A model generated the notes under the pieces. That model did not search any database and was not told the origin of the DNA. It was given only the letters and a program-made list of their open reading frames with translations. From Blastocladiella emersonii ATCC 22665 (lineage: Eukaryota > Fungi > Blastocladiomycota), in NCBI GenBank assembly GCA_025594325.1, contig JANHCV010000006.1, positions 1,612,001 through 1,676,000 of the forward strand: 64,000 nucleotides of DNA, written 5' to 3'. Positions 1-64,000 of this stretch are shown in pieces. Numbering within the stretch: position 1 is the stretch's first letter; the number at the start of each line of letters is the position of its first letter. The position numbers and the translations under genes were made by a program.

Positions 1-1270
1 GCATGACGAAAACTCGAAGCATAGCTGCCGCAATTTCTGTTGGAACGGCAAGCGTGACCAGGCAGCCCAGCGTGCGCCCAGGCGAGGGCTGATTGATTTG
101 GGATGGAGGCACATGAGTAGCGGCCTCCGCAAGGGCGCAGGTCAACGCCATACATGGCTCATGGAGCTTGAGTTCCGTCAGGTTGTGGAAACTCGAAAGC
201 TTGAACAGGGAGGTGGTCATGCTCGCTTGAGGGCAAGCCGCCAGGGTGAGCGACTTGAGACGCGGAAAACGTTGGTCGGCGACTGCAACCTGGACGTGAC
301 ACCCGTCAAGAGCGCGAACCTGAGAGTTCGGATCTGGGCCCAAGTGCCCGATAATGGACGTGGCCGAGTCAATATTCAGCGTGAGCGAAGTGAGCTGGAG
401 GGGAAGCGTCCGCGGCAAGAGCTTGAGCTGATCGGGAGAGATCGACGTGACAACACCACTACGAGGTGAATTCTTAAACCAGTCGTAAGTTGCACCGACG
501 TCCAGCGTTTTGATTGTGGAATAGGCGGTGAGAAGTGTCCGCATCGTCGCCACGTCCAGATCGAACACGCGCAGTGTGAGGTGCTGAATGACTGGTAGCA
601 TGAGCGAAAGGTCACGGGCAATGCACAGACGACGAAGGTCGTGCCGCTCCTCGGTCAATCGACACGCAATACCGTCCTTAAGAGTGACTGTGCTTGCTTG
701 GGAGAAGGTGGAATCGCCGAGCACTGCCAAATCGGTTGCACAGCGCAGTTCCACATCGATCGAGGTGACGCGATCAGCAACGATCCCAAGAAGCTTGCGT
801 AAGGCCGCCGTCGAGTTATAGCGCTGAAGCATGAAGTGTTCGAGTCGGGTCGCCCGTTGCAGCAGGGAGCACAGCGCAGGGACTGCAGGATAAGACCGAT
901 AATCCCCACCTTTCGAGACCATGCAGTCGCGGAAGGCCGTGACGGATTGAACGAGCGCAGCATTGAGAGCGAATCCGCGTGATTGAAGGGAGCCGTCCTG
1001 GCCCTTGTTGAGGTATAAACCAGTTCGCGTAAGTGTAAAGATCTTTGAACGAAGCCCGCCTTCCTTGGTCAATACGCAATCTTCGAGTCGGACGTGCTTA
1101 GCAATCTCGGGCATGACGAGATGGAACAGTTCGCGGTGCGCGCGGGCCAAGGCGAGGAGCGATGCATAGTCCTTAGCGCGGCCTCGGTCCGCACGACCAG
1201 TGCAACGGATAATGATTCGCAAGATCTCTGTGGGAAGTTTGCATAGAGTGGGAGCCTGCATTTGATCCAT
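1..1270 (-). CDS. F-box/LRR-like protein, 3'-partial (runs off the left window edge; not in ORF track)
   Basis: Manual reverse-strand translation from the ATG at 1270 gives no stop down to base 1 (>=423 codons). It starts MDQMQAPTLCKLPTEILRIIIRC (F-box-like LxxLPxEIL). Later LRR-like repeats include IQHLTL, IKTLDV, LTSLTL, FPRLKSLTL and LTELKL. Confidence 0.7.
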   Translation of the reverse strand, partial: MDQMQAPTLCKLPTEILRIIIRCTGRADRGRAKDYASLLALARAHRELFHLVMPEIAKHVRLEDCVLTKEGGLRSKIFTLTRTGLYLNKGQDGSLQSRGFALNAALVQSVTAFRDCMVSKGGDYRSYPAVPALCSLLQRATRLEHFMLQRYNSTAALRKLLGIVADRVTSIDVELRCATDLAVLGDSTFSQASTVTLKDGIACRLTEERHDLRRLCIARDLSLMLPVIQHLTLRVFDLDVATMRTLLTAYSTIKTLDVGATYDWFKNSPRSGVVTSISPDQLKLLPRTLPLQLTSLTLNIDSATSIIGHLGPDPNSQVRALDGCHVQVAVADQRFPRLKSLTLAACPQASMTTSLFKLSSFHNLTELKLHEPCMALTCALAEAATHVPPSQINQPSPGRTLGCLVTLAVPTEIAAAMLRVFVM

Positions 1271-1390
1271 GTTGATACATTCGTGTCGAGGTCTCGAGAG
1301 CGAGGACGTTGAGCTGGGCGGTCAGGCGAGATAGCCTGGTTCTAGTGACTCGCTCCTGCCGCGTCCATCACACAACGGATCAATCAATAT

Positions 1391-3977
1391 TCATCGCGAC
1401 AAAACCGCCGACAGCACCGCGGCCTCCTGCCCCTTCTGCGCCGAGTACAGCGTCATGGCGAGGCACCGGAGGACCTTGACGAGGTCCGCGTCGCGGTCGT
1501 CGTCGCGCCACTCTACACACTTCGGTCAGTCTTCGCCCCGCACCGTCAAAAACAACCCATCGCCGTACCGTTGACCCAGTGCCCAATAAGCTGCAGATGC
1601 GCGCCGACCTCGCGCACCACGACCGCGGGCCGGTCGGCGTTGGCCTCGAGGACGACGAGGTACGCGAACAGGAGCGCGCGGCGCGCGACGGCCGAGTGCG
1701 CGGCGGGCATCAGGCTGAGCGCCCAGTCCCATACGTCGCGGACGAGGGTCCATGTTTCGGGAAGGTGGACTACAGGTCCGTTCGTATCAGTTAGATCGCG
1801 GGCGTGATGTGAGCCGATCCACGCAAACGGACGTACCGGTTGTGTACATCACGTTCGCGAGCGCGACGAGCCGCTGCTCGAACACCATCTCGTCCGAGTC
1901 AGCCGTCGCGAGGCCGAGGAGCGGGTAGACGAAGTGCGCGGCGATCCCGGCCATGCGGTTCGCGCGGCCGGCGGGCGGGCGCGAGGGGGTGAGGCGGCGC
2001 GTGGTGCGGCCGACGGCGCGCGCGACGGGAGTGTCGCGGATGGCGGGAGCGTCGGGGTCAGGCGAGGAGGCGGTTGGCGTGAGCAGATTGGGGAGGTCGG
2101 ATCCGCGCACAGTGTCGGCGATGGGGGGTGCGCCGAACGCGAGCCGGTGCGCGAGCAGCGCGACGAGGCGGAAGGCCTCGAGCTGCTTCGGGATCGAGAT
2201 GATGGCGCGCTGGTTGATGTGCTTGAGCAGCGCCCTACACGTCTTTGTCAGTTGCCGCTCACGCCGCGTCAGAAAGAGCCAGACGCACTGGATCGTGAGC
2301 ACGGGACACTTTTCCCCGACCGCGAGAATTGCCTGGATCCGCGCCTGCGTGAACCGCTTCTCCGCCCCGACCCTATCCGCACCCGCCTCCTCATCTTCAT
2401 CGTCGAACGGCGAGTGACAGTTGAGATGGAGGTGCGACACGAGCGCGTCAGCGACCCCCTCGACGTCAAACGCGGGCGTGGCGCGGACGCGGTCGGCGAG
2501 GGCGAGGACCACGTCGTAGACGAGCTGCACGTCGCGGTCGGCGTCGGTGGTGCGGCCCGACGGGTTGAGCGGGGTGGTCTTGGCCGAGGCGCCGTCGGTG
2601 CGCAGCACGTCAAGGCAGTCGCGCAGGAACAGCGGGATCGGTTTGGGTTTCGGCGGGAGCGGTGCCGCGGCGGCGGACGGGGCGGCGGGGACGTCCGTGT
2701 CCGAGTCCTCGTCGTCCGAGTCGGCGAGGGCGGCGGGGAGCCGACCGGGACGCGGCATGGTCGACGGCGCCTTGCTCGGCGTAGGAACGGGTGCAGGCGC
2801 GGTTGCCACGGCGACAGGTGGTGCGCTAGTCCACGCGCGCGCCTCATCGACGAGTCCGCGGAGATGTACGACCTCGGGCGCGTCGCGCGGGAGGCCAAAA
2901 TCAACCGCAGTCGGCAATATCCGCGCCGTGATTGTCTCAGCGAGGACCTGGGCGGGCACGCGCACCTCGGGCTCGTTGCTATTGAGGGCGACGCAGATGC
3001 CCGAGTACAGTGCCTCGTTGATGACGGGGACGTGCGGCGCGACGGCCGCGCACGGACCCGCCGGGCCCGCGACCTCAATGCACCCAGCGCACAGGAGCAG
3101 GGTCTCGGTGAGGTGCAGGAACAGGCGCGTCGAGTGCGAGGCGGCAAAGCTCGGGATGCCCCACATGTGCAGCCACGCGACGAGGTGCGTGACGACAAGT
3201 CCGTCGTCAAGGAGCGCGCGCACGATGGATTTGCGCGCGACCTGGTGCAGCGCGATGGCGTCGAGCGAGACGAGCGGGTCGAGGAGCGGCGCGGCGAGCG
3301 GGCGGGAGCATAGCGCGCGCAGCGTGGCGGAGACGCGGGCCGGAGATGTGGATGGGTCGGCGGCGGCGTGGGCGAGGGCGTCGAGGATGACGCGGTGCCG
3401 CACGGTGCTCCCGACGCGCGTCAGGACAGCGGGCCACGCGGCAGCAGGTGGTGCGGGACTCTGGCGGGCGAGGAGGTAGACGAGCGGCGCGACCGAGCCC
3501 TGCATCGCCATGATTTCGACGATGACAGCGATGCGGTCGGCGAGGTGCGGGTGGTCCACGAGCGCGTCGTTGATCCCCGCGGCGAGCCGAGTGGCGAACA
3601 GCCTATTCACGGTTCGTGATCAGCGCCGTGTGAGATCGGACCAGCAGAAGTCCGTACAGTGGCGCAAAGAACTCGGGCGCATCGCGTTGCATTAGGTTGG
3701 CGACGCGGGTCGGGATCGAGAGCACGGCGCGGGCGGCCTGGCGCTGTTCCGCGGGCGAGTCGGCGGGCCAAGCACTCAACCAGTCGGCGATGGGCGTCTT
3801 GAGCAACCACGCGCGGAGCCGGTCGAGCGTCGCATCGATGCGCTTGCGGTTCTCGGCGACGGCGAGGTCGGCGGGCCGCGCGAGGTCGGACACGAGGGCG
3901 AGGAGGGCATGGTGCGGCGAGTCTGTTACATGGGTTTGCATGGGGTCGGGCGTTGGCCCGTTGCGAGGGAGGTCCAT
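1391..3977 (-). CDS. TEL2: Telomere length regulation protein Tel2 (TTT complex), multi-exon
   Basis: Joins ORFs 3603-4244 and 1787-3610 via intron 3657-3603, with further GT-AG introns near 2.3, 1.8 and 1.55 kb. The last exons read WTLVRDVWDWALSL...AVLSR* (TGA at 1393-1391). The Tel2-type block PIPLFLRDCLDVL...FTQARIQAILAVGEKCP follows an acidic DSDDEDSD patch. Confidence 0.75.
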
Positions 3978-4278
3978 GGTGGCGCGGCGCGGGGAGCGGG
4001 AGACGCGTCGATCACTCGTGGAGGGACAAAACCGGCCGGTTCGCGTCACGCGATCGGCGCGTGATGCGGCGGAACGCGTTTCTTTTGGAGTTTTGGGGCG
4101 GCGGCGAAACCGGTGCAAGATTTCGCCGCCCTTGCATGGCCGCCGCGCCGCCGCCGCGCGGAAATCGCGGCGACCCGTTCGCGGCGACGGCGGCCGCCGA
4201 CCGCGGTTTTCCGCTCTCCATCGCGCCCCTTCTCCCGCTCCCACATACCACCGCTAAACGCCACGCTACGCTACTCTC

Positions 4279-6277
4279 ATGGATCCCACGGCCGCCGCTG
4301 CCGCCACCACGTCGCTGGCCGCGTCGACGGCCGCGTCGTCGTCGCGCGCCGGCGCCAAGGTCGTCGCCAACCTGCTGTCGGCCGAGACCTTCTACGAGAA
4401 CTTTCTCGAGCTGCTGGTGCGTTTCCCACGCGCTTTACTGACCACTGTCACCGTCAAGCTGACCGACCCATCCCCCGAAACAGGCCCAGCTCACGTCGCT
4501 GTGCCTGACCGATGAGGAGACCGAGTCGATCGCGTCGTCGCTCAAGCGGTTCCACGCCACGCTGCAGCGCGTGTCGAGCCGCTCGAGCATGTCGGGGTCG
4601 CCGACCGCGTGGCGCGTCGGGGGGAGCGGGAGCATCCCGAGCACGCCCATCGCCGACGACGATTCACCCTGGGAAGTCCCCAAACCGCTGCGGTGCCACC
4701 ACGCGGGGACGTGCGTCCAGCACTGCACGCGCGGGTGGCTGCGGTCGTTTGCCGTCGGGTACATGATCAAGTACGCGGTGGGCACGCTCCCGCTCCTGTT
4801 CTCGCCGCGCAAGCTGCTCGCGCGTCCGGACCTGCTGCGCCGCGAGCTCAACCGCGACACGGTCCAGTTCGCCCTGTTCCTGTCCTCGTTCACGTCCGGG
4901 TACAAGGCCCTGTACTGCGCCCTGCGCCGCGCCGTGACCGCCGTCTACGCCGCGCGCCCGCACTGGTGGGCCGACGCCGACCGGCCTGCTTTCCTCAAAA
5001 AGATCGCCGCGTTCCTCGCCGGCACCCTCGCGTCCGCCGCCATCCTGCTCGACCGCAACAAGACGCGCCGCACCGCCATCTGCCTCTACTTTCTCACCCG
5101 CGCCATCGAGTTCCAGACCAAGTACAACTTCACCGAGTGGCGCAAGAACCGCGAGCTGCGCCGTTTGGGGGATGCGAGCCCGCCGCCGCCGCTCGAGTCG
5201 GCCGACTCGGCTATCGGCATCACCCCGCGCGAGTCCGCCACCGCGTCGCCCGTCCCTCCCTCTTCGCCTCCTTCCCCCAAAACCGCCGTCTCGCGCGTCG
5301 ACCAAGCGCGCGCCTTCCTCGCCGCGCTGCTCAAGCGCATGGACGACAAGCTGCCCGACTTTCTGGCGGGTTCCGCGGGCGTCGTGACCATGATGCTCGC
5401 CTCCTCCCAGATCCTGTTCGCGTACGTGGCCATGCCCGACACGCTGGCGCAGTCGTACATGTCGTTCCTGCTGACGCACGGCGGGCAGCGGGACCGGATG
5501 GGTCCCTTGGTCGCGCACGCGCTGCGGCTCATGGGGCGGACCGTGTGGCGGACGTCCGGGCACGCCGACAAGGTGGACCTGTTCTGCCCGATGCCGCACG
5601 GCGCGGGGACGGGCGCGGGCCCAATGCCGCTGCGCGCCGGCGACCGGTTCAACATGTGCGCCATGATCCACCCGGACACGCCGTCGTGCGCGGGGTTCTC
5701 GGCGAAATGCTTCGTCACGTCGTTCATCCGGTCCGCCAAGCTGTACGCGCCGCTGAACCTGGCCATGACGCTGGTGCTCGGCAGCAAGCGCGCGCGCAAG
5801 GCGCCGCTGCAGACGATGGTGCGCCTCGTCACGTCGACGGTGCGCAGCAGCACGTTCCTCGCGGGCTACGTGATGACGGCGTGGACCGCGACGTGCATCT
5901 TCCGCAATGCGACGGGCACCGAGCACATCAGCTTCTACCTGGTCAACGGGATGCTGAGCGGCGCGTGGTCGCTGATCGAGGCCCCCTCGCGCCGCCTCGA
6001 GCTCGGCCTGTACTGCCTGCCGCGCGCCCTCGAGTCGCTGTGGCGCGCGCTCATCATTTTGGGGGTTCTGCCGCGGGTCCCGCGCGACGCGGCCGAGCGC
6101 GCCGCGATGCCGGTCGCGAAACGCGCGCTCGCGACCGTCCTCACCGACAAGCGCGTCGGCGAGCCCCTGTATTTCGCGCTGTCGACGGGCCTGCTCATGG
6201 CCCTGTACGAGGCCGAGCCGCATATCATCTCGCCCGGGTACAAGAACGTGATGACGCGCTTCTTCGGCGTCAACTGA
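4279..6277 (+). CDS. TMEM135-like peroxisomal membrane protein
   Basis: Exon 1 is 4279-4416, intron 4417-4483, then in frame with ORF 4571-6277. Motifs include FALFLSSFTSGYK, AICLYFLTRAIE and RRLELGLYCLPRALESLW, typical of TMEM135. Confidence 0.8.
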
Positions 6278-6323
6278 ATTCCCCTCTCAATACACACAAT
6301 GTTCTCGCGCTAGAATCTATTCC

Positions 6324-9113
6324 TCACGCGTACACGAGCTTGACGTGGCCAAACATCTCGGCCGCGTGGTGCTCGTTCCCGTCGTCGTGGTCGAGCGCCT
6401 CGGCGTGCGCGAGCGCCTGGTCCGCGCGCGAGCTTTCCTCATCCTCGTCCTCGCACACGCCCTCGGCGTTGACCCCGGACACGGCGCCCGCGCCGGCGTG
6501 CCCGGACACGAGCGAGATCCACTCGGCGTTGTGGAAGTGGAACTTTTCGATGCGGATCCGGCGTGCCCACTCGACCACCTGCGGGTCCGGCTCCCCGGCC
6601 ACCGCCAGGTCGCAGATCGCGTCGAGACACCGGTCGCACGCGGCGCGGATCTGCGGGTTGCGGTCGTACAGGAGGTCGATGAGGAACGCGACGAGGACGC
6701 CGTCCGGGATCGAGTGGAACGCGTCGTCCCCGAGATCCGTGCCCGGCGAGAGGTCGGGGAGCAGCTGCGCGCGCGTCGCGGGCACGTGCAGCAAAGCGTG
6801 GAACGCGACGAGCATCTGCAGGACCATCTCGTCGTCGTCCTCGCGCGCGCGCATCAGGCCCAAAAGGAGAGAAGGGATGCCGGCGGCCGCGAGCGGCTCG
6901 CCCATGGCGTCGTCGAGCGCGAGCGTGGCGACGAGCTGGACGACTTCGAGCGCGAGGTCGTCGTCCGGCGACGCCTTGGGCATCACGGCGGTCGTGCCCG
7001 GGAGGGCCAGCGTGTCCTCGGCGCGGACGGCCGCGAGGCGCGCGGCGATGTACGGCACGAGGTTGTACGCGGCGGCGAGTTTCGCGTAGTCCATGTCTGG
7101 TACGCGCAGGTTGGCGAGCAGACCCAGCACCTCGACGTGCACGTCGCGCGACGTGGACGCGACGAAGAGCGCCATGAGGTCGTCGATATGGTCGAGGAAC
7201 GCGAGGTGCAGGGCGGCGTGGGCGCTCATGTTGCGGAGCATCTTGAGCAGCAGGTAGTCGCGGGTCAGGACGAGCCGTTTCACGAGGAACTTGAGCCCGC
7301 CGTTCTCGGCAAACACCTCGGCGTTGTGCTCGTTGACGGCCAGGTTGATGGCCAGCGTCATGAGCTCGACCGACACGTGGTCGCGCGGGTACTTGAGGAT
7401 CAGCTTCATGACCTGCGGCAGCGCGTCCGTGTACGTGAAGATGGCCTTGGACCGCTCGTCGCAGCTGATCTGGTAGAGGAGGAGGAGGAGCTCCGGGCTC
7501 GTCTCGTCGTCGCGGTGCAGCACGTCCACGAGGTGCGCGACCAGGCCCATGCGCATCATCTCGTTGCGCCACTCGTGGTCGTGCGACAGGTTCAGGAACA
7601 CGCGCAGCACATCGTTGACGAGCGGCTACAGTCGAAGGGAGATCAGTTAGTGGCGGTTGAGCGGATGCGAAAGGCACACGGACCATGCTCGGGTGCTGGA
7701 CGAGCGGGACCAGCGTGCCGACGGCCTCGGGCTGCGCGCGGATCGCCTCGACGTTCTCGCGGAACTGCGTGAGCACGACGAGGAACTGGACCATGAGCTG
7801 AACGACGGCCGCCGAGTGCTGCGTGACGGTTGGGCGGTCGACGAGCGCGAGGAGGCTGCCCGTGATCCCGCGCTTGACCATCTTGGCCTGGATCGCGGGG
7901 TCCTCGGCGAGCTGGAGCAGGATCGAGATCGCACTGTACAGCACCGCGTCCTGGCGCGCGAGCACGCCGACGGCCTTGCGGGTCTCGGCAGTCGCAGGCG
8001 CCGCAGGATCGCGCAGCGCAGCGAGCGGTTCGCGCAGGACCGCGAGCCGCTTGATCTCGTAGTCGATCTGCTTGACGCACATGTCGCCGACCTTGTTGCT
8101 GGTCAGGACGCCGCGGAACTGCGGGCACAGGGCGAACTGGTGGAAGGTGCCGAGGATCGCGGCGCCGAGCTCCATGCTCTTGCGCGTATCCTCGCGCAGC
8201 GTGCGGGCGAGCGCCGAGAGCAGCGACTCGTTCCCCGCGAGGCTCTCGAGATGCTCGTGGTTCACGGCCAGCTTCAGGATCTGCCGCGTGCTCCGGATCG
8301 TCGTCGGCAGGTCCTCGTACAGCAGCTCGATGTACCCCTCGAGGTCCTCGAGCCGCGCGGGTTCGTCCGAGTCGGGGCTCGCGTCGCCCTCCCACACGGC
8401 GTCGGCCGCGAAGCTCGCGGCGAGGTTCGTCGCGCTTGACGAGACCGACGCGCGGCTCGGGCGCCGGGAACTTGCGGGTGGCGGTGCCGCGTTGGGCGAC
8501 GTGGACCCGGACGCGCGGGAGGACGACGACGGCGGGATGCGGGTCCCGGGACCGAGGTTGACGTTGCTCCCGCCGCAGTTGATCGAGTTGAGGCTGCCGC
8601 GGATACTCGACGTGCTGCCGCCGCCGCCGCTGTTCCCGCTGCTCGAGAGCGACCCGCCGCCGGGGGCAAGCCGGCCGGCGCTCCCGCGCGCAAGCAGCGA
8701 CTGCAGCAGGCCCACGACGCGGCCGACCTTGGACGGGTGGATCAGCTTGCACTTGGCGGCGATCTCGGCGGCGAGGGACGGTAGGTCCGTCGTTGGGGTC
8801 AGCGACTTGATGTGGATTCTAGTTGTGCGGGTGTCAGTCCAGGTTAGGGGTGGCAACGTGGCGAGCGTACACTTTCTGCGCCGGGATGGGCGGCTCGTCG
8901 GGGCTGTCACTGATCGTGTAGTGGACGACGAGCGCGGGTTCGTTCGGGTGGAGTTCAATGTCGCCGGGCGTCAAGCGTCTATCAACAACAACTGTCAGCA
9001 TCCATCATGCGATCCCAGCACTTGATGCACACTCACCGCTTCTTCCCCGCCGCGGCCGCGGCAGATCCATATCGGTCACTGACAGGGCTCCGCGATGGGC
9101 TGGCAGACGACAT
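6324..9113 (-). CDS. KAP3: Kinesin-associated protein 3 (kinesin-2/IFT accessory subunit), multi-exon
   Basis: The spliced N-terminus reads KKRRLTPGDIELHPNEPALVVHY. Other blocks are CKLIHPSKV, YIELLYED and DDEMVLQM...LIDLLYDRNPQIR..CDRCLD...IRIEKFHFHNAEWI, all matching KIFAP3/KAP. ORFs 6439-8958 and 6324-7610 are joined by an intron near 7.63-7.69 kb. Confidence 0.9.
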
Positions 9114-9445
9114 GGTGGTGCAAGTTTGCGGTCAAGGCTGCTTCATGAGCGAGTGAGGGTGGGCGCCAGCGTCCATGGTGCATGTCGAGGAGGGAATGCG
9201 ACCAGTCGCGGCCGCAGCTCGAGACAGGGTACTCGACGCGTCGTTTGAGCGTGAGACAGAGCGCGCGAGCGGTGCGAGACACGTCGCGGCGGACGCGTGC
9301 GGGTCAGGTGGGCGCCTCGAGCCACGTGTTGCTCGCGCCGCTCACTTCCCTCTGCGTTTTTCGCGGGTCGCCGCTCTCGCTCCCCTCTCCCTCATCGCAC
9401 ACGCACCACCGCGTGCACCACAACGCACCACAACGCACCAACACC

Positions 9446-11536
9446 ATGGAACACATCCGGATCGCCAAGGTCGACAACGTGCTGCTGATGAAGGGCAAGC
9501 GGGCGTACCTGGGGACGCTGCACCTGCTGGCGCACCAGCTCATCTTCCGGTACGCCGACTCGGGCGACGAGGTGTGGGTCTTCTACTCGACGGTCCACGA
9601 CATCGAGCGGCACCCGCTCAACGCGCAGATGCAGGTCACGCTCGACATCCACTGCCGCAACTTCCTGTTCATCCGGCTCCTGGTCCAGAACGAGGCCCAC
9701 GCCAACGACGTGCACGACTCGCTCGTCCGCCTCGTCCACCTCGACTCGCCCGACCAGTTCTACGCCTTCCACTTCCGCCTCGCCGCCGAGTTTGCGCCCG
9801 AAAACGACGGGTGGGCGCTGTTCGACCTGCGCCGCGAGTTCGAGCGCCTCGGCGTCGGGTCGCGCCACCCGGCCTGGCGCTTCTCCGAGATCAACGCCGA
9901 CTACGCCGTGTGCGGCACCTACCCGCGCGTGCTCGCGGTGCCCTCGACCGTGCTCGACTCGACGCTGCGCCACGCCGCAAAGTACCGGTCGAAAGGCCGC
10001 GTCCCCGCCCTGACCTACCTGCACCCGACGGGCGCGTCCATCTCGCGGTGCAGCCAGCCGCTCGTCGGGCTCAAGCAGAACCGGTCGCCTCAGGACGAGA
10101 AGCTCGTCGAGTGCATCCTGACCGCGGCCCGCGTCACGGGGACCTCCCCCGGTGTCGCTGACGGGAACCTGATCGTCGACGCGCGGCCCGCCGCCAATGC
10201 CATGGCCAACACGGCGAAAGGCGCGGGGACCGAGATCATGGAGTACTACAAGTGCGCGCGCAAGGAGTTCATGGGCATCGACAACATCCACGTCATGCGC
10301 GACAGCCTCGCGCGCATGATCGGCGTGATCCAGCAGGCCGAGATCGACGGCGCGCCCGTCGACCTCGCGGCCCTCGACAAGTCCGGGTGGCTGCGCCACG
10401 TCAAGCTGCTGCTCGAGGGCACCCAGGTCGTCGTCGACACGGTGGCCCGCGGCGCGCACGTGCTGGTCCACTGCAGCGACGGGTGGGACCGGACCTCGCA
10501 GTTCTGCGCGCTCGCCCAGGTGTGCCTCGACCCGTACTACCGCACGCTGGCCGGGTTCGCGGTCCTGGTCGAAAAGGACTGGCTCGCGTTCGGCCACAAG
10601 TTCAGCGACCGGTGCGGCCACCTGACGCCCGCCGCCGCCGACTCGGCGACCGCCGTCGGCGTCTTCGCCAAGCTCCAGACCAAGGTGATGCAGACGGTCG
10701 AGCAGCGCGAGGTGTCGCCCGTGTTCCACCAGTTCCTCGACTGCGTGTACCAGCTCGTGTGCGAGCAGCCCGCTGCCTTCGAGTTCAACGAGCAGTTCCT
10801 CGTCGACCTCCACTACCACGTCTACTCGTGCCAGTTCGGCACCTTCCTCTTCAACTGCGACGCCGACCGCGCCCGCGCCCGCCTCCGCGAACGCACCCAC
10901 AGCGTCTGGAGCATGATCCTGGCGGAAGCGGGCAAGTACACCAACCCGGGGTTCACCGGTGGCGACCGCAACGGCGAGCCGCGCACCGTCCTCTCGTGCC
11001 GCCCGCGCCGGCTCCGGTACTGGACCGGCCTGCTCAACTGCCCCGCCGACCTCGCCGTCGACATGGCCACGATGCAGCTCGAGACCCCCGGCACCGTCAC
11101 CACGCTCGGGAACACCGTGTCCATGGCCCCGCCGTCGCCGTCGCTCCCCGCGCCACTCCCCGCACCTGCCCTCGTCGTCGACGAGACCCTCGAGGCAAGG
11201 GACCCCGCCCTGTCCCCGCTCACGCCGCTGTCGCCCGACCCGCCCGCGTCCGCGAACAGCCTGAACGCGGCGGCCGCCGCTGCCGCCGCCGCCGCGACCG
11301 CGTCCACCGCGGCGATCGCCGACGGCGTGTCACGCCTGTGGTCGCGGTGGACGACGAGCCCGCCGACCAACGCCGTCGCGCTGCAGATGTCAGACCCGGC
11401 GGACCCGCTCGGCCACCAGGCGGGGTCGGTCGAGATCGCGACTGTCGCGGCGACGCGTGGGTCGCTGCGCCAGAGTAACGGCGCGTTGTCGGCGGGGTCC
11501 GGAGGCGGGAGTGGAAGTGGAACGCCGCCGCTGTAA
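9446..11536 (+). CDS. Myotubularin-related phosphoinositide 3-phosphatase (MTMR6/7/8-Ymr1 type)
   Basis: ATG at 9446 (MEHIRIAKVDNV). It has a PH-GRAM-like N-terminus, the catalytic motif HCSDGWDRT, and the blocks LVEKDWLAFGHKF and SPVFHQFLDCVYQL. Confidence 0.92.
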   Translation: MEHIRIAKVDNVLLMKGKRAYLGTLHLLAHQLIFRYADSGDEVWVFYSTVHDIERHPLNAQMQVTLDIHCRNFLFIRLLVQNEAHANDVHDSLVRLVHLDSPDQFYAFHFRLAAEFAPENDGWALFDLRREFERLGVGSRHPAWRFSEINADYAVCGTYPRVLAVPSTVLDSTLRHAAKYRSKGRVPALTYLHPTGASISRCSQPLVGLKQNRSPQDEKLVECILTAARVTGTSPGVADGNLIVDARPAANAMANTAKGAGTEIMEYYKCARKEFMGIDNIHVMRDSLARMIGVIQQAEIDGAPVDLAALDKSGWLRHVKLLLEGTQVVVDTVARGAHVLVHCSDGWDRTSQFCALAQVCLDPYYRTLAGFAVLVEKDWLAFGHKFSDRCGHLTPAAADSATAVGVFAKLQTKVMQTVEQREVSPVFHQFLDCVYQLVCEQPAAFEFNEQFLVDLHYHVYSCQFGTFLFNCDADRARARLRERTHSVWSMILAEAGKYTNPGFTGGDRNGEPRTVLSCRPRRLRYWTGLLNCPADLAVDMATMQLETPGTVTTLGNTVSMAPPSPSLPAPLPAPALVVDETLEARDPALSPLTPLSPDPPASANSLNAAAAAAAAAATASTAAIADGVSRLWSRWTTSPPTNAVALQMSDPADPLGHQAGSVEIATVAATRGSLRQSNGALSAGSGGGSGSGTPPL

Positions 11537-11589
11537 ATATATAGGATACCGGACTGGATTTGCAAGCAAAAAAAATATCTGCGAGGAGA

Positions 11590-11760
11590 CTCGGGTATCA
11601 GACTGTTGAGCGGCGGCGCGGACGAGCAAGAGGTCTGCGAGTTCGCACCCAAAGTCGTTGACCCTGACTGCAAGTTCGACGCGTCTCCACTTCATGGCCA
11701 CGCAGAGGACGATCCGACGCCCGCCATAGTCTCGCCACGTTCGTGTATGATAGTTCACGT
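11590..11760 (-). pseudogene. Decayed duplicate of the extreme C-terminus of the FNIP-like gene
   Basis: Translates as ...VAMKWRRV...VNDFGCELADLLLVRAAAQQSD, versus the FNIP-like end ...AAAEWRV...VADLLGCDPADLPLVRAVAEQFDV*. The DNA aligns by eye with 14385-14460. Confidence 0.55.
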
Positions 11761-12899
11761 CGCGTGTGCTGCAATCGCTCGTTTGCGGGCTCCCCTGCCG
11801 GCCTATCCTTACCCTCGGCTCGGACATGCCCAGCGGAGCATGCGCACAACCAAGAAACTCGAAATCAAGATCGTTATCAACGGGAGGTCAAATTCAACGG
11901 CTGGGCCAGCCATGGTACCTCGCAGCAGCTAGAACGTCATCCCAAAAGGCCGCAACGGAACGAGGTCGCTCCATGGTTATTGTGCAATCCGGTGCAACAC
12001 GCTCATCATCTACATTTACCGAGGGCGCCATACGGAAGGCGGAACGTGCGGAACGAAGCGCGCAGCGCCACACTCGCGCGCAGTGGCGCATCACGTTGCG
12101 CATCACGGCGACCGTTAGCGTGACGAGGGACGGCAGAAAATCTGGCCACGAGAGCTGAGCTCGGGCGGAGCCCCGCATTCAACCTCTCGCTCCCCGCTCC
12201 ACACAAATGAATATCGAACAATCTTCAAGCACGACTTTGACGTCCACAACCAGTCATCGCGGCCTGGATTCGTCAGCGCTCCCCGGGTCGCACTCGGTCT
12301 TGGCTGCTCATGCTGAGCATGGAGTACGAGCTGCACCGTCGCTGCAGCAGCGGATCCTGGATAGTGTCAAATTTGCGAACGTGAACGTTGTGCAGAACCA
12401 CACCGCGCTTGAGCAAAATGACGTGCTCAAGGTCGTGGAGGCGACGGCGGCAAAGAAGCCGTCAGACGTGGCTGTACAAGCATCAGCATTAGCATCAGCA
12501 TCAGGCGGTCGCTAAGCAGACGACTCTCCTATACCCTTACGCGTCCGGCCAGCTCTGAAGTTTTTGCTCCTTGCACAGTTTTCGGGTTTCATTTTGCTAC
12601 CCGTCAAGGCGCAAGCCATCTCAAACTTGTTGTCGGTGCGCGTGGAGTACTTTTACCTTGGTTGTATTTCCCTTCACGTTGTTCTCTTCGCCGTTGCACG
12701 TCACGCATTTCAGTTGAAATGAAACACATTGAATGCATTCTCGCCATTTGCTCCTCCAGCGCCTGAGGTATTATGAACCGTGAAACGAGTCGCGGTCTAA
12801 CTGTTATCAACCCACGGAATGCATGGTTGGTTTACTGGACGTGACCGGTGTCGGCGTGGTAAGGGGGGCGGGAACGTGAGCAACCAAGCGTGTTAGTCA

Positions 12900-13523
12900 T
12901 ACCACGTGATGCTTCGCTGATCGCGTTTCACCGCGCGCAGGTGGCCGCCGCTTCGGCCGACCCGTCAAGGCCTTGAAGTCCAAGGATCACCATGTAATCG
13001 ACGCATCCATCCCTTGCGCATCCCATTCGACCCCAGGACCGGCGGCATGTCGCCTGGCGCGCGATGGCGGCCTGACGATAGTTGACGATCGCCTCGCCAG
13101 TCGCACCTACGGTTGAGCTCGACGAAGGAAGTCAGTATGCGTGTGCGCGCTGCAGACGTCGGCTCCGGCGGACCCGCTCGACCACCAGTCAGCGTTGGTT
13201 GAGATCACGTCGGGCGTGCCGGCCGAGGCCGAGGCCGAGGCCGAAGGGGCGGATGGCGAGGTGGTGGGGAGGTGGTGGTGCGGCGAGTGTGTGCCCATAC
13301 TGCTTGTCGAGCTCGCGGTGCGGAGCCGGGTCCCCGCGGACCGCGGCGTCGCGGGCGCCGTGGCGGAGGTCCCGCGCGAGGCTCGTGTCCCGAGCATGGC
13401 GGCGGTCGCGTCGCCGATTGAGACGCCGTGGACAAGTCCCGACTTCTTCACTTCCATCTCGCCGCCCACGTCATCCGCGCCATCTGGTTCCGCCCAGATC
13501 GTTGCCTGAAGAACGCACACCAA
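12900..13523 (-). pseudogene. Partial duplicate of an FNIP-like C-terminal segment plus its downstream flank
   Basis: 13200-13520 is near-identical to about 14880-15160 (VSIGDATAAML.TR...TAPATPRSAGTRLRTASSTSSMGTHSPHHHL). 12900-13150 aligns with 14085-14260. Confidence 0.7.
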
Positions 13524-14392
13524 CTCTTCGGCGGGGGTTTACAACAACAATTACCAAAACGGCCCTCGCGAGACGAGACCTGGCACCCCACCACTTTGAC
13601 ATGAGAAGCGACACGCATCGCGAGGCGGGAACGCTAGCTCCTCAAGCATGCCGCCTGAACAGCGCTCACGCGAGTACCCTGCCGTCGTCTGGACCTAGCG
13701 TTGGATTGTTGGACGCGCGCTGCGTCAAGAGTCCAGGGAGGAAGTGAACGAGGGGAGCCAATCAGGTTGAACTGCTAAACTACGCTCAGAACCGGATTCG
13801 CGCTAAAGAACAAGTGCAGCTTGAGCCTGGAACTTTCATCGTCCTTGCGATTTCTGGCACAGCTCATGAGTGGCAGCAAATCGGTGCCGCATGAGTGTGA
13901 TGTGCCGATCCAGCGACGGCAAGACTGGGGCCGCGCGAGCTCAACCGCCCGGATCCGATAAGGCCGGACTAAGCAGGAGATGCAGCATGACATATAGCGT
14001 CTGTTGCATGTAGTACTGAGCTACACGGTCCTCTCAGTGGCGAAGGAGGCGGAAAGGCGCGCGAGAAAGCGCGTTGGTCACAACACGTGATTTGTATCGC
14101 CGACCATTTTCACCACGCGCGGATGGCCGCCGCTCCCACCGACCCGACCCGCCACGTCTTTCAAGTCAAAGGATCGCCATGAAATCGCGTCGCTCACGCC
14201 AGCAATTTCACACCTACGGCTCAGCTCGACCAAGTAGGCTTTGCGTGTGCGCTGCACCTGCCAGTCCTTGCATCCCGCTCCGACGCACGCCAGACTTGTG
14301 GCGTGCGGTCGGCTGGGAGCGGAGAATAGGTCGCTGCTATGAACAAACCGCTCGTGTTGGGAGTTGGAAGCAAAATGTATTCGTAGACTCAC

Positions 14393-17300
14393 TCAGACAT
14401 CGAACTGCTCAGCGACGGCGCGGACGAGCGGGAGGTCCGCGGGGTCGCACCCGAGGAGGTCCGCGACGTCCGCGTCGCCGAGCCGCGGCGGCGCCTGCTG
14501 CGCGTGCGCTTGTGGCGAGTACAGCAGGCCATTGACTTTGGGCGGCGGGGCGAAAAAGTCGGCCGACGGGAACTCGGGCTCACCCTTTTCCTCCACCTCG
14601 TCCTCGTCGTCCCGCACAAATGCCGCAGGATCGAGCACACGCCACTCGGCCGCAGCGGCGACGATCCCGCCGAGCATGTGCTGGACGTGTGCGGCAACCG
14701 CGTCGCGCGGGAGCTGTGCGGCGACGACGAACAGCCGGTCGAGCGCGGCCACGAGCATAGGCGGGACCGGGCCCGCGACCGTGTGGCGGACGGTCGCGAC
14801 GCCGCGCGCGCGGCCGGGGACCAGGCCGTCGACGACCACGACGCCGTCGGCGGCGGCCGCGGACGTGATGCTGGCGGCTGCCGAGGCGGCCGAGGCGGAG
14901 GGCGCGGACGGCGAGGTGGCGGCGAGGTGGTGGTGCGGCGAGTGCGTGCCCATGCTGCTGGTCGAGCTCGCGGTGCGCAGCCGGGTGCCCGCGGACCGCG
15001 GCGTCGCGGGCGCCGTGCCGGACGACGGGCCGCGCGGCGAGGACCGGGTCGCGAGCATGGCGGCGGTCGCGTCGCCGATCGAGACGCGGCGGACGAGGCC
15101 CGACTCCCTCGCACCCTCGTTCTCCTCCACATCATCACCTTCATCCAGCTCCGCCTCGACCGTCGCCTGCACCACCCGCACCGACCCCTCGGCCGGGTTC
15201 ACCACCACGATCCGCGGCGGCGTGCGCCGCCTCGCGTCTGCGACCGCCGCGCGGCTTTTACTCGAGCACCCAGCGACCGGCGCGCCGAGCAGCGCAGCTT
15301 CCGCGCACTCGACGCGGATCCGGAGCCAGTCGTGCGGCGCGAGCGGCGCAGGGACCGACTGGAGCTGCAGGGCGGGGACGTACCGCGCGGCGTGCGTGGC
15401 GAGGCGCGACTGCAGGGCGACGGCGGCGGGGAGGCGGCGGCGTGGTGGCGTGGCCGCAGTCGTCGCGGCGGGCGAGGGGAGAGGCACGGGGCACGGGTAC
15501 GCGGACTCGGCGGCGGCCGTGGGCGAGGACGCGGCGAGCGAGTTGGGGGTCGGGAGGAGTGGAGGGGAGCTCGGCTGCGACTGCGGTGGCAGCGGCGGGG
15601 GCGCGAGCGCCACATCCTCGTCCCTTGCCCCCTCCTCGTCGGGCGCCGGGTCGAGCACGCGCGGGTCGAGGACGACAGCGAACAGCGCGACCCACGCCGC
15701 CGTCTCGCGCGGGTTCCCGACGACCACGACGCGGGTGTCCGGCTCGAGCTCGCCGCTCGGCAGGACGCCACCGCTCGCATTGATCCCGGCACCCGCAGCG
15801 GCCCACGCGAGCCACCGGTGCGTGAACGGGAGGACGGCCGCGAGCGCTGCAGCGAGGACGGATGACGGCGGCGGGACGAGCCAGCGCGATCCGACGAGCG
15901 GGAGCGGCGCGGCGATGCGGGCGGACGCCGCCGAACTCGAGTCCTCGGTCCGCGCGCGCCTTCTCCCATCCGAGGGCGAGTCGGGCACGGGCTCGAGCGC
16001 AGCCGCCGCGAGGACCGGGCTGACGATGCGGCGCGACCCGGGCCACGTCGCGTTGGGCGTGCTCCTACCCGCCTCCTCCGCAGCGACCGCCGGCGCGAGC
16101 GCAGGCTCGACGTACACGGCCGCGAGGACCGCGTCCGTCGACCACGGGTTTAGCGGGCGCGGGACGCGCGGCGCGAGGTAAAGGGCGAGGACGTGTGCGC
16201 GCATGTCGCGGGCGGCGGCGAGGAGCGCGTCCTGTAGGGCGTACGCGACGAGGACGCCGAGCGGGGTCGTCGATGATGCTGGGCGCGACGAGGAACTCGA
16301 AGTGAGCGGCGCCGCAGTCAGCGAGGGACCGCCGAAGACAGTGGTGGCGGAGCGCGACGTGGTGCTGCTGGTGCTCCCGCGTCGGTTCGCGGGCGGGCGC
16401 GGTGCGCCGGGAAGCGCGACGGGTGTGGATGATGCATGCGCGGGCGGCGGGGTCTCGGTGCCGGGCGAGCTGGACCCGCTGGACCCGTTGTTGAACCCGC
16501 CGAACGAGAACAGCCGGCGCATCCCACCCCCACCGCTTGCACTCGACGACGACGCCTGCTGCTGCTGCTGCTGCTGTTGTGGCGGAACCCCCGCCGCGTC
16601 CCCACCCACCGCCGCATCCTCGGCGGCCCCCGCGGGCGGCACGCCCAGGACATCCCGGACGAGCGCATCGACGAACCGCGCCTGGATCGCGCGTGCGACC
16701 TGGACCTGCATCCTTGCGAGCGCGCGCTCCCAGACGGCGAGGTGGGCGAGTACAAAGTCGCGGAGCACCTTGCAGTCGGTCGGGAACACGACGCCGATGG
16801 CGTACATGGCGCGCGTGAGGCGGCGCGCGGCCATCTTGTGGCGGTCGAGCGTGGGCCCGCTGGGCGCGGACGCGCTGGCGCCGGCGGATGAGGACATGGC
16901 GGCGGCCGTGGTGCTGCTGGCGGACCGCGGGACCGAGGTGCTGAGCGCAGTCGAGGAGCCCGAGTCAGACGCGGGACCGGCGGAGACGGACACGGACGAC
17001 GTCGGGCGGTGCCGCGCGGACGGCGGCGACGGCGCGGCGTCGTCTTTCGGCGGGACGGGCGGCGGCGGCGAGCTGGACCGCGGGGTAGTCCCGAGCGAGC
17101 CGGACGGTGCGGGGGACGAGGTGCGCGAGGGCGACGACTGCGGCGGCGGCAGGACGGCGACCGAGGACCCGGACCGGCGGTGGTGCAGGGCGGACGTGGA
17201 CGACGACGAGGAGGGCGGGGACGGGGTCGCGATACCCGGATGGCCCATCGGGTACGACCACCGCTGCTGCTGCTGTTCGGCGGATGGCGAGGGCGCGGTG

Positions 17301-18202
17301 GACGCGCCGTCGGGCGGCGGGCGCGAGTGCGACCAGGTCATGCTGGACCCGGGGTGCTCGCCCCCGCTGCCTGCCCCAATGGCCGATCCGACGCTGTCGC
17401 CGTTCTCGGAGGGCGCGTTGGTCATGAGGAGGTACTCGACGTCGGCGAGCGAGACGGAGAAGAGGCAGGTGAGGAGGATTGCGTCAGACCCGGCGGCTGC
17501 CGCCGCGGCGGTCGTCGTGACACTGCCCGCCCCAGTCGAAGCCGTGTGCGCGCCGCTCGTCGCGCCGGCCGTCGCCGAGGACGCGGCCGACGGCAGGCGG
17601 ATCTCGTGCAGCTTGGTGGAGCGGCCCTTGTGCGAGAGCGGCATGGCGCCGAACATCATCTGGGCGAGCATCTCGAGGTGCGGCGACTGGCCGCGGCGCT
17701 TGCCGCTGCCGATCGAGTTGCGCGCGCGCAGGCGGGCGGCGGCCGTGTTGGGCGAGCCGCTGCCGGCGTGCGACGCGGAGCCGGGTCCGCTGCCGCCGGG
17801 AGACGCGCCCGCGGCGGTACCCGCCTGGAACGACCGCTTGCGCTCGCGGCTGCGGGTGCCCGGCGAGCTGTTCCCCGCTGCCGCCGAGTTGGCGGACGCG
17901 GTAGTCGAGGCACCGGCAGCCGCGTCGGCGGGCGAGTTCAGTGGCGGCGGCGGGTCGGGCGGGTCGGCGATGACCGAGTCGAAGAGCGGCAGCTTGGCGC
18001 CGGTGGTGGTCTCCTGGCACACGAGGACGCGCAGGGCGCGGGCGTCGAGGGCGCAGCACGGCGTGTTGGTCAGCACCGTTGCGGGCGCAGCCGTCGCGGC
18101 TGTGTCGGCGGTGGTGGTGGAGGCCGACGACGCGGTCGAGGCGGCGAGCGAGGCCGACGATGCGGTGGCGGACGAGTTGGAGAGCGATCCGAAGCGGAAC
18201 AT
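14393..18202 (-). CDS. Folliculin-interacting protein (FNIP/Lst4)-like, with long low-complexity insertions
   Basis: Single long ORF with ATG at 18202. FNIP N-domain-like motifs are LRVLVCQET...LFDS and MLAQMMFGAMPLSHKGRSTKLHEIR. The C-terminal end reads LLGCDPADLPLV. Confidence 0.65.
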   Translation of the reverse strand: MFRFGSLSNSSATASSASLAASTASSASTTTADTAATAAPATVLTNTPCCALDARALRVLVCQETTTGAKLPLFDSVIADPPDPPPPLNSPADAAAGASTTASANSAAAGNSSPGTRSRERKRSFQAGTAAGASPGGSGPGSASHAGSGSPNTAAARLRARNSIGSGKRRGQSPHLEMLAQMMFGAMPLSHKGRSTKLHEIRLPSAASSATAGATSGAHTASTGAGSVTTTAAAAAAGSDAILLTCLFSVSLADVEYLLMTNAPSENGDSVGSAIGAGSGGEHPGSSMTWSHSRPPPDGASTAPSPSAEQQQQRWSYPMGHPGIATPSPPSSSSSTSALHHRRSGSSVAVLPPPQSSPSRTSSPAPSGSLGTTPRSSSPPPPVPPKDDAAPSPPSARHRPTSSVSVSAGPASDSGSSTALSTSVPRSASSTTAAAMSSSAGASASAPSGPTLDRHKMAARRLTRAMYAIGVVFPTDCKVLRDFVLAHLAVWERALARMQVQVARAIQARFVDALVRDVLGVPPAGAAEDAAVGGDAAGVPPQQQQQQQQASSSSASGGGGMRRLFSFGGFNNGSSGSSSPGTETPPPAHASSTPVALPGAPRPPANRRGSTSSTTSRSATTVFGGPSLTAAPLTSSSSSRPASSTTPLGVLVAYALQDALLAAARDMRAHVLALYLAPRVPRPLNPWSTDAVLAAVYVEPALAPAVAAEEAGRSTPNATWPGSRRIVSPVLAAAALEPVPDSPSDGRRRARTEDSSSAASARIAAPLPLVGSRWLVPPPSSVLAAALAAVLPFTHRWLAWAAAGAGINASGGVLPSGELEPDTRVVVVGNPRETAAWVALFAVVLDPRVLDPAPDEEGARDEDVALAPPPLPPQSQPSSPPLLPTPNSLAASSPTAAAESAYPCPVPLPSPAATTAATPPRRRLPAAVALQSRLATHAARYVPALQLQSVPAPLAPHDWLRIRVECAEAALLGAPVAGCSSKSRAAVADARRRTPPRIVVVNPAEGSVRVVQATVEAELDEGDDVEENEGARESGLVRRVSIGDATAAMLATRSSPRGPSSGTAPATPRSAGTRLRTASSTSSMGTHSPHHHLAATSPSAPSASAASAAASITSAAAADGVVVVDGLVPGRARGVATVRHTVAGPVPPMLVAALDRLFVVAAQLPRDAVAAHVQHMLGGIVAAAAEWRVLDPAAFVRDDEDEVEEKGEPEFPSADFFAPPPKVNGLLYSPQAHAQQAPPRLGDADVADLLGCDPADLPLVRAVAEQFDV

Positions 18203-18870
18203 GGTGCTGGGTCGCTGGTGCAAGAAGTGAAAGGCAGAGACAGGAGGAGGGTAGTAGTCGGGCAGGGCGCCGTAGCCATGGTGCGCGCGCGAGCAGAGTC
18301 GGGCGCGGGCTCACGTTCACGTTCACGGGGGCCGAGATGGGCACAGCGGGGGCGCGTCCGTAGTGCGAGACAAGAACCAAGAGAGGCTACGACGAAGGGC
18401 ACCACGGGTGAGCGGCGCGGGCGGTTTCCACGCGAATCATCGATTCTGCGGTGAAGACGTACCACGCAGGAGCACGAGTGGATTGCAGAGTGCGGAATCA
18501 GCGACGCGACGGTGTCGAATCGTCGAATTGGCGCGAGGGAGCGAGGAGCAGGTGCTGCGGGAGAAGGTCGAGTCGAGCGCGAGTCGTCGTCGGTGCCATG
18601 TCTTGGCGGGCCCTTTCGCGATGCGTTGCGCCGAGTGCGCCGCAGTCGTCTCTCTCGTTGCGTTGCGTGTGCGTTACGTCTCCGCAGCGATGGCGGGCGG
18701 CCGCCGTCATCGCGGTGCGGAGGGGGAGGGAGAGGAGGAACGGTTGAAGTTGGGCGCACGTGCGCCCTTGCGCCACACCGCTCTCGCTCTCGCTCGTGGA
18801 CGCGTTCCGCTCCCTTCCCCCTTCTTGCCCTCAAACAACCTGCTATGCATCACCGCCGCAACTTGGCGCA

Positions 18871-19554
18871 ATGATCCGCCTCGTCCTCATCTTCAACACC
18901 GCCGGCAAGCCGCGCCTCGTCAAGTTCTACGACCGCGTCGACGCCTCGCGCCAGGCCGCCCTGCTGCGCCGCACCGCCGACCTGATCCTGGCCCGCCCGC
19001 GCGACGCCTGCAACTTCCTCGACCCGTCCTCGACGCCCTTATCGCCCTCCTCGGACTCCCTCTCTAGTTCCTCGGACCCCGCCCACGACACGTTCGACCC
19101 GCTCGCCCCGTCGCGCGACGACGACCCCGACTCGGCTTCCTCCGCCTCCGCCTCCGACGACTTCCCGCTCGCCGCGCTGCTCGGCACCCGCGGCGTGCCG
19201 CTCAAGGTCGTCTACCGCATCTACGCGACGCTGTGCTTTGCCATGGTCGTGGACGCGTCCGAGTCCGAGCTCGCCATCCTCGACCTGATCCAGGTCTTTG
19301 TCGAGTCGCTCGACACGGCGCTCGGGCCCAACGTGTGCGAGCTCGACCTCGTCTTCAATTTCGATCGCGCCCATATGCTGCTCGCCGAGGTCATTCAAGG
19401 CGGCCTCGTCCTCGAGACCAACGTGCGCAACGTCGTCGCCAACTACCGCGCCATGCTGCAGCACACCAAGGGCGGGCCAAAGTCCGGGTCGACCGCCGGC
19501 GCGTTGTTGAGCGCGACGACGGCGCTCGGGGGCCGCGGTGGGGTCCTGGCATAG
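18871..19554 (+). CDS. APS3: AP-3 complex subunit sigma
   Basis: MIRLVLIFNTAGKPRLVKFY...CNFL...YRIYATLCF...SESELAILDLIQVFVESLD...VCELDLVF...GGLVLETN is the AP3S signature. Confidence 0.92.
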   Translation: MIRLVLIFNTAGKPRLVKFYDRVDASRQAALLRRTADLILARPRDACNFLDPSSTPLSPSSDSLSSSSDPAHDTFDPLAPSRDDDPDSASSASASDDFPLAALLGTRGVPLKVVYRIYATLCFAMVVDASESELAILDLIQVFVESLDTALGPNVCELDLVFNFDRAHMLLAEVIQGGLVLETNVRNVVANYRAMLQHTKGGPKSGSTAGALLSATTALGGRGGVLA

Positions 19555-19801
19555 CAGCCCTCTTCCCTCTATATACTACCCTAGAATCCGTCTTGACCGC
19601 TGATGTTTGGTCCTCTTGAGTGACGCGTCGATGGTATCACCCGCGAGCGCGCCTTGTTGGCCATCAGCCACGGCTAAGCCACCCGGCGCCTCTGCCCGCT
19701 GCCGGTGCCCTCGCCATCTTCGTCGCTCCTCCCTTGCTTCCTCGCTCTCCCCCTTCGAACCACACGCTTCGCATGTTCCCTCCACCACCGGCAGCAGCAC
19801 C

Positions 19802-20971
19802 ATGGCGCGCCTCACCTGCCGGCTGTGCCCGGGCAGCAACCTCGCCTCGCCCAAACTGCAGAGCGCCAGCTTCATCCTCGCCTACCTGCTCTTCTGGGTC
19901 TCGCTCGTCATCGGCACCTTCCTGCTATACCGCGCCGACCTGCGGGCCTCGCTGCGGTCAAAGGAGGAGCAAGCGCGCTTCGTCTCCGCCCCGCTCGCGA
20001 CCAACCCGCGTCCCTCGCCCGCGCTCATCGTCGACCTCGTCGTGAAATCCGTCGACCCGCTCGCGGCTACCGCGCTGCTCGGGTTCACGCTCGAGCCGAG
20101 CGACGATTTGGTGCGGCCCGTCAACAAGGCGCGCCGCGTGACGGGGTTCATGGGCCGCCCGGGCGCCATCGAGACCATCGACCCGTCCACGGGGTCCGAC
20201 GCGGTGCTCGCGCGGCCGACGCTGTCGCGCGGGTTCACGGTCGTCATCAAGGGCGTCAAGAAGACGTACGCGGCGGGCAGCCGGCTGCCCAACGAGGAGA
20301 CCCTGACTGTACCCTTCACGCGGTCGTCGATCCGCGGGTACCCGTTCGACACGCACACGGGGTACGTGGACGTGAGCTCGCAGGTCCTCGCGGGCACGGC
20401 GGGGAACACGACTACGGCGGCCGCGATGCCCGTGGTCGTGACCATGGACACGCGCGCGTCGGGCATGAAGTTTGTCCGCGGGTCGCCGCTGACGCCGCGC
20501 GGCATGTCGCGCGGCCCGCTGTTTGTGGAGATCGAGTTCCAGGTCAAGCGGAGCAATATTACGGTGGGCTTCTCGCTGTTCGTACTTAGCATCATGTGGG
20601 TCCTGTCGGTCGTGATCGGGTTCCTCGCGCTCCAGGTCCTCGTGCAGCGGCGCCCCGTGGCCGCGGCGATCCTCGGCCCGCCCATTTCGCTGCTCTTCGC
20701 GCTGCCGTCGCTGCGGAATGTCCAGCCCGAGGCGCCGCCCGTCGGGTCGACGGTGGACGTGCTCGGGTTCTTTTGTACGCGCTCATCGTTTCGCTCTCGT
20801 GCCGGGCATCGACTGACACGTTCTGGTGGTGTAGGGAATATGGTCATCGTGGCCATCTCCGCGGCCGCCATCATCTTCACGTTCATCCACCGCTGGCAGC
20901 CACCGTCCGAGATGCCGGTCCCTCCGCCGACCCGGCCGCCGCGACCCGTCACGGCTGCGAACCGCTGGTAG
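19802..20971 (+). CDS. DUF4436-like multi-pass membrane protein
   Basis: One N-terminal TM helix, a large loop containing GYPFD, and C-terminal TMs LLFALPSLRNVQPEAPPVGSTVDVLGFF/WNMVIV. Intron 20775-20834 restores ...FFWNM. Confidence 0.6.
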   Translation: MARLTCRLCPGSNLASPKLQSASFILAYLLFWVSLVIGTFLLYRADLRASLRSKEEQARFVSAPLATNPRPSPALIVDLVVKSVDPLAATALLGFTLEPSDDLVRPVNKARRVTGFMGRPGAIETIDPSTGSDAVLARPTLSRGFTVVIKGVKKTYAAGSRLPNEETLTVPFTRSSIRGYPFDTHTGYVDVSSQVLAGTAGNTTTAAAMPVVVTMDTRASGMKFVRGSPLTPRGMSRGPLFVEIEFQVKRSNITVGFSLFVLSIMWVLSVVIGFLALQVLVQRRPVAAAILGPPISLLFALPSLRNVQPEAPPVGSTVDVLGFFCTRSSFRSRAGHRLTRSGGVGNMVIVAISAAAIIFTFIHRWQPPSEMPVPPPTRPPRPVTAANRW

Positions 20972-21327
20972 TATTCCTCTCTAATATAGCCTGCTCATAC
21001 CCAGCCCGTGTTGTTCTCGGTGGGCGCGACCGTGGCCAAATCCGCGTCTGACGCCGCGGCGCCTCGGACAAGGTCCCACTCACGATTTCACTGCAAACCC
21101 CCTGACAATGGAGAGCCGCCTGGCACACAGAACTGCGATTTGACTCGCTTGCTGCAGCATGTCCGAGTCGACGGGGACGCGTCCAGCGCGGCGACCTGGA
21201 AAACGCGTCTCGCGCCACGCACGTGCTGTCTCGCAGGCTGTCTCCACCGCCGACGCGTCGCGCCACTTGACCTCCCCTCCCTCTCCTCTCTCCCCTCGCA
21301 CCCTCATAGACTAGACGAAACAAAACC

Positions 21328-22454
21328 ATGGACTCGCCGCCACCCGAACCCGCCGCCGCCGCAACCCCACCGCCGGCGCACACCGCCGTCGACGTTCGCG
21401 ACACGCCGCCGCGCCCGATCATTGAGCTCAAGAACATCCACAAGACGTACCTGCTGGGCCTCGAGGGCGTCCCCGCGCTCCGGGGCGTCACCCTATCCAT
21501 CTACCCGGGCGAGTGGGTGTGCATCTACGGGCAGAGCGGCGGGGGCAAGTCGACCATGCTGAACGTGATCGGGACGATTGACAAGCCGACCAAGGGCGAG
21601 CTACGGCTCGACGGGGTACCGATCACGGCCGAGACGTCCGACGAGCTCCTCGCGGACCTCCGCCTGCGCCACCTCGGGTTCGTCTTCCAGAGCTTCAACC
21701 TCATCTCCAGCATGACCGCCAGCGAGAACGTCGAGCTGCCCATGACGCTGCGCGGCGCGGTCGCCGCGGGAGCGAGGAAGCGCGCGGTCCGCGAGTCGCT
21801 CGCGCGGGTCGGCATGGGGCATCGGCTCGCGCATTTCCCGACGCAGCTGAGTGGCGGCGAGCAGCAGCGCGTCACGATCGCGCGCGCCATCGCGAACCAC
21901 CCCAAGGTCCTCCTCCTCGACGAGCCGACGTACGTCTCGCTCGCATCGATGGCCACCGTCGTCAACTGACCCCTCGTGTAGCGGCGACCTCGACACGGCC
22001 AACACCCACCGCGTCATCGACCTCCTGTGCCGCCTCAACTCGGACGAGAGTACGCCCTCCCAACTTCACCCACACCCCCTCCCTCCCTCCTCCCTCCACT
22101 CACCCAGCCCCTCATCATTTAGACATGACCATGGTCATGGTGACGCACGACGTGTACCTCAAGAACTTTGCCCACCGCGTCGTGTACATGCGCGACGGCA
22201 AGGTCGCTCGCGAGGAGGTGATTGCGCCAGCGGCCCGCGCGCGCGCCGTCGCTGAGCTCAAGGCCGAGCTGGCCCGCATCGCGGCGGGCACGGGACCCGC
22301 GCAGCCGACGGCCACGGCCACGACCAGGACGGCCACGGCGACGGTGGTGGCGAGCGAGACGCGCCGGCCGGGGGACTACGAGACGTACTCGTCGGCCGCC
22401 TTGGCGCGTGGGCTCGCTCTGCGCTCGCAGTTCGGCGCGACAAAAGCCAGTTAG
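21328..22454 (+). CDS. Stand-alone ABC ATPase of LolD/MacB/FtsE type (no TM domain), two introns
   Basis: Walker A GQSGGGKST, Q-loop GFVFQSFNLI, signature LSGGEQQRV, Walker B LLLDEPT, D-loop GDLD and H-loop VTHD are all present. Introns 21930-21981 and 22050-22122 keep the frame. Confidence 0.88.
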
Positions 22455-22507
22455 AGACGAACGAACATGTACTAGTAAAACCAAACAAAACCCCTTCCCC
22501 CAAACTC

Positions 22508-25500
22508 TCAGTTCATAAACTTGCGGCACCGGGGCGCGCCGCAGTAGCAGGGCAGCCGCTTCTCGGCGGCCTCCTCGAGCTGGAACTTGTAGTCGTACGT
22601 GAGCTCCTCGCCGGCCTCGACGCGGCGCGCCGCGTAGATGATGACGCGCTTGACGCCGTCGAGGGGCGCGACGATGCGCGCGTAGCAGTTGGGCTCGCAG
22701 CTGTGGTTAATGAACCGGGCCGCGTTCCCCTTGTGCGTGGCGTCGAGGATGCGGTCGTGCGCGATGGCGAAGAAATAGGTCCCGACGCCGTGGCGGTCGT
22801 TGACGAGCTCACGCGTGTCGGCGACCTTCTGGCCAATCACCTCGCCGAGGTACTCGATGACCATGTCGTTGGCCGCGAAGGCGCGCGCCGCGAACAGGCC
22901 GATCCCCTGGATCTTGGATGGGCGGACCGCGATGTTGCCCTTCTCCTGCTCCTTGAGCTTGGCGTACTGCAGCGGCAAGGGCACCGCCGACTCCCACGGC
23001 TGCGCGACCGCCGCGGTAGGCGGCGCGCCCGTCGACGCCGTGGCGACAGGGGCCGCCGTCGTCGGCACGGGCGCCGCCGCCGCATTGGCCGTGAACGGGA
23101 GCGCCGCGTCGGTGCTGCGCGGGTGCGTCGTCGTCGGCGACGTGAGCCCGGCGCCGCCGCCCACGGCGCTGATACTCCGAACACGCGCGCCCGTCACCGC
23201 CGCACCACCACCGGCCGCCGCCGCCGCCGCAAGGGCCGCGCGCTGTCGGATCCGCGGCGAGATAATCGCGGGGTCGGTCCGCGAACTCCCGCGGCGCAGG
23301 GTCCGCTCGGCCTCGCGGATCTGGTTGAGCGCGGCGGGGTCGACGAACCGGAACGGGTACGCGGTGCACTGGGCGGCGTGGGGGAGGTTCTCGATGAACC
23401 GCACGATCGTCGGGTGGTGGAGGAGGACGAGCGACTCGGGGCGGCGCAGGTAGTGGTGGTTGACGGCGATCGGGTACGGCGCGGCGTCGAACCGCTCGAG
23501 GAGCGCGGGGAGGATCTCGGCCGTATGCGCGACCTCAAACGTGCCGGCGGGGTCGTCGGCGACGTGCACGCGCCAGCGGAGCGTCGCGGCGCGGTCGGCG
23601 TCGACAGAGTACCGGTCGACGACCATGGTGTCGGGCGTCTCCTCGCCCTGCACGACGATGCCCTCGTCAACGGGCTCGACCTGCATCGCGGCGGACCCGG
23701 TCATGTCCGAGAAATGCGACGCAGCGTCGACCACGAGCGGGCCGGCGGGCGCGGGGTCGTCGTCGGCGACATCCCCCGCGATCGTGCGCGTCATGGTCAG
23801 GAACGTGGTGGCGCCGGGCACGCGGTAGCTCCAGAACCGCCGCACCACCGTGTACCCGACGGGGATGATGCACGGCGGGCTGAGCGGCGGCGGCGGGGCG
23901 GCCGCCTCGGCAGCCGCAGCAGCAGCCGCGTTACCGTCGGCGCCGGGCTCCGTGTCCGTGGGCGACACGCCGTCGGCACCCGCCGCACCCGCCGCGGCGA
24001 CGAGTAGCGGTGCGGGCGCGATCGGGGCCTCGATGAGGAGGTTCGGGTCGTCGAACGGGAGGCGGCCGATATGCGTGACCGCCGCGCCACCGACGACGAG
24101 GCACGCGGGGTTATACGGCGGGGCCGTCGTCAGCAGCTTCCCGGGCCGGGCGGCGGGTACGGCCGAGACGTAGAGCGGGACGGTCGGGTCGTGCGCGATC
24201 GCGAGGCGCATGGCGCAGACCTGCTCGCACTCGGTGAACTGGGGCTGGAAGTAGGTGGCCCCACCCTTATTCCCGCCGGGCGCCGCGTGGGTCGCGCACC
24301 GGAACTGCTTCTGGAGGACGTCGAGGTGCACCTTGCGCGCGCGCTTGATCTCGGCGGGGGTCCCCGCGGGGTCCGCGAGCCCGGCGATCGACGGCGCGAA
24401 CAGGGCGCGGATCAGGCACGACCAGTGGTACGCGGTCGAGCACGCGCCGCTGGCGGCGCCGCAGTGCAGGTTGGCGAAGGGGAGCTTGCACAGGCCGCAC
24501 CGCCGCGCGCGGCTGTACTCGAGCACCCCCAGGAGGTACGTCTCGTCGACGGGGGTCTCGGTGGCGGCGCCCTCGGGCAGCGACCAGTACGCGCACCCGA
24601 TGTGGCCCCACAGGCCGAGCCCGAGCCCCTCGGGGTCGTTCCCGCCGAGAAACACGAGCCGCCCGACACCCGCGTGCTTGTGCAATTCGTCCTGCGCGCA
24701 GAACGCGCACCGCCGGTGGTCGACGTACACCGCGAGCGCCGTCTGCGCGTCCGACGGCGGGAGCGAGTCGGTGGCGACGGCGGGCGTGGCTGCCGGAGCC
24801 GCCGAGGCCGTTGACGCCGACGAGTCGAGCGACGCGCCGGCGGCCGCGTGGTCGAGGCCGTCGAGCTGGAGGGCGCCGACGCCCGTGGTCGCCGCCGAGA
24901 CGAGGCCGGCCGCGACCGCCGCGGCAGCGGTAGCAGCGGACGACGACGCCGCGCCCTCGCCGGACCGCGTTCGCCGGGCGTGCGGGGGCGGGACGTCGGG
25001 TGCGCCGCCGGCGGGGACCGCGGGGAGGAGGAGCGGGAGCGGTGCGGGCGACCCGTGGGGCGAGCGGCAGTTGGGGCAGACGTACTCGGCGTTGGAGTCG
25101 TGGAGGTCGTCGTACTGGATGTTCTGGAGGATCGGGTCGCACGTCTTGTGGACCCACTTGCTGCACTTGCCGTCGCACCCGACCATGGGCGTCTCGAAGT
25201 CGTCCTCGGAGTAGGCCTTGTAGCACACGGGGCAGAAGTTGCCCGCGTCGTAGTAGGTGGTGCAGAGCTGGCACTGGTACGCGTTGTGGACCGGGTGCCG
25301 GGTCCAGAGCGGCGGGCCGACGACCTGGGACCCGCGCGGCTTGAGCCCGCACGAGTAGCACGACGCGCAGTCGTTGCAGATGATGGTGCCGTCGGCGGCG
25401 ACCATGTCGGGGGAGACGTTGACGCAGTCGAGGTGGAACACGCGGTCGCACGCCGAGCACAGCGCGAGCTGGTCGCGCGGCGAGTTCTTGCTGCACTTGG

Positions 25501-26999
25501 AGCAGAAGGTGCAGAAGATGCAGATCCACGCGTCGCCCGGGTTGGCGGGCGGCGGGCAGATGTACAGCGGCGTGCACGCGTGGTGGTGCGCCTCGGCGCA
25601 CGAGTTGCACGTCAGGTACGAGTCGCCCGGGTGCAGCACCGCCGAGCAGTCGACGCACGACACGGTGGACCGGAACACGAGCGGGTCGGGCTGCTTGGAG
25701 TCGGTGGTCAGCGGGAACACGACGACCGAGGGGGTCGGGATCGGCTCCTCGGACGGGACCGCCGCGGCGCCGAGGTGGTGGTGGTGGTGCGCCGCGAGGG
25801 CGTCCGTCGAGCCCGCCGCGCCGTTGAGTGCGGCACCGGAAGTGAGCGGCGCGCCCGAGGGACTGCCGCCGAGGTAGTTCCCGTTCTTGCCCGCGGCCGC
25901 GCTGCCGCCGCCGCGGCCCGACGCGTCGTGCGAGTCGGAGCTGAAGTCGTCGAGGTTGGCGTTACTCGCAGCGGCACGTGCTTTCTTCGCGGGCGGGCCG
26001 GCGGCCTGGCCGCCCTGTGCACCGGCGTTGGCGGATCCACGTCGACCGGCGGAACTGCCGCCACTACCCGCGGTCTTGCGGTTACGGCTGCGTCCAGTGG
26101 CCGAGCTCTCGGTGAAGTCGCCGTCGCGCTCATCGTCGACCCAGCCCTCCTGGCCGGCGAGCTCGACCATCTGCTGGAACCGCGACTGGCGGGGCTGCTT
26201 GCCGAGCTCGGACGACGACGGGTCGTCCTCCTCCTCGGGGTACCCGTACGCGTCGTGGTGGTGGTGGTGGTGGTGGTGGTGGTGCGGGTGCTGGTAGTGG
26301 TGGTAGTGGCCGTTGCTGTCGTCCTCGGCGTAGTGCTGGTGCTGGTGCTGGTGGTGAGCCCCGTGCGCGTGCGGGTCGGAGTTGTACATGTACGCGGCGG
26401 CCGCAGCGGGATCGTGCTCCTCGCCGTGATGGTGGTGACCGTGGCTGTACTCGCCCGCACCGGCGGCGGTGCCAGCGGGGTAGTCCTCCGAGTACTCTGC
26501 GTAGTTGGGCTGCGGGCGCGATGCGCCGGACCGAGCGCCGCGGGTGGTGACGCCGACGGACGTGTCCATCTGGTCGTCGACGTCGGCGGGGTCGACGAGG
26601 CCGGCAGCGACGGCGGCGGCGTCGCGCATCTCGGTGAACTGGCGGCGGATGGCGTCGAGGGTGCGCGACGGGTCCGAGGCGAGGCGCGCGCGGATCCACC
26701 CGGACACGGTCGAGGACGAGTCACGGCCGCGCTTGCGGACGTCTAGATGGGGGATGCGGGGGTCAGTGGTTGTCCTCGGGTGTGTCAGTAGCAGCGGACG
26801 CACCAGAGCACCACGCGCTGAGCGACTGGTACGTGGACTGGAGGTAGTCGGGGATATCGCCGGGCTCGCCCGTGTAGAGGTCGCCGTTGGCCATGAGCGT
26901 GGCGTAGTGCTCGTCAAAGACGATCTGCTCGCCGGGCTGCAGCAGCTGCGACTCGACAAGGTGCGCGAGCGACACGCGCTGGGGGGCCTTGGGCGCCAT
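22508..26999 (-). CDS. Trithorax/MLL(KMT2A)-like H3K4 methyltransferase, ~1476 aa: RAMA-like, PHD x3, ePHD, FYRN/FYRC, Win-like, SET, post-SET
   Basis: ATG at 26999, intron 26803-26743, then ORF to TGA at 22508. PHD3 reads GNFCPVCYKAYSEDDFETPMVGCD. FYRN reads IIPVGYTVVRRFWSY. SET reads ARFINHSCEPNC...ELTYDY, and post-SET reads CYCGAPRCRKFMN. Confidence 0.92.
26255..26284 (-). repeat. (CAC)10 microsatellite encoding poly-His in the Trx-like gene
   Basis: Ten perfect GTG copies on the + strand; the protein reads HPHHHHHHHHHHDAY. Confidence 0.9.
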
Positions 27000-27258
27000 G
27001 GCGGGGGTTGGCCGTCGAGTGCGCGCTCGCGGAGTGCGTTGCAGGGAGTGGCGGGCGGGTAGCGCGGCAGTCGGTGGCCGTGGGGAGAGCGGATGCGGGG
27101 ATGGCGGGGGCGAGAGGAGACGTGAAGTGATTTCTGCCACGTTTCTCACGGTTTTCGAGCCGGATCGGCACGCCGGCGTGACCGCGTTTTGGCGGGTGAA
27201 ATCTGTCTCTCGCCCGCTGTCTCCTCCTTCTCCCCGCCCGTACACAGAGAACCGCGCA

Positions 27259-28482
27259 ATGACAGCCGATGCAGTGGACCCAAGGCCGCCGCCGTACCTC
27301 ATGGAGCTGTGCCCAAACACGCAGACGGTCCACTTCTGCGTCTCCATCACCACCGCCAACGCCGACAGCCCATTAGAAACCACTACGGCCGTCGCCGTCC
27401 CCACGAGCGACCACGGCCTCGGCGCGGGCGTCGCCGTCCCCGTCGCCGGTCTCCTCCTGACGCCGCTCGAGATCGTCGTGTCGGGCGCATCGTACAAGTT
27501 CCCCTCCCCCGTCGAACCTCGCTCTCTGTCAGCACACATGGTGGGTCGCGACCTGGTCGTGCGGTGCAAGCTGCGCCACGTCGCGGGGACCCGCCCGTCG
27601 ACGCAGCTGCGGCACCAGCACTTTGACGCGACGCCGCTGCTCCTCGCAGACACGGTCGCCAAGAGCTCGGCGATCCGGTGCGCGGGCTGCCGTGCGGCGT
27701 TGTTGACCTCGCCACCCGCCTCGGTGCGCGCGCTGCCGTCGTCGACGTGGCACGACCTCGTCGAGTGCTGGGCGTGCCACGAGCAGCACGTGGTGATGCC
27801 GACGTCCGGGCACGTCGCGGTCGCGCGGGATGCGTGTTGGGTCGGGCCGTCGGTGCTCGTCGTCCACGGTGACGCGCTTTTGGCGGGATCCGTCAAGTGG
27901 ACGGCGGCCCCGCACGTGCGCGACCCGAACGCGCTGACGCTGGACCGGACGGGCGTCACGACCGTCGCGCAGTGCGCCGTGTGCAGCGCCGTTGTCGGGT
28001 ACCTCCCGCGCGCGACGCCCGCGGACGGCGTGCACCTGTACAAGACGCGGGTCCTCGCCGCTCGCTCTACATCTCCCGACGCCGAGGAGTGGACGTGGAA
28101 CCTCGCCAAGGTGCACCAGGCGTCGCTCATGGCCGAGCTGCTGGACCACGTCACGTCGCACGCCGCGCACCGTGTGACGCTGGTTTCCGCGACGCCGTCC
28201 TCGCCCGATCATCCGGCGGGCACGCCGTTCGCCGTGGTGTGGACCGTCAACTGGAACTGCCGCGTCCGCACGCGCCGGCTCGCGTCGTCGCGCGCACTCA
28301 AGGTGCTGTACCGAACGCTCACGCCGGACGAGACCACGGCGGGGGCGCAGGCGACGGTCGCGGTCGCGGACCCGGCGGGCCTCCTCGCCGTCCTAGCCGG
28401 GACGACGGCGCAGCTGCCCACGTCGCAGCAGTCGGTCGAGATTAAGGGCGAGGCGTGGCGGACGACGTATCTCATGTCATAA
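27259..28482 (+). CDS. UBE3D/HECT_2-like E2-binding ubiquitin ligase
   Basis: CAGC...LPSSTWHDLVECWACHE...CAVC...HLYK matches the HECT_2 family pattern LPSxxWxExxxxWxCH. Confidence 0.65.
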   Translation: MTADAVDPRPPPYLMELCPNTQTVHFCVSITTANADSPLETTTAVAVPTSDHGLGAGVAVPVAGLLLTPLEIVVSGASYKFPSPVEPRSLSAHMVGRDLVVRCKLRHVAGTRPSTQLRHQHFDATPLLLADTVAKSSAIRCAGCRAALLTSPPASVRALPSSTWHDLVECWACHEQHVVMPTSGHVAVARDACWVGPSVLVVHGDALLAGSVKWTAAPHVRDPNALTLDRTGVTTVAQCAVCSAVVGYLPRATPADGVHLYKTRVLAARSTSPDAEEWTWNLAKVHQASLMAELLDHVTSHAAHRVTLVSATPSSPDHPAGTPFAVVWTVNWNCRVRTRRLASSRALKVLYRTLTPDETTAGAQATVAVADPAGLLAVLAGTTAQLPTSQQSVEIKGEAWRTTYLMS

Positions 28483-28509
28483 AAAGTATATCCCTCCCTC
28501 TCCATCAAC

Positions 28510-30291
28510 TCAGTAGATGACCTCCTGCGGCGAGTGCGGGTCAACGACATAGACGTGAAGCGTGTGGAACGCGCCGCCGAACACGAGCCGCTTGTCGTCG
28601 CGCGTCAGGGACGCTGCAAACACGGCCCCGGGCAGGCCCGAGACGAGCGCGATGCACCGGCGCGTCGCGTAGCTGAACACCTTGACCTCGTTGGCGGCGG
28701 CGGCCACGGCCGCGGCGTTGGCCGCCATGGACGCCGTATTCGACGACGCGTTGCCGCCGTTCCCCGAGTTGTTGTTGCTGCTACCCCCAGAACTCCCGCT
28801 GTTGCCCGAGCTGTTGCCCGAGACGGACAGCGACGAGATCCCCGCGGCCGCGGCCGCGACGGCGGCACTCCCGGACCCGCCGCCCGCAACCATGAGTCGG
28901 CGCGACGGCGAGAACCGCGCCGTGTACAGCGGACACTGTTTCCGCTCGTCGAGCAGCGACCAGGCGACGGGCTCGAGCAGCTTGCCGGACTCGGCCGCGT
29001 ACAGGTTGAGCGCGGACCCCTCGTCGCGCGCGCGCGAGCCGGCGAGGATCTTGGTGCCGGACTCGTCCCAGTCGAGCGCGTCGCCACACACGTGCGGGCG
29101 GAAGATGGACCGGAGCGAGAGACCCGCGCGGCGGTCCCAGATCTGAATCGTGCTGTCCCACCCGCCCGAGATGAGCAGCTCGGGTCGCTTCGGGTGCCAG
29201 CGGAGGCAGAAGATGCGGTTCGTGTGGCCCGCCGAGGCGCCGGCCGCGCCGTCGTGGAGCAGCTGCACGGGTTTCCGCGTGCCGGCGGCCGTGACGTGCA
29301 GGGTGTCGTCGCGGTCGTCGTAGATGCGGATGACGCAGTCGGACCCGGCGGTGGCGAGGACGGGCGAGAGGGGCGAGAACTCGAGCGCAAAGACCTGGTT
29401 GTCGCCCTCGCTGAACGTCCACACGCGTTTCCCCGTCGGCGCGTGCCACGCGACCACGACGCCGTCGGGGTACCCGGCCACGAGCACGTCGCGCGTGCGC
29501 GGCGCGGATGCCGCCGTGGTCGCGACGGGCGCGGCGTCAAAGTCGACGGGCCCCGCGCTCGGCGCGACGTTGGGCCGCCACCCGAGCGTGGTGACGGGCA
29601 CCTTGAGCTCGGCCTCCTCGACCCTCAGGACGTGCAGCCGCTCGCCCGTCTGGACGTGGAACACGGCGACCGCGCCCGTACTCAGCCCGGCGGCGACAAG
29701 GTCGCCCGTCTCGTTGAAGGCGACCGTGTGCACGTCGCCGCCAACGTCCGCGGCCCACGCCGGGCGCAGGTTGCCCGCGTCCGTGATAGCGGCCGCGGCC
29801 GCGGCTGCAGCGCGCGCGGCGGCGGACAGGGCGGGCGCCGCGGCCGAGTTGCCGGGCGACGTGCTGTTGAGGGCCGTTGACGACGCGGCGCCTGCGAGGT
29901 TGGTCGCCGATGTTGCACCAGAGCTGAGCAGCGCGTGCGACGATTTCGACACGGTAGCGCGTTTGGGCGCGAGCCCGGTGCCCGAGATCCCGCGCGCGGG
30001 CGGCGCAGCGGCCGGTTTCGCGGCCGTCCCCGCGCCCTGGCCCGAGTTGGACCGCGGGCGCAGGTTGGCCGACGAAGTCTTGGGCGCGGCGCTCGACGGC
30101 GGGTGCGGGTGTGCATGGTGGGCGTGGTGCGCAGCAGCGCCGTCCGAGTGCGAGAGCGAGGCAGTCGAGGACGCGCGCGCGGCGGGTTTGCCGACGCCGA
30201 GGTGTGACGACGACGGCGCCTTGGTTGACGAGGAAGACGCGATGGTCGCGTGCGACGGGGTCTTGGGCGGTAGCGGTGTTGGTGGCGCCAT
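28510..30291 (-). CDS. WD40-repeat protein with Ser/Ala-rich N-terminus
   Basis: Repeats include VHTVAFNETG, VFALEFSP..LATAGSDCVIRIYD and GHTNRIFCLRWHP..LISGGWDSTIQIWD. Confidence 0.85.
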   Translation of the reverse strand: MAPPTPLPPKTPSHATIASSSSTKAPSSSHLGVGKPAARASSTASLSHSDGAAAHHAHHAHPHPPSSAAPKTSSANLRPRSNSGQGAGTAAKPAAAPPARGISGTGLAPKRATVSKSSHALLSSGATSATNLAGAASSTALNSTSPGNSAAAPALSAAARAAAAAAAAITDAGNLRPAWAADVGGDVHTVAFNETGDLVAAGLSTGAVAVFHVQTGERLHVLRVEEAELKVPVTTLGWRPNVAPSAGPVDFDAAPVATTAASAPRTRDVLVAGYPDGVVVAWHAPTGKRVWTFSEGDNQVFALEFSPLSPVLATAGSDCVIRIYDDRDDTLHVTAAGTRKPVQLLHDGAAGASAGHTNRIFCLRWHPKRPELLISGGWDSTIQIWDRRAGLSLRSIFRPHVCGDALDWDESGTKILAGSRARDEGSALNLYAAESGKLLEPVAWSLLDERKQCPLYTARFSPSRRLMVAGGGSGSAAVAAAAAGISSLSVSGNSSGNSGSSGGSSNNNSGNGGNASSNTASMAANAAAVAAAANEVKVFSYATRRCIALVSGLPGAVFAASLTRDDKRLVFGGAFHTLHVYVVDPHSPQEVIY

Positions 30292-31181
30292 AGTATGTGA
30301 TCAGCGAGCGCTTTACGAGAGCGCGGGAGAAGTAGTCGGCCACGGCGCGCGATCGGCCGTGTGCCGTTGCAGGTCCCAACGGGCGAGACGAGACAAGGTA
30401 CGGTACGTTACGCCTCAGGAGGCGCCGCAGGGGAACGGGAGGCCGGGAGAAGCAAGGGAGGGTGGTGAGAGACGCGCGTGCGAGACAGAGAGAGCGGCGA
30501 AACGCGACGCGTCGCACGGGTCACGCGGGGCGGCGCCCGCCACGTGCACGGCGTTCCCACGCGTCGCCGTGGCGCCGACCACGCGGTCCGTCCGCGGCGG
30601 CGATCACCGACGGGCACACGCAGCGCCGCGCGCCAGCAACCTTCTTCCGGATTGGTTCGCGGGGCCGCCCTCCGGGCGAGGAGAGGCCCCGGTCAACACG
30701 CCCGCGACCGCATCGCCTCGCATCGACCCTTCGCGCTGCGCCCCATGGCCGTCCGCGGCCTCCTCATCTTCTTCGCTCGCTCGCCGCGGCCTGCGCACGC
30801 ACCCGCGCCTGTTCTATTTCGCCGCCCACAAGAACATCTCGCGGCCGCAGCCGATCGCCGGCGCGCCGAACCCCCACCCGACCCCGCGCGCCGCGCCACG
30901 CTGCGCGCCGTGCGCCGCAGATCGACGCACCCCTCCCCATCATCCCCACCTGCACCTCCAGGTCCCTGAACCGCCGCGAATTCGCCTGCCGCTCTCCCTC
31001 GCACCGTCTCGACCCGCAGGCTCCATCCGTGCTTCGCTCCACGCTCTGCCCACACCACCCACCGCGTGCCACGCCAGCAACCGATCGCCGGCCACACTGC
31101 ATCCCTTCCCCCCCCCTCGCCTCGTGTGCTTGTGACCCGCGCTCCCACGACCACGAACGCGCCGCCGATCACCGCTCGGTC

Positions 31182-33160
31182 ATGGACACTCCACCACCAC
31201 CACCGGCGCTGCTGCGCAAGCGACCGCCGCCGCCGCCGCCGCCGCAACCGCTGCGCGCGCGCGTCGCGTCGCTCGTGCTGCGGCCGATGCAGCACCCGCT
31301 CGTCGCCGTCGCCGTGACGGTGCTCCCGCCCGTGCTCGGCGTGTGGGGCGCCATGCCGCAGGTCGCCGACGCGGTCCTGCTCGCCCTGACCGCCGTCTAC
31401 CTCTACCTGCTCATCCAAGGTACGCTTTGCGAGTGTGTCAATGATGAGAGAATCATCACTCACCCCATCACTCCGATGTAGTCCCGTGGGAGCTCTACAT
31501 CCGCTTCGACACGCGCGCCCGCACCCGCGCCGCGCAGCTCGCTGCCGCCTCGGCCGCCGCCGTGTCGCACGCCTCCCGCAGCGAGGCCAGCGGCGACGCC
31601 AAGCACGCGGCCGCGGACGCGCACCATGCACGGCACCACCACCACGGCGCCGCGGTCCCCGTCCACGCGTCGGCGTCGTGCACGATCCAGGCGACGCTGA
31701 CGCTGACGCCGCCCGCGGGCACCGACGCGTGGCTCGCCCGCGTGTTCCTCGCCGCCGCCGTGGCCGCCCCGCTCGCCGGCGCGCTCCTGCTCAGCGTCGT
31801 CAAGGCGCGCCTGCGTGCTGCCGCCACGGCTGGAGCAGCGGCAACGGGAGGCCCAGCGTGGCTCCCGCTCGACCTGCTCGACCCGCTCCACTTTGCCATG
31901 GCCGCGTCGATCCGCCCGCTCTTCCACCTCGCCGGGTCCGCGTCCGACGCACACGCGCTCGCCGCGACGGCGGCCGCGTTTGCGCCCATGACAGCTGTCG
32001 CGTCGTCTGCTTCGGCCTCGTCGCCCCCGCTCGTCCGGCCCGGCTCGCGCCGTCGCGCTGCGCGCACTGCGGTCCCGCGCGCATCGCCTCGACCTACGCG
32101 CGTCGCGTCGCCGCTCAACGCGTCGGCGACTGCCGCTTCACCAACATGGGCCGACCCGATCCCGCCGTTCGACGACGAGGACGATGAAGACGACGCGAGC
32201 GCCTCAGACACCAACGACGTGTCTCCGCCAGCGCACGACGCCAAGTGGGCCCTCGCCGCCACGTCGCGCCCCGCCGCTCACGCCCACGACGACGACCCGT
32301 CGATCCGCGACGAGATCCTCGCCCTGCACGCGCAGCTGTCGCACCAGGCCGCGCGTCTCGAGGCCCTGCTCCTGCGCAGCACTTCCGACGCGTCCGCGTC
32401 GCGCCGCCGGGTCGCCCGCCCGCCGCGGTCCGTACCCTCGTGGGGCACGGGCGTCGGGCGCAAGTGGGTCGCGCGGTGGTGGACGCTCGCGCTGTGGCCC
32501 GCGTCGCACGCCGTCGCGGCCGTGACCAAGCTCGTCGGCGCGTCGCCCTCCCCCTCGCCCGCCGCCGTCGCACCACCGCCCGCTGAGACCGCCGCCGCCG
32601 CCGCTTCGCCGCCCGCCAAACGCACCGCCACCGCATCCGCCGCCGCGGTGACCCCCGTAGTCCCGTCGTGGGTGCTGTGGATCACGCTGGCGTGGCTGCG
32701 GTGGGTCGTGGCGTGCTGCGTGCTCCCGCTCGCCGCCTGGGTCTTCTCGGTCCGCGCAACGTGGTGGATCGCGTCCCACGCCGCCAAGGTCCCGCAGCGC
32801 GCGCTCGCCGTCGCGTGGGCGAGTATGGCCGAGGCGGCACCCGCGCGCCGGTCGCTCCCCTCGTCGTCGGACGGAGCGGGTGCGGGCGCGCACCGGCGGC
32901 GGCGTGGGAGTGTCGTGGTCCCCGTTGCCGCGACGGCGGCCAAGGTCGTCGTTGACGAGGACCCATCACCGCCGCAGCCCGCGGCGGTCGCGGCCGGAGT
33001 GTCCGAGTGGCCGCTGTCGGTCGTTGATGGGCTCCTCGGCCTGCTTCCGCTGCTGCCGTCGTCCCTGCCGCTGCCTCGGCGGCTCCTCCTTCTCGGCGGC
33101 GCGACGCGTGAGCCCGTCGCGGCGACTCCGACGCCAACCTCCGCGCCGGTCTCGGCGTAA
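31182..33160 (+). CDS. Hypothetical membrane protein
   Basis: ATG at 31182 with hydrophobic segments. An intron near 31420-31481 joins YLYLLIQ to VPWELYIRF, in frame with ORF 31562-33160. Confidence 0.6.
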
Positions 33161-33904
33161 GAGTGTGTTCTTCTTCGTGTTCAGTTGTTCTCTCCCTCCT
33201 CCCCATTGCCCCCCTATTCTTCACCTCGCGCTGCGCGAGCTAGCGCGCATCCCATTCCATTCAATACATGTCATCTCGGTTGTGTCTCCCTCCCTCCCTC
33301 CCGGCGGCGACGGCGACGCGTTGTGAGGTCAGCATGACGATGCGCAGTCGCCGCGTTGCGCAAGATGACGCGACGCGACGCGACGCGATGGGTGATCGCG
33401 CGAGACCATGAAGGCTTGCGCAGAGTGTTCAGCGGGCAACTGCGCACGGCGACGTCGCGGCCACCGTGATGGCGATCATGGCCGCGACGTCGACGACGGC
33501 CGTGGCCGCGGTCGTTGACGGTGGAGTCGAGTTGCAGGCGGACGCGGAGCGGGCGTGAGCCAGGTGTTCCGGGGCTTCCCGCGTCGCGCGGCGGACCCGG
33601 GCCGCGGCGGGCGCCGGGACGCGCTCCCTTCCTGCTGCGCCGCCCTCTATTATGTACACTGGCCGTAACCCGCTGTAACACGCTGTAAGCGTGACGGAGC
33701 GCTCGCTGGCCCGCGAGTGTGCTGCGCGAGACAGGCGAGAGACACCCAAGGGCGGTTTCACGAGGTGGCGGTGGCACGGTCGCCCTGCCCTCGCCGCTGC
33801 TGAAGTCGCCGCCCCCGCGCACGCCGTTCCCGCTCTCCTCCCTCGTACCTCTCGAGTATAGTATCATACTACGACGCATCGCAACGCATCAACCACTACA
33901 AACC

Positions 33905-35110
33905 ATGTCCAACGACCACCCGCCAACACCCTCACCCGCCGCCGCGCTGCACGCCCTGACGCCGCACGGCCTGCACCGGTACCTGCGCGCGTCGGCGTCG
34001 TCCCGCTTCGCGCTGATCGTGCTGAACCGGCCCGTGACGGGCCTCCCGCGCGCCGTCCTCGAGGACCTGTGGGTGCACGCCGAGTGGCGGCTGTGCGCCG
34101 ACGGCGGCGCGAACCGCCTGCACGACGCGGTCGCCGACGACCCGGTCCTGCAGCGCCGTCTGATCCCGCACGTCGTCGCCGGCGACCTCGACAGCGCGCG
34201 GCCCGAGGTCCTCGCCTTCTACCGCCAGCGCGGGTCGCGCATCGCGCACTCGGATTGCCAGAACTCGACGGATTTGGGGAAGTGTATGGCGATCCTCGCC
34301 GAGATCGAGGCGCGCGCCGAGAGTGCGGCAGCGCCGCCGCTCGACGTGGTCCTGCTCGGCGGCACCGACGGCCGGTTCGACCAGACCATGGCCGTCGTGC
34401 ACGCGCTGTACAAGGAGGCGGCCGCCTCATCCTCGCCAACCCCGCGCCGCATGCTGCTCCTCGACGAGCACAACGCGCTGACGGTCCTCGGCCCGGGCAC
34501 CCACCGCATCGACGTGCTGAGCGGGATCGAGGGCCCGCACTGCGGCCTGCTGCCCGTCGGCACCCCGGCCGTCGTCTCGACGCGCGGCCTGCGCTGGGAC
34601 ATGGACCAGTTCCTGCTCTCGTTCGCCACCATTGTCTCGGCGTGCAACCAGGTCGACCGCACGCACGCGGCGACGCACCCGCCCGCCGACTGGGTCACGC
34701 GGCCGGCGCGGATCAAGGGCACCACGTTCGACGATATCGCGCTCGCGGCTGCCGAGCGAGCCGCCGCCGAGGCCGCTGCGACCGCGGACGCAGGGGTCCC
34801 GCGCCCGCCGTCGCCCGTGTCGCCCGTCGGCTCGAGCCCCGTCCTCTCCTCGTCCTCCCGCACATCCGTCGAGTCGGTAGCAGGCGTAGGCGGAGGAGGC
34901 GGTGGGCTCGTGTACGCCGCGCCGCCGTCGCCGCCGCTCGACGCTGCTTCCACGCCCGCCCCGCCGGCCAAGCTCCTGGCGCGCGCCGAGTCGGCGCCGC
35001 AGCTCCTCCCCGGCGAGCGCGTGTCGACGGTCCTCGTCGAGACGTCGCACCCAATTGTGTGGTCTGTCGCCGTCGACCTCACGGGCGGCGCGCCCGAGTC
35101 GGTTGCGTGA
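33905..35110 (+). CDS. THI80: Thiamine pyrophosphokinase
   Basis: Motifs are ALIVLN, LCADGGANRL, GDLDSAR, CQNSTDLGKC, GGTDGRFDQTMA, GPHCGLLPVG and TRGLRWD. Confidence 0.9.
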   Translation: MSNDHPPTPSPAAALHALTPHGLHRYLRASASSRFALIVLNRPVTGLPRAVLEDLWVHAEWRLCADGGANRLHDAVADDPVLQRRLIPHVVAGDLDSARPEVLAFYRQRGSRIAHSDCQNSTDLGKCMAILAEIEARAESAAAPPLDVVLLGGTDGRFDQTMAVVHALYKEAAASSSPTPRRMLLLDEHNALTVLGPGTHRIDVLSGIEGPHCGLLPVGTPAVVSTRGLRWDMDQFLLSFATIVSACNQVDRTHAATHPPADWVTRPARIKGTTFDDIALAAAERAAAEAAATADAGVPRPPSPVSPVGSSPVLSSSSRTSVESVAGVGGGGGGLVYAAPPSPPLDAASTPAPPAKLLARAESAPQLLPGERVSTVLVETSHPIVWSVAVDLTGGAPESVA

Positions 35111-35651
35111 CAGGCTCGCGAAGGAGGGAGAGCGGGCGAGTCGGCGCCCGCGGATATTATCGGTTACCATTTGAGGTCATTTTGCGAAATACACACACGC
35201 CATTCTCATGATCCGTATTCGTTCCGGAAGGTGAGGCGAAGCGGGATGCTTCGCGTTGAGTTGAGTGCGCTTCCCCCGAAGCAGCCGCGCGTGGCGGTGC
35301 CGCCGCCGCCGACCTTCGACTTCTTCCCCCCCTCCTCTCCCCCGCAGCGCAACAACAAACGCTCTTTCTGCAACGAAGCTTCGATCCATCTTTCACGGCG
35401 CGCGGCCGGCTGCAACGGTCCGGCGCAGCAAGCAACCGATCTTCTTCCCACGAGCGACGCGCCAGTCCGCACAGCAGCAGCCGTTGCGTCGCGCCGCAGT
35501 TCGACGACGACCACCGCCGCAGCGTGCGGCCCATCCGCGGCCGCCGCCTACTGTAAACTCGCGGTTTGGGCCACGCCGTCCTTCCTCTCCTGCAGACGCG
35601 GTGTACACCAGCCCGCGCGCACCGCAAACCCCGTCCCATCACCCACCAACC

Positions 35652-36852
35652 ATGTCGCTGCTGACGTCCGAGGGCCGCGCCGACTTCCGCAAGTTCCTGC
35701 GCCGGAGCCGCGTCGCGCGGACGGCTCTGACCGCCTCGGTGGTCCAAGCCGTCGTCCAGGTCGCGCTGGAAGCCGCGATCGCGGCGCTGTTCCTGCGCAA
35801 CCTGCGCAGCGTCCCCGCGACGCGCGCCGAGGGCGCGAGCGAGCGGCTCGTCGAACTACGCGCGCTCGGCGAGGCCGTGTCCGTGTACCACGTCATCTAC
35901 CTGCTGGCGGCGGTTGGCCAGCCGCTGCTGACGCTCGACAGCATCGCGACGCAGAACGCGATCCAGCTCGTCGCCGTCAACGTGCTCAACGTCGGCCTGC
36001 TCGTGTACAGCTGCATCCAGTACCTGCAGGAGAAGGCCATCTTTGACGAATTCCGCGCGGCGCTCGTGGCGAGTGGGCCGGCGGGCGGGAAGCTCGCGGA
36101 ACGCGTCACGCAGAGCGCGTGGAGTCTGCCCCTGCAGATGGCGGCGATCGCCGTGAGTGCGGTGCTGTGCTTCACGACCGCGGTCTGGGCGTGGAAGCTC
36201 TCGGCCGAGTACGACTGGGCCATCTACCGCCGCGTCGGCGCTGACCACCGCACCCGGCGGATGCTCACCGTCTACTTTGTCCTGCTCATGCTGTACGTCT
36301 TCGCGTGGATCGAGTCCCGATGTGATGGCTGACGCGTGGACGTGTAGCCTGAAGCTCGACGTCTTCTTCTACTTCACCTTCGCCCTGCAATTCCTCGTCG
36401 TCTTGTGGAAACAGTCCCAATCCCTCGCCAACATCGCCATTCACATCGTGGTCTCCGCCGCCATGATCGTCGCCCTGTACCTCCTCGCGACGCGCGGCAC
36501 CCGCGCCGAGCGACGCTGGATGATGGCCGCGTTCATGGCGGGGACCGCGGGCAGCGTCGCGTACCTCGCCTACAAGCTCGCCCAGGTCGCGACGCAGGAC
36601 CGGTTCATGCCCGTCCGCCGCTCGCTCAGTTTCGCGATCGCCGGGTGTATCGCGCTCGCGATCGTCACGTTCGGCGTCGCCGCGGTCGCGGTGAGGAATT
36701 TCGGGCGCGGGCTCGTCGCGCACCTCGACCCGCGGGCCGCGGCCAACGCGGCGGGCGCGGCCAAGGTCAGCGGCGACGGCGACGAGGAGCGCGCGGCCAT
36801 GGCCACCGTCACCGTCAACGTGGACCCGCCGCCCATGTCCCAAGTCTGCTGA
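35652..36852 (+). CDS. Fungal multi-pass membrane protein (UPF0658-like)
   Basis: ATG at 35652. An intron near 36294-36348 gives WKLSAEYDWAIYRRVGAD...LLML/LKLDVFFYFTFALQF. Several TM segments are present. Confidence 0.6.
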
Positions 36853-36957
36853 TTTCTCCTCTCCCCTCCTCTCCCTCTCCAACCTGTCCCCTTACACCCA
36901 CCACTCAAGAGATATAACTTATTACTTACCTGTGAATTGATTACTCCTCCACCGCCA

Positions 36958-39159
36958 TCAACCACGCAGCGGCATCATCGACCCGCCACCCACCCCGACC
37001 CCTCTGGGCGCCGGCGACACGCGTCCGCTCACCCCCATCCCTGCGCTCGCCGCCCCTCCGTCAAACTCTTCGCTCGGCAACGTCGCCATACTACTCGCCC
37101 CCGTCCCCGTGCCCGCGCTGACGGGCGCGCTCGGGTGCAGAATCCCCGCGGGCCCGCGCATCGCGTCGCGCGGGTGCGCGCGCCGCGGCGCCGGCAGCGA
37201 CCCGGCGGACCCCGACGTGTGCAGCTCGGGCGAACCCGCGCGCGCGTGCAGCAGGCCGCTGAGCAGGCGCGGGAGCGCGAGCGGCGACGAGCGGCGCGGC
37301 GTGGCAGCGGCAGCGGCTGCGGCGATGGCGGCGGCCGAGTGGGGTGTCGCGGGCGGCGCAGCGGAGTAAGGGGTCGAGGACGTCGCGGGCGACGTGGTCC
37401 GTGACGACCGCGCGCTGCCGTTCCCGCTGCTGCCGGGGGACGCGGACGTGGGCGACTGCGAGGTGGTGCCGGGGATCGCGAGCGGTGGGGGCATTGGCGA
37501 CGTCGACCGCTGCGATGGTGGCGGCGGGGTCGCGGGCTGCCGGAGGACCGGCGTGGACCCGTGCACTGCGCCCAGCGGGTTGCCGAGCGGGCGCGGGTGG
37601 CGCAGGGCACCGTTGGCGGTGATGGCGAGGCTGTCCATGGACGCGGCGATCGCGCGGCCGGGCTCGACGCCCTCGAGCGGCTCCGAGGCCGCGAGATTGG
37701 GCGAGCTCGGGGCGGTCGACGGCGGGAGCGGGACGGGCGGGTCGACGCACCGGACCCACGAGGGCGGTTCGCCGACCGAGGCTTTCGTCGGGTCGACGAT
37801 GCCCGTGTACCGGCCAAAGATCTCGTAGTCAAAGTGCGTGTACTCGGCCTCGAGGATCCCGAGCTCGCGCGCCATCGGGTGGTCCTTTTGGCCCGACCCG
37901 TTCGACCCGGCGCCGCCGTTCTTTTTGCGCGGCCGCGCGACGAGCGGCGAGTCTTCGAGGAGGAGCTCTTCGAGCTCGTACCGCGCGTCAAAGTTCATGG
38001 CCGTCGTCTACACGCGCGCGGGCGAGTGAGTGGGCGATGCGATGGCGAGCAGCGTGAAACGGAACGTACGTCGGGGACAAACGGTGGCGGAATCTCCTTG
38101 TTGACGAGCCGGTTCCAGTCAATGTCGTGCTTGAGCATCAGGTTGTGCTCCTTGATGTCGAGCGGGCCGCGGTGCCCGCACCCGAGCCGCCGCGCCACGT
38201 TGCGGTCCATGAGCTACGACGGCCACCAAAAGTCAGATCAACACCTTCATCACACACCCGCAAAAACGGACCGAGAGGACAAAGTTGAGCATCTCGGGCG
38301 AACACTCGGCGCGCCACTGGATCGGCTCGTTCTTGACGGCCCACGCGAGCTCCTCGAGCGTGCTCGCCGTGAACGGCCGCTCGCCGTGCAGCAGCTCGAA
38401 CAGCGTGACGCCGAGCGACCACCAGTCGACCGACTCGCGGTACCCGACCTCGGTGTACACCTCGGGCGCCATGTACCCCTGGGTGCCCGTCTCGGAGACG
38501 ATGGCCTTGCCGTCCTCGAGAAAACACGCGCAGTTGAAGTCGGTGACGTGCACGTGCCCCGCCGAGTCGAGCAGGAGGTTGTCGGGCTTGATGTCGCGGT
38601 GGATGATGTCGCGCGAGTGCAGGTAGATGAGGGCGCTCGCGACCTCGGCGCCGTAGAAGACGACGAGCGGCTCGGCCAGCGTGTCGTTGCGCGACAGGTG
38701 GAACCGCAGGTCGCCGCCCAGCATCAGGTCCGACACCATGAACAGGTGGTCGTCGTCCTGGAACGCGTAGCACAGGTTCACGATGAACGGGTGGAAGATG
38801 CGCTCCAGCAGGTACCGCTCCCGGATGATGTTGCGGTACGCCCGCTGCTTGATGATGTGCTCCTTGTTCATGTACTTGAGCGCGTAGATCTTCTTGTCGC
38901 TCCTCCGCTCGACCACGCGCACCTGGGAGGGGAAGCGGAACCGGGTTGGTCAGTGGATCACTCGGCACGATGCGCAGGGTGCAGCGCGCGCGTACCTTGC
39001 CAAAGGCGCCCTTGCCGATGACGCGGCCGAGGTGGAAATGGCGGAGCTCGACTACATGATCCGACGCGTGGTCAGCAGGGGATCGGATCGGACGAGCGCA
39101 GCCAAGAGCGACGTACCAGGCGCATTGGGGTCTAATGGCGTCGAGTACTGGTTCCCCAT
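36958..39159 (-). CDS. AGC Ser/Thr kinase, STK32/YANK-like, multi-exon
   Basis: Starts MGNQYS (possible myristoylation). Kinase motifs are IGKGAFGK, YALKYMNK, HRDIKPDN, TDFN and GTQGYMAPE. The C-tail NFDARYELEELLLEDSPL resembles STK32. Confidence 0.88.
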
Positions 39160-40078
39160 GCCGGGCAGCCCTCACTCACCCGCGCGTGTGCGAGTGTGAG
39201 GCCGGGAGACGATCAAGTCGGAGCGGAAGTCGGCGCCGGGTGCCACAGGCAATCTGGGTGGCGCAGGCGGTGGTCGGCCGGCCGGTTGGGTGTTGCCGCG
39301 GCCGGAAATACTCGCGTGCGAGGCAAGGCGAGCACAAGGCAGGATCCACGCAGACTCGCCGTCGCGACAGACAAACGAAACGTGTTCCCGTCGCTGATGA
39401 CGAGGTCGCGATGCGATGCGATGCGATGGACAGCGTCACCGAGGACCCCAAATTCGAGCGAGCGAGCGAGAGAGCGGCCCGCGATGAGGAATCGGGTGTG
39501 GCAGGCGAGGGATCCAGCGAGTCGCAGGGAAACCCAAACGCGCCAAGCAGTGAGGGAGAGGTGGAGGGAGGTGGAGGAGGAGACCCAGTCCGGGTGCCTC
39601 GCGGGAAAAGGATCGGCAGCGGCGAGGTGGTGCGAGCGCGGCGATCACGGCGTGATCTCGGCGGCGGCGGCGGGCGAGCAATGTGCGAGAGCCGAGCGTG
39701 GTGAGTGCCGCGGGCGACGGCCGGAGGTCGGGATGGGATACACGCGAGGCGGCGCGGGCGCGGTTGGCGCGTCGTGGTCGATCGAGTGCGTGCGTGCGGC
39801 GCGGTCAGCGGCAGAGATCCATGGGCCGACAGCGGCAGTGAGATGCGATGCGTTGGGTGCGGAGAGAGAGGAGGGGAGGGAGCGCTGCCGAGCACAAGGG
39901 GAGGGGAGGGGAAGACACGGTGCGACGCGCACGTGGGCTCAGCCGTGGCTTCATCAAGCCTGAAACGCGGTCGCTTCATTGGGAAACGGCGTGCTCGCCT
40001 CGCGCGCGTTTCACGACAGCTGGCATCACTCGCTGCTACGCGTCGACGTGCATGTAACGGACACTCCCACACGGATCT

Positions 40079-41119
40079 CTATTCGTCGTCCTCATCGCTG
40101 ATCAGGCCTGCAAACCCGCCGCCCGCGACCACCTCGGCGTCCGCGTTCGCAGCGCGGGCCTCCCGCTCGCGCTCGGCGAGGCGCGCGGCGCGCTGCTTGA
40201 GCCGCTGAAGGAGGGTCTTGGCCGGGGAGAAGATGCCCTGCGTCGGCTGCTTGCACGCGGCGCACTTGGGGCTGGTGCGGTGGTGGTCGATGGCGCACTT
40301 TTCGCAGAAGAAGTGGCCGCACTTGGTCTCGATTGGGTTGACAAAGTCCTTGCGGCAGATGAAGCACGCGAACGGCAGCTCGGCGTCCTTGTCGACCGCC
40401 TCCTCGACCACGGCCTCGCCGAGCGCCGCGTCCTCGGCCGCGGCCAGCGCCGCCTTCTCGGCGGCCTTGCGCGCGCGCTGGTTCGCGTCCCACTCCTTGT
40501 CGATCTCCCACCCGGCCTTGTAGTCGCCGCGGTCGTGCAGGAACTTGCAGCTATCCCCAAACCCGCAGAAGCCCGTCTGCTTGTAGTCCTTGCACACGTC
40601 CGGCTGGTAGTCGAACCGCGCTGTCACGCGGATGTGCGCCGACGCCTTCTGCGGGCCGATCCGGTTCTGCCGCTCCACGTACTTGCCGCTGCCCTGCTTC
40701 ACTTTCGACAGGTCGCCGTCCACGTCGATGGTGCGCGTCGCGTCCGCGTCGCGGTCCCGCTTCGCGTCTACACTCGGTGCGCGTGTGAGACTCGCACTGA
40801 TGATAGCTCCGGTATAGGGTAACGCACCCGACGAGGCGTACGTCACCTTGAGCGACTCGGCCTTCGCCGGCCGCTGCGCCTTGGACGACGCGACCAGCTT
40901 GGTCAGGTCCGCGAGCGACGGGTCCTCGTCCTTGCGCGCGCGCTTGGCCCCGCGCACAATCTCAGCGGAATCGTCGTCTCCATCATCGCTGTCATCGGTG
41001 CGGGGCCGCTTCGCCGTGGGCTTGTCAGCGGCCGACGCCGCGGATGGCCTTGGCGCGTCGTCGCCGCCGTCCTTTTTGCGGATGTTGCGTTTTGCGGCCG
41101 CTCCCGACCGTTTGAACAT
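40079..41119 (-). CDS. CWC24: Pre-mRNA splicing factor Cwc24 (RNF113; CCCH + RING)
   Basis: [35 protein letters not shown] and the [12 protein letters not shown]...[10 protein letters not shown]...CAAC. ATG at 41119. Confidence 0.93.
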
Positions 41120-41332
41120 GGTGGTTGATTGCGTTGCAGAGACTGTGGGATGCGTTGCGGGGAGCGGGGACCGCTCGCTGACCAATTTCGCGAGAAGAAG
41201 AAACGCAGGGTGGCCACGCGTCAGGTGCGGCGCGTGACCGAGAAAAACAAGTCCCCTGGCCTCCCGCGCCGCGGTGATCCGCCCAAGGCCGGCGCCACGC
41301 CGTACGCCGGCCCCCACACGCACCCCACCGCC

Positions 41333-43205
41333 ATGTTCTCCATCACCGACCTCCCCAAGGGTGCGCGACTCGCCGCAACGGCCTCGCGTGCCGCCGCCCG
41401 ACCCGCCGCCATGTGCTGATCTCCAGCTCCTTCCCGTAGGCACGGCCTTCGGCCCCGCCGCCTCCGAGGCGTGCTACCCGTACGACATGCCGTACCAGCC
41501 CTTCAACAAGCAGGAGAAGCTGGGCCGCGTCGCCGACTGGCTCGGCACCGAGGAGCTGTCGGGCCGCCCCGGCCACCAGCAGCAGCGCGGCGGGCCCCAG
41601 GGCCAGCAGCAGCGCGGCGGCGCCAAGGGCGGCCGCGGTGGCGATCGCCAGGGCGCCGAGGGCACCGCGTCCGCGTTCGGCTTCCAGCAGGAGTACGACG
41701 AGGCCTCCTTCTCCACCGTCAACTCGACCGGCCGCACCGCCGCCGCCATCGGCCCCACCCCGACCATCGTCCGCGGCGCGCCCACGGGCCGCGGCGGTGC
41801 TGGGTTCGGCGGCCGGGGCGGCAGTGCGCAGCGCGGCGGCCGCGGTGGCGCCAGCAACGTCGGCGGGCGTCCCGCGGGCGGCGAGCAGCGCCGTGGCCCC
41901 GGCGGCGCCCCCTCGCAGGGCGGGTACCAGGGCGGCGCGCGCCAGCAGGGCGGGCAGGGCGGGCGCGGCGGATACCGCGGCAACTTCCAGCAGCGCATTG
42001 TGCGCGACGCGTCGCTGGCGATCGGCGCCGACTGGTCGGTCGTCACCGAGTTTGAGCTGCCGCGCCTCGCCAAGACGCTGGCGGTGCCCGAGGTGCCCGA
42101 CAACGAGGTGCTCGACATGAACGGGTCCATTGCCACCTACACCAAGTCGTTTGACCGCGTCAACACCAAGAACCCCGTGCAGCTCGCCACCTCGGACCGG
42201 TCCAACCTCAAGTCGTCCAACGTGACCACGTCCGAGGACCCCGTCATCCTCGACCTGATCGCCGAGGGCCCCGCCAAGCCCACCGTGTACGCGACCGACG
42301 CCATCCTGTCGCAGATCATGGCCGCGCCGCGGTCCGTGTACTCGTGGGACCTGGTCATCACCCGCATCGGCGACAACGTGGTGCTGCTCGACCGCCGCGC
42401 CGGCGCCCTCGACCTGCTCTCGGTCAACGAGAACGCGCACGAGCCGCCCGCCGACCACCCGACCGACAAGGACTTTATCAACAACCCGGGCAACCTCGCC
42501 ATCGAGGCCACCTACATCAACGCCAACTTCTCGCAGCAGGTCGTCGACCACGCCAAGCGCGTCAACTTTGGCGCCGCCTCGCCGCTCGCCAATGGCGCCG
42601 ACGCCGACGCGGTCCCCTCGGCCGGGTACATGTACCGCAAGTGGTCGTTTGAGGACCGGTTTGACGTGGTGGCCCGTACCGAGATCGACGCGGTCGCCGA
42701 GGAGGCCGGCGGCAAGCAGGTGATGCTCACGGTGCGCGCCTTCAACCAGGTGCCCGGGCTCGCTGGGCAGACCATCGACTGGAAGAAGCAGTACGACTCG
42801 AAGCGTGGCGCGATCCAGGCCACCGAGATGCGCAACAACGGGTTCAAGGTCGCCCGGTGGACCATGCAGGCGCTGCTCGCCGAGGCCGACTGGATGAAGA
42901 TCGGCTACGTCGCCCGCGTCGCCGCACGCGACCCCGCCCACCACGTCGTCGTCGGATCCACCACGTTCCGCCCCGCCGACATGGCCGCCCAGATGAACAT
43001 CACCCTCGCCCAGGGGTGGGCCCTCGTCGGCGCAATCGCCGAGGCCGCCCTCGAGCAGGACCCCGGCAAGTACGTCCTCCTCAAGGACCCCAACAAGCCC
43101 AACCTCCGCATCTACGCCCTCCCTGATAACTTTGGCCCCGAGTTCATTGTCGGCCCCAACGACCCGTTCGCTGACGCCGTCGGCATGGATGACGAGGACA
43201 TGTAA
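41333..43205 (+). CDS. EIF3D: Translation initiation factor eIF3 subunit D
   Basis: ATG at 41333, intron near 41361-41419. Motifs are [48 protein letters not shown] and [12 protein letters not shown]. Confidence 0.93.
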
Positions 43206-43518
43206 CCGAGTGGGTGGTTTGGAATACATGGAGAAGCGATCCATTTTTGAGTGCTCGATTAACTGGGTGCAGTAGCGGGCAGAGAGGCGACGCGCGGCCG
43301 TGGTCATCGTTCGCGCCCCTCGCGTGTTCCATCACTCAGCTCGACCCGCGTCTCGCCACGAGCGCCTGCACGAGCAACTGTGGGATCAAAGAACTGCTCA
43401 TATTTACACGCTCGAGTCGCGGCAACGAGACCAACTGCTTGCGCTCGCGTCGAGGAGGGCAACAACACGAGACAGAGGTCGCGCACGTCGCGCGGCCATC
43501 AGCTGCTCGCCTGCGCGC

Positions 43519-43881
43519 TCAGGCCGACTTGTCCTGCTCGCCCTTCTTCTTTGCAGCGGACGACGGCTCCTCATCAGTCGGCTCCTGGCCCGCGTGCGCG
43601 TTCGCCATGGACTCGCCCGCGACAGCGTGCCCTTGATCGGCGCCCTCGCCCTCGCTGCTCGCAGACAGGTCGCCCTCAACCATGTCGAGCCCGAGCATGC
43701 GGACCAGGTCCGGGTCGTTCTGCTCAATGTCGGCCCACCGCGCCTCGAGCTCAGCGTCGGACATCGCCATCACATTGTCGTAGACGTCGTCCAGCACGGC
43801 TTCCACGTCCGGGTTGTTAGCGTCGACGACGATCTCCGGGTAAGCGTTGTTGGAGGAAGTGGCCGGGTCGGTGTGATCCAT
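43519..43881 (-). CDS. Small acidic hypothetical protein (120 aa)
   Basis: ATG-to-stop ORF with host-like C/G-ending codons. No family recognised. Confidence 0.5.
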   Translation of the reverse strand: MDHTDPATSSNNAYPEIVVDANNPDVEAVLDDVYDNVMAMSDAELEARWADIEQNDPDLVRMLGLDMVEGDLSASSEGEGADQGHAVAGESMANAHAGQEPTDEEPSSAAKKKGEQDKSA

Positions 43882-45205
43882 GGTGGTGATGGCGTGAAGG
43901 TCGTGGGGAGCGAGGAGGAAGCCGCGTGAGTCGCAACGAGATGGACGACGCGTTCCAGCGTCGCGTCACCACCGAGCGCGCAGCTCGCCCACATCACCGG
44001 GGGAGCTCCTCCGCTGCTCCCCAATGCAATCCATGGAATCGCTTACGGAATCTCATGTAACTTGCTGCATCACGTTCAAACCATGCTTCTCGGGCGGTGC
44101 TCAACTCGTGGGCCCAGGTTGCGCAGTTGAGATCGACGGTGGTCTGATTGTCACGTACTTGTGAGCAAGCCGGCAGTTCCGGCGTCCCCATCTTCTCTTG
44201 CTCGAAATGTTCATGTCCGAAACCCAGCTCAACTGGTTTCTCGCTGGAATCACGTTCGGTGTGCCCTCGCGCAAAATCGGGAGGGCACCCTTTCAAAGTC
44301 GCATGGCCAGCTTTTCAATAACGAGGCACTGCCACGCCTTCGGTTGCGCTGGACTCGACCTCTAGAGCACCTGTGCCGCTCGGCCTTATTTCCTCCGGGC
44401 TCTCCTCGCACCGCTCAGATGTTTTGCGGCTGTTCCTTCCTTGATTCGCACCCTTCTCGCTTAATCGTCTCAACTCTGTACTTGCGGTTCACATTCCAGA
44501 ACATCGGAGAAACGAGTTCCCGGGTCTTTCTCTGTCACGCGCCTGAAAGCATTCTCGACCCCAATCACGGCACGGAGACGGATGGGAACATTGTCGTCGT
44601 CCCCACTTCACAACAATTTCACCGCTGTTTCGTGGCAACTCACGTTCAAGGGGTCGTGTACCTAGAACATCCTCCCTCTCGCCGGGCCAAGCGCCTGCAC
44701 CTGACAAGCTCCAAACATCTTCGGCAGCTTTCTCCATTTATTTACCTCGCTGCACTGCTCTCTCAAGTCTATTCACTTGCGCCGCGGCAACTGTGGCACA
44801 TTGGACGCCGCTCGCACGAGCTGCGTCCAATTTCCAACAGCTCCGCCTAGGCGAAGTGCGTAAGAGTAATGTGCCGGGACTAGCTGATGGTCACCTTAAT
44901 GCCACCTCGCCTTGTTCTTAGTGCAGCGGCTACACTGACAATTCAATGAACGAGCGGAAGAACCGTTAATTGTCGAAGCTGGGACGAATGGAAGGGCTTT
45001 ATGAGAAGCGCAACAGCGGTGGTGTCGCACTCGCGAAGACGAGGGGGGAAAGTAGTTGCACTGCAAGCGTGAAGCGTGTGAGCCCTGCTCTGGTGCGTGA
45101 CAAAAAATGGCCAGGCATTGGAGTTTCGTGCGAGTGTTCTAGATGTGATCTTTTTTTCTGCATCGGCGGGCAGTGCCGCACTGCGGGCAGTGCGGGTCTT
45201 CGCTC

Positions 45206-45246
45206 AGTTCGCGATGCGCCACCCAGGTGGTCTCACATGAGTGGCG
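45206..45246 (+). promoter_or_regulatory. Array upstream element copy 1 (CGCCAC...GTGGCG inverted repeat)
   Basis: agttcgcgatgCGCCACccaggtggtctcacatgaGTGGCG, ending 72 nt before ATG 45319. Confidence 0.6.
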
Positions 45247-45318
45247 TCAGCCAAAGCGTCAGCAGAGCTGTCGCCAGAGGGCCTCCCGGGGAGCACGTCT
45301 CACTCAACGGAAGCAACC

Positions 45319-47666
45319 ATGCATGAAACCAATGAAGAAAACTTGATGCAATGGGCCCAGCAGCTCACCCTCGCTGGGATTCCCGCCGAGCTGTTGACCC
45401 AGGTGCTCCAGCTCGCCAAGCCCCAATCCGCAATCTGTGCGGCTGCGCGCGATCTTCGTGACGTGGCCCAAACTCCTCTCATCAAGCACGACTGGATACA
45501 GCGTACTATCGATCACGGTCTGCCTAATAAATGGCTGGGTGAGTACAGGGACAGCGACTCTATCCTCACGTCAGACAGTGGTGCGCTCCTTGAATACGGC
45601 TATCGAGGCGACAACCGTCGGGTCGCACCTGGCGATGCATCTTATGACTACGTCGTGTCGCTCTTTTTTGCCCTCCGCGACTATATCCTTCCGCTTGCGT
45701 CAAGCAATATACGCTTCTGCACGACCAGCGTGGAGTCGTTCCACGCGGGGCTCGACTCCTTGATTGGCGAGTTTTATCACCACCAGTGCAACGAGTCTCC
45801 CCTCGAGTGCCTCCTCCAGCTCCTTTGCCTTGCAACCATTCGACTCGACCCTCCGTCGTTGGCGCGCCTTCTCTCAACAACCGCGCAGGAGATCCCCAAC
45901 CTTTTCCGCATTCGACTTCGCAGCCGTTCGTGGGTTATCTTCGCAGAGCAGAGCCAGGAACTGCTTTTTGGACCTGTGCGCACCTGGATGGACACGACAG
46001 ACGGAACGCAGATCCGCCTCATGGACTATCTGGGCCTGCTTGCCGTGTTTCTTTGGGACCTGCCGACCCTACATGTATTGCGCAACGTACCGGGCGCGAG
46101 TATTGACCTACGTTGGCTCGTTGGCTCGTTAAACGACGACTTACTCTCTGTCCCGCTCCTTGAGAGCGTCGCCCTCGGCAACTTCAAACCACAGGACGTG
46201 GCGCTGCTTCTCCAGTGGCTCCTCAAGGAAGCTTGGACCGGCGAACGAGTACGCTTCGGCCCGAATCACCTTGTCTCCTATCTCTTTCGATCCCCTGCAG
46301 CGCTTCACACGCTTCATTTCCTGGAGGTGCTCGAGCCCCAGCGCGTGCGCATCTCCATTTCACCAATCGAGCGCGGTCTTCTTGTCGCGGGACTTGAATC
46401 ACGCACCACTACGGTCGACTTGGATTCTCTGGCGACGCTGCACAAGCTCAACCTGCTCAATGAGCTTGGCTGGGCGCACATCCTCAACTTTGCGATCCAC
46501 GAGGAGAATGGTGGGCTCTCCAGTCCTCTTGCGACTCTTGCTGCAGAGCAATTGGCGGATCGTTTTCAAAACGCACTTGTCAAAGGTACCGTCTGCTTTG
46601 CGGCGAAACTGGCTTTATGCAGGGCAGCTAACACAAACCCGAAACCAACTGTGCGTGTGTAGCCTTCCGGCTTTCGCTTCAGCTGCATCCCCATCAGCCC
46701 AAACCGCATCAATTTCTTGCCTTTGCTCGACTTCACCTTGCCGGGGACGCTCTCGAGCACGGCCTGATTCTTCAGCTCGCTACTGCCGTGCACGAGGTGG
46801 TCTTGGAGCGCGGTGCCGATCTTTGCGAGCACACTCCAGCTTGCCCTCATCCCAGCGCTTGCCGGATCTTGACCGCCGTGTTCGCGAGCAACCACAAGGC
46901 GGAAGTGTGGGATATTTTCAAACTCGCGAACGCGACGGTCCTCCTGCTCTCAACCTCAGCATGTGCGCCTCTGACTTCGGTCCCAGTCGCAGCGCTGCAG
47001 AGTCGTCTGTTGCGCGACAACGCGATTACACTGATCAGGGACCAGGACACTGCGCACTTGTTCCTTGGCGCGATGATCTGGGCGCAGACGAGAATGCGAA
47101 CCGGCCACCATGCTATCACTTGGACCTCGCCGTTCCGCAAACCTTGTGGCCATTGTCACCTGCTGCAGCAACGCGTGTGGCTTACAACAATCCGCGACCT
47201 GCTTGATGTTGGTCCAAACGTGTTGCGCCGGCTCCCCGTCGTTGCCGTCGCCGAATTGGACCGCTTCCTACGCTTGTTCGACGACCTCGAGTACAAAGTT
47301 CCGCTTCAACCGGACACGAACCTTGGCTACGTGGGCGCCTGCGACTCGGCATGCGACACCACCCTTCACCCGTTCCTTGAAATGTACCAGCATCTCATCC
47401 GCGCCGACCTCGCCAGTCTCCTGGACAAGCTTTGCGACGAGAACCGACCAGTCAAGCCGCTTCCCATTGCGTTCTGGAAGGCCGTACCTTCTGGCGCGCT
47501 TGACGGTGTCAAGGACGCCCACTGGATCGCGCAGATGGCGATTCGAGCGATCCGCAACCACGAGACAGCCGGCGGAGTTGCCAAAGAGCTTCGTCGTATT
47601 GCTCCAAAGACAGTTGCTTCCCACGAGTACGCCGAGGCCATGGTTGCGCTTGTCCACGAGAATTAG
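45319..47666 (+). CDS. Tandem-array paralog 1: F-box-like, Cys-rich unknown protein (~756 aa)
   Basis: Exon 45319-46585, intron 46586-46662 (GT..GCTAAC..TAG), exon 46663-47666; the frame checks. N-terminus is LTLAGIPAELLTQVLQL. Confidence 0.8.
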
Positions 47667-47957
47667 CCTTGATCGGGACGTGCGCCCTTGACCCGCGACC
47701 TTTGTTATTCAGTTATTCACACGCCTGTCCTCCTGTCGTTTTCCTGACGCAGTTCAATAACATCTCAGTTCCAACTCTTCGTTCTAGTGCTCATGAGGCC
47801 GCCCCCCAGCGCCTTTGCGCGCAGAACTTGCTAAACTCGTCTCCCCTCGTCAGGAACTCGCCCTACCGATGGCAAGTATTCGTTGAGCCGTGATTAGAGC
47901 CTCGGGGTTATAAAAACATTGTTCAGCAGTGCCCTGATGCCCGCAGGGTTGACTGGA

Positions 47958-48000
47958 GAGTCGCGTTGCGCCACACACCTGCCATCACATGAGTGTGGCG
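47958..48000 (+). promoter_or_regulatory. Array upstream element copy 2
   Basis: gagtcgcgttgCGCCACACacctgccatcacatgaGTGTGGCG (8-bp inverted repeat), ending 73 nt before ATG 48074. Confidence 0.6.
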
Positions 48001-48073
48001 CCGGGCATATTTGGGGCGGCCCGGTCAAGTGCGGACGGCGTTGCACACGACGACACTCTCGACAACAGCAACC

Positions 48074-50387
48074 ATGAACGAAACTAATGAAGAAAACTTG
48101 ATGCAACGGGCCCGGAAGATTACTCTCGCTGGGCTCCCCGTTGAGCTGCTGACCCAGGTGCTGCAGCTCGCCCTGCCGCAAACCGACATCTGCACCGCGG
48201 CTCGCGACCTTCACACCGTGGTCCAATGCGCTCCCGTAAAGCGCATTTGGCTCCGAAATCTACTTGATGATTGTGTGCCTGACGAGTGGCTGGACGGCTA
48301 CTGGCAGGGCGAAGACTGCTTCACGTCTGATAGCGGCGCGCTTCTTGAATACGGCCATCGAGGCGGAAACTATCGAGTCGCACCCGGCGATGAGTTCTAC
48401 GATGACGTCGCGTCGCTGTTCTTTGCCCTCCGCGACTACATCCTTCCGCTCGCTTCAAATGCCATGCGCTCCCGCGCAACTAGCATGGACTCCTTTTGTG
48501 CGGACCTCGGGTCCTCGATTGGCGAGTTTCATCACCACCAGTGCGACGAGTCTTCCATCGAGTGCCTCCTACAGCTCCTCACCCTAGCAACGATTCGACT
48601 TGACCCGTCGTCCGTGGCGCGCCTTTTCTCAACGACAGCGCGGGATCTCCCTGACCTTTTCCAGATCCGACTTCTGCCCCGCCATTGGGTTATTCTTTCA
48701 GTGCAGGGACACGAGCTGCTATTCCATCCTGCAGAGAGCTGGCTGGACGAGATGGACGGGACCCGCGTTCGCCTCTTGGACTATTTGGGCGTGCTTGCCG
48801 TCTTCCAGTGGAGCCTTCCGACCCTCATTGCCTTGCATGACCTGCCTCGTCGGGGTACAGCAAGCGCTGGCTCGCCAAAACTTTCAACGATGCCGACACG
48901 CTTTCGGTAGCGCTGCTGGAAAATCTCCCCGAAACTAGGTCCAACACGGTGGAGATGCTTCAATGGCTCCTCAACAAGTCGTGGACCAACGGCCGCGTGC
49001 ACTTTGGGAACAAGCACCTCGTGTCCTACCTTATTCACTCTCCCGCCGTCCTTCATCGACTTGAACAGCTCGAGCCGCAACGTGTATCCGCCTCCATTGG
49101 CGAACGCGAGCGCGAACATGCTTCTCAGTACCTGGTGTCGTCCAAAGTTCCTTTGGATGCCTGGGAGACTTTCGACAAGCTTAACCTTCTCACCGAAGGG
49201 AAATGGGCACACGTTCTCACGTTTGCGCTTTACGAAGAAAACGGTGAGGCTTCCGGTCCGCTCGCAACGCTTGCTGCGCGGCTTCTGGGCGATCGACTGC
49301 AGAGCGTCATTGAACCGGGTACGCTTGCCCAGCCAAATTGTCGTCACGCGCCATGCCTCTAACGCGAAGTCTGCTGTTCCTAGCCTATCGCGTTTGCCTT
49401 CAACAGCAAATTGAAGAGCCGCGAGAGTGTATTGAACCGGACCAATTCCTTGTCTTCATTCGCCAGCATCGCTCCAACGACGCTCACGACCTTATTACCA
49501 AGCTTGCCTCAGTTTTGTCCGAGGAAATCCGCCTCTCCGACGCGGCGGAATGCGTGCACCTAGTGACTTGCCCGCGTCCCGGCGCTTGCCGAATTGTGAC
49601 GGCCGTCTTTCCCAGCGACCACAAAGCGGACTTGTGGGATGTGTGGCTTCTCGCGAACGCCGCCGTCGTCCGGCTCTCAACCGCGGCCTGTTTAACTCTT
49701 GCGTGGGTTCCTGTTGCCGTCTTGCAGAACGAATCGTTGCGAGACGAGGCGGTCGCGCTCATGAAGGAGCGCAACACGGCGCCCAAGTTTCTTGGCGCCA
49801 TGATCTGGGCTCACACCGTCGCCAAATCAGGCGAACATATCATTGCACATTCCTCCGGCTTCACCTGCAGCAATTGCCCGCTCATGCTTCAGGGCGTCTG
49901 GCTCGAGACCATGCGTGATCTTTTGGCGGTCGATTCCAATGTCTTGCGCCGGCTTCCGATTCCTGCCTTCGAGGCTCTCGCCCAGCTTCTCCATCAGTTC
50001 GACAACATTTCCAATGTCATCCCGTTGCGGCCGGGTACAAATGAATCGTACAGGGCGAGCTGTGACTCGGCGTGCGATGTGATTGTTCGCCCGTACCTTG
50101 AAATGCTTTGGCTTCTCATCAAGACTGACCTCGGCGCTCTTGTAAACCTGTTTTCCGTGGCGCTTGGGGAATCGCACCATATTCCCCTTTCCTTTTGGAA
50201 GGCCGTACCTTCAGGTGCGCTGGACGGCGTCATGGGCGCTGGGTGGATCGCAAAGCTCGCCCTCGAAGCGATTTGGAGCGGTTTCAAGTCCCGCGAGATC
50301 AACAAGGAGCTTCGCCGCATCGCTCCGAAAACGGTCGGATCAGACGAGTACGGCAAGCTCATGGCCGCGCTTGTTCATGGCGAATGA
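48074..50387 (+). pseudogene. Tandem-array paralog 2, frameshifted (1-nt deletion near 48857-48862)
   Basis: Homology switches frame: DLPRRG | KRWLAKTFND..LLENLP. Intron is 49319-49383. The spliced length of 2249 nt is one short of a multiple of 3. Confidence 0.7.
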
Positions 50388-50641
50388 ACAAGATCGCGAT
50401 GCGCACCCTTTTGTTTCACGATTGAATTTTGAACTTGTTTTCTCTGGTTCCAATCTGTATTGAATCTCTGCCCAGCTCATGGGACCTCGTCAGGTAGAAG
50501 TAGCAGGTTGACGAGCTAAGTCTCGCCAAACATCGGGACTGCAGGACACTGTGCGCTTATGGATCGTGTTGAGGATCTTTGAGGCTACATGGAACAGCTG
50601 CCTAACTCTACCATGGACTCTGCCCATTGAAGTCGACTCGG

Positions 50642-50684
50642 GAGTCGCGTTGCGCCACACACCTGCCATCGCGTGAGTGTGGCG
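50642..50684 (+). promoter_or_regulatory. Array upstream element copy 3
   Basis: gagtcgcgttgCGCCACACacctgccatcgcgtgaGTGTGGCG, ending 72 nt before ATG 50757. Confidence 0.6.
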
Positions 50685-50756
50685 TCGGAGCTTCCCACCT
50701 TGTTTCAGCTCCAGATCGGAGGGTCGCGAGCGTCAATCCCATCGACAGCACCAACA

Positions 50757-53062
50757 ATGAATGAAGCGAATGAAGATAACTCGATGCAATGGGCTCAGCG
50801 GCTCACCCTGACTGGGCTACCTGTCGAGCTCCTGGCCCAAGTGTTGCAGTTCGCCCGACCTCAATCCGCGATTTGCGCGGCTGTGCGCGATCTCCGTGAC
50901 GTGGCTCGATCTCCTCTTGTCAAGCACCTCTGGATCCAATTCCGACTTGAACGCGACCCACCCGAAGACTGGTTTAACGACTACATGGAATGCGACGACT
51001 TTTTGTCGTTGGAAAGTGGCGCGTTGCTTGAATATGCAGGTGCCATCAACCGAGTCTTTCCTGGAGACGCGTCGTTCGACTACGTTGTCTCCCTCTTCTT
51101 CGCTCTCCGCGACTACCTTCACCCGCTCGCATCAAACGCCATGCGCTCCTGTAATACACCCGCCATGGTGCTCAAATCTTCGATTGACGAGTTTCTCGGC
51201 GCCAGGCACGACTGTAAACAGTTTCCAGTCGAAGGTCTTGCGCAGCTTCTTGCACTTGCTGTTGTCTTCTTGGACTCCCCGTCACTTTCGCGCCTTCTCT
51301 CAGTAGCAGCGCACGAACTGCCCGAGATATTTGGAATCCAGCTCCCCTGTCGTTCATGGGTCGTACTTTCGGAACAGATATGGAAACTATTCGAGTACGC
51401 GGGCGATTGGGCCGACGAACTGGACAGCACGCACCTGCGGCTCATCGAGTTTATGGGCATTATCGCCGTTTTCGTGCGGAATTTGGACAATCTCTTTGCC
51501 CTGCGCGATGCGCCATTGGTGGGACTCGACACGCGTTGGATCGCCACAGCCTTTCGCAGCAATGCACTCTCCGCGACGTGGCTGTTGAATCTTCCTTCAA
51601 TCGGCATGACTTCCAAGGTGATCCGGGATATTACATCCATGCTCCAGTGGCTGATGCGGGAAGCTTGGGCTGACAAGCGCAACTTCATTAACGACGGTCA
51701 TCTCTGCAGGTATCTTACTCACAGCACGCCGGTTCTTCATGAACTGGAACAGCTCGAGTCTCAGCGGTTGTCCATTTCAATTGGCGAGTACGAGCGCGAG
51801 TACGTCGCAAGCGAGCTTCAGATTGAAAATGTCGAAGAGAAAAAAACAGTTACCGTCAACTTCAACACTGTGACAGCCTTTCACAAGCTCCACCTCCTCA
51901 ACGAGCTTGCTTGGTCCCGCGTTCTTGTTTATGCGCTTTGCGATCGGAACGGTGGACCGGCTGGCCCGCTCGCGTCGCTCTCTGCGCAGCTGATGGGAGA
52001 TTGTCTTCAGTCTGCCGTCGTTCAAGGTGTGTATGACGCGGCGGAGCACGCTGCAATGTGTTAGCGATCACGGTAACCAATCTCTTTTCGCGTTTAGCCT
52101 TTCGAACTTGCCTCAAGCTGTCCCCACGTCATCCGGACCCATGCCAAGTTCTTGCCTTTGTTCAACAGCACCGCCCAGACGACGCCCTAGGCCTGATGCC
52201 CCTGCTTGCAGCGGGATTGCGTGCCGCGATTCGCCTTTCGGAATCGACAGAGTGCTTCGACCTCAAGAAACCCTCCCCAATTTTGCTGGCTGTGTTTGAA
52301 AGCAGTCACATCTCTGTCCTGTGGGACCTGTTTCTGCTCGCGAACTTTGCCGTGCTTGAGCTTACGCTCTCAGAGTGCGCTGAGGTCGTTTGGGTCCCTG
52401 TTGCTGCGTTCCAAAACGATCTGCTTCGCGAAAAGTCCATCGCACTTATGGTGCAGCATGGAACCGCACACATCTTTCTTGGCGCAATGATCTGGGCGCA
52501 AACCGCCGGGCGAGTCGGTCGCCATACCTTCCCACTAGCTGCGCCCATGACGCAGTCGTGCGGGGATTGCGACTTGTCGCGCCAGCGCGTGTGGCTCGAG
52601 ACTTTCTGTACCATTGCCGCTGCCGACCAACGCGCCATGTATCAAATTCCGCATGGTGCCGTCCACAGCCTCGTCGACGCGCTATCCTTTCTCGAGACCC
52701 CAAGTGAGTCTGGTTCCGAATCCAACCCGAGCGCCTGCAGCTCTGCATGCGACACGCTACGGAACCCGCTCCACGACTTACTCCAGCTGTTCATGGGCGA
52801 CGTTGTGGGCACCTTTAAGCTTTTCGGGGACATCATCAATTTGGAAGCGATCCTTCCCCTCGCGTTTTGGCAAGCCGTTCTGACTGGCGCGCTTGATGGT
52901 ATCAAGGACGCCCAGTGGGTCGCAAGTGCCGTCGTCACGGCCCGATGCGATCCTTGCACGTCTCGTCAAGTCGTCGCGGAGATTCGTCGCGCGGCCACTG
53001 AGACCGTCAAGACGCGCGAATACGCCGACGCCATCTTTGCCGCCATCAACTTCGAGTCGTAA
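50757..53062 (+). CDS. Tandem-array paralog 3 (~744 aa)
   Basis: Exon 50757-52026, intron 52027-52097, exon 52098-53062; the frame checks. It shares the same motifs (SGALLEY, LFFALRDY, FLGAMIWAQT, GALDGIKDA.W). Confidence 0.8.
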
Positions 53063-53367
53063 GCGGACGACGTTGTTTTTGTTCTTGTGATATACTTTTT
53101 CAGTTTGAAACATGTTGCGCGTATCTCATGACGGGTAAAAACCTCGTTTTTGTCTCTGAATTAAATGCGCTCAAACATTAGCGCCGCCCTCTACACTCTC
53201 GCGCGCCCGTCTAGTGCTGTTGCAGGACGACGATGGGGAAAGGGCAAATCCGTCACACATTTGGTCGGGACTTGGATCGCGACCGTACCACTGCGAAAGT
53301 TCATGACCTCTTCTTGAAGAAGTGGGCTTTAACGGACACGCTCCGCTCTCGGCCCCTGCGGAGGCGA

Positions 53368-53408
53368 GAGTTCGCGCTGCGCCACGCATGGGTCTCACAT
53401 GTGTGGCG
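53368..53408 (+). promoter_or_regulatory. Array upstream element copy 4
   Basis: gagttcgcgctgCGCCACGCATGggtctcaCATGTGTGGCG (11-bp stem with one G-T pair), ending 68 nt before ATG 53477. Confidence 0.6.
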
Positions 53409-53476
53409 CTCGGCAGGTTCGTCAAGCGTTTGGGAGCCCGGTGCCCCGGCATGTTCCTCCTGCGATGGATGCAACC

Positions 53477-55830
53477 ATGAACGAAACCAATGAAAATGAC
53501 TTGATGCAATGGGCTCGGGAGCTCACCCTAACTGGAATTCCTATCGAGCTGCTGACCCAGGTGCTGCAGCTTGCCCATCCCCAAACCAAGATCTGCTCGG
53601 CGTCGCGCGACCTCTACGTCGTGGCCCAGTCCACTCTCGTCAAGCACACTTGGGTCCAGTACATTCTCGCCCGCAGCCCGCCGGACGGATGGGTGACACG
53701 GTACACGGACGATGCCAGGTTCTTTACTTCGAATAGCAGCGCGCTGCTCGAGTACGGGCACAGGGGCGATACCTGCCGGTTTGAACCCGGTCACCCTTCG
53801 TCCGACTGCGACATTTCGCTCTTCCTTGCCCTTCATGATTACATTCTCCCGATGGCATTGGTCGCCATGCGCACTTGCTCCACTGGGACCACCACGCTCT
53901 ACGAAACGCTCAAGTCAACCATCGGCCAGTTCCGGCGCTGTCATCGCGCTTGCAAGACATCGCCCATCGAAACCTTGCTCCAGCTCCTGATTCTCGCAGC
54001 AATTCGACTCGACGCACCGTCCGTGACGCGCCTTTTTGCGACCACGGCGCGAGACTTGCCTCAAATCCTCCGCACCCGACTCCCGTTCCGCACGTGGATC
54101 AGCCTTACCGAACAAGGAACCGATTTGCTTCTCAAGCCCGCGCGCAAGTGGTTGGACGACATGACTGAGTCCCGTCCGCGACTCCTCGACTTTTTGGGCA
54201 TCCTTGCCGTCTTCTTGTGGAGCTCGCCGACCCTGCTTGCCCTTCGCGACTTGCCAACGCTGGGACTCGACGCGCGCTGGCTCGCGGACACCTTTGACAA
54301 TGACTTGCTCTCGACTATTCTCCTGGAGAGCGTTCCCACGGCCAAGGTCAGTAACAAAAAGGTCGAGGATATTGCTCTGACGCTCCAGTGGCTGTTCAAC
54401 AACGCTTGGACTGACGGGTCCATCGTCTTCAACCGCTACCATCTTGTCGACTACCTCTTCCGATGCCCTGGACTTCTTCCGCTGCTTGACAACCTCGAGT
54501 CGAAGCGCATTTCGGCCAACATCTTCTCTTACGAATGCAGGCGTCTCACAACCCAGCTCGAAAAGGGACGCGTCTGCCTAGACACGGACGCGGTGGCCAC
54601 TTTCCACAAACTTAAACTTCTTGACCTGTTCGGTTGGGTGCAGGTTGTCTTGTGTGCGCTTGATGAGCGAAACGGTGGACCGTCCAGCCCGCTCGCGACG
54701 CTCTCTGCGCAGCTGCTCGGCGACCGCTTTCAGGACGTTGTGGTTGAAGGTACGCAATTCTCAGATTTAGCGCACGACCATGGCGGGTTGCTGATTCACA
54801 TTCGGAGCGATACTGTCTAGCTTTTGAACGTTGTGTCGAGCCAGATGAGGATTTGCCTTCGACGGCTGTCATCCTTGCCTTCATTCGCATGCAACGCCCA
54901 GATGAGGTCAATGATCTCATGCCCAAGCTTTCCTTGTCGCGTTTCAACATGGTCGGCGAGGATGAAGACGACATTTGCACCCATCACTCCAATTGCCCAT
55001 ACCCTCGCGCTTGCTTGACCTTGACGGACGTGTTTTCTCACGCCAGCAGCAATCTCAATTGGCTGTGGGACACGTTCCTCCTCGCCAATGCAACGGTTGC
55101 CCAGCTGTCTGAAGTGGCATGCGGGCCGCTCGCTTGGGTTCCTGTGGCCGTGCTGCAATGTTGTTCGCTGCGCGACAACGCGATTGCGAAGATCAAGGAC
55201 CACGAAACTGCGTATTTGTTCCTCGGAGCGATGATTTGGGCGCAATCCACTGACCGGACCGGCCGCCACTACATTGCCAAGGCCGCCCCGTCCAGTTTCA
55301 CCTGTGACACTTGTCCGCTGATGCGGCAGCGCGTGTGGTACACAACGATCCGCGAGATCCTCGAGCTTGGTCCAAACGTTCTGCGCCAGCTGCCCGTTCG
55401 TGCCCTCCGAGCTCTTGTCAAGGTGCTTTTCGACTACGACAACGACCTTGCTTACGTAGTTTCGCTTGGTCCAGATTCAGACCAGACACCGGAACCGTGT
55501 CTCTCGTCATGCGATGCCGTTTACCATCCATACGTCGAGCTGCTCCAAACTCTCATCCACGCCGACTTTGCCGCCCTGCTGGATCTGTTTCGCGACGAGA
55601 TTGGTCCAAAGTCCTCGCTCCCCGTTTCCTTTTGGAGGGCGGTGCCCGACGGCGCGCTTGACAGCGTCAAGGACGCCTCCTGGATCGCGCAAGTGGCCAT
55701 CCGCGCGATTCGGGACCGCGCGGCGCCCAGTAAGGTGGCCCACGAGCTCGCTCGTATCGCGCCCAAGACGGTCGCTTCGGACGAGTACGCCAGGGCCATG
55801 GTTGCGGCGGTCCACAACAAATCGGTTTGA
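53477..55830 (+). CDS. Tandem-array paralog 4 (~760 aa)
   Basis: Exon 53477-54749, intron 54750-54820, exon 54821-55830; the frame checks. Confidence 0.8.
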
Positions 55831-55976
55831 TTGAGACGCGGTTGCTTGGTGGAATCGTTTCTGTGATTTCAGTTATATCTTCCTCAATTTTCTCTTGCAC
55901 GCGTATGCAACATACCTTTGTTTTATCCTACATTATTGATGAAATACTGATAGAGAAAATTGCATATGCAGCTCAA

Positions 55977-56012
55977 GTCGCGTTGCGCCACTTGCGTGGC
56001 ACACATGCGGGC
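55977..56012 (+). promoter_or_regulatory. Orphan, partly degenerate fifth copy of the array element (no paralog follows)
   Basis: gtcgcgttgcgccac is identical to copies 2 and 3 and is followed by cacatg. No MNETNE-type ORF lies downstream. Confidence 0.5.
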
Positions 56013-56537
56013 GGATCTTGGTCCTGCTCGCTCGTCTTCGTCCAATCAAATGCCCGATCACGTCGCGAAAGAATAAATTGTTCATTAATAGAACAATTCA
56101 AACACGTTTACGCTGAAATAAAGACTAGAAATGCGACAAGGAAGGGGATCGAGGGCTCAAGCGGGACGTGGTCGCTTGGGCCGCACACGTCGCCGAGGGC
56201 CTCGCATGATGTGTAGTCGGTCTCGCGGGCCGTGGGACCGTGCTCCTCGCGCCACAGAACAACGAGCTTGATCTCGGCCGAGAGAAGTTTTATGTCGTCG
56301 TGCTCCGTCTTAGCTGCATGTTGAGAGCGGGAGCTGCCTGCTGCTCGTGAGGTGAACGGAGCGCGCTGGCCTGAACGCGAATGGCAAGTGAGGTGACTCT
56401 TCTCCGCGATCACGCAGGGATGACCAACGCGTGACGGGCGCGTCGACCCACGGTTGACCGGCAACTGTGGTTTGCAGGAGCCAGGTATATTGCGAAACAG
56501 TTAAGCGGTCGACGAAGGAAATAGTAGTAAGGTTTTC

Positions 56538-57076
56538 ATGGGCAAGGGACCGCGGCGAGCGGCTAGGCGTCATCAAGCAAGCATGTGCAGCACCAAATTC
56601 ACCAACGAGGGCTGCCGCAAGGCGTTCTGGGCCGACCTCGCCCGCGCGCTGCGCGGCCACGTCGTTCTCATGGCCGCAACTTCTCGGGCTTCGGCATGAT
56701 CTCCGCGGCCGACAAGGGCCCCGTGGTCGAGATGGTCAAGGAGCTGCGCTCGCGCGGCGTCACCGTGTACGCCGTTGACGAGAACTTCTTGAGCAAGTGG
56801 TGCGCCGCGTGCGCCATGGCCGACCCCGCCGCCGCCAAGGCCAACAAGACCAACCTGCTTGGCAAGAAGGACAAGAAGGTGTACCAGACGCGCGCGTGCC
56901 GTCGCTGCGGCGTCCGCGTGCAGCGCGACCGCAACGCGGCCGTCAACATCTCGTTCGCCATCAAGCAGCTCGTCTTCGAGGACCAGGCCAAGGACGCGGA
57001 CGGCAACCCGCCGCCCGCCGCCCGCCCCAAGCACCGCTACCACCGCAAGTGCCGCACCACGCCCACGGTCGAGTAG
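56538..57076 (+). mobile_element. TnpB/Fanzor-family RuvC-zinc-finger remnant (5'-truncated, frameshifted)
   Basis: The C-terminal frame reads VYAVDENFLSKWCAAC...CRRCGVRVQRDRNAAVNI (RuvC-II E, CxxC...CxxC, RuvC-III D). An upstream frame from ATG 56538 (..CRKAFWADLARALRGHVVL) joins to HGRNFSGFG by a -1 shift near 56669. No RuvC-I Asp segment is seen. Confidence 0.8.
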
Positions 57077-57374
57077 TCCAAGCTGTCCTTTCTTCCTCCC
57101 TCTCTCCCTCTCCCCTACGGACACCGTATGTTGTATTGTGCAGGCGTACGTGCGTGCAGGCCTTGCTCCCAACATCCGATACTTGTGTGCTATTGGTGAG
57201 GTTGCATTGCTGATCGCTGCGGCCCGCAGCAGCGCAAACCCGCGAGATGTCCCTGCCCCTTGGGGCCGGATCACCCTTGCACGGCCTGGTGTTGGCTGGT
57301 GCCCCTATTTCTCCAACTTTTTTGTTGTTTGATTGTAAATATGCATCATACGATCAAGGAAAAGTAAAAGTAAG

Positions 57375-57533
57375 TACCACCAGGACCAGCTCCACCTCTC
57401 GCACAGCGGCTACCAAATCTACTACGGCAACGAACCGTTCAAGATCACGCTCCACGGCGACGGCGGGTACATCAACTGGTACTTCATCGGCAAGTGGGAC
57501 CGCGACGGGAAGCACGTCAAGTTCAACCAGTGA
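57375..57533 (+). pseudogene. Orphan coding exon with no start codon
   Basis: Reads YHQDQLHLSHSGYQIYYGNEPFKITLHGDGGYINWYFIGKWDRDGKHVKFNQ*. Almost every codon ends in C/G as in host genes. There is an in-frame TAA at 57336 and no ATG. Confidence 0.55.
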
Positions 57534-57938
57534 TTGCGCGTTCGTTCTGCAGCTCGTGCGAATTCTTTGCAGTCTCCCTTGCTTGTCGCGTCCTCGTCCT
57601 CATGTTCTATTTTCCCCTCCATCATGTTCTGCCCTTGTACAATCCACAACCGACGCGAGAATACAAAGCGAGTTGTATTTTTTACATTGCGAAGTCGTCG
57701 AGACTTGGACCAGCACTGGCGCGCCCGAAAAGCACAGGGCGTCCAACAAGAACAAGTGCGCTCTTGCAGCGAACCGTGATGTGAAGCGTGATGGAAGACC
57801 GCTCGGCGCGCCTGTCCCGACGACCGGATACAGCGACTGAACAGCAGTTCCGTTCGGCCTCAAATCGCTTGTGCGCAGCCGACACTCTCTTCGAAAAGTG
57901 TCGAGTCGATTAAAAACGCTTTACTAAACCACGATCTC

Positions 57939-58012
57939 GTCGCCGTGGTGTAGTCGGTTATCACGCCTCCCTTACAAGGAGTAGGTCCCCAGTTCGAACC
58001 TGGGCGGCGACA
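57939..58012 (+). tRNA. tRNA-Val (anticodon TAC)
   Basis: Acceptor stem GTCGCCG/CGGCGAC, D-loop TAGTCGGTTA, anticodon arm CTCC-CTTACAA-GGAG, T arm CCCAG-TTCGAAC-CTGGG, discriminator A. Confidence 0.9.
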
Positions 58013-58016
58013 TTTT
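58013..58016 (+). terminator. Pol III oligo-T terminator
   Basis: TTTT immediately after the tRNA; a further T run follows at 58021. Confidence 0.55.
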
Positions 58017-58256
58017 GTCGTTTTGGGTCACTCGAGTCCGTCCGATACGATGTTCGCTCGCGCCAGATCGGGTTGCACCAAGTCCTGCTAGCCATTGATA
58101 GACCCGTTTCTTCGTTTTGAGCCGCGTCGTTGCGTGTGGCGCAGCGCGAGTGAGTCGCGTCGCGCCACTCCGCTCGCTCACGACGACTGACTAGCCAACA
58201 TGGTGATATCACACAGAAACTACTAGGATACACTATTCTACTCATCTCGACACCTA

Positions 58257-61200
58257 CTACTTCCCAACCTGCTTAACCACGGCGTCGCACCGGCCACACA
58301 GCGCGCCCTCGCTCGGCGCCCAGAAGTTCCAGCACCGCGGGCACTTGTGCTTCTTGGCGTTCCGCGCAACGACGGTAACACTCGCCTTAGCACCTCCCGC
58401 ACTCGCCGCGGGGTCCCAGTTGCCGTCGCCGGGCGCGAGCGTGACCGCGTACTCTTCTTCCCCACCAACCTCGTTCGCGTCCGCGACCTCGACGCCGCTG
58501 ACGACCGTGAGCTGCTGGACCGCGCGCTTGTACGTGTCGAGGAACGCGGCGGTGGCCGCGTGGGGCGCGGCGAGGACGAGCTCGGCCTCGAGCGACGACC
58601 GGATCCGCTTGTCGCGGCGCAGGCGCTCGAGGACCTGGTTGGCGGCGTCGCGCAGGCCGAGGAGCGGCGCGAGGTCGGCGGCGAGGGAGGGGGCGCGCCA
58701 TTCGGCGGGTGCGGCGCGCCACGTGCGGCCCATGAAGTAGCCCGGGTGCGCGGAGCCGAGGACGGGCGACGCGTGCGTGTACACTTCTTCGGCGAGGAGG
58801 GGCAGGATCGGGGCGAACGACTGCACGTAGAACTCGAGAATCTACGAGTTGCACGCGCGCGAGTAGGTCAGCGACGGGTTCTGGGGCAGCTCGCGCGAAA
58901 CCGCCGTACCTGAGCGAGCGTGTACTGCGCGGCGCGGCGGCTGGGCGAGTCGGCGGCCTCAGCGTAGAGGCGGTCCTTGAGCGACTCAAAGTACATGGCG
59001 GAGAGGGTGTTGTTGGTGAAGACGTTGAGCGTCTGGACCACGCGGTAGTACTGGTGCGCGTTGTACGCCGCGTGCACCGTGTCGGCCATGGCGGCGAGCT
59101 CGTGGAGCACGTAGCGGTCGAGGTCCTCGAGGTCCGCGTAGGCCACCACCGTGTCCCGCGAAAACCCGTCGAGGTTGCCGAGGAGGTACCGGCACGTGTT
59201 GCGGATCTTGCGCAGGCTCTCGGCGGTCGCCTGGAGCACCTTGGACCCGAGACTAATGTCGCGCGTGTACTCTGCGCCGCCGACCCACAGCCGCAGCCCG
59301 TCGACGCCGACGGGCGGCATCGCCTTCTTGTCGGCGCCGCCGTGGATGATGGTCGCGGGGCCAACCGTGTTGCCGATCGACTTGGACATTTTCTGCTTGT
59401 GCTCGTCGACGAGGAACCCGTGCGTGATAATCTTCTTGTACGGCGCGACGCCGCGCGTCGCGATACTCGTCAGCAGCGAGCTCTGGAACCACCCGCGGTG
59501 CTGGTCGCTGCCCTCGAGGTACACGTCGGCGACCGTGTTCTCGCCGAGCAGCGTCCACGAGGTCCCCGAGTCGAACCACACGTCCATGGTATCGGTGCCG
59601 CGCCGCCACTGCGTGGGATCGAGCCCGCTGCCGGGCGGGAGGAACGCAGCGACGGGGAGCGTCCACCACGCGTCGGCGCCGCCGTTCGCCTCGATGACGG
59701 CCGCGATATGCGCGACGCTTTCGGGCGTCATGAGGTGGTCGCCCGTCTCGACGTGGTACAGGACGGGGAGCGGGACGCCCCACGACCGCTGGCGCGAGAT
59801 GCACCACTCGGACCGGCCGGCGACGTAGCTGCGGAGGCGCGAGCGGCCGGTATCGGGGACCGTGGTGACGGCGTCGCGCAGCGCGGCGAGCGCGGTATCG
59901 CGGACCGCGTCGATCCGCGCAAACCACTGCGGCGTGGCCCGCTGGATCACGGGCTTCTTGGCGCGCCAGTCGTACGGGTACTTGTGCACAAAGGAGTGCG
60001 CGTGCGCGAGCGCGGACGTCGACTGCAGGTACTCGATGACGCGGTGGGTGCCGTCGGTCAGGACGGGCGCGCCGACGAGGAACGCGGGGGCGTCGGCCGT
60101 GTACTTGCCGTAGTCGTCGACGGGCGACGCGATCTCGAGCCCGTGCTTCATGCCCGTGAGGTAGTCGTCCATGCCGTGGCCCGGCGCCGTGTGCACGAGC
60201 CCCGTCCCGCTGTCGGCCGTCACGTAGTCGGCGGCGACCACGGGGCAGGCGGCGCCAGTGAACGGGTGCGCGTAGGTCCACGACAGCAGGTCGCTGCCGG
60301 TGAAGCGGGCGACGATGGCGGCGTCGCGCGCGGCGGGGTCGACGGGCAAAAAGTCGAGCGCGGCGAGGCGATCGGCGCCCACGAGCCAGTGCTCGGTCGG
60401 GGAGACGCGGACGAGGACGTAGCTGAGGTCGCGGTGCACGGCGACGGCGCGGTTGGCGGGCAGCGTCCAGGGCGTGGTGGTCCAGATGAGGATGTTGGTG
60501 CCCTCGGGCACGCTGGCGTCGCCGGTAGCAGTCACGGCAAACTTGACGTAAACGGACTTGGACGTGTGCTCGTGGTACTCGAGCTCGGCCTCGGCGAGGG
60601 CGGTCTGGGTGGCGGGCGAGAAGTAGACGGGCTTGCGCTGGCGGTAGATGAGGCCGCGCTCGACCATCTTCTGGAACACGCGCAGCTGGCGCGCGACGTA
60701 GGCGGGCTCGAGCGTCTTGTAGGCCTTGGCCCAGTCGCCCATGATGGCAAACGACTGGAAGTCGGCGCGCTGCTTCTCGACCGTGGCGAGGGCGAGCTCG
60801 CGCGCCTTTTGCCGGATCGCGACGGGCGTGAGGGGCGGCTCCGCAGCGGCGTCCGCCGTGGACTTTTTCGCCTTCTTGGCCGCCTTGGCCGACTCCTGGA
60901 GCGCCTTGAGCTCAATGGGCAGGCCGTGGCAGTCCCAGCCGGGCACGTAGTGGACGCGCTTGCCCTGGAGCAGTTGCCAGCGCAGGACCATGTCCTTGAG
61001 GACCTTGTTGAGGGCGTGGCCGGCGTGCAGGTCGCCGTTGGCGTAGGGCGGACCGTCGTGCAGGATGAACTGCTCGGGCCGCAAAGCGGGCGACTCGGCG
61101 GCCTGCCACGCGTACAGCTCGTCGGTCGTGCGCTTCAGCAGCACCGGCCGCTGCGCTGCGTCGGGCCGCATCGCAAAGGACGTCTTGGGCAGACGCAGCG

Positions 61201-61399
61201 TGTCGGCGTACTCGCTCTTGGGCTTGGCCTCCTTGGCCTTGCCGGCCGCGGGAGCGGGCGCAGCGGCGGTGGAAGCGGCGGCAGCGAGGATCGGCGACGA
61301 CGTGTGCAGCAGTTTCATGGTCGCCGAGACGACGGCGGCCGGGCGCGCGAGGCGTGCCGCGGCATTTGCAGCAAGGCCTGCGCGGCAGAGGCGTAGCAT
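58257..61399 (-). CDS. ISM1: Isoleucyl-tRNA synthetase, mitochondrial (bacterial type)
   Basis: Arg/Ala-rich presequence MLRLCRAGLAANAAARLARP. Motifs are LHDGPPYANGDLHAGH, GWDCHGLPIE, EGSDQHRGWFQSS and KMSKS, with a C-terminal CPRCW...CGRC zinc finger. Intron near 58.83-58.91 kb. Confidence 0.95.
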
Positions 61400-61460
61400 G
61401 GCAGCGGAATTCGTGGTGGGCGAGGGGAGAGCGCGAGCGGGGCCGGCTGCCGAGCTGTTT

Positions 61461-61494
61461 GGGCTCGGCCCAGGGCTCGGCCAGGGCTCGGCCC
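61461..61494. repeat. Three tandem GGGCTCGGCC(C)A units in the IleRS/DsbA-like divergent promoter
   Basis: gggctcggccca gggctcggcca gggctcggccc. Confidence 0.7.
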
Positions 61495-61661
61495 GCGGCC
61501 CATGTGACCGGCTGCAGCCGACCGCCGATGAGCGACGCGGCGCCCGCGTTGATTCTTCGCAACTGATCGCCCTGATCGCGTCAGCGGCCCTTGCGCCGGA
61601 GCCTACAAATGGCGCGGGCAGGGTTGCCGCCAGTCCGCGCTCCCTTATCCGCCCGCCCGCC

Positions 61662-62482
61662 ATGAAGCACTTGCTCGCCACCGTCGTTGCCGCCCTCTTC
61701 TGCCTCGCGGCGCTCACCTCGGCCGCTCCCGCTCGCACGCAGCACCCGTCGTTTGCGCTCGACGAGACGCGGCACTGGTCCACCTCGACCGTCATCAAGT
61801 CTGCCGCGATCCCGCCGCCAGCCAAGATCGAGGGCTTCGTGCTCAACCGCAAGGGCGAGGTGCCCGCGGACGGCGGGGTGCAGGTGACGGCGTTCCTCGA
61901 CCCGCTGTGCCCCGACTCGGCCGCCGTCTGGCCCGCGCTGGGCGATGCATCGGCCGAGCTCGCCGATCGCGCCGTGTTCCGCGCGGTCCTGTTCCCGCTC
62001 CCGTACGCTCACCGGGATAGCGGACTGACGTTGAGACTGACCCTCCCTCACAACCGTTCAGGTACCACCGCAACGCCTTTATCCTGAGCCAGGCCGCGCA
62101 CGCGTGGCACGCTGCTCTCTCCAACGACGTCGACGACTCGCCCGTGAAGCCGCTGCTCGACCTCTACTTCTCCTCGATCGACGAGCTCGGCAGCCGCACC
62201 GACGCCGTCAGCGAGCTCGAGTACCGCGCGCGCCTGGTTGGGATCCTGCGCGAGCGGCTCCCCGCGCTCGCCGACCGCATCCCGGTCGACCAGTTCAAGG
62301 CCGCGCTCGCGCCGCAGTCGCCCGCCGACACGGCGGCGCGCCGCCACTTCAAGCACGCGGCGTACCACGGCGTCACGGGCACGCCGCAGGTCCTCGTCAA
62401 CGGCGTGCTCGACCCGCGCGCCGACGAGATCGAGTCGGTGAGCGCGTGGCGCGCGTACCTCGACGGGCTCGGCGGTCGGTAG
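61662..62482 (+). CDS. Secreted DsbA/thioredoxin-fold protein (CPDS motif)
   Basis: Signal peptide MKHLLATVVAALFCLAALTSA. Motifs are FLDPLCPDS, spliced LFPLP/YHRNAF (intron near 62003-62060) and GVTGTPQVLVNG. Confidence 0.75.
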
Positions 62483-63233
62483 TCGCTGAGAGTGATAAAT
62501 ACGAGTCCCCGCGAGCAGAGGTTTTTGTGTGACTGCCCACTTGAGCGAACGTGAGGGTGAACGTGATCGGCCATCGCCGCGGTGCCGTCGGGGTCCAAAA
62601 GCGCGGAAATGTCTCGCGGGCCGCGCCACGTGATGGGCGGGAGACGCGTCGCGCTGCGATGCCGGCGCGCGCGCTCGGCCTCCATCGCCGCCGACAGTGG
62701 CACCTGCGCGAGGTCAGGACGACGAAGCGCCGCGCATCCCCCACCGCGCCGCGCCTCACACACATAGCCCGTGCGTGCGTCCGTGCCCACTCCGAGCGAG
62801 CACTGCACACGCGCCTCCGCCCGCCCCGCTCGCGACCCGCGCCACCGCAGCGACCGCGACCGAGTGCCTGCCAGGGGTGGTGGTGCTACGAGCTGTTGCG
62901 TCGGCCTGCTGCTGCCGTGTCATTCCGCCGCGAGCGTAGAGACGCGTCGCGCCACATTTTGTTCCGAAGCGCACGCGTCTCGCCGCGCCGCGCCCTTTCC
63001 GACCCGACCCCCCGCGCACTCGACCCCCAGCTCGGGCACACATGAATCAATGAAACGCAACTCGAGGCAACCGCACGGCCGAGCGCGTTCCACCACTCTC
63101 CCGCGACCTCTGACTCGAGCCGTCCGTATCGCGCCGCCGTCGGCCCCCGCACGAGTTGCGATCCTCACGCCCTTCCCCGCGCGCCCGTCTAGTACTCCTG
63201 CCCACATACTCACGCACTGAGCCCGCCGACGCC

Positions 63234-64000
63234 ATGGACTCCATCACCGAGGCGCCCACCGCGCCGGGATCGCCTCCGTCCCTGCCACCCGCGGATCCCC
63301 CACCCGCCACCACGTCTGCCGACCCTCCGCTCGCCGACTCGTTCCACGGAGACCAGCTCTCCTCGTCCGCGCCCGCCGCCTCCTCATCCACACCCGCGGC
63401 TGACCACCCGTCTGCCGGGTCGCTGACGGGTACGGGCACCAGCACCCCGCCGCGGTCCTCGCGCGACTCGCACCCGTCGAGCCGCACGGGCGCCGGCCCG
63501 CTTGGCGCGTCCACCACCACCCACTCGCTCCCGACCGGCAGCGCGTCGCCGTCCAGCAGCATCGGGCGCGGGAGCGGGAGCGCCGGGCGCGCGCTATCCA
63601 CGTCGTCGTCGACGTCGTCGTCGACGTCGTCGAGCCACGAGGCCGGGGCCGCCGCCGCGACTTCGGGTCCCGCGAGCCACCACGCGTCGAGCTCACCGCG
63701 CGCAATACGCAGCGCGGCCGTGACCACGACCAACGGCGACGAGCCCGACGCGCCCAGCGCCGGCGCCGCGTCGGGCGGCGAAACCCCGATCCAGCCCGCA
63801 ACCTCGACGGGCAAAGTGTTTGCGCCCGTCAAGACGATGCGCAGCCGGCGCATCTCGGAGCCGAACCGGCCCAGCAGCACCGCGCGCAGCTCGACGGTCC
63901 AAGGTGGCGGCGGGAGCACGTTCGGGTCGCCGCCGCCGCTCACGCCCATCGCCAGCACGCTCGACCGCCGCAAACATATCCACGGGTCCAATACCTCGCA
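63234..64000 (+). CDS. Ser/Pro-rich N-terminus of an unidentified protein (runs off the right edge)
   Basis: ATG at 63234 in gccATGG context; open to the window end (MDSITEAPTAPGSPP...RRKHIHGSNTS). Confidence 0.55.
   Translation, partial: MDSITEAPTAPGSPPSLPPADPPPATTSADPPLADSFHGDQLSSSAPAASSSTPAADHPSAGSLTGTGTSTPPRSSRDSHPSSRTGAGPLGASTTTHSLPTGSASPSSSIGRGSGSAGRALSTSSSTSSSTSSSHEAGAAAATSGPASHHASSSPRAIRSAAVTTTNGDEPDAPSAGAASGGETPIQPATSTGKVFAPVKTMRSRRISEPNRPSSTARSSTVQGGGGSTFGSPPPLTPIASTLDRRKHIHGSNTS

What the first reader, a model, noticed from the sequence alone, without database searches (positions are those of the whole stretch)
26680..26999. RAMA-like domain fused to the N-terminus of a Trithorax/MLL-type H3K4 methyltransferase
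Seen in sequence: after splicing intron 26803-26743, the protein starts MAPKAPQRVSLAHLVESQLLQPGEQIVFDEHYATLMANGDLYTGEPGDIPDYLQSTYQSLSAWCSDVRKRGRDSSSTVSGWIRARL. The ORF track shows neither frame intact. From memory this follows the RAMA pattern of MPND (L..L....LL.PG...(a).l..dG.i....f.S.SAW......sGW). Established: RAMA domains were proposed as modified-DNA (N6-methyladenine) readers, many early-diverging fungi carry abundant 6mA at active genes, and animal MLL1 uses an N-terminal CXXC domain to read DNA. Inference: here RAMA may be the DNA-state reader that couples 6mA or unmodified DNA to H3K4 methylation.
Basis: partly seen in the sequence, partly recalled or inferred. Interest (0 to 1): 0.78.

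Follow-up and report, generated by a model that had tools for sequence, protein, structure and literature searches.

The report
RAMA DNA-binding domain on fungal Trithorax
The water fungus Blastocladiella emersonii has a Trithorax/MLL-type histone H3K4 methyltransferase that starts with a genuine RAMA domain, a DNA-binding module of bacterial restriction-system origin. This makes it a candidate link between DNA state and histone methylation, but published work reports little adenine methylation in this fungal group.

Summary
On the minus strand, exon 1 (26999-26804), a 61-nt GT..AG intron (26803-26743) and exon 2 (26742-22508) encode the public 1476-aa model H9P43_005863 of Blastocladiella emersonii.

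- **RAMA domain.** Residues 1-120 pass Pfam's RAMA threshold (35.5 bits against 35.2). An AlphaFold model matches only the two solved RAMA domains: MPND at Z 11.6 and CcrM at Z 10.0. The next best match is at Z 5.2. The three DNA-contact residues of MPND align to invariant S59, S61 and W81.
- **Rest of the protein.** It has PHD fingers, sub-threshold FYRN and FYRC matches, a Win-like motif, and a canonical SET plus post-SET closest to KMT2A.
- **Distribution.** The fusion, with the same phase-1 intron inside RAMA, is in all four sampled genera of Blastocladiomycota. Related RAMA-PHD-ePHD-FYRN-SET proteins occur in Mortierellomycota, Dimargaritales and Endogonales, one as a single uninterrupted ORF.

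The 6mA-reader interpretation is only partly supported. No run on record as RNA was listed. RAMA's 6mA selectivity is disputed in vitro. Published work reports low 6mA in Blastocladiomycota and no MTA1 complex in two of its genera. The most likely role is a DNA or nucleosome tether in place of CXXC. RAMA+SET architectures were already noted generically in 2015, so I class this as a new member of a known kind. The scan also holds an unchecked RAMA note elsewhere in this genome.

The parts
26804..26999 (-). Exon 1: Met1-Ser65 plus the first base of codon 66. It encodes the N-terminal about 60% of the RAMA domain, including the S59-L-S61-A-W63 motif (codons 26825-26811).
   Evidence: Exon 1 alone gives Pfam RAMA 24.7 bits.
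26743..26803 (-). A 61-nt phase-1 GT..AG intron that splits the Asp66 codon inside the RAMA domain.
   Evidence: The same phase-1 position, after (S/A)WC[STG], is found in Allomyces, Catenaria and Sorochytrium. There is no RNA evidence.
26606..26742 (-). Start of exon 2: the C-terminal part of RAMA (residues 66-111). It holds the basic loop R68-K-R-G-R72, G80-W81 (W81 = 26698-26696) and the C-terminal helix.
   Evidence: Adding this part raises the Pfam score from 24.7 to 35.5 bits.
25540..26605 (-). Poorly conserved low-complexity linker (about residues 112-466). It is acidic and His-rich at residues 111-290 (31 D/E, 27 His) and Gly/Ala/Ser-rich after that.
   Evidence: Conservation is 0.09-0.31 across residues 91-390 and rises after residue 390, against 0.40-0.66 in RAMA.
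25367..25504 (-). Best-scoring PHD finger of a cluster of three (P0001 residues 479-524).
   Evidence: PHD 36.6 bits, 3 stretches. The region is conserved at 0.53-0.77.
23801..23875 (-). FYRN-like segment (P0001 residues 1022-1046).
   Evidence: 21.0 bits against a cutoff of 24, so below threshold. Orthologue conservation over residues 1021-1050 is 0.61.
23345..23434 (-). FYRC-like segment (P0001 residues 1169-1198).
   Evidence: 20.9 bits against a cutoff of 21. Conservation is 0.66-0.72.
23273..23290 (-). Win-like motif GSSRTD (P0001 residues 1217-1222), a possible WDR5-binding arginine motif.
   Evidence: The pattern G[SAC][SA]RTD is matched in four blastoclad proteins, and the truncated Catenaria model ends ...RRGSSRT. 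Reading it as a Win motif is inference from the MLL1 motif as I recall it.
22508..22906 (-). SET domain (22586-22906), post-SET CYCGAPRCRKFMN and the stop codon (22508-22510).
   Evidence: SET 84.1 bits; best PDB match KMT2A, 171.6 bits. FINHSCEPN, ELTYDY and post-SET are all present.

Best explanation
The region is the 5' end of the Blastocladiella emersonii Trithorax/MLL-type (KMT2-like) histone methyltransferase gene. Its first about 110 residues, split by one small intron, form a bona fide RAMA domain.

Shown here:
- The domain is RAMA by profile and by fold.
- It is conserved as strongly as the PHD and FYR-like regions, while the linker behind it is not conserved.
- The fusion is old. It is present throughout the sampled Blastocladiomycota, and related proteins occur in three other early-diverging fungal lineages.

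Inferred mechanism:
- RAMA binds the sugar-phosphate backbone of double-stranded DNA. It would do so through the conserved Ser-x-Ser-Ala-Trp and Gly-Trp elements and the basic RKRGR loop, as MPND's RAMA does.
- This would tether a COMPASS-like H3K4 methyltransferase to linker or nucleosomal DNA. It would take the place of the CXXC domain and AT-hooks of animal MLL1/2, which this protein lacks.
- The acidic and His-rich tract that follows may modulate binding, as the acidic region next to MPND's RAMA does.
- Discrimination of N6-methyladenine is possible, but it is neither shown nor needed for this model.
For: Gene model:
- Searches support the exon-intron structure and its identity to the NCBI model.

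RAMA membership:
- Pfam gives 35.5 bits for B. emersonii and 32-48 bits for the four orthologues.
- A profile of the five orthologues has MPND (7ydt) as its best PDB hit (E 0.011, profile positions 6-87 against chain 62-141).
- The AlphaFold2 model has pLDDT 83.6.
- Foldseek's only hits below E 0.01 are MPND and the CcrM C-terminal domain.
- VIA-align gives Z 11.6, 11.4 and 10.0, with the next match at 5.2.
- Nine of ten ESM-Atlas structural rows are RAMA clusters.

DNA-contact residues:
- MPND S113, S115 and W135 contact the DNA backbone, and alanine mutants lose binding (PMC9963953).
- In the alignment they fall on S59, S61 and W81. S61 and W81 are invariant in 29 sequences. S59 is invariant in the five blastoclad sequences and Ser or Thr in nearly all of the 29.

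Selection:
- Conservation is 0.40-0.66 in RAMA against 0.09-0.31 in the linker.

Age of the fusion:
- The identical phase-1 intron is in four genera.
- RAMA-PHD-ePHD-FYRN-SET proteins occur in Dimargaris, Dispira, Tieghemiomyces, Jimgerdemannia and Mortierellomycota.
- The Tieghemiomyces gene is one uninterrupted ORF of 1976 codons.

Enzyme body:
- The SET domain is closest to KMT2A and the catalytic motifs are intact.
- Pfam finds no CXXC.
Against: - There is no direct evidence that this domain binds DNA.
- The B. emersonii domain is not basic overall (12 K/R against 14 D/E, pI 5.6), although its relatives are (pI about 9).
- The MPND-DNA interface in the crystal is small and weak, and MPND's RAMA also binds histones directly (PMC9963953). 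A protein or nucleosome contact is therefore equally conceivable.
- No run on record as RNA was listed, so the splice and the start codon rest on comparison alone.
- The Pfam score exceeds the cutoff by only 0.3 bits for this species.
Confidence: 0.6

Rival explanations
1. The RAMA domain is a selective reader of N6-methyladenine, or of its absence, and recruits the H3K4 methyltransferase to 6mA-marked gene starts. This would couple the two active marks.
For: - RAMA was defined by its association with N6A methylases and restriction enzymes, and was predicted to discriminate m6A (PMC4738411).
- The MPND RAMA bound 6mA-containing duplex selectively in a pull-down (PMC6591016).
- 6mA and H3K4me3 co-localise in an early-diverging fungus (PMC12019607, abstract).
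- A 2026 review says no fungal 6mA reader is known (PMC13297926).
- Relatives of this protein occur in phyla reported as 6mA-rich, namely Mortierellomycota and Kickxellomycota (PMC11258239).
- Unchecked scan notes mention a Dam-like methylase and a second RAMA protein in this genome.
Against: - Blastocladiomycota show reduced 6mA (<0.3%). Catenaria has little or no ApT methylation. Catenaria and Allomyces lack Mta1/Mta9. Yet RAMA is well conserved in exactly these genera.
- In EMSA and MST, 6mA did not affect MPND binding, and no base contacts were seen.
- MYSM1's RAMA was not 6mA-selective.
- No residue signature for 6mA recognition in RAMA is known, so nothing in the sequence can be tested for it.
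Confidence: 0.2
2. The RAMA domain works mainly as a histone, nucleosome or protein-interaction module rather than as a DNA binder.
For: - MPND's RAMA region binds histones directly, and DNA plus the flanking acidic regions enhance this (PMC9963953 abstract).
- The B. emersonii domain is mildly acidic and is followed by an acidic and His-rich tract.
Against: - The residues that are invariant across the fungal family are those that contact DNA in MPND.
- The CcrM homologue of the domain is in a DNA complex (6pbd).
Confidence: 0.14
3. Gene-model artefact. Exon 1 is not part of the SET gene. It would be a separate small gene, a pseudo-exon, or have a wrong start, and the apparent fusion would come from prediction software.
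For: - No run on record as RNA was listed.
- The GC-rich genome produces many long spurious ORFs.
Against: - The RAMA domain itself spans the intron. Exon 1 alone gives a truncated domain of 24.7 bits, and adding the start of exon 2 completes it at 35.5 bits.
- The intron has canonical ends and the same phase and position in four genera.
- A related fungal gene has RAMA and SET in one uninterrupted ORF.
Confidence: 0.03

Closest known systems
MPND (MPN domain-containing protein, mouse/human): RAMA domain, PDB 7ydt / 7ydw
   Same: - Same fold: Z 11.4-11.6, rmsd 2.0 A over 85-86 residues, 22-25% identity.
- Same Ser-x-Ser-Ala-Trp and Gly-Trp DNA-contact elements.
- The domain sits near the N-terminus of a chromatin enzyme and is followed by an acidic tract.
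   Different: - MPND couples RAMA to a JAB/MPN deubiquitinase-like domain, not to a SET methyltransferase.
- Sequence identity is low.
- This domain is interrupted by an intron and is less basic.
CcrM C-terminal domain (Caulobacter N6-adenine methyltransferase, PDB 6pbd)
   Same: RAMA fold (Z 10.0, 87 residues aligned). It is a DNA-binding accessory domain fused to an enzyme that acts on DNA or chromatin.
   Different: It is bacterial, C-terminal, and serves a DNA methyltransferase. Here the partner enzyme methylates a histone.
Animal Trithorax / MLL1-MLL2 (KMT2A/B)
   Same: - The SET plus post-SET is most similar to KMT2A and KMT2B (171.6 and 161 bits).
- Multiple PHD fingers, ePHD in the orthologues, FYRN- and FYRC-like segments, and a Win-like motif, in the same order.
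   Different: - Pfam finds no CXXC domain and no bromodomain.
- FYRN and FYRC are below Pfam cutoffs.
- The N-terminal DNA-binding module is RAMA instead of CXXC and AT-hooks.
- At 1476 aa it is much shorter.
RAMA+SET and RAMA+PHD architectures listed by Iyer, Zhang and Aravind 2015 (PMC4738411)
   Same: That paper already states that RAMA is combined in single eukaryotic polypeptides with the SET domain and PHD fingers, and it predicts a role in reading m6A.
   Different: The text names animals, chlorophytes, stramenopiles, rhodophytes and giant viruses as RAMA-bearing lineages, not fungi. It does not describe a Trithorax-type enzyme. Its Figure 4 and supplement were not readable here.

Membership tests
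RAMA domain (Pfam PF18755) | Profile-HMM score at or above Pfam's gathering threshold | tested here: met
   P0001:1-120 scores 35.5 bits against a cutoff of 35.2 (E 1e-8). Allomyces scores 47.5 and 48.5, Catenaria 43.3, and Sorochytrium 32.3, just below the cutoff. The margin for this species is thin.
RAMA domain (Pfam PF18755) | Fold of the solved RAMA domains (MPND, CcrM C-terminal domain) | tested here: met
   The model has pLDDT 83.6. Foldseek gives TM 0.71-0.75 normalised by the target. VIA gives Z 11.6 and 10.0, with the next unrelated fold at 5.2. Nine of ten Atlas rows are RAMA clusters.
RAMA domain (Pfam PF18755) | Conserved DNA-backbone contact residues (MPND S113, S115, W135) | tested here: met
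   They align to S59, S61 and W81. S61 and W81 are invariant in 29 sequences, and position 59 is Ser or Thr in nearly all. The residue numbering of the PDB chain was matched with a -1 offset, which also fits R63 and the disordered residues 131-133.
RAMA domain (Pfam PF18755) | Binds double-stranded DNA | not testable with these tools
   Needs EMSA or MST with the recombinant domain.
6mA reader (functional class) | Preferential binding to N6-methyladenine DNA | not testable with these tools
   No sequence signature is known. Published data for MPND conflict.
6mA reader (functional class) | The host carries substantial, patterned 6mA and its writer | tested here: inconclusive
   Literature only. 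Blastocladiomycota show <0.3% 6mA, and Catenaria and Allomyces lack Mta1/Mta9. B. emersonii itself was not reported in the papers found. An unchecked scan note mentions a Dam-like methylase in this genome.
KMT2 / Trithorax-MLL H3K4 methyltransferases | SET domain with NHSC and catalytic Tyr motifs, plus a C-terminal post-SET Cys cluster | tested here: met
   SET scores 84.1 bits. FINHSCEPN, ELTYDY and CYCGAPRCRKFMN are present. PDB matches rank KMT2A, then KMT2B, then KMT2C/D, then Set1.
KMT2 / Trithorax-MLL H3K4 methyltransferases | FYRN and FYRC motifs | tested here: inconclusive
   FYRN scores 21.0 against 24, and FYRC 20.9 against 21. Both are below cutoff, but they are in the right order and conserved among orthologues.
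KMT2 / Trithorax-MLL H3K4 methyltransferases | PHD finger cluster and extended PHD | tested here: met
   PHD scores 36.6 bits in 3 stretches. PF13771 and PF13832 are on record for the orthologues.
MLL1/MLL2 subfamily specifically | CXXC zinc finger that reads unmethylated CpG | tested here: not met
   No CXXC hit, even at E up to 10, in the 1410-residue exon-2 product.
KMT2 / Trithorax-MLL H3K4 methyltransferases | H3K4 specificity and assembly with WDR5/RbBP5/Ash2 | not testable with these tools
   Only a Win-like GSSRTD motif was seen. Its reading as a Win motif is inferred.

The most novel reading that the evidence does not exclude
The RAMA-Trithorax family could be the missing fungal reader of adenine methylation. 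It would be an ancestral module of early-diverging fungi that recruits, or in the lineages with a degenerate SET domain merely docks, H3K4-methylation machinery at 6mA-marked gene starts. In this reading it was not retained in the Dikarya, which have little 6mA, and it was kept for residual or asymmetric 6mA in Blastocladiomycota.
Probability: 0.15. Interest if true: 0.85.

Novelty: new member of a known kind. Interest (0 to 1): 0.5.

Why it matters
How adenine methylation and H3K4 methylation come to mark the same active gene starts in early-diverging fungi is an open question. A 2026 review states that no fungal 6mA reader is known (PMC13297926). A Trithorax-type enzyme that carries a restriction-system DNA-reader domain at its N-terminus is a concrete and testable candidate for that link.

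It also shows that different lineages fitted KMT2 enzymes with different DNA-binding heads: CXXC in animals and RAMA in these fungi. The domain is retained in a phylum reported to have little 6mA and no MTA1 complex. That gives a natural test of whether RAMA needs 6mA at all.

Tried and rejected
- **RNA evidence.** The look-up of sequencing runs listed no run on record as RNA, so read laying was never used and the splice is not confirmed by reads.
- **Word-index searches on the RAMA region.** Searches restricted to the RAMA region of P0001 and of P0025 returned only self or near-identical proteins. They say nothing about distribution.
- **Feature search of the Atlas.** The N-terminus scored only 0.85, which is a lead only.
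- **Literature.** Full-text searches for PF18755, for RAMA+KMT2+fungi, and for Blastocladiella+6mA found nothing. The supplement of Iyer et al. 2015 is not held.
- **Spurious hits set aside.** Nine of the 41 hits of the representative search lack the RAMA motifs. I set them aside as spurious multi-stretch matches to repetitive or unrelated proteins (P0009, P0011, P0012, P0015, P0029, P0039, P0040, P0044, P0045).
- **Orthology with MLL1/2.** I rejected filing the protein as an MLL1/2 orthologue because no CXXC is present.
- **Absence in other fungi.** I did not claim absence of the fusion in Chytridiomycota, Mucorales or Dikarya. The blastoclad-only profile found just 41 proteins, so it is too narrow for such a claim.
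- **Joining the exons.** The public protein P0001 stood in for it.

Full report
**Observation.** An ATG at 26999 opens a 65-codon exon that ends at 26804. A 61-nt intron (26803-26743) begins GTGCGT, ends CTAG and contains two CTGAC branch-like sites. Exon 2 starts at 26742 and completes a split Asp codon (G|AC). It then runs without a stop to 22508. The mechanical ORF list shows why neither frame looks intact. The exon-1 frame stops 14 codons into the intron, and the exon-2 frame only continues upstream in a different frame.

A word-index search with the exon-2 product returned a 100%-identical public protein. It is H9P43_005863 of Blastocladiella emersonii ATCC 22665 (P0001, 1476 aa). tblastn maps it to the two exons at 100% identity.

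**Is it RAMA?**
- Exon 1 alone hits Pfam RAMA (PF18755) at E 2.3e-5 and 24.7 bits, covering profile positions 15-61 of 107.
- With the start of exon 2 (P0001:1-120), the match extends to profile position 103 and reaches 35.5 bits. That is just above the gathering cutoff of 35.2. So the domain spans the intron.
- The orthologues score 32.3 to 48.5 bits.
- A profile of the five blastoclad N-termini has mouse MPND (7ydt) as its best match among all PDB sequences (E 0.011).
- An AlphaFold2 model built on a 29-sequence alignment has mean pLDDT 83.6.
- Foldseek's only matches below E 0.01 are MPND (apo and DNA-bound) and the C-terminal domain of the adenine methyltransferase CcrM.
- VIA-align gives Z 11.6 (rmsd 2.0 A, 86 residues) and Z 11.4 for the two MPND entries, and Z 10.0 for CcrM. 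The next matches are SAND domains at Z 5.2.
- Nine of ten ESM-Atlas structural rows are RAMA-bearing clusters.

Membership in the RAMA family is therefore met by profile, by fold and by motif.

**DNA-contact residues.** In the MPND-DNA crystal structure, S113, S115 and W135 hydrogen-bond to the DNA backbone, and their alanine mutants almost lose binding (PMC9963953). In the alignment these residues fall on S59, S61 and W81 of the Blastocladiella protein. To match the numbering I applied a -1 offset between chain index and residue number. That offset also fits R63 and the disordered residues 131-133.

S61 and W81 are invariant in all 29 aligned sequences. Position 59 is Ser or Thr in nearly all of them, and W63 and G80 are nearly invariant. 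A basic loop (R68-K-R-G-R72) lies between the two motifs. The domain as a whole is not basic in this species (pI 5.6), although it is in most of the relatives checked (pI about 9).

**The rest of the protein.**
- Pfam finds a SET domain (84.1 bits) and three PHD stretches (36.6 bits). It also finds FYRN- and FYRC-like segments just under their cutoffs, and no CXXC.
- The SET region is most similar to KMT2A (171.6 bits), then KMT2B, KMT2C/D and Set1.
- The NHSC motif, the ELTYDY tyrosines and the post-SET cysteine cluster are intact.
- A G[SAC][SA]RTD motif upstream of SET is conserved in the blastoclad proteins. It resembles the WDR5-binding Win motif as I recall it, so this is an inference.

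The body is therefore a Trithorax-like KMT2 enzyme. It is not an MLL1/2 orthologue in the strict sense.

**Is the fusion real and old?** No run on record as RNA was listed, so the evidence is comparative.
- Orthologues with RAMA on record exist in Allomyces arbusculus, A. macrogynus, Catenaria anguillulae and Sorochytrium milnesiophthora.
- In their genomic loci the same phase-1 intron splits the same Asp codon, after (S/A)WC[STG]. All have GT..AG ends, and the lengths are about 60-80 nt.
- Conservation among the genera is 0.40-0.66 in RAMA and 0.53-0.77 in the PHD region. It is 0.66-0.72 in the FYRC-like region and only 0.09-0.31 in the linker. The RAMA domain is therefore under constraint.
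- A profile search of 1.84 billion representative proteins found only 41 hits.
- After I set aside nine spurious multi-stretch matches, the nearest relatives outside Blastocladiomycota are RAMA domains of long fungal proteins with the same order of domains: RAMA, PHD, ePHD, FYRN, SET.
- These come from Dimargaris, Dispira and Tieghemiomyces (Dimargaritales), Jimgerdemannia (Endogonales) and several Mortierellomycota.
- The Tieghemiomyces gene is a single uninterrupted ORF of 1976 codons from RAMA to SET. That shows the physical fusion without any splicing assumption.
- In Linnemannia and Jimgerdemannia the RAMA region lies in one exon, so among the fungi checked only the blastoclad genes have the intron.

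**A difference among the relatives.** In the non-blastoclad proteins the SET domain is degenerate. The NHSC motif and the tyrosine pair are replaced, and the post-SET is missing. Dimargaritales also carry a long insertion in SET. Of the fungal proteins aligned here, only the blastoclad versions combine RAMA with a canonical catalytic SET.

**What does it do?** RAMA was defined from fusions to N6-adenine methylases and restriction nucleases. It was predicted to discriminate m6A, and its eukaryotic fusions to SET and PHD were already listed (PMC4738411).

Experimental data are mixed:
- MPND's RAMA bound 6mA duplex selectively in a pull-down, but MYSM1's RAMA did not (PMC6591016).
- A structural study found that 6mA did not affect MPND binding. 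It also found backbone contacts only, sequence-independent binding, and direct histone binding (PMC9963953).

- Blastocladiomycota show reduced 6mA (<0.3%) (PMC11258239).
- Catenaria has low 6mA with low or no ApT methylation (PMC8298701).
- Catenaria and Allomyces lack Mta1/Mta9, which the authors read as a likely loss in the phylum (PMC12019607).

Yet the RAMA domain is well conserved in exactly these genera. The simplest reading is that RAMA is a general DNA or nucleosome tether for the enzyme, functionally replacing CXXC and AT-hooks. 6mA reading is a less likely option that remains open. Relatives exist in phyla reported as 6mA-rich, and the review literature says that no fungal 6mA reader is known (PMC13297926).

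Two unchecked notes of this scan mention a DEUBAD-RAMA protein and a Dam-like methylase elsewhere in this genome. I could not test either.

**Novelty and verdict.** The gene is in GenBank as a hypothetical protein, and the RAMA hit is already in precomputed Pfam tables. The RAMA+SET combination was noted generically in 2015. I found no paper that describes a RAMA-bearing Trithorax enzyme in fungi or its distribution.

I class it as a new member of a known kind. Interest is moderate, at 0.5.

Noticed in passing
window 27259-28482 (+): The divergently oriented neighbour, about 260 bp upstream of the RAMA-Trx start codon, encodes a HECT_2 / UBE3D-like E2-binding protein (Pfam PF09814, 92 bits). 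The two genes probably share a short bidirectional promoter region.
   Followed up: partly
P0025, P0027, P0030, P0020, P0017 (alignment A3): The RAMA-PHD-ePHD-FYRN-SET proteins of Mortierellomycota, Endogonales and Dimargaritales have degenerate SET domains. The NHSC motif and the catalytic tyrosine pair are replaced, and there is no post-SET. Dimargaritales also have an insertion of about 60-90 residues. They may be inactive readers or scaffolds rather than enzymes.
   Followed up: partly
L005:1001-6931 (+): The Tieghemiomyces parasiticus homologue is one uninterrupted ORF of 1976 codons that holds RAMA, PHD, ePHD, FYRN and SET.
   Followed up: yes
window about 26130-26409 (-), P0001 residues about 111-290: An acidic and histidine-rich tract, including a run of ten His, directly follows the RAMA domain. 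Allomyces and Catenaria have poly-Asp/Glu tracts at the same place. This recalls the acidic region next to MPND's RAMA, which inhibits DNA binding and promotes histone binding (PMC9963953).
   Followed up: partly
L003:3001-7715 (+): The Catenaria anguillulae gene model is split. The 1286-aa 'partial' protein ends at the Win-like motif, and the SET domain is called as a separate 164-aa gene just downstream. The Allomyces macrogynus 'trithorax-like, partial' model (P0003) contains an internal repeat of its PHD region, probably an assembly or model error.
   Followed up: no
ESM Atlas rows: The RAMA model matches a plant IDM1-like cluster that carries Pfam TDBD (PF16135) at TM 0.69. A separate Atlas cluster of about 2034-aa proteins combines SET, TDBD and ePHD. 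TDBD may be a RAMA-like fold, and similar reader-SET fusions may exist outside fungi.
   Followed up: no
P0056 (Saitoella complicata, 775 aa), residues 493-603: A RAMA-like domain (30.6 bits, below the cutoff) occurs in a protein of an early-branching ascomycete that lacks SET. RAMA is therefore not wholly absent from Dikarya.
   Followed up: no
P0013, P0016, P0037 (metagenomic, 354-556 aa): Short RAMA+PHD proteins of unknown origin are among the closest relatives of the fungal RAMA domains. They could be fragments of Trx-like genes or a separate RAMA-PHD reader family.
   Followed up: no
model mb1c82ed75ae4 against PDB: After the RAMA structures, the next structural neighbours are DNA-binding SAND domains (SP140, GMEB1) at Z about 5. 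This is a possible distant fold relationship.
   Followed up: no

Follow-up and report, generated by a model that had tools for sequence, protein, structure and literature searches.

We analysed a 64-kb stretch of Blastocladiella emersonii DNA (the window) and identified direct repeats corresponding to four head-to-tail units of 2.68-2.76 kb each, with a start-to-start spacing of 2683-2755 nt; together with the alignment of four gene models, these repeats confirm the four-copy tandem array proposed in the first-pass annotation. DNA identity among the units is 60-82% in coding blocks. The long period and the divergence of the units put the array beyond the reach of TRF, which reported no tandem repeat. 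As proposed, the two ORFs in each unit belong to a single gene: each gene model has two exons separated by a GT-AG phase-1 intron, which lies at one alignment position in all four units. Every intron is bounded by G/GT...AG/C, and the lengths are 77, 65, 71, and 71 nt in copies 1 to 4, respectively (Table 1).

The spliced coding sequences of copies 1, 3, and 4 are divisible by three, contain a single stop codon located at the end, and encode intact proteins of 756, 744, and 760 aa. Copy 2 acquired a single-nucleotide deletion after position 48846, identified by aligning exon 1 of all four copies at the DNA level, that causes a premature stop codon at 48908-48910. Beyond the deletion, copy 2 reads cleanly in the shifted frame, and the lesion is probably either an assembly error or a frameshift of very recent origin. 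The proposal that the copies have diverged yet retain their reading frames therefore holds for copies 1, 3, and 4, but not for copy 2. The N-terminal motif, helical blocks, and cysteine motifs quoted in the first-pass annotation are all present in the alignment, including C...CP.P.AC, which occurs only in copies 1, 2, and 4.

Each unit is preceded by an inverted-repeat element (GCGCCAC...GTGGCG), whose end in unit 1 is separated from the ATG by 72 nt. In a pattern scan, this element was specific to the window array when compared with other loci. A fifth gene unit beyond position 55830 was considered and rejected, as there is no family homology after 55840, and we found no further family fragments elsewhere in the 64-kb window. 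A RING/CCCH ORF neighbours the array, and an exact look-up of this ORF returned no public record.

Table 1. Positions of array features in the window
Feature	Position	Strand	Basis
Upstream inverted-repeat element, unit 1 (GCGCCAC...GTGGCG)	45216..45246	+	Upstream-region alignment, pattern scan
Copy 1 exon 1 (residues 1-422 and first base of codon 423)	45319..46585	+	Gene model
F-box-like motif, copy 1 exon 1	45367-45495	+	Within gene model
Copy 1 intron, 77 nt, GT-AG, phase 1	46586..46662	+	Inter-unit DNA identity drops to ~0.35
Copy 1 exon 2 including stop codon, predicted ARM/HEAT-like solenoid	46663..47666	+	Gene model, AlphaFold, fold searches
CxxC..QRVW, copy 1 exon 2	47145-47183	+	Cys conservation
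CxxxC, copy 1 exon 2	47340-47354	+	Cys conservation
Upstream inverted-repeat element, unit 2, perfect 9-bp arms	47968..48000	+	Upstream alignment, pattern scan
Copy 2 exon 1, broken by frameshift	48074..49318	+	DNA alignment of four exon 1 sequences, ORF list
Copy 2 intron, 65 nt, GT-AG	49319..49383	+	Gene model
Copy 2 exon 2, open in its own frame	49384..50387	+	Gene model, ORF list
Upstream inverted-repeat element, unit 3	50652..50684	+	Upstream alignment, pattern scan
Copy 3 exon 1	50757..52026	+	Gene model
Copy 3 intron, 71 nt, GT-AG	52027..52097	+	Gene model
Copy 3 exon 2 (copy 3 is the most diverged of the four)	52098..53062	+	Gene model
Upstream inverted-repeat element, unit 4	53379..53408	+	Upstream alignment, pattern scan
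Copy 4 exon 1	53477..54749	+	Gene model
Copy 4 intron, 71 nt, GT-AG	54750..54820	+	Gene model
Copy 4 exon 2	54821..55830	+	Gene model
Lone left arm of upstream element (GTCGCGTTGCGCCAC), no family coding sequence after it	55977..55991	+	Upstream alignment

Divergence, selection, and distribution of the family

Pairwise protein identity among the four copies is 43-54%, and 205 residues are invariant across all four. Pairwise dN/dS is 0.30-0.37, with dS saturated (>1), and inter-unit identity is ~0.3 in spacers and introns vs 0.5-0.8 in coding sequence, such that introns and spacers have diverged to the random level. The array genes are therefore old and under purifying selection, and the earlier description of the family as fast-evolving is not upheld.

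We used an exhaustive profile search against 1.84e9 representative proteins; this analysis identified 18 matches, of which 17 are hypothetical proteins of B. emersonii ATCC 22665. The remaining match, a bacterial repeat protein, was dismissed as spurious, leaving no relatives outside B. emersonii ATCC 22665 among the 1.84 billion proteins searched. A word-indexed homology search returned nothing with the exon 1 ORF and only P0006 itself with the C-terminal half of P0006, and scans of IMG/VR and JGI metagenomes (profile A2) did not identify a family relative in viral or metagenome contigs. None of the profile-search matches equals a window copy; based on this absence of close matches, the four window genes appear to be unannotated.

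All seven other loci that we fetched (L001-L007) contain similar arrays, with ~25 more copies or fragments, many of them uncalled; in total, ~220 kb examined contain some 30 copies or fragments, many without gene calls. These arrays (e.g., KAI9173056.1, KAI9173088.1, and KAI9173268.1) share with the window array the two-part architecture, the intron at one place between the halves, the LP.ELL N-terminal motif, the CxxC...CxxxC tetrad, the head-to-tail order, and the presence of broken copies. However, their products are only 25-40% identical to the window copies, which form their own clade in the tree (support 96/98); this topology indicates that the four copies arose by local duplication. The arrays are lineage-specific, in line with the first-pass annotation. 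Polinton-like and Fanzor remnants adjoin two of the arrays.

Predicted fold and the N-terminal segment

The encoded proteins are ~84 kDa, soluble, and acidic; they lack a signal peptide and have no clear transmembrane segment. Pfam did not return any family above threshold. AlphaFold predicted both halves of copy 1 as all-helical solenoids, with pLDDT of 78.9 for exon 1 and 75.9 for exon 2, and Foldseek alignment of either model against PDB gave no match at E≤0.001. The best VIA score for the exon 1 model (Z 7.0) was to ankyrin domains; this likeness is purely structural, as Z of 6-7 and rmsd of 5-8 Å fall in the noise range for helical repeats, and there was no ankyrin profile match at E≤10 with nine 100-120-aa segments or at E≤1 with whole exons. 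The exon 2 model showed generic ARM/HEAT similarity to TELO2, beta-catenin, and importins (Z≤6.6) and aligned to models of BEM4, UNC45, and adaptin with TM 0.44-0.52, and no ARM/HEAT sequence profile in Pfam matched exon 2. Every fold match lies within the range expected of unrelated helical repeats (Z≤7, TM≤0.52). PDB profile searches with A1, A2, and A5 returned nothing or chance matches, and ESM Atlas shape and feature searches yielded generic solenoids alone or, with exon 2, no match. An hhalign comparison of the N-half and C-half profiles gave a 98.9% "hit," which we rejected as an artefact because the sequence in row P0007:405-745 includes N-terminal residues from a second, fused copy. 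With no Pfam family above threshold, no PDB sequence match, and no significant fold match, the family is unrecognised, as the first-pass annotation had stated; a strong full-length match to a characterised family or transposon was looked for and not found.

The CxxC...CxxxC tetrad is retained in most of the ~30 copies, and one subfamily shows correlated C>T / Q>H / C>P replacement in the tetrad region. Because the tetrad is conserved family-wide, a Cys4 site binding zinc or another metal is plausible, in keeping with the Zn-binding domain that had been raised as a possibility. The term "Cys-rich" overstates a content of 14-21 Cys per ~750 aa.

Within the N-terminal half, conservation across the whole family is highest in the N-terminal segment, and the consensus L..LP.ELL..VLQLA.P..V..A.REL......VK..W, with F-box-like start and spacing, holds in 35 diverged copies. 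PF12937 was the commonest sub-threshold Pfam family, matching 8 of 35 N-termini with a best E of 0.0056, and these matches span only profile positions 2-26 of 47. The top F-box score was 15.3 bits (E 0.017, in a different copy from that with E 0.0056) vs a cut-off of 24.3 bits, and no family member reached the threshold of an F-box profile (clan CL0271: PF00646, PF12937, PF15966). By direct reading, the position of the invariant F-box tryptophan is occupied by L or F. Language-model neighbours of residues 1-75 were all F-box clusters (0.88-0.90, with few shared features), and the ten best named ones all carry F-box. Family profiles A4 (18 sequences) and A7 (35 sequences) did not match any solved PDB F-box chain at E≤10. 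AlphaFold placed helices at residues 23-32, 44-50, and 53-66, albeit in a low-confidence model: pLDDT is 50-66 over residues 1-100 and <50 at residues 36-42, where F-box helix 2 should start. The F-box identity raised in the first-pass annotation is hinted at by the recurring PF12937 matches, the language-model neighbours, and the Pandoravirus F-box and ankyrin proteins at the top of the weak viral fold matches, whereas the sub-threshold scores, the lack of a match to solved F-box chains, and the low pLDDT count against it; the conserved N-terminus weakly resembles an F-box.

Proposed function and alternative explanations

Our preferred reading, to which we assign a probability of roughly 0.45, is that the array comprises four local duplicates of a Blastocladiella-restricted multigene family of helical adaptors with a divergent F-box-like docking N-terminus, for which Skp1/SCF would be the likeliest partner. 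The N-terminal two-thirds would form an ankyrin-like solenoid and the C-terminal third an ARM/HEAT-like one, probably braced by the putative Cys4 metal site. The likeliest function would be that of a modular adaptor, in which L..LP.ELL..VLQLA.P..[VI]C.A.R[ED]L...VK..W may act as the divergent docking motif for its putative Skp1/SCF partner, and the more variable solenoid may bind targets specific to each family member. The family would grow and shrink through tandem duplication and pseudogenisation.

Similar designs occur elsewhere. The F-box superfamilies of plants and nematodes (e.g., Arabidopsis FBA/FBK and C. elegans F-box A/FTH) likewise combine a short, conserved N-terminal box with a more variable body and share tandem arrays, birth-and-death turnover, and restriction to a single lineage with the B. 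emersonii family. Unlike in those superfamilies, the box here scores below every F-box profile threshold, the body is an all-alpha solenoid without a Pfam family, and pairwise dN/dS of ~0.3 does not point to diversifying selection. An F-box or F-box-like segment is also joined to a helical solenoid in Legionella AnkB, Pandoravirus F-box/ankyrin proteins, poxvirus Ank/PRANC proteins, and plant ARABIDILLO; ankyrin heads the structural list and Pandoravirus F-box/ankyrin proteins head the viral list for the family models. However, these adaptors have no sequence homology to the family, and the structural scores are in the noise (Z≤7, E≥0.009, TM≤0.27).

The LP.ELL segment could instead be a family-specific helix that mimics only the first helix of an F-box (e.g., a solenoid N-cap or an element for dimerisation or partner docking) in orphan proteins that have no SCF link and act as scaffolds or binders in a Blastocladiella-specific process. 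We consider this a serious contender, with somewhat less than even chances. It would account for F-box signals that all stay below threshold and are confined to the first helix, for profiles that match no solved F-box protein, for L or F at the tryptophan position, and for the absence of relatives beyond one species. It is less readily reconciled with the recurrence of the same Pfam clan in paralogs of 25-30% identity, with the appearance of F-box in an independent language-model search, and with the LP spacing, hydrophobic positions, and R-[ED]-[LF] segment, which by our own reading fit the F-box layout.

As previously described, the array is lower in GC than its surroundings (0.55-0.58 vs ~0.70), and its genes are less GC-biased in codon usage (GC3 of 0.64-0.71 vs 0.92 in the flanking eIF3d and aaRS genes). 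Such an island could be inserted foreign DNA, with genes carried by, or descended from, a mobile element or giant virus; the sequence 750 nt downstream of the array contains a TnpB/Fanzor C-terminal remnant, an L001 paralog adjoins a Pox_A32-type packaging ATPase gene, and the best weak viral fold matches are the Pandoravirus F-box and ankyrin proteins. However, array GC equals the noncoding background of the region (0.51-0.57), so the island is an effect of weak codon bias and not of foreign DNA. In addition, spliceosomal introns are conserved family-wide, no inverted terminal repeats were found, and BFVD fold matches have E≥0.009 and TM≤0.27. Pfam, IMG/VR, and metagenome searches gave no transposon or viral relative, and no viral protein is among the exhaustive-search matches. 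We also rejected a connection between the Fanzor remnant and the arrays: its GC3 (0.90) differs strongly from theirs, and L001-L003, the first three other arrays checked, lack it. We regard a mobile or viral origin as very unlikely. The weak codon bias itself suggests low expression.

It is very unlikely, and already contradicted by the selection signal, that the array is decaying or non-functional DNA with frames open by chance or recent duplication: copy 2 is frameshifted, many paralogs elsewhere are fragmented, public annotation leaves the genes uncalled, and codon bias is weak, but three ~2.25-kb frames remain open despite saturated synonymous sites, introns, and spacers, dN/dS is ~0.3, splice sites are conserved, and 205 residues are invariant.

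B. emersonii serves as a model in optogenetics and in studies of early fungal evolution. The family may be among the largest of its lineage-specific families. The published annotation, with 10,031 genes (PMC9730499), appears to miss many family members. The results lend no support to the non-self-recognition role raised in the first-pass annotation. Dozens of tandemly arrayed F-box-like solenoid receptors in this early-diverging fungus could constitute a diversified intracellular recognition repertoire that feeds targets to SCF, for instance viruses or mobile elements of the Polinton-like and Fanzor kinds; the substrate-binding fold would then be new and would be accompanied by a Cys4 metal site, although we consider so specific a role unlikely. 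If the N-terminus docks Skp1, the family would be a large F-box expansion whose solenoid body has not been seen before, and it would offer a tractable system for studying how adaptors of ubiquitin ligases evolve by birth and death outside the plant and animal kingdoms. Otherwise, it would be a sizeable orphan family of defined fold class, probably with a metal site, and worth annotating.

Gene models and divergence of the four tandem copies

Repeat analysis of the window identified four-copy direct repeats between 45.2 and 55.8 kb, with a start-to-start spacing of 2683-2755 nt; each unit contains two long plus-strand ORFs, and a short GT-AG intron joins them at an equivalent position in all four copies. 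The intron context (G/GT...AG/C, phase 1) is shared by all array copies, and both the onset of conservation and a common CAACCATGA context support the assigned start codon. Together with the spliced reading frames, these repeats and introns bear out the array of four one-intron genes proposed in the first-pass annotation, and every sequence motif quoted there was found in the array copies. That annotation also held that the copies keep their ORFs. The spliced coding sequences of copies 1 (2271 nt, 756 aa), 3 (2235 nt, 744 aa), and 4 (2283 nt, 760 aa) are indeed open throughout; however, in the assembled sequence a single base present in copies 1, 3, and 4 is missing from copy 2 after 48846, which causes a premature stop codon at 48908-48910. 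Copy 2 continues 3' of this shift in the correct frame without any further lesion. No further family fragments were found elsewhere in the window.

Coordinates of the array, its surroundings, and family copies in stretches without an annotated gene at other loci
Feature	Position	Strand	Details
Copy 1 intron	46586-46662	+	77 nt, GT-AG, phase 1
Copy 2 intron	49319-49383	+	65 nt, GT-AG, phase 1
Copy 3 intron	52027-52097	+	71 nt, GT-AG, phase 1
Copy 4 intron	54750-54820	+	71 nt, GT-AG, phase 1
Upstream inverted repeat	45216-45246		unit 1
Upstream inverted repeat	47968-48000		unit 2
Upstream inverted repeat	50652-50684		unit 3
Upstream inverted repeat	53379-53408		unit 4
Lone left arm of inverted repeat	55977-55991		no gene after
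TnpB/Fanzor C-terminal remnant	56585-57073		Cas12f1-like TNB, E 1.3e-08
tRNA-Val	57939-58012		
eIF3 subunit d	41274-43205	+	flanking housekeeping gene
CCCH/RING (RNF113/Cwc24-like)	40079-41443	-	flanking housekeeping gene
Class I aminoacyl-tRNA synthetase	58868-61852	-	flanking housekeeping gene
Family copies, full-length and fragmentary	L002:12323-18667		no annotated gene
Family copies, full-length and fragmentary	L003:4800-9700		no annotated gene
Family copies, full-length and fragmentary	L004:12600-21000		no annotated gene
Family copies, full-length and fragmentary	L006:1-9800		no annotated gene
Family copies, full-length and fragmentary	L007:14500-19700		no annotated gene

In pairwise comparisons, the array copies share 43-54% aa identity, with saturated dS (1.15-1.63) and dN/dS of 0.30-0.37, full length and each exon alike. 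In the whole-unit DNA alignment, identity is ~0.3 in the spacers (the random level) and ~0.35 in the introns, which behave as non-coding DNA, whereas coding identity is 0.5-0.8 and peaks at 0.79 in the first 100 nt of the coding sequence. Because spacers and introns are near random while coding sequence is conserved at saturated dS and low dN/dS, the array genes are old duplicates under purifying selection, and the earlier label "fast-evolving" finds no support at pairwise resolution. Over the first 60 codons (45319-45498 in copy 1 and the homologous stretches), five of the six copy pairs show a dS of 0.5-0.7, roughly half the value for the remaining codons (1.0-1.7); gene conversion or nucleotide-level constraint could account for this.

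As the first reading of the sequence had it, the array has lower GC (0.55-0.58, versus ~0.70 around it) and less GC-biased codon usage (GC3 of 0.64-0.71, versus 0.92 in the neighboring genes for eIF3d and a class I aminoacyl-tRNA synthetase; 0.83-0.92 across the three flanking housekeeping genes). Non-coding DNA has a GC of 0.51-0.57, both in the array introns and spacers and in stretches beside the array. Because array GC is near that of local non-coding DNA and the high flanking GC is due to GC3, the "lower-GC island" is a stretch of weakly codon-biased genes, and the array is not evidently foreign DNA. The weak codon bias suggests low expression.

The sole conserved part of the array spacers is an inverted repeat, GCGCCAC[AC]...GTGGCG, which lies 5' of each coding sequence with arms 8-17 nt apart as matched and ends 68-73 nt before the ATG. 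This repeat may serve as a promoter element or form a hairpin in the 5' UTR; the pattern was not found 5' of paralogs at three other B. emersonii loci (L001-L003). The ORF downstream of the array that matches TnpB/Fanzor does so only over the C-terminal TNB/RuvC-III part (RDRNAAVNI motif). Since its GC3 is 0.90, unlike that of the array, and no copy occurs in the arrays at L001-L003, we treat this remnant as an incidental neighbor.

Distribution of the family

A profile built from the four exon 1 sequences (the N-terminal half) and scored against 1.84 billion representative proteins gave 18 matches at E≤0.001. All but one are annotated as "hypothetical protein H9P43_..." of B. emersonii ATCC 22665, on six contigs of GCA_025594325.1, and none of these 17 relatives contains a Pfam domain; the 18th, a bacterial cadherin-repeat protein matched via 16 short stretches, was rejected as spurious. 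The same search gave no match in other Blastocladiomycota, and no relative turned up in pattern-based scans of IMG/VR and the JGI metagenomes. The B. emersonii genome paper does not mention the family (PMC9730499), and a literature search for Blastocladiella and F-box returned no relevant result. The first-pass interpretation is supported in part; the family is undescribed, and in these searches it is restricted to one species. The 17 relatives are not above ~40% identical to the window copies and copy 1 gave no match in a word-indexed search, so the four window genes appear to be missing from the public protein set.

We used profiles of both halves to scan six-frame translations of 22-25 kb around each of seven annotated paralogs (loci L001-L007). 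Family copies or fragments occur at all seven loci, in a head-to-tail array at six, and amount to ~25 additional copies or fragments. Many are frameshift-split, truncated, or in stretches without a called gene; two full-length uncalled copies lie at L002 13.3-18.4 kb, and two adjacent copies have been merged into one gene model in each of the annotated paralogs P0001 (1425 aa) and P0007 (745 aa). The gap between the two halves is ~65-85 nt in every case; the intron is therefore older than the family expansion. A tree of C-terminal halves groups all four window copies in a single clade (support 96/98), consistent with origin of the window array by in-situ tandem duplication.

At L001:5617-9948 (JANHCV010000009.1, GCA_025594325.1), a 5'-truncated family copy (P0006) adjoins a block of minus-strand genes that includes a Pox_A32-type packaging ATPase gene (E 1.6e-11); this block may be an insertion that derives from a Polinton/Maverick element or a virus.

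Predicted structure and the N-terminal motif

The array proteins are acidic (pI 5.1-6.2) and leucine-rich, with no signal peptide and no clear membrane segment. AlphaFold2, run on two family alignments (23 and 13 rows), predicted 28 helices for exon 1 (mean pLDDT 78.9, pTM 0.78; pLDDT only 50-66 over residues 1-100) and an all-helical structure for exon 2 (pLDDT 75.9, pTM 0.80). Foldseek matched neither model to the PDB at E≤0.001. The remaining comparisons all gave values within the tools' range for unrelated helical repeats: for exon 1, Z in an exhaustive VIA search did not exceed 7.0, with mostly ankyrin-repeat domains (KANK3, IkB-zeta, FEM1B, ASB11, Notch) at rmsd 5-8 Å among the top-ranked matches, and ESM Atlas shape matches reached TM 0.41; for exon 2, Z peaked at 6.6, with ARM/HEAT proteins (e.g., TELO2, beta-catenin, importins), and TM was 0.44-0.52 (BEM4, UNC45 central domain, adaptin). 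Because the fold scores are at this level and no Ank or ARM sequence profile matches the array proteins, we describe the body as a predicted alpha-solenoid, ankyrin-like in its N-terminal half and ARM/HEAT-like in its C-terminal half, without family assignment.

The protein is not Cys-rich, contrary to its initial label. A CxxC (residues 584 and 587 in copy 1, then Q..W) and a CxxxC (649 and 653) are kept in most of ~30 copies. In the subfamily comprising L004 and L001:2060-3100 (minus strand), this CxxC..Q..W/CxxxC signature shows a joint change of C>T, Q>H, and C>P, which looks like metal-site remodeling; another subfamily has C...H in the alignment. The conservation pattern fits a putative structural metal site, and the metal binding originally proposed is thus plausible. 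A further cluster, C...CP.P.AC, is confined to copies 1, 2, and 4 of the window array.

The 35 N-termini compared, drawn from the window array and loci L001-L007, yield the consensus L..LP.ELL..VLQLA.P..V..A.REL......VK..W, and throughout the family this consensus segment is conserved better than any other stretch of the N-terminal half. Among Pfam families matched below threshold, PF12937 (F-box-like) recurs most often (8/35 N-termini, plus one F-box_4 match); for residues 1-75, the language-model neighbors are F-box clusters without exception (scores 0.90, 0.88, and 0.88), albeit with few features in common; and Pandoravirus F-box and ankyrin proteins head the weak matches to a viral structure library. 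However, the Pfam scores peak at 15.3 bits, short of the 24.3-bit cut-off, and the top match covers the first helix only; searches with the family profiles recovered none of the solved F-box chains at E≤10; and the AlphaFold2 model is unconfident right where helix 2 is expected. We put the odds that the N-terminus is a true, divergent F-box at about even, and its F-box membership is not established. A role as an F-box-like adaptor, although unproven, is the best available hypothesis for this family.
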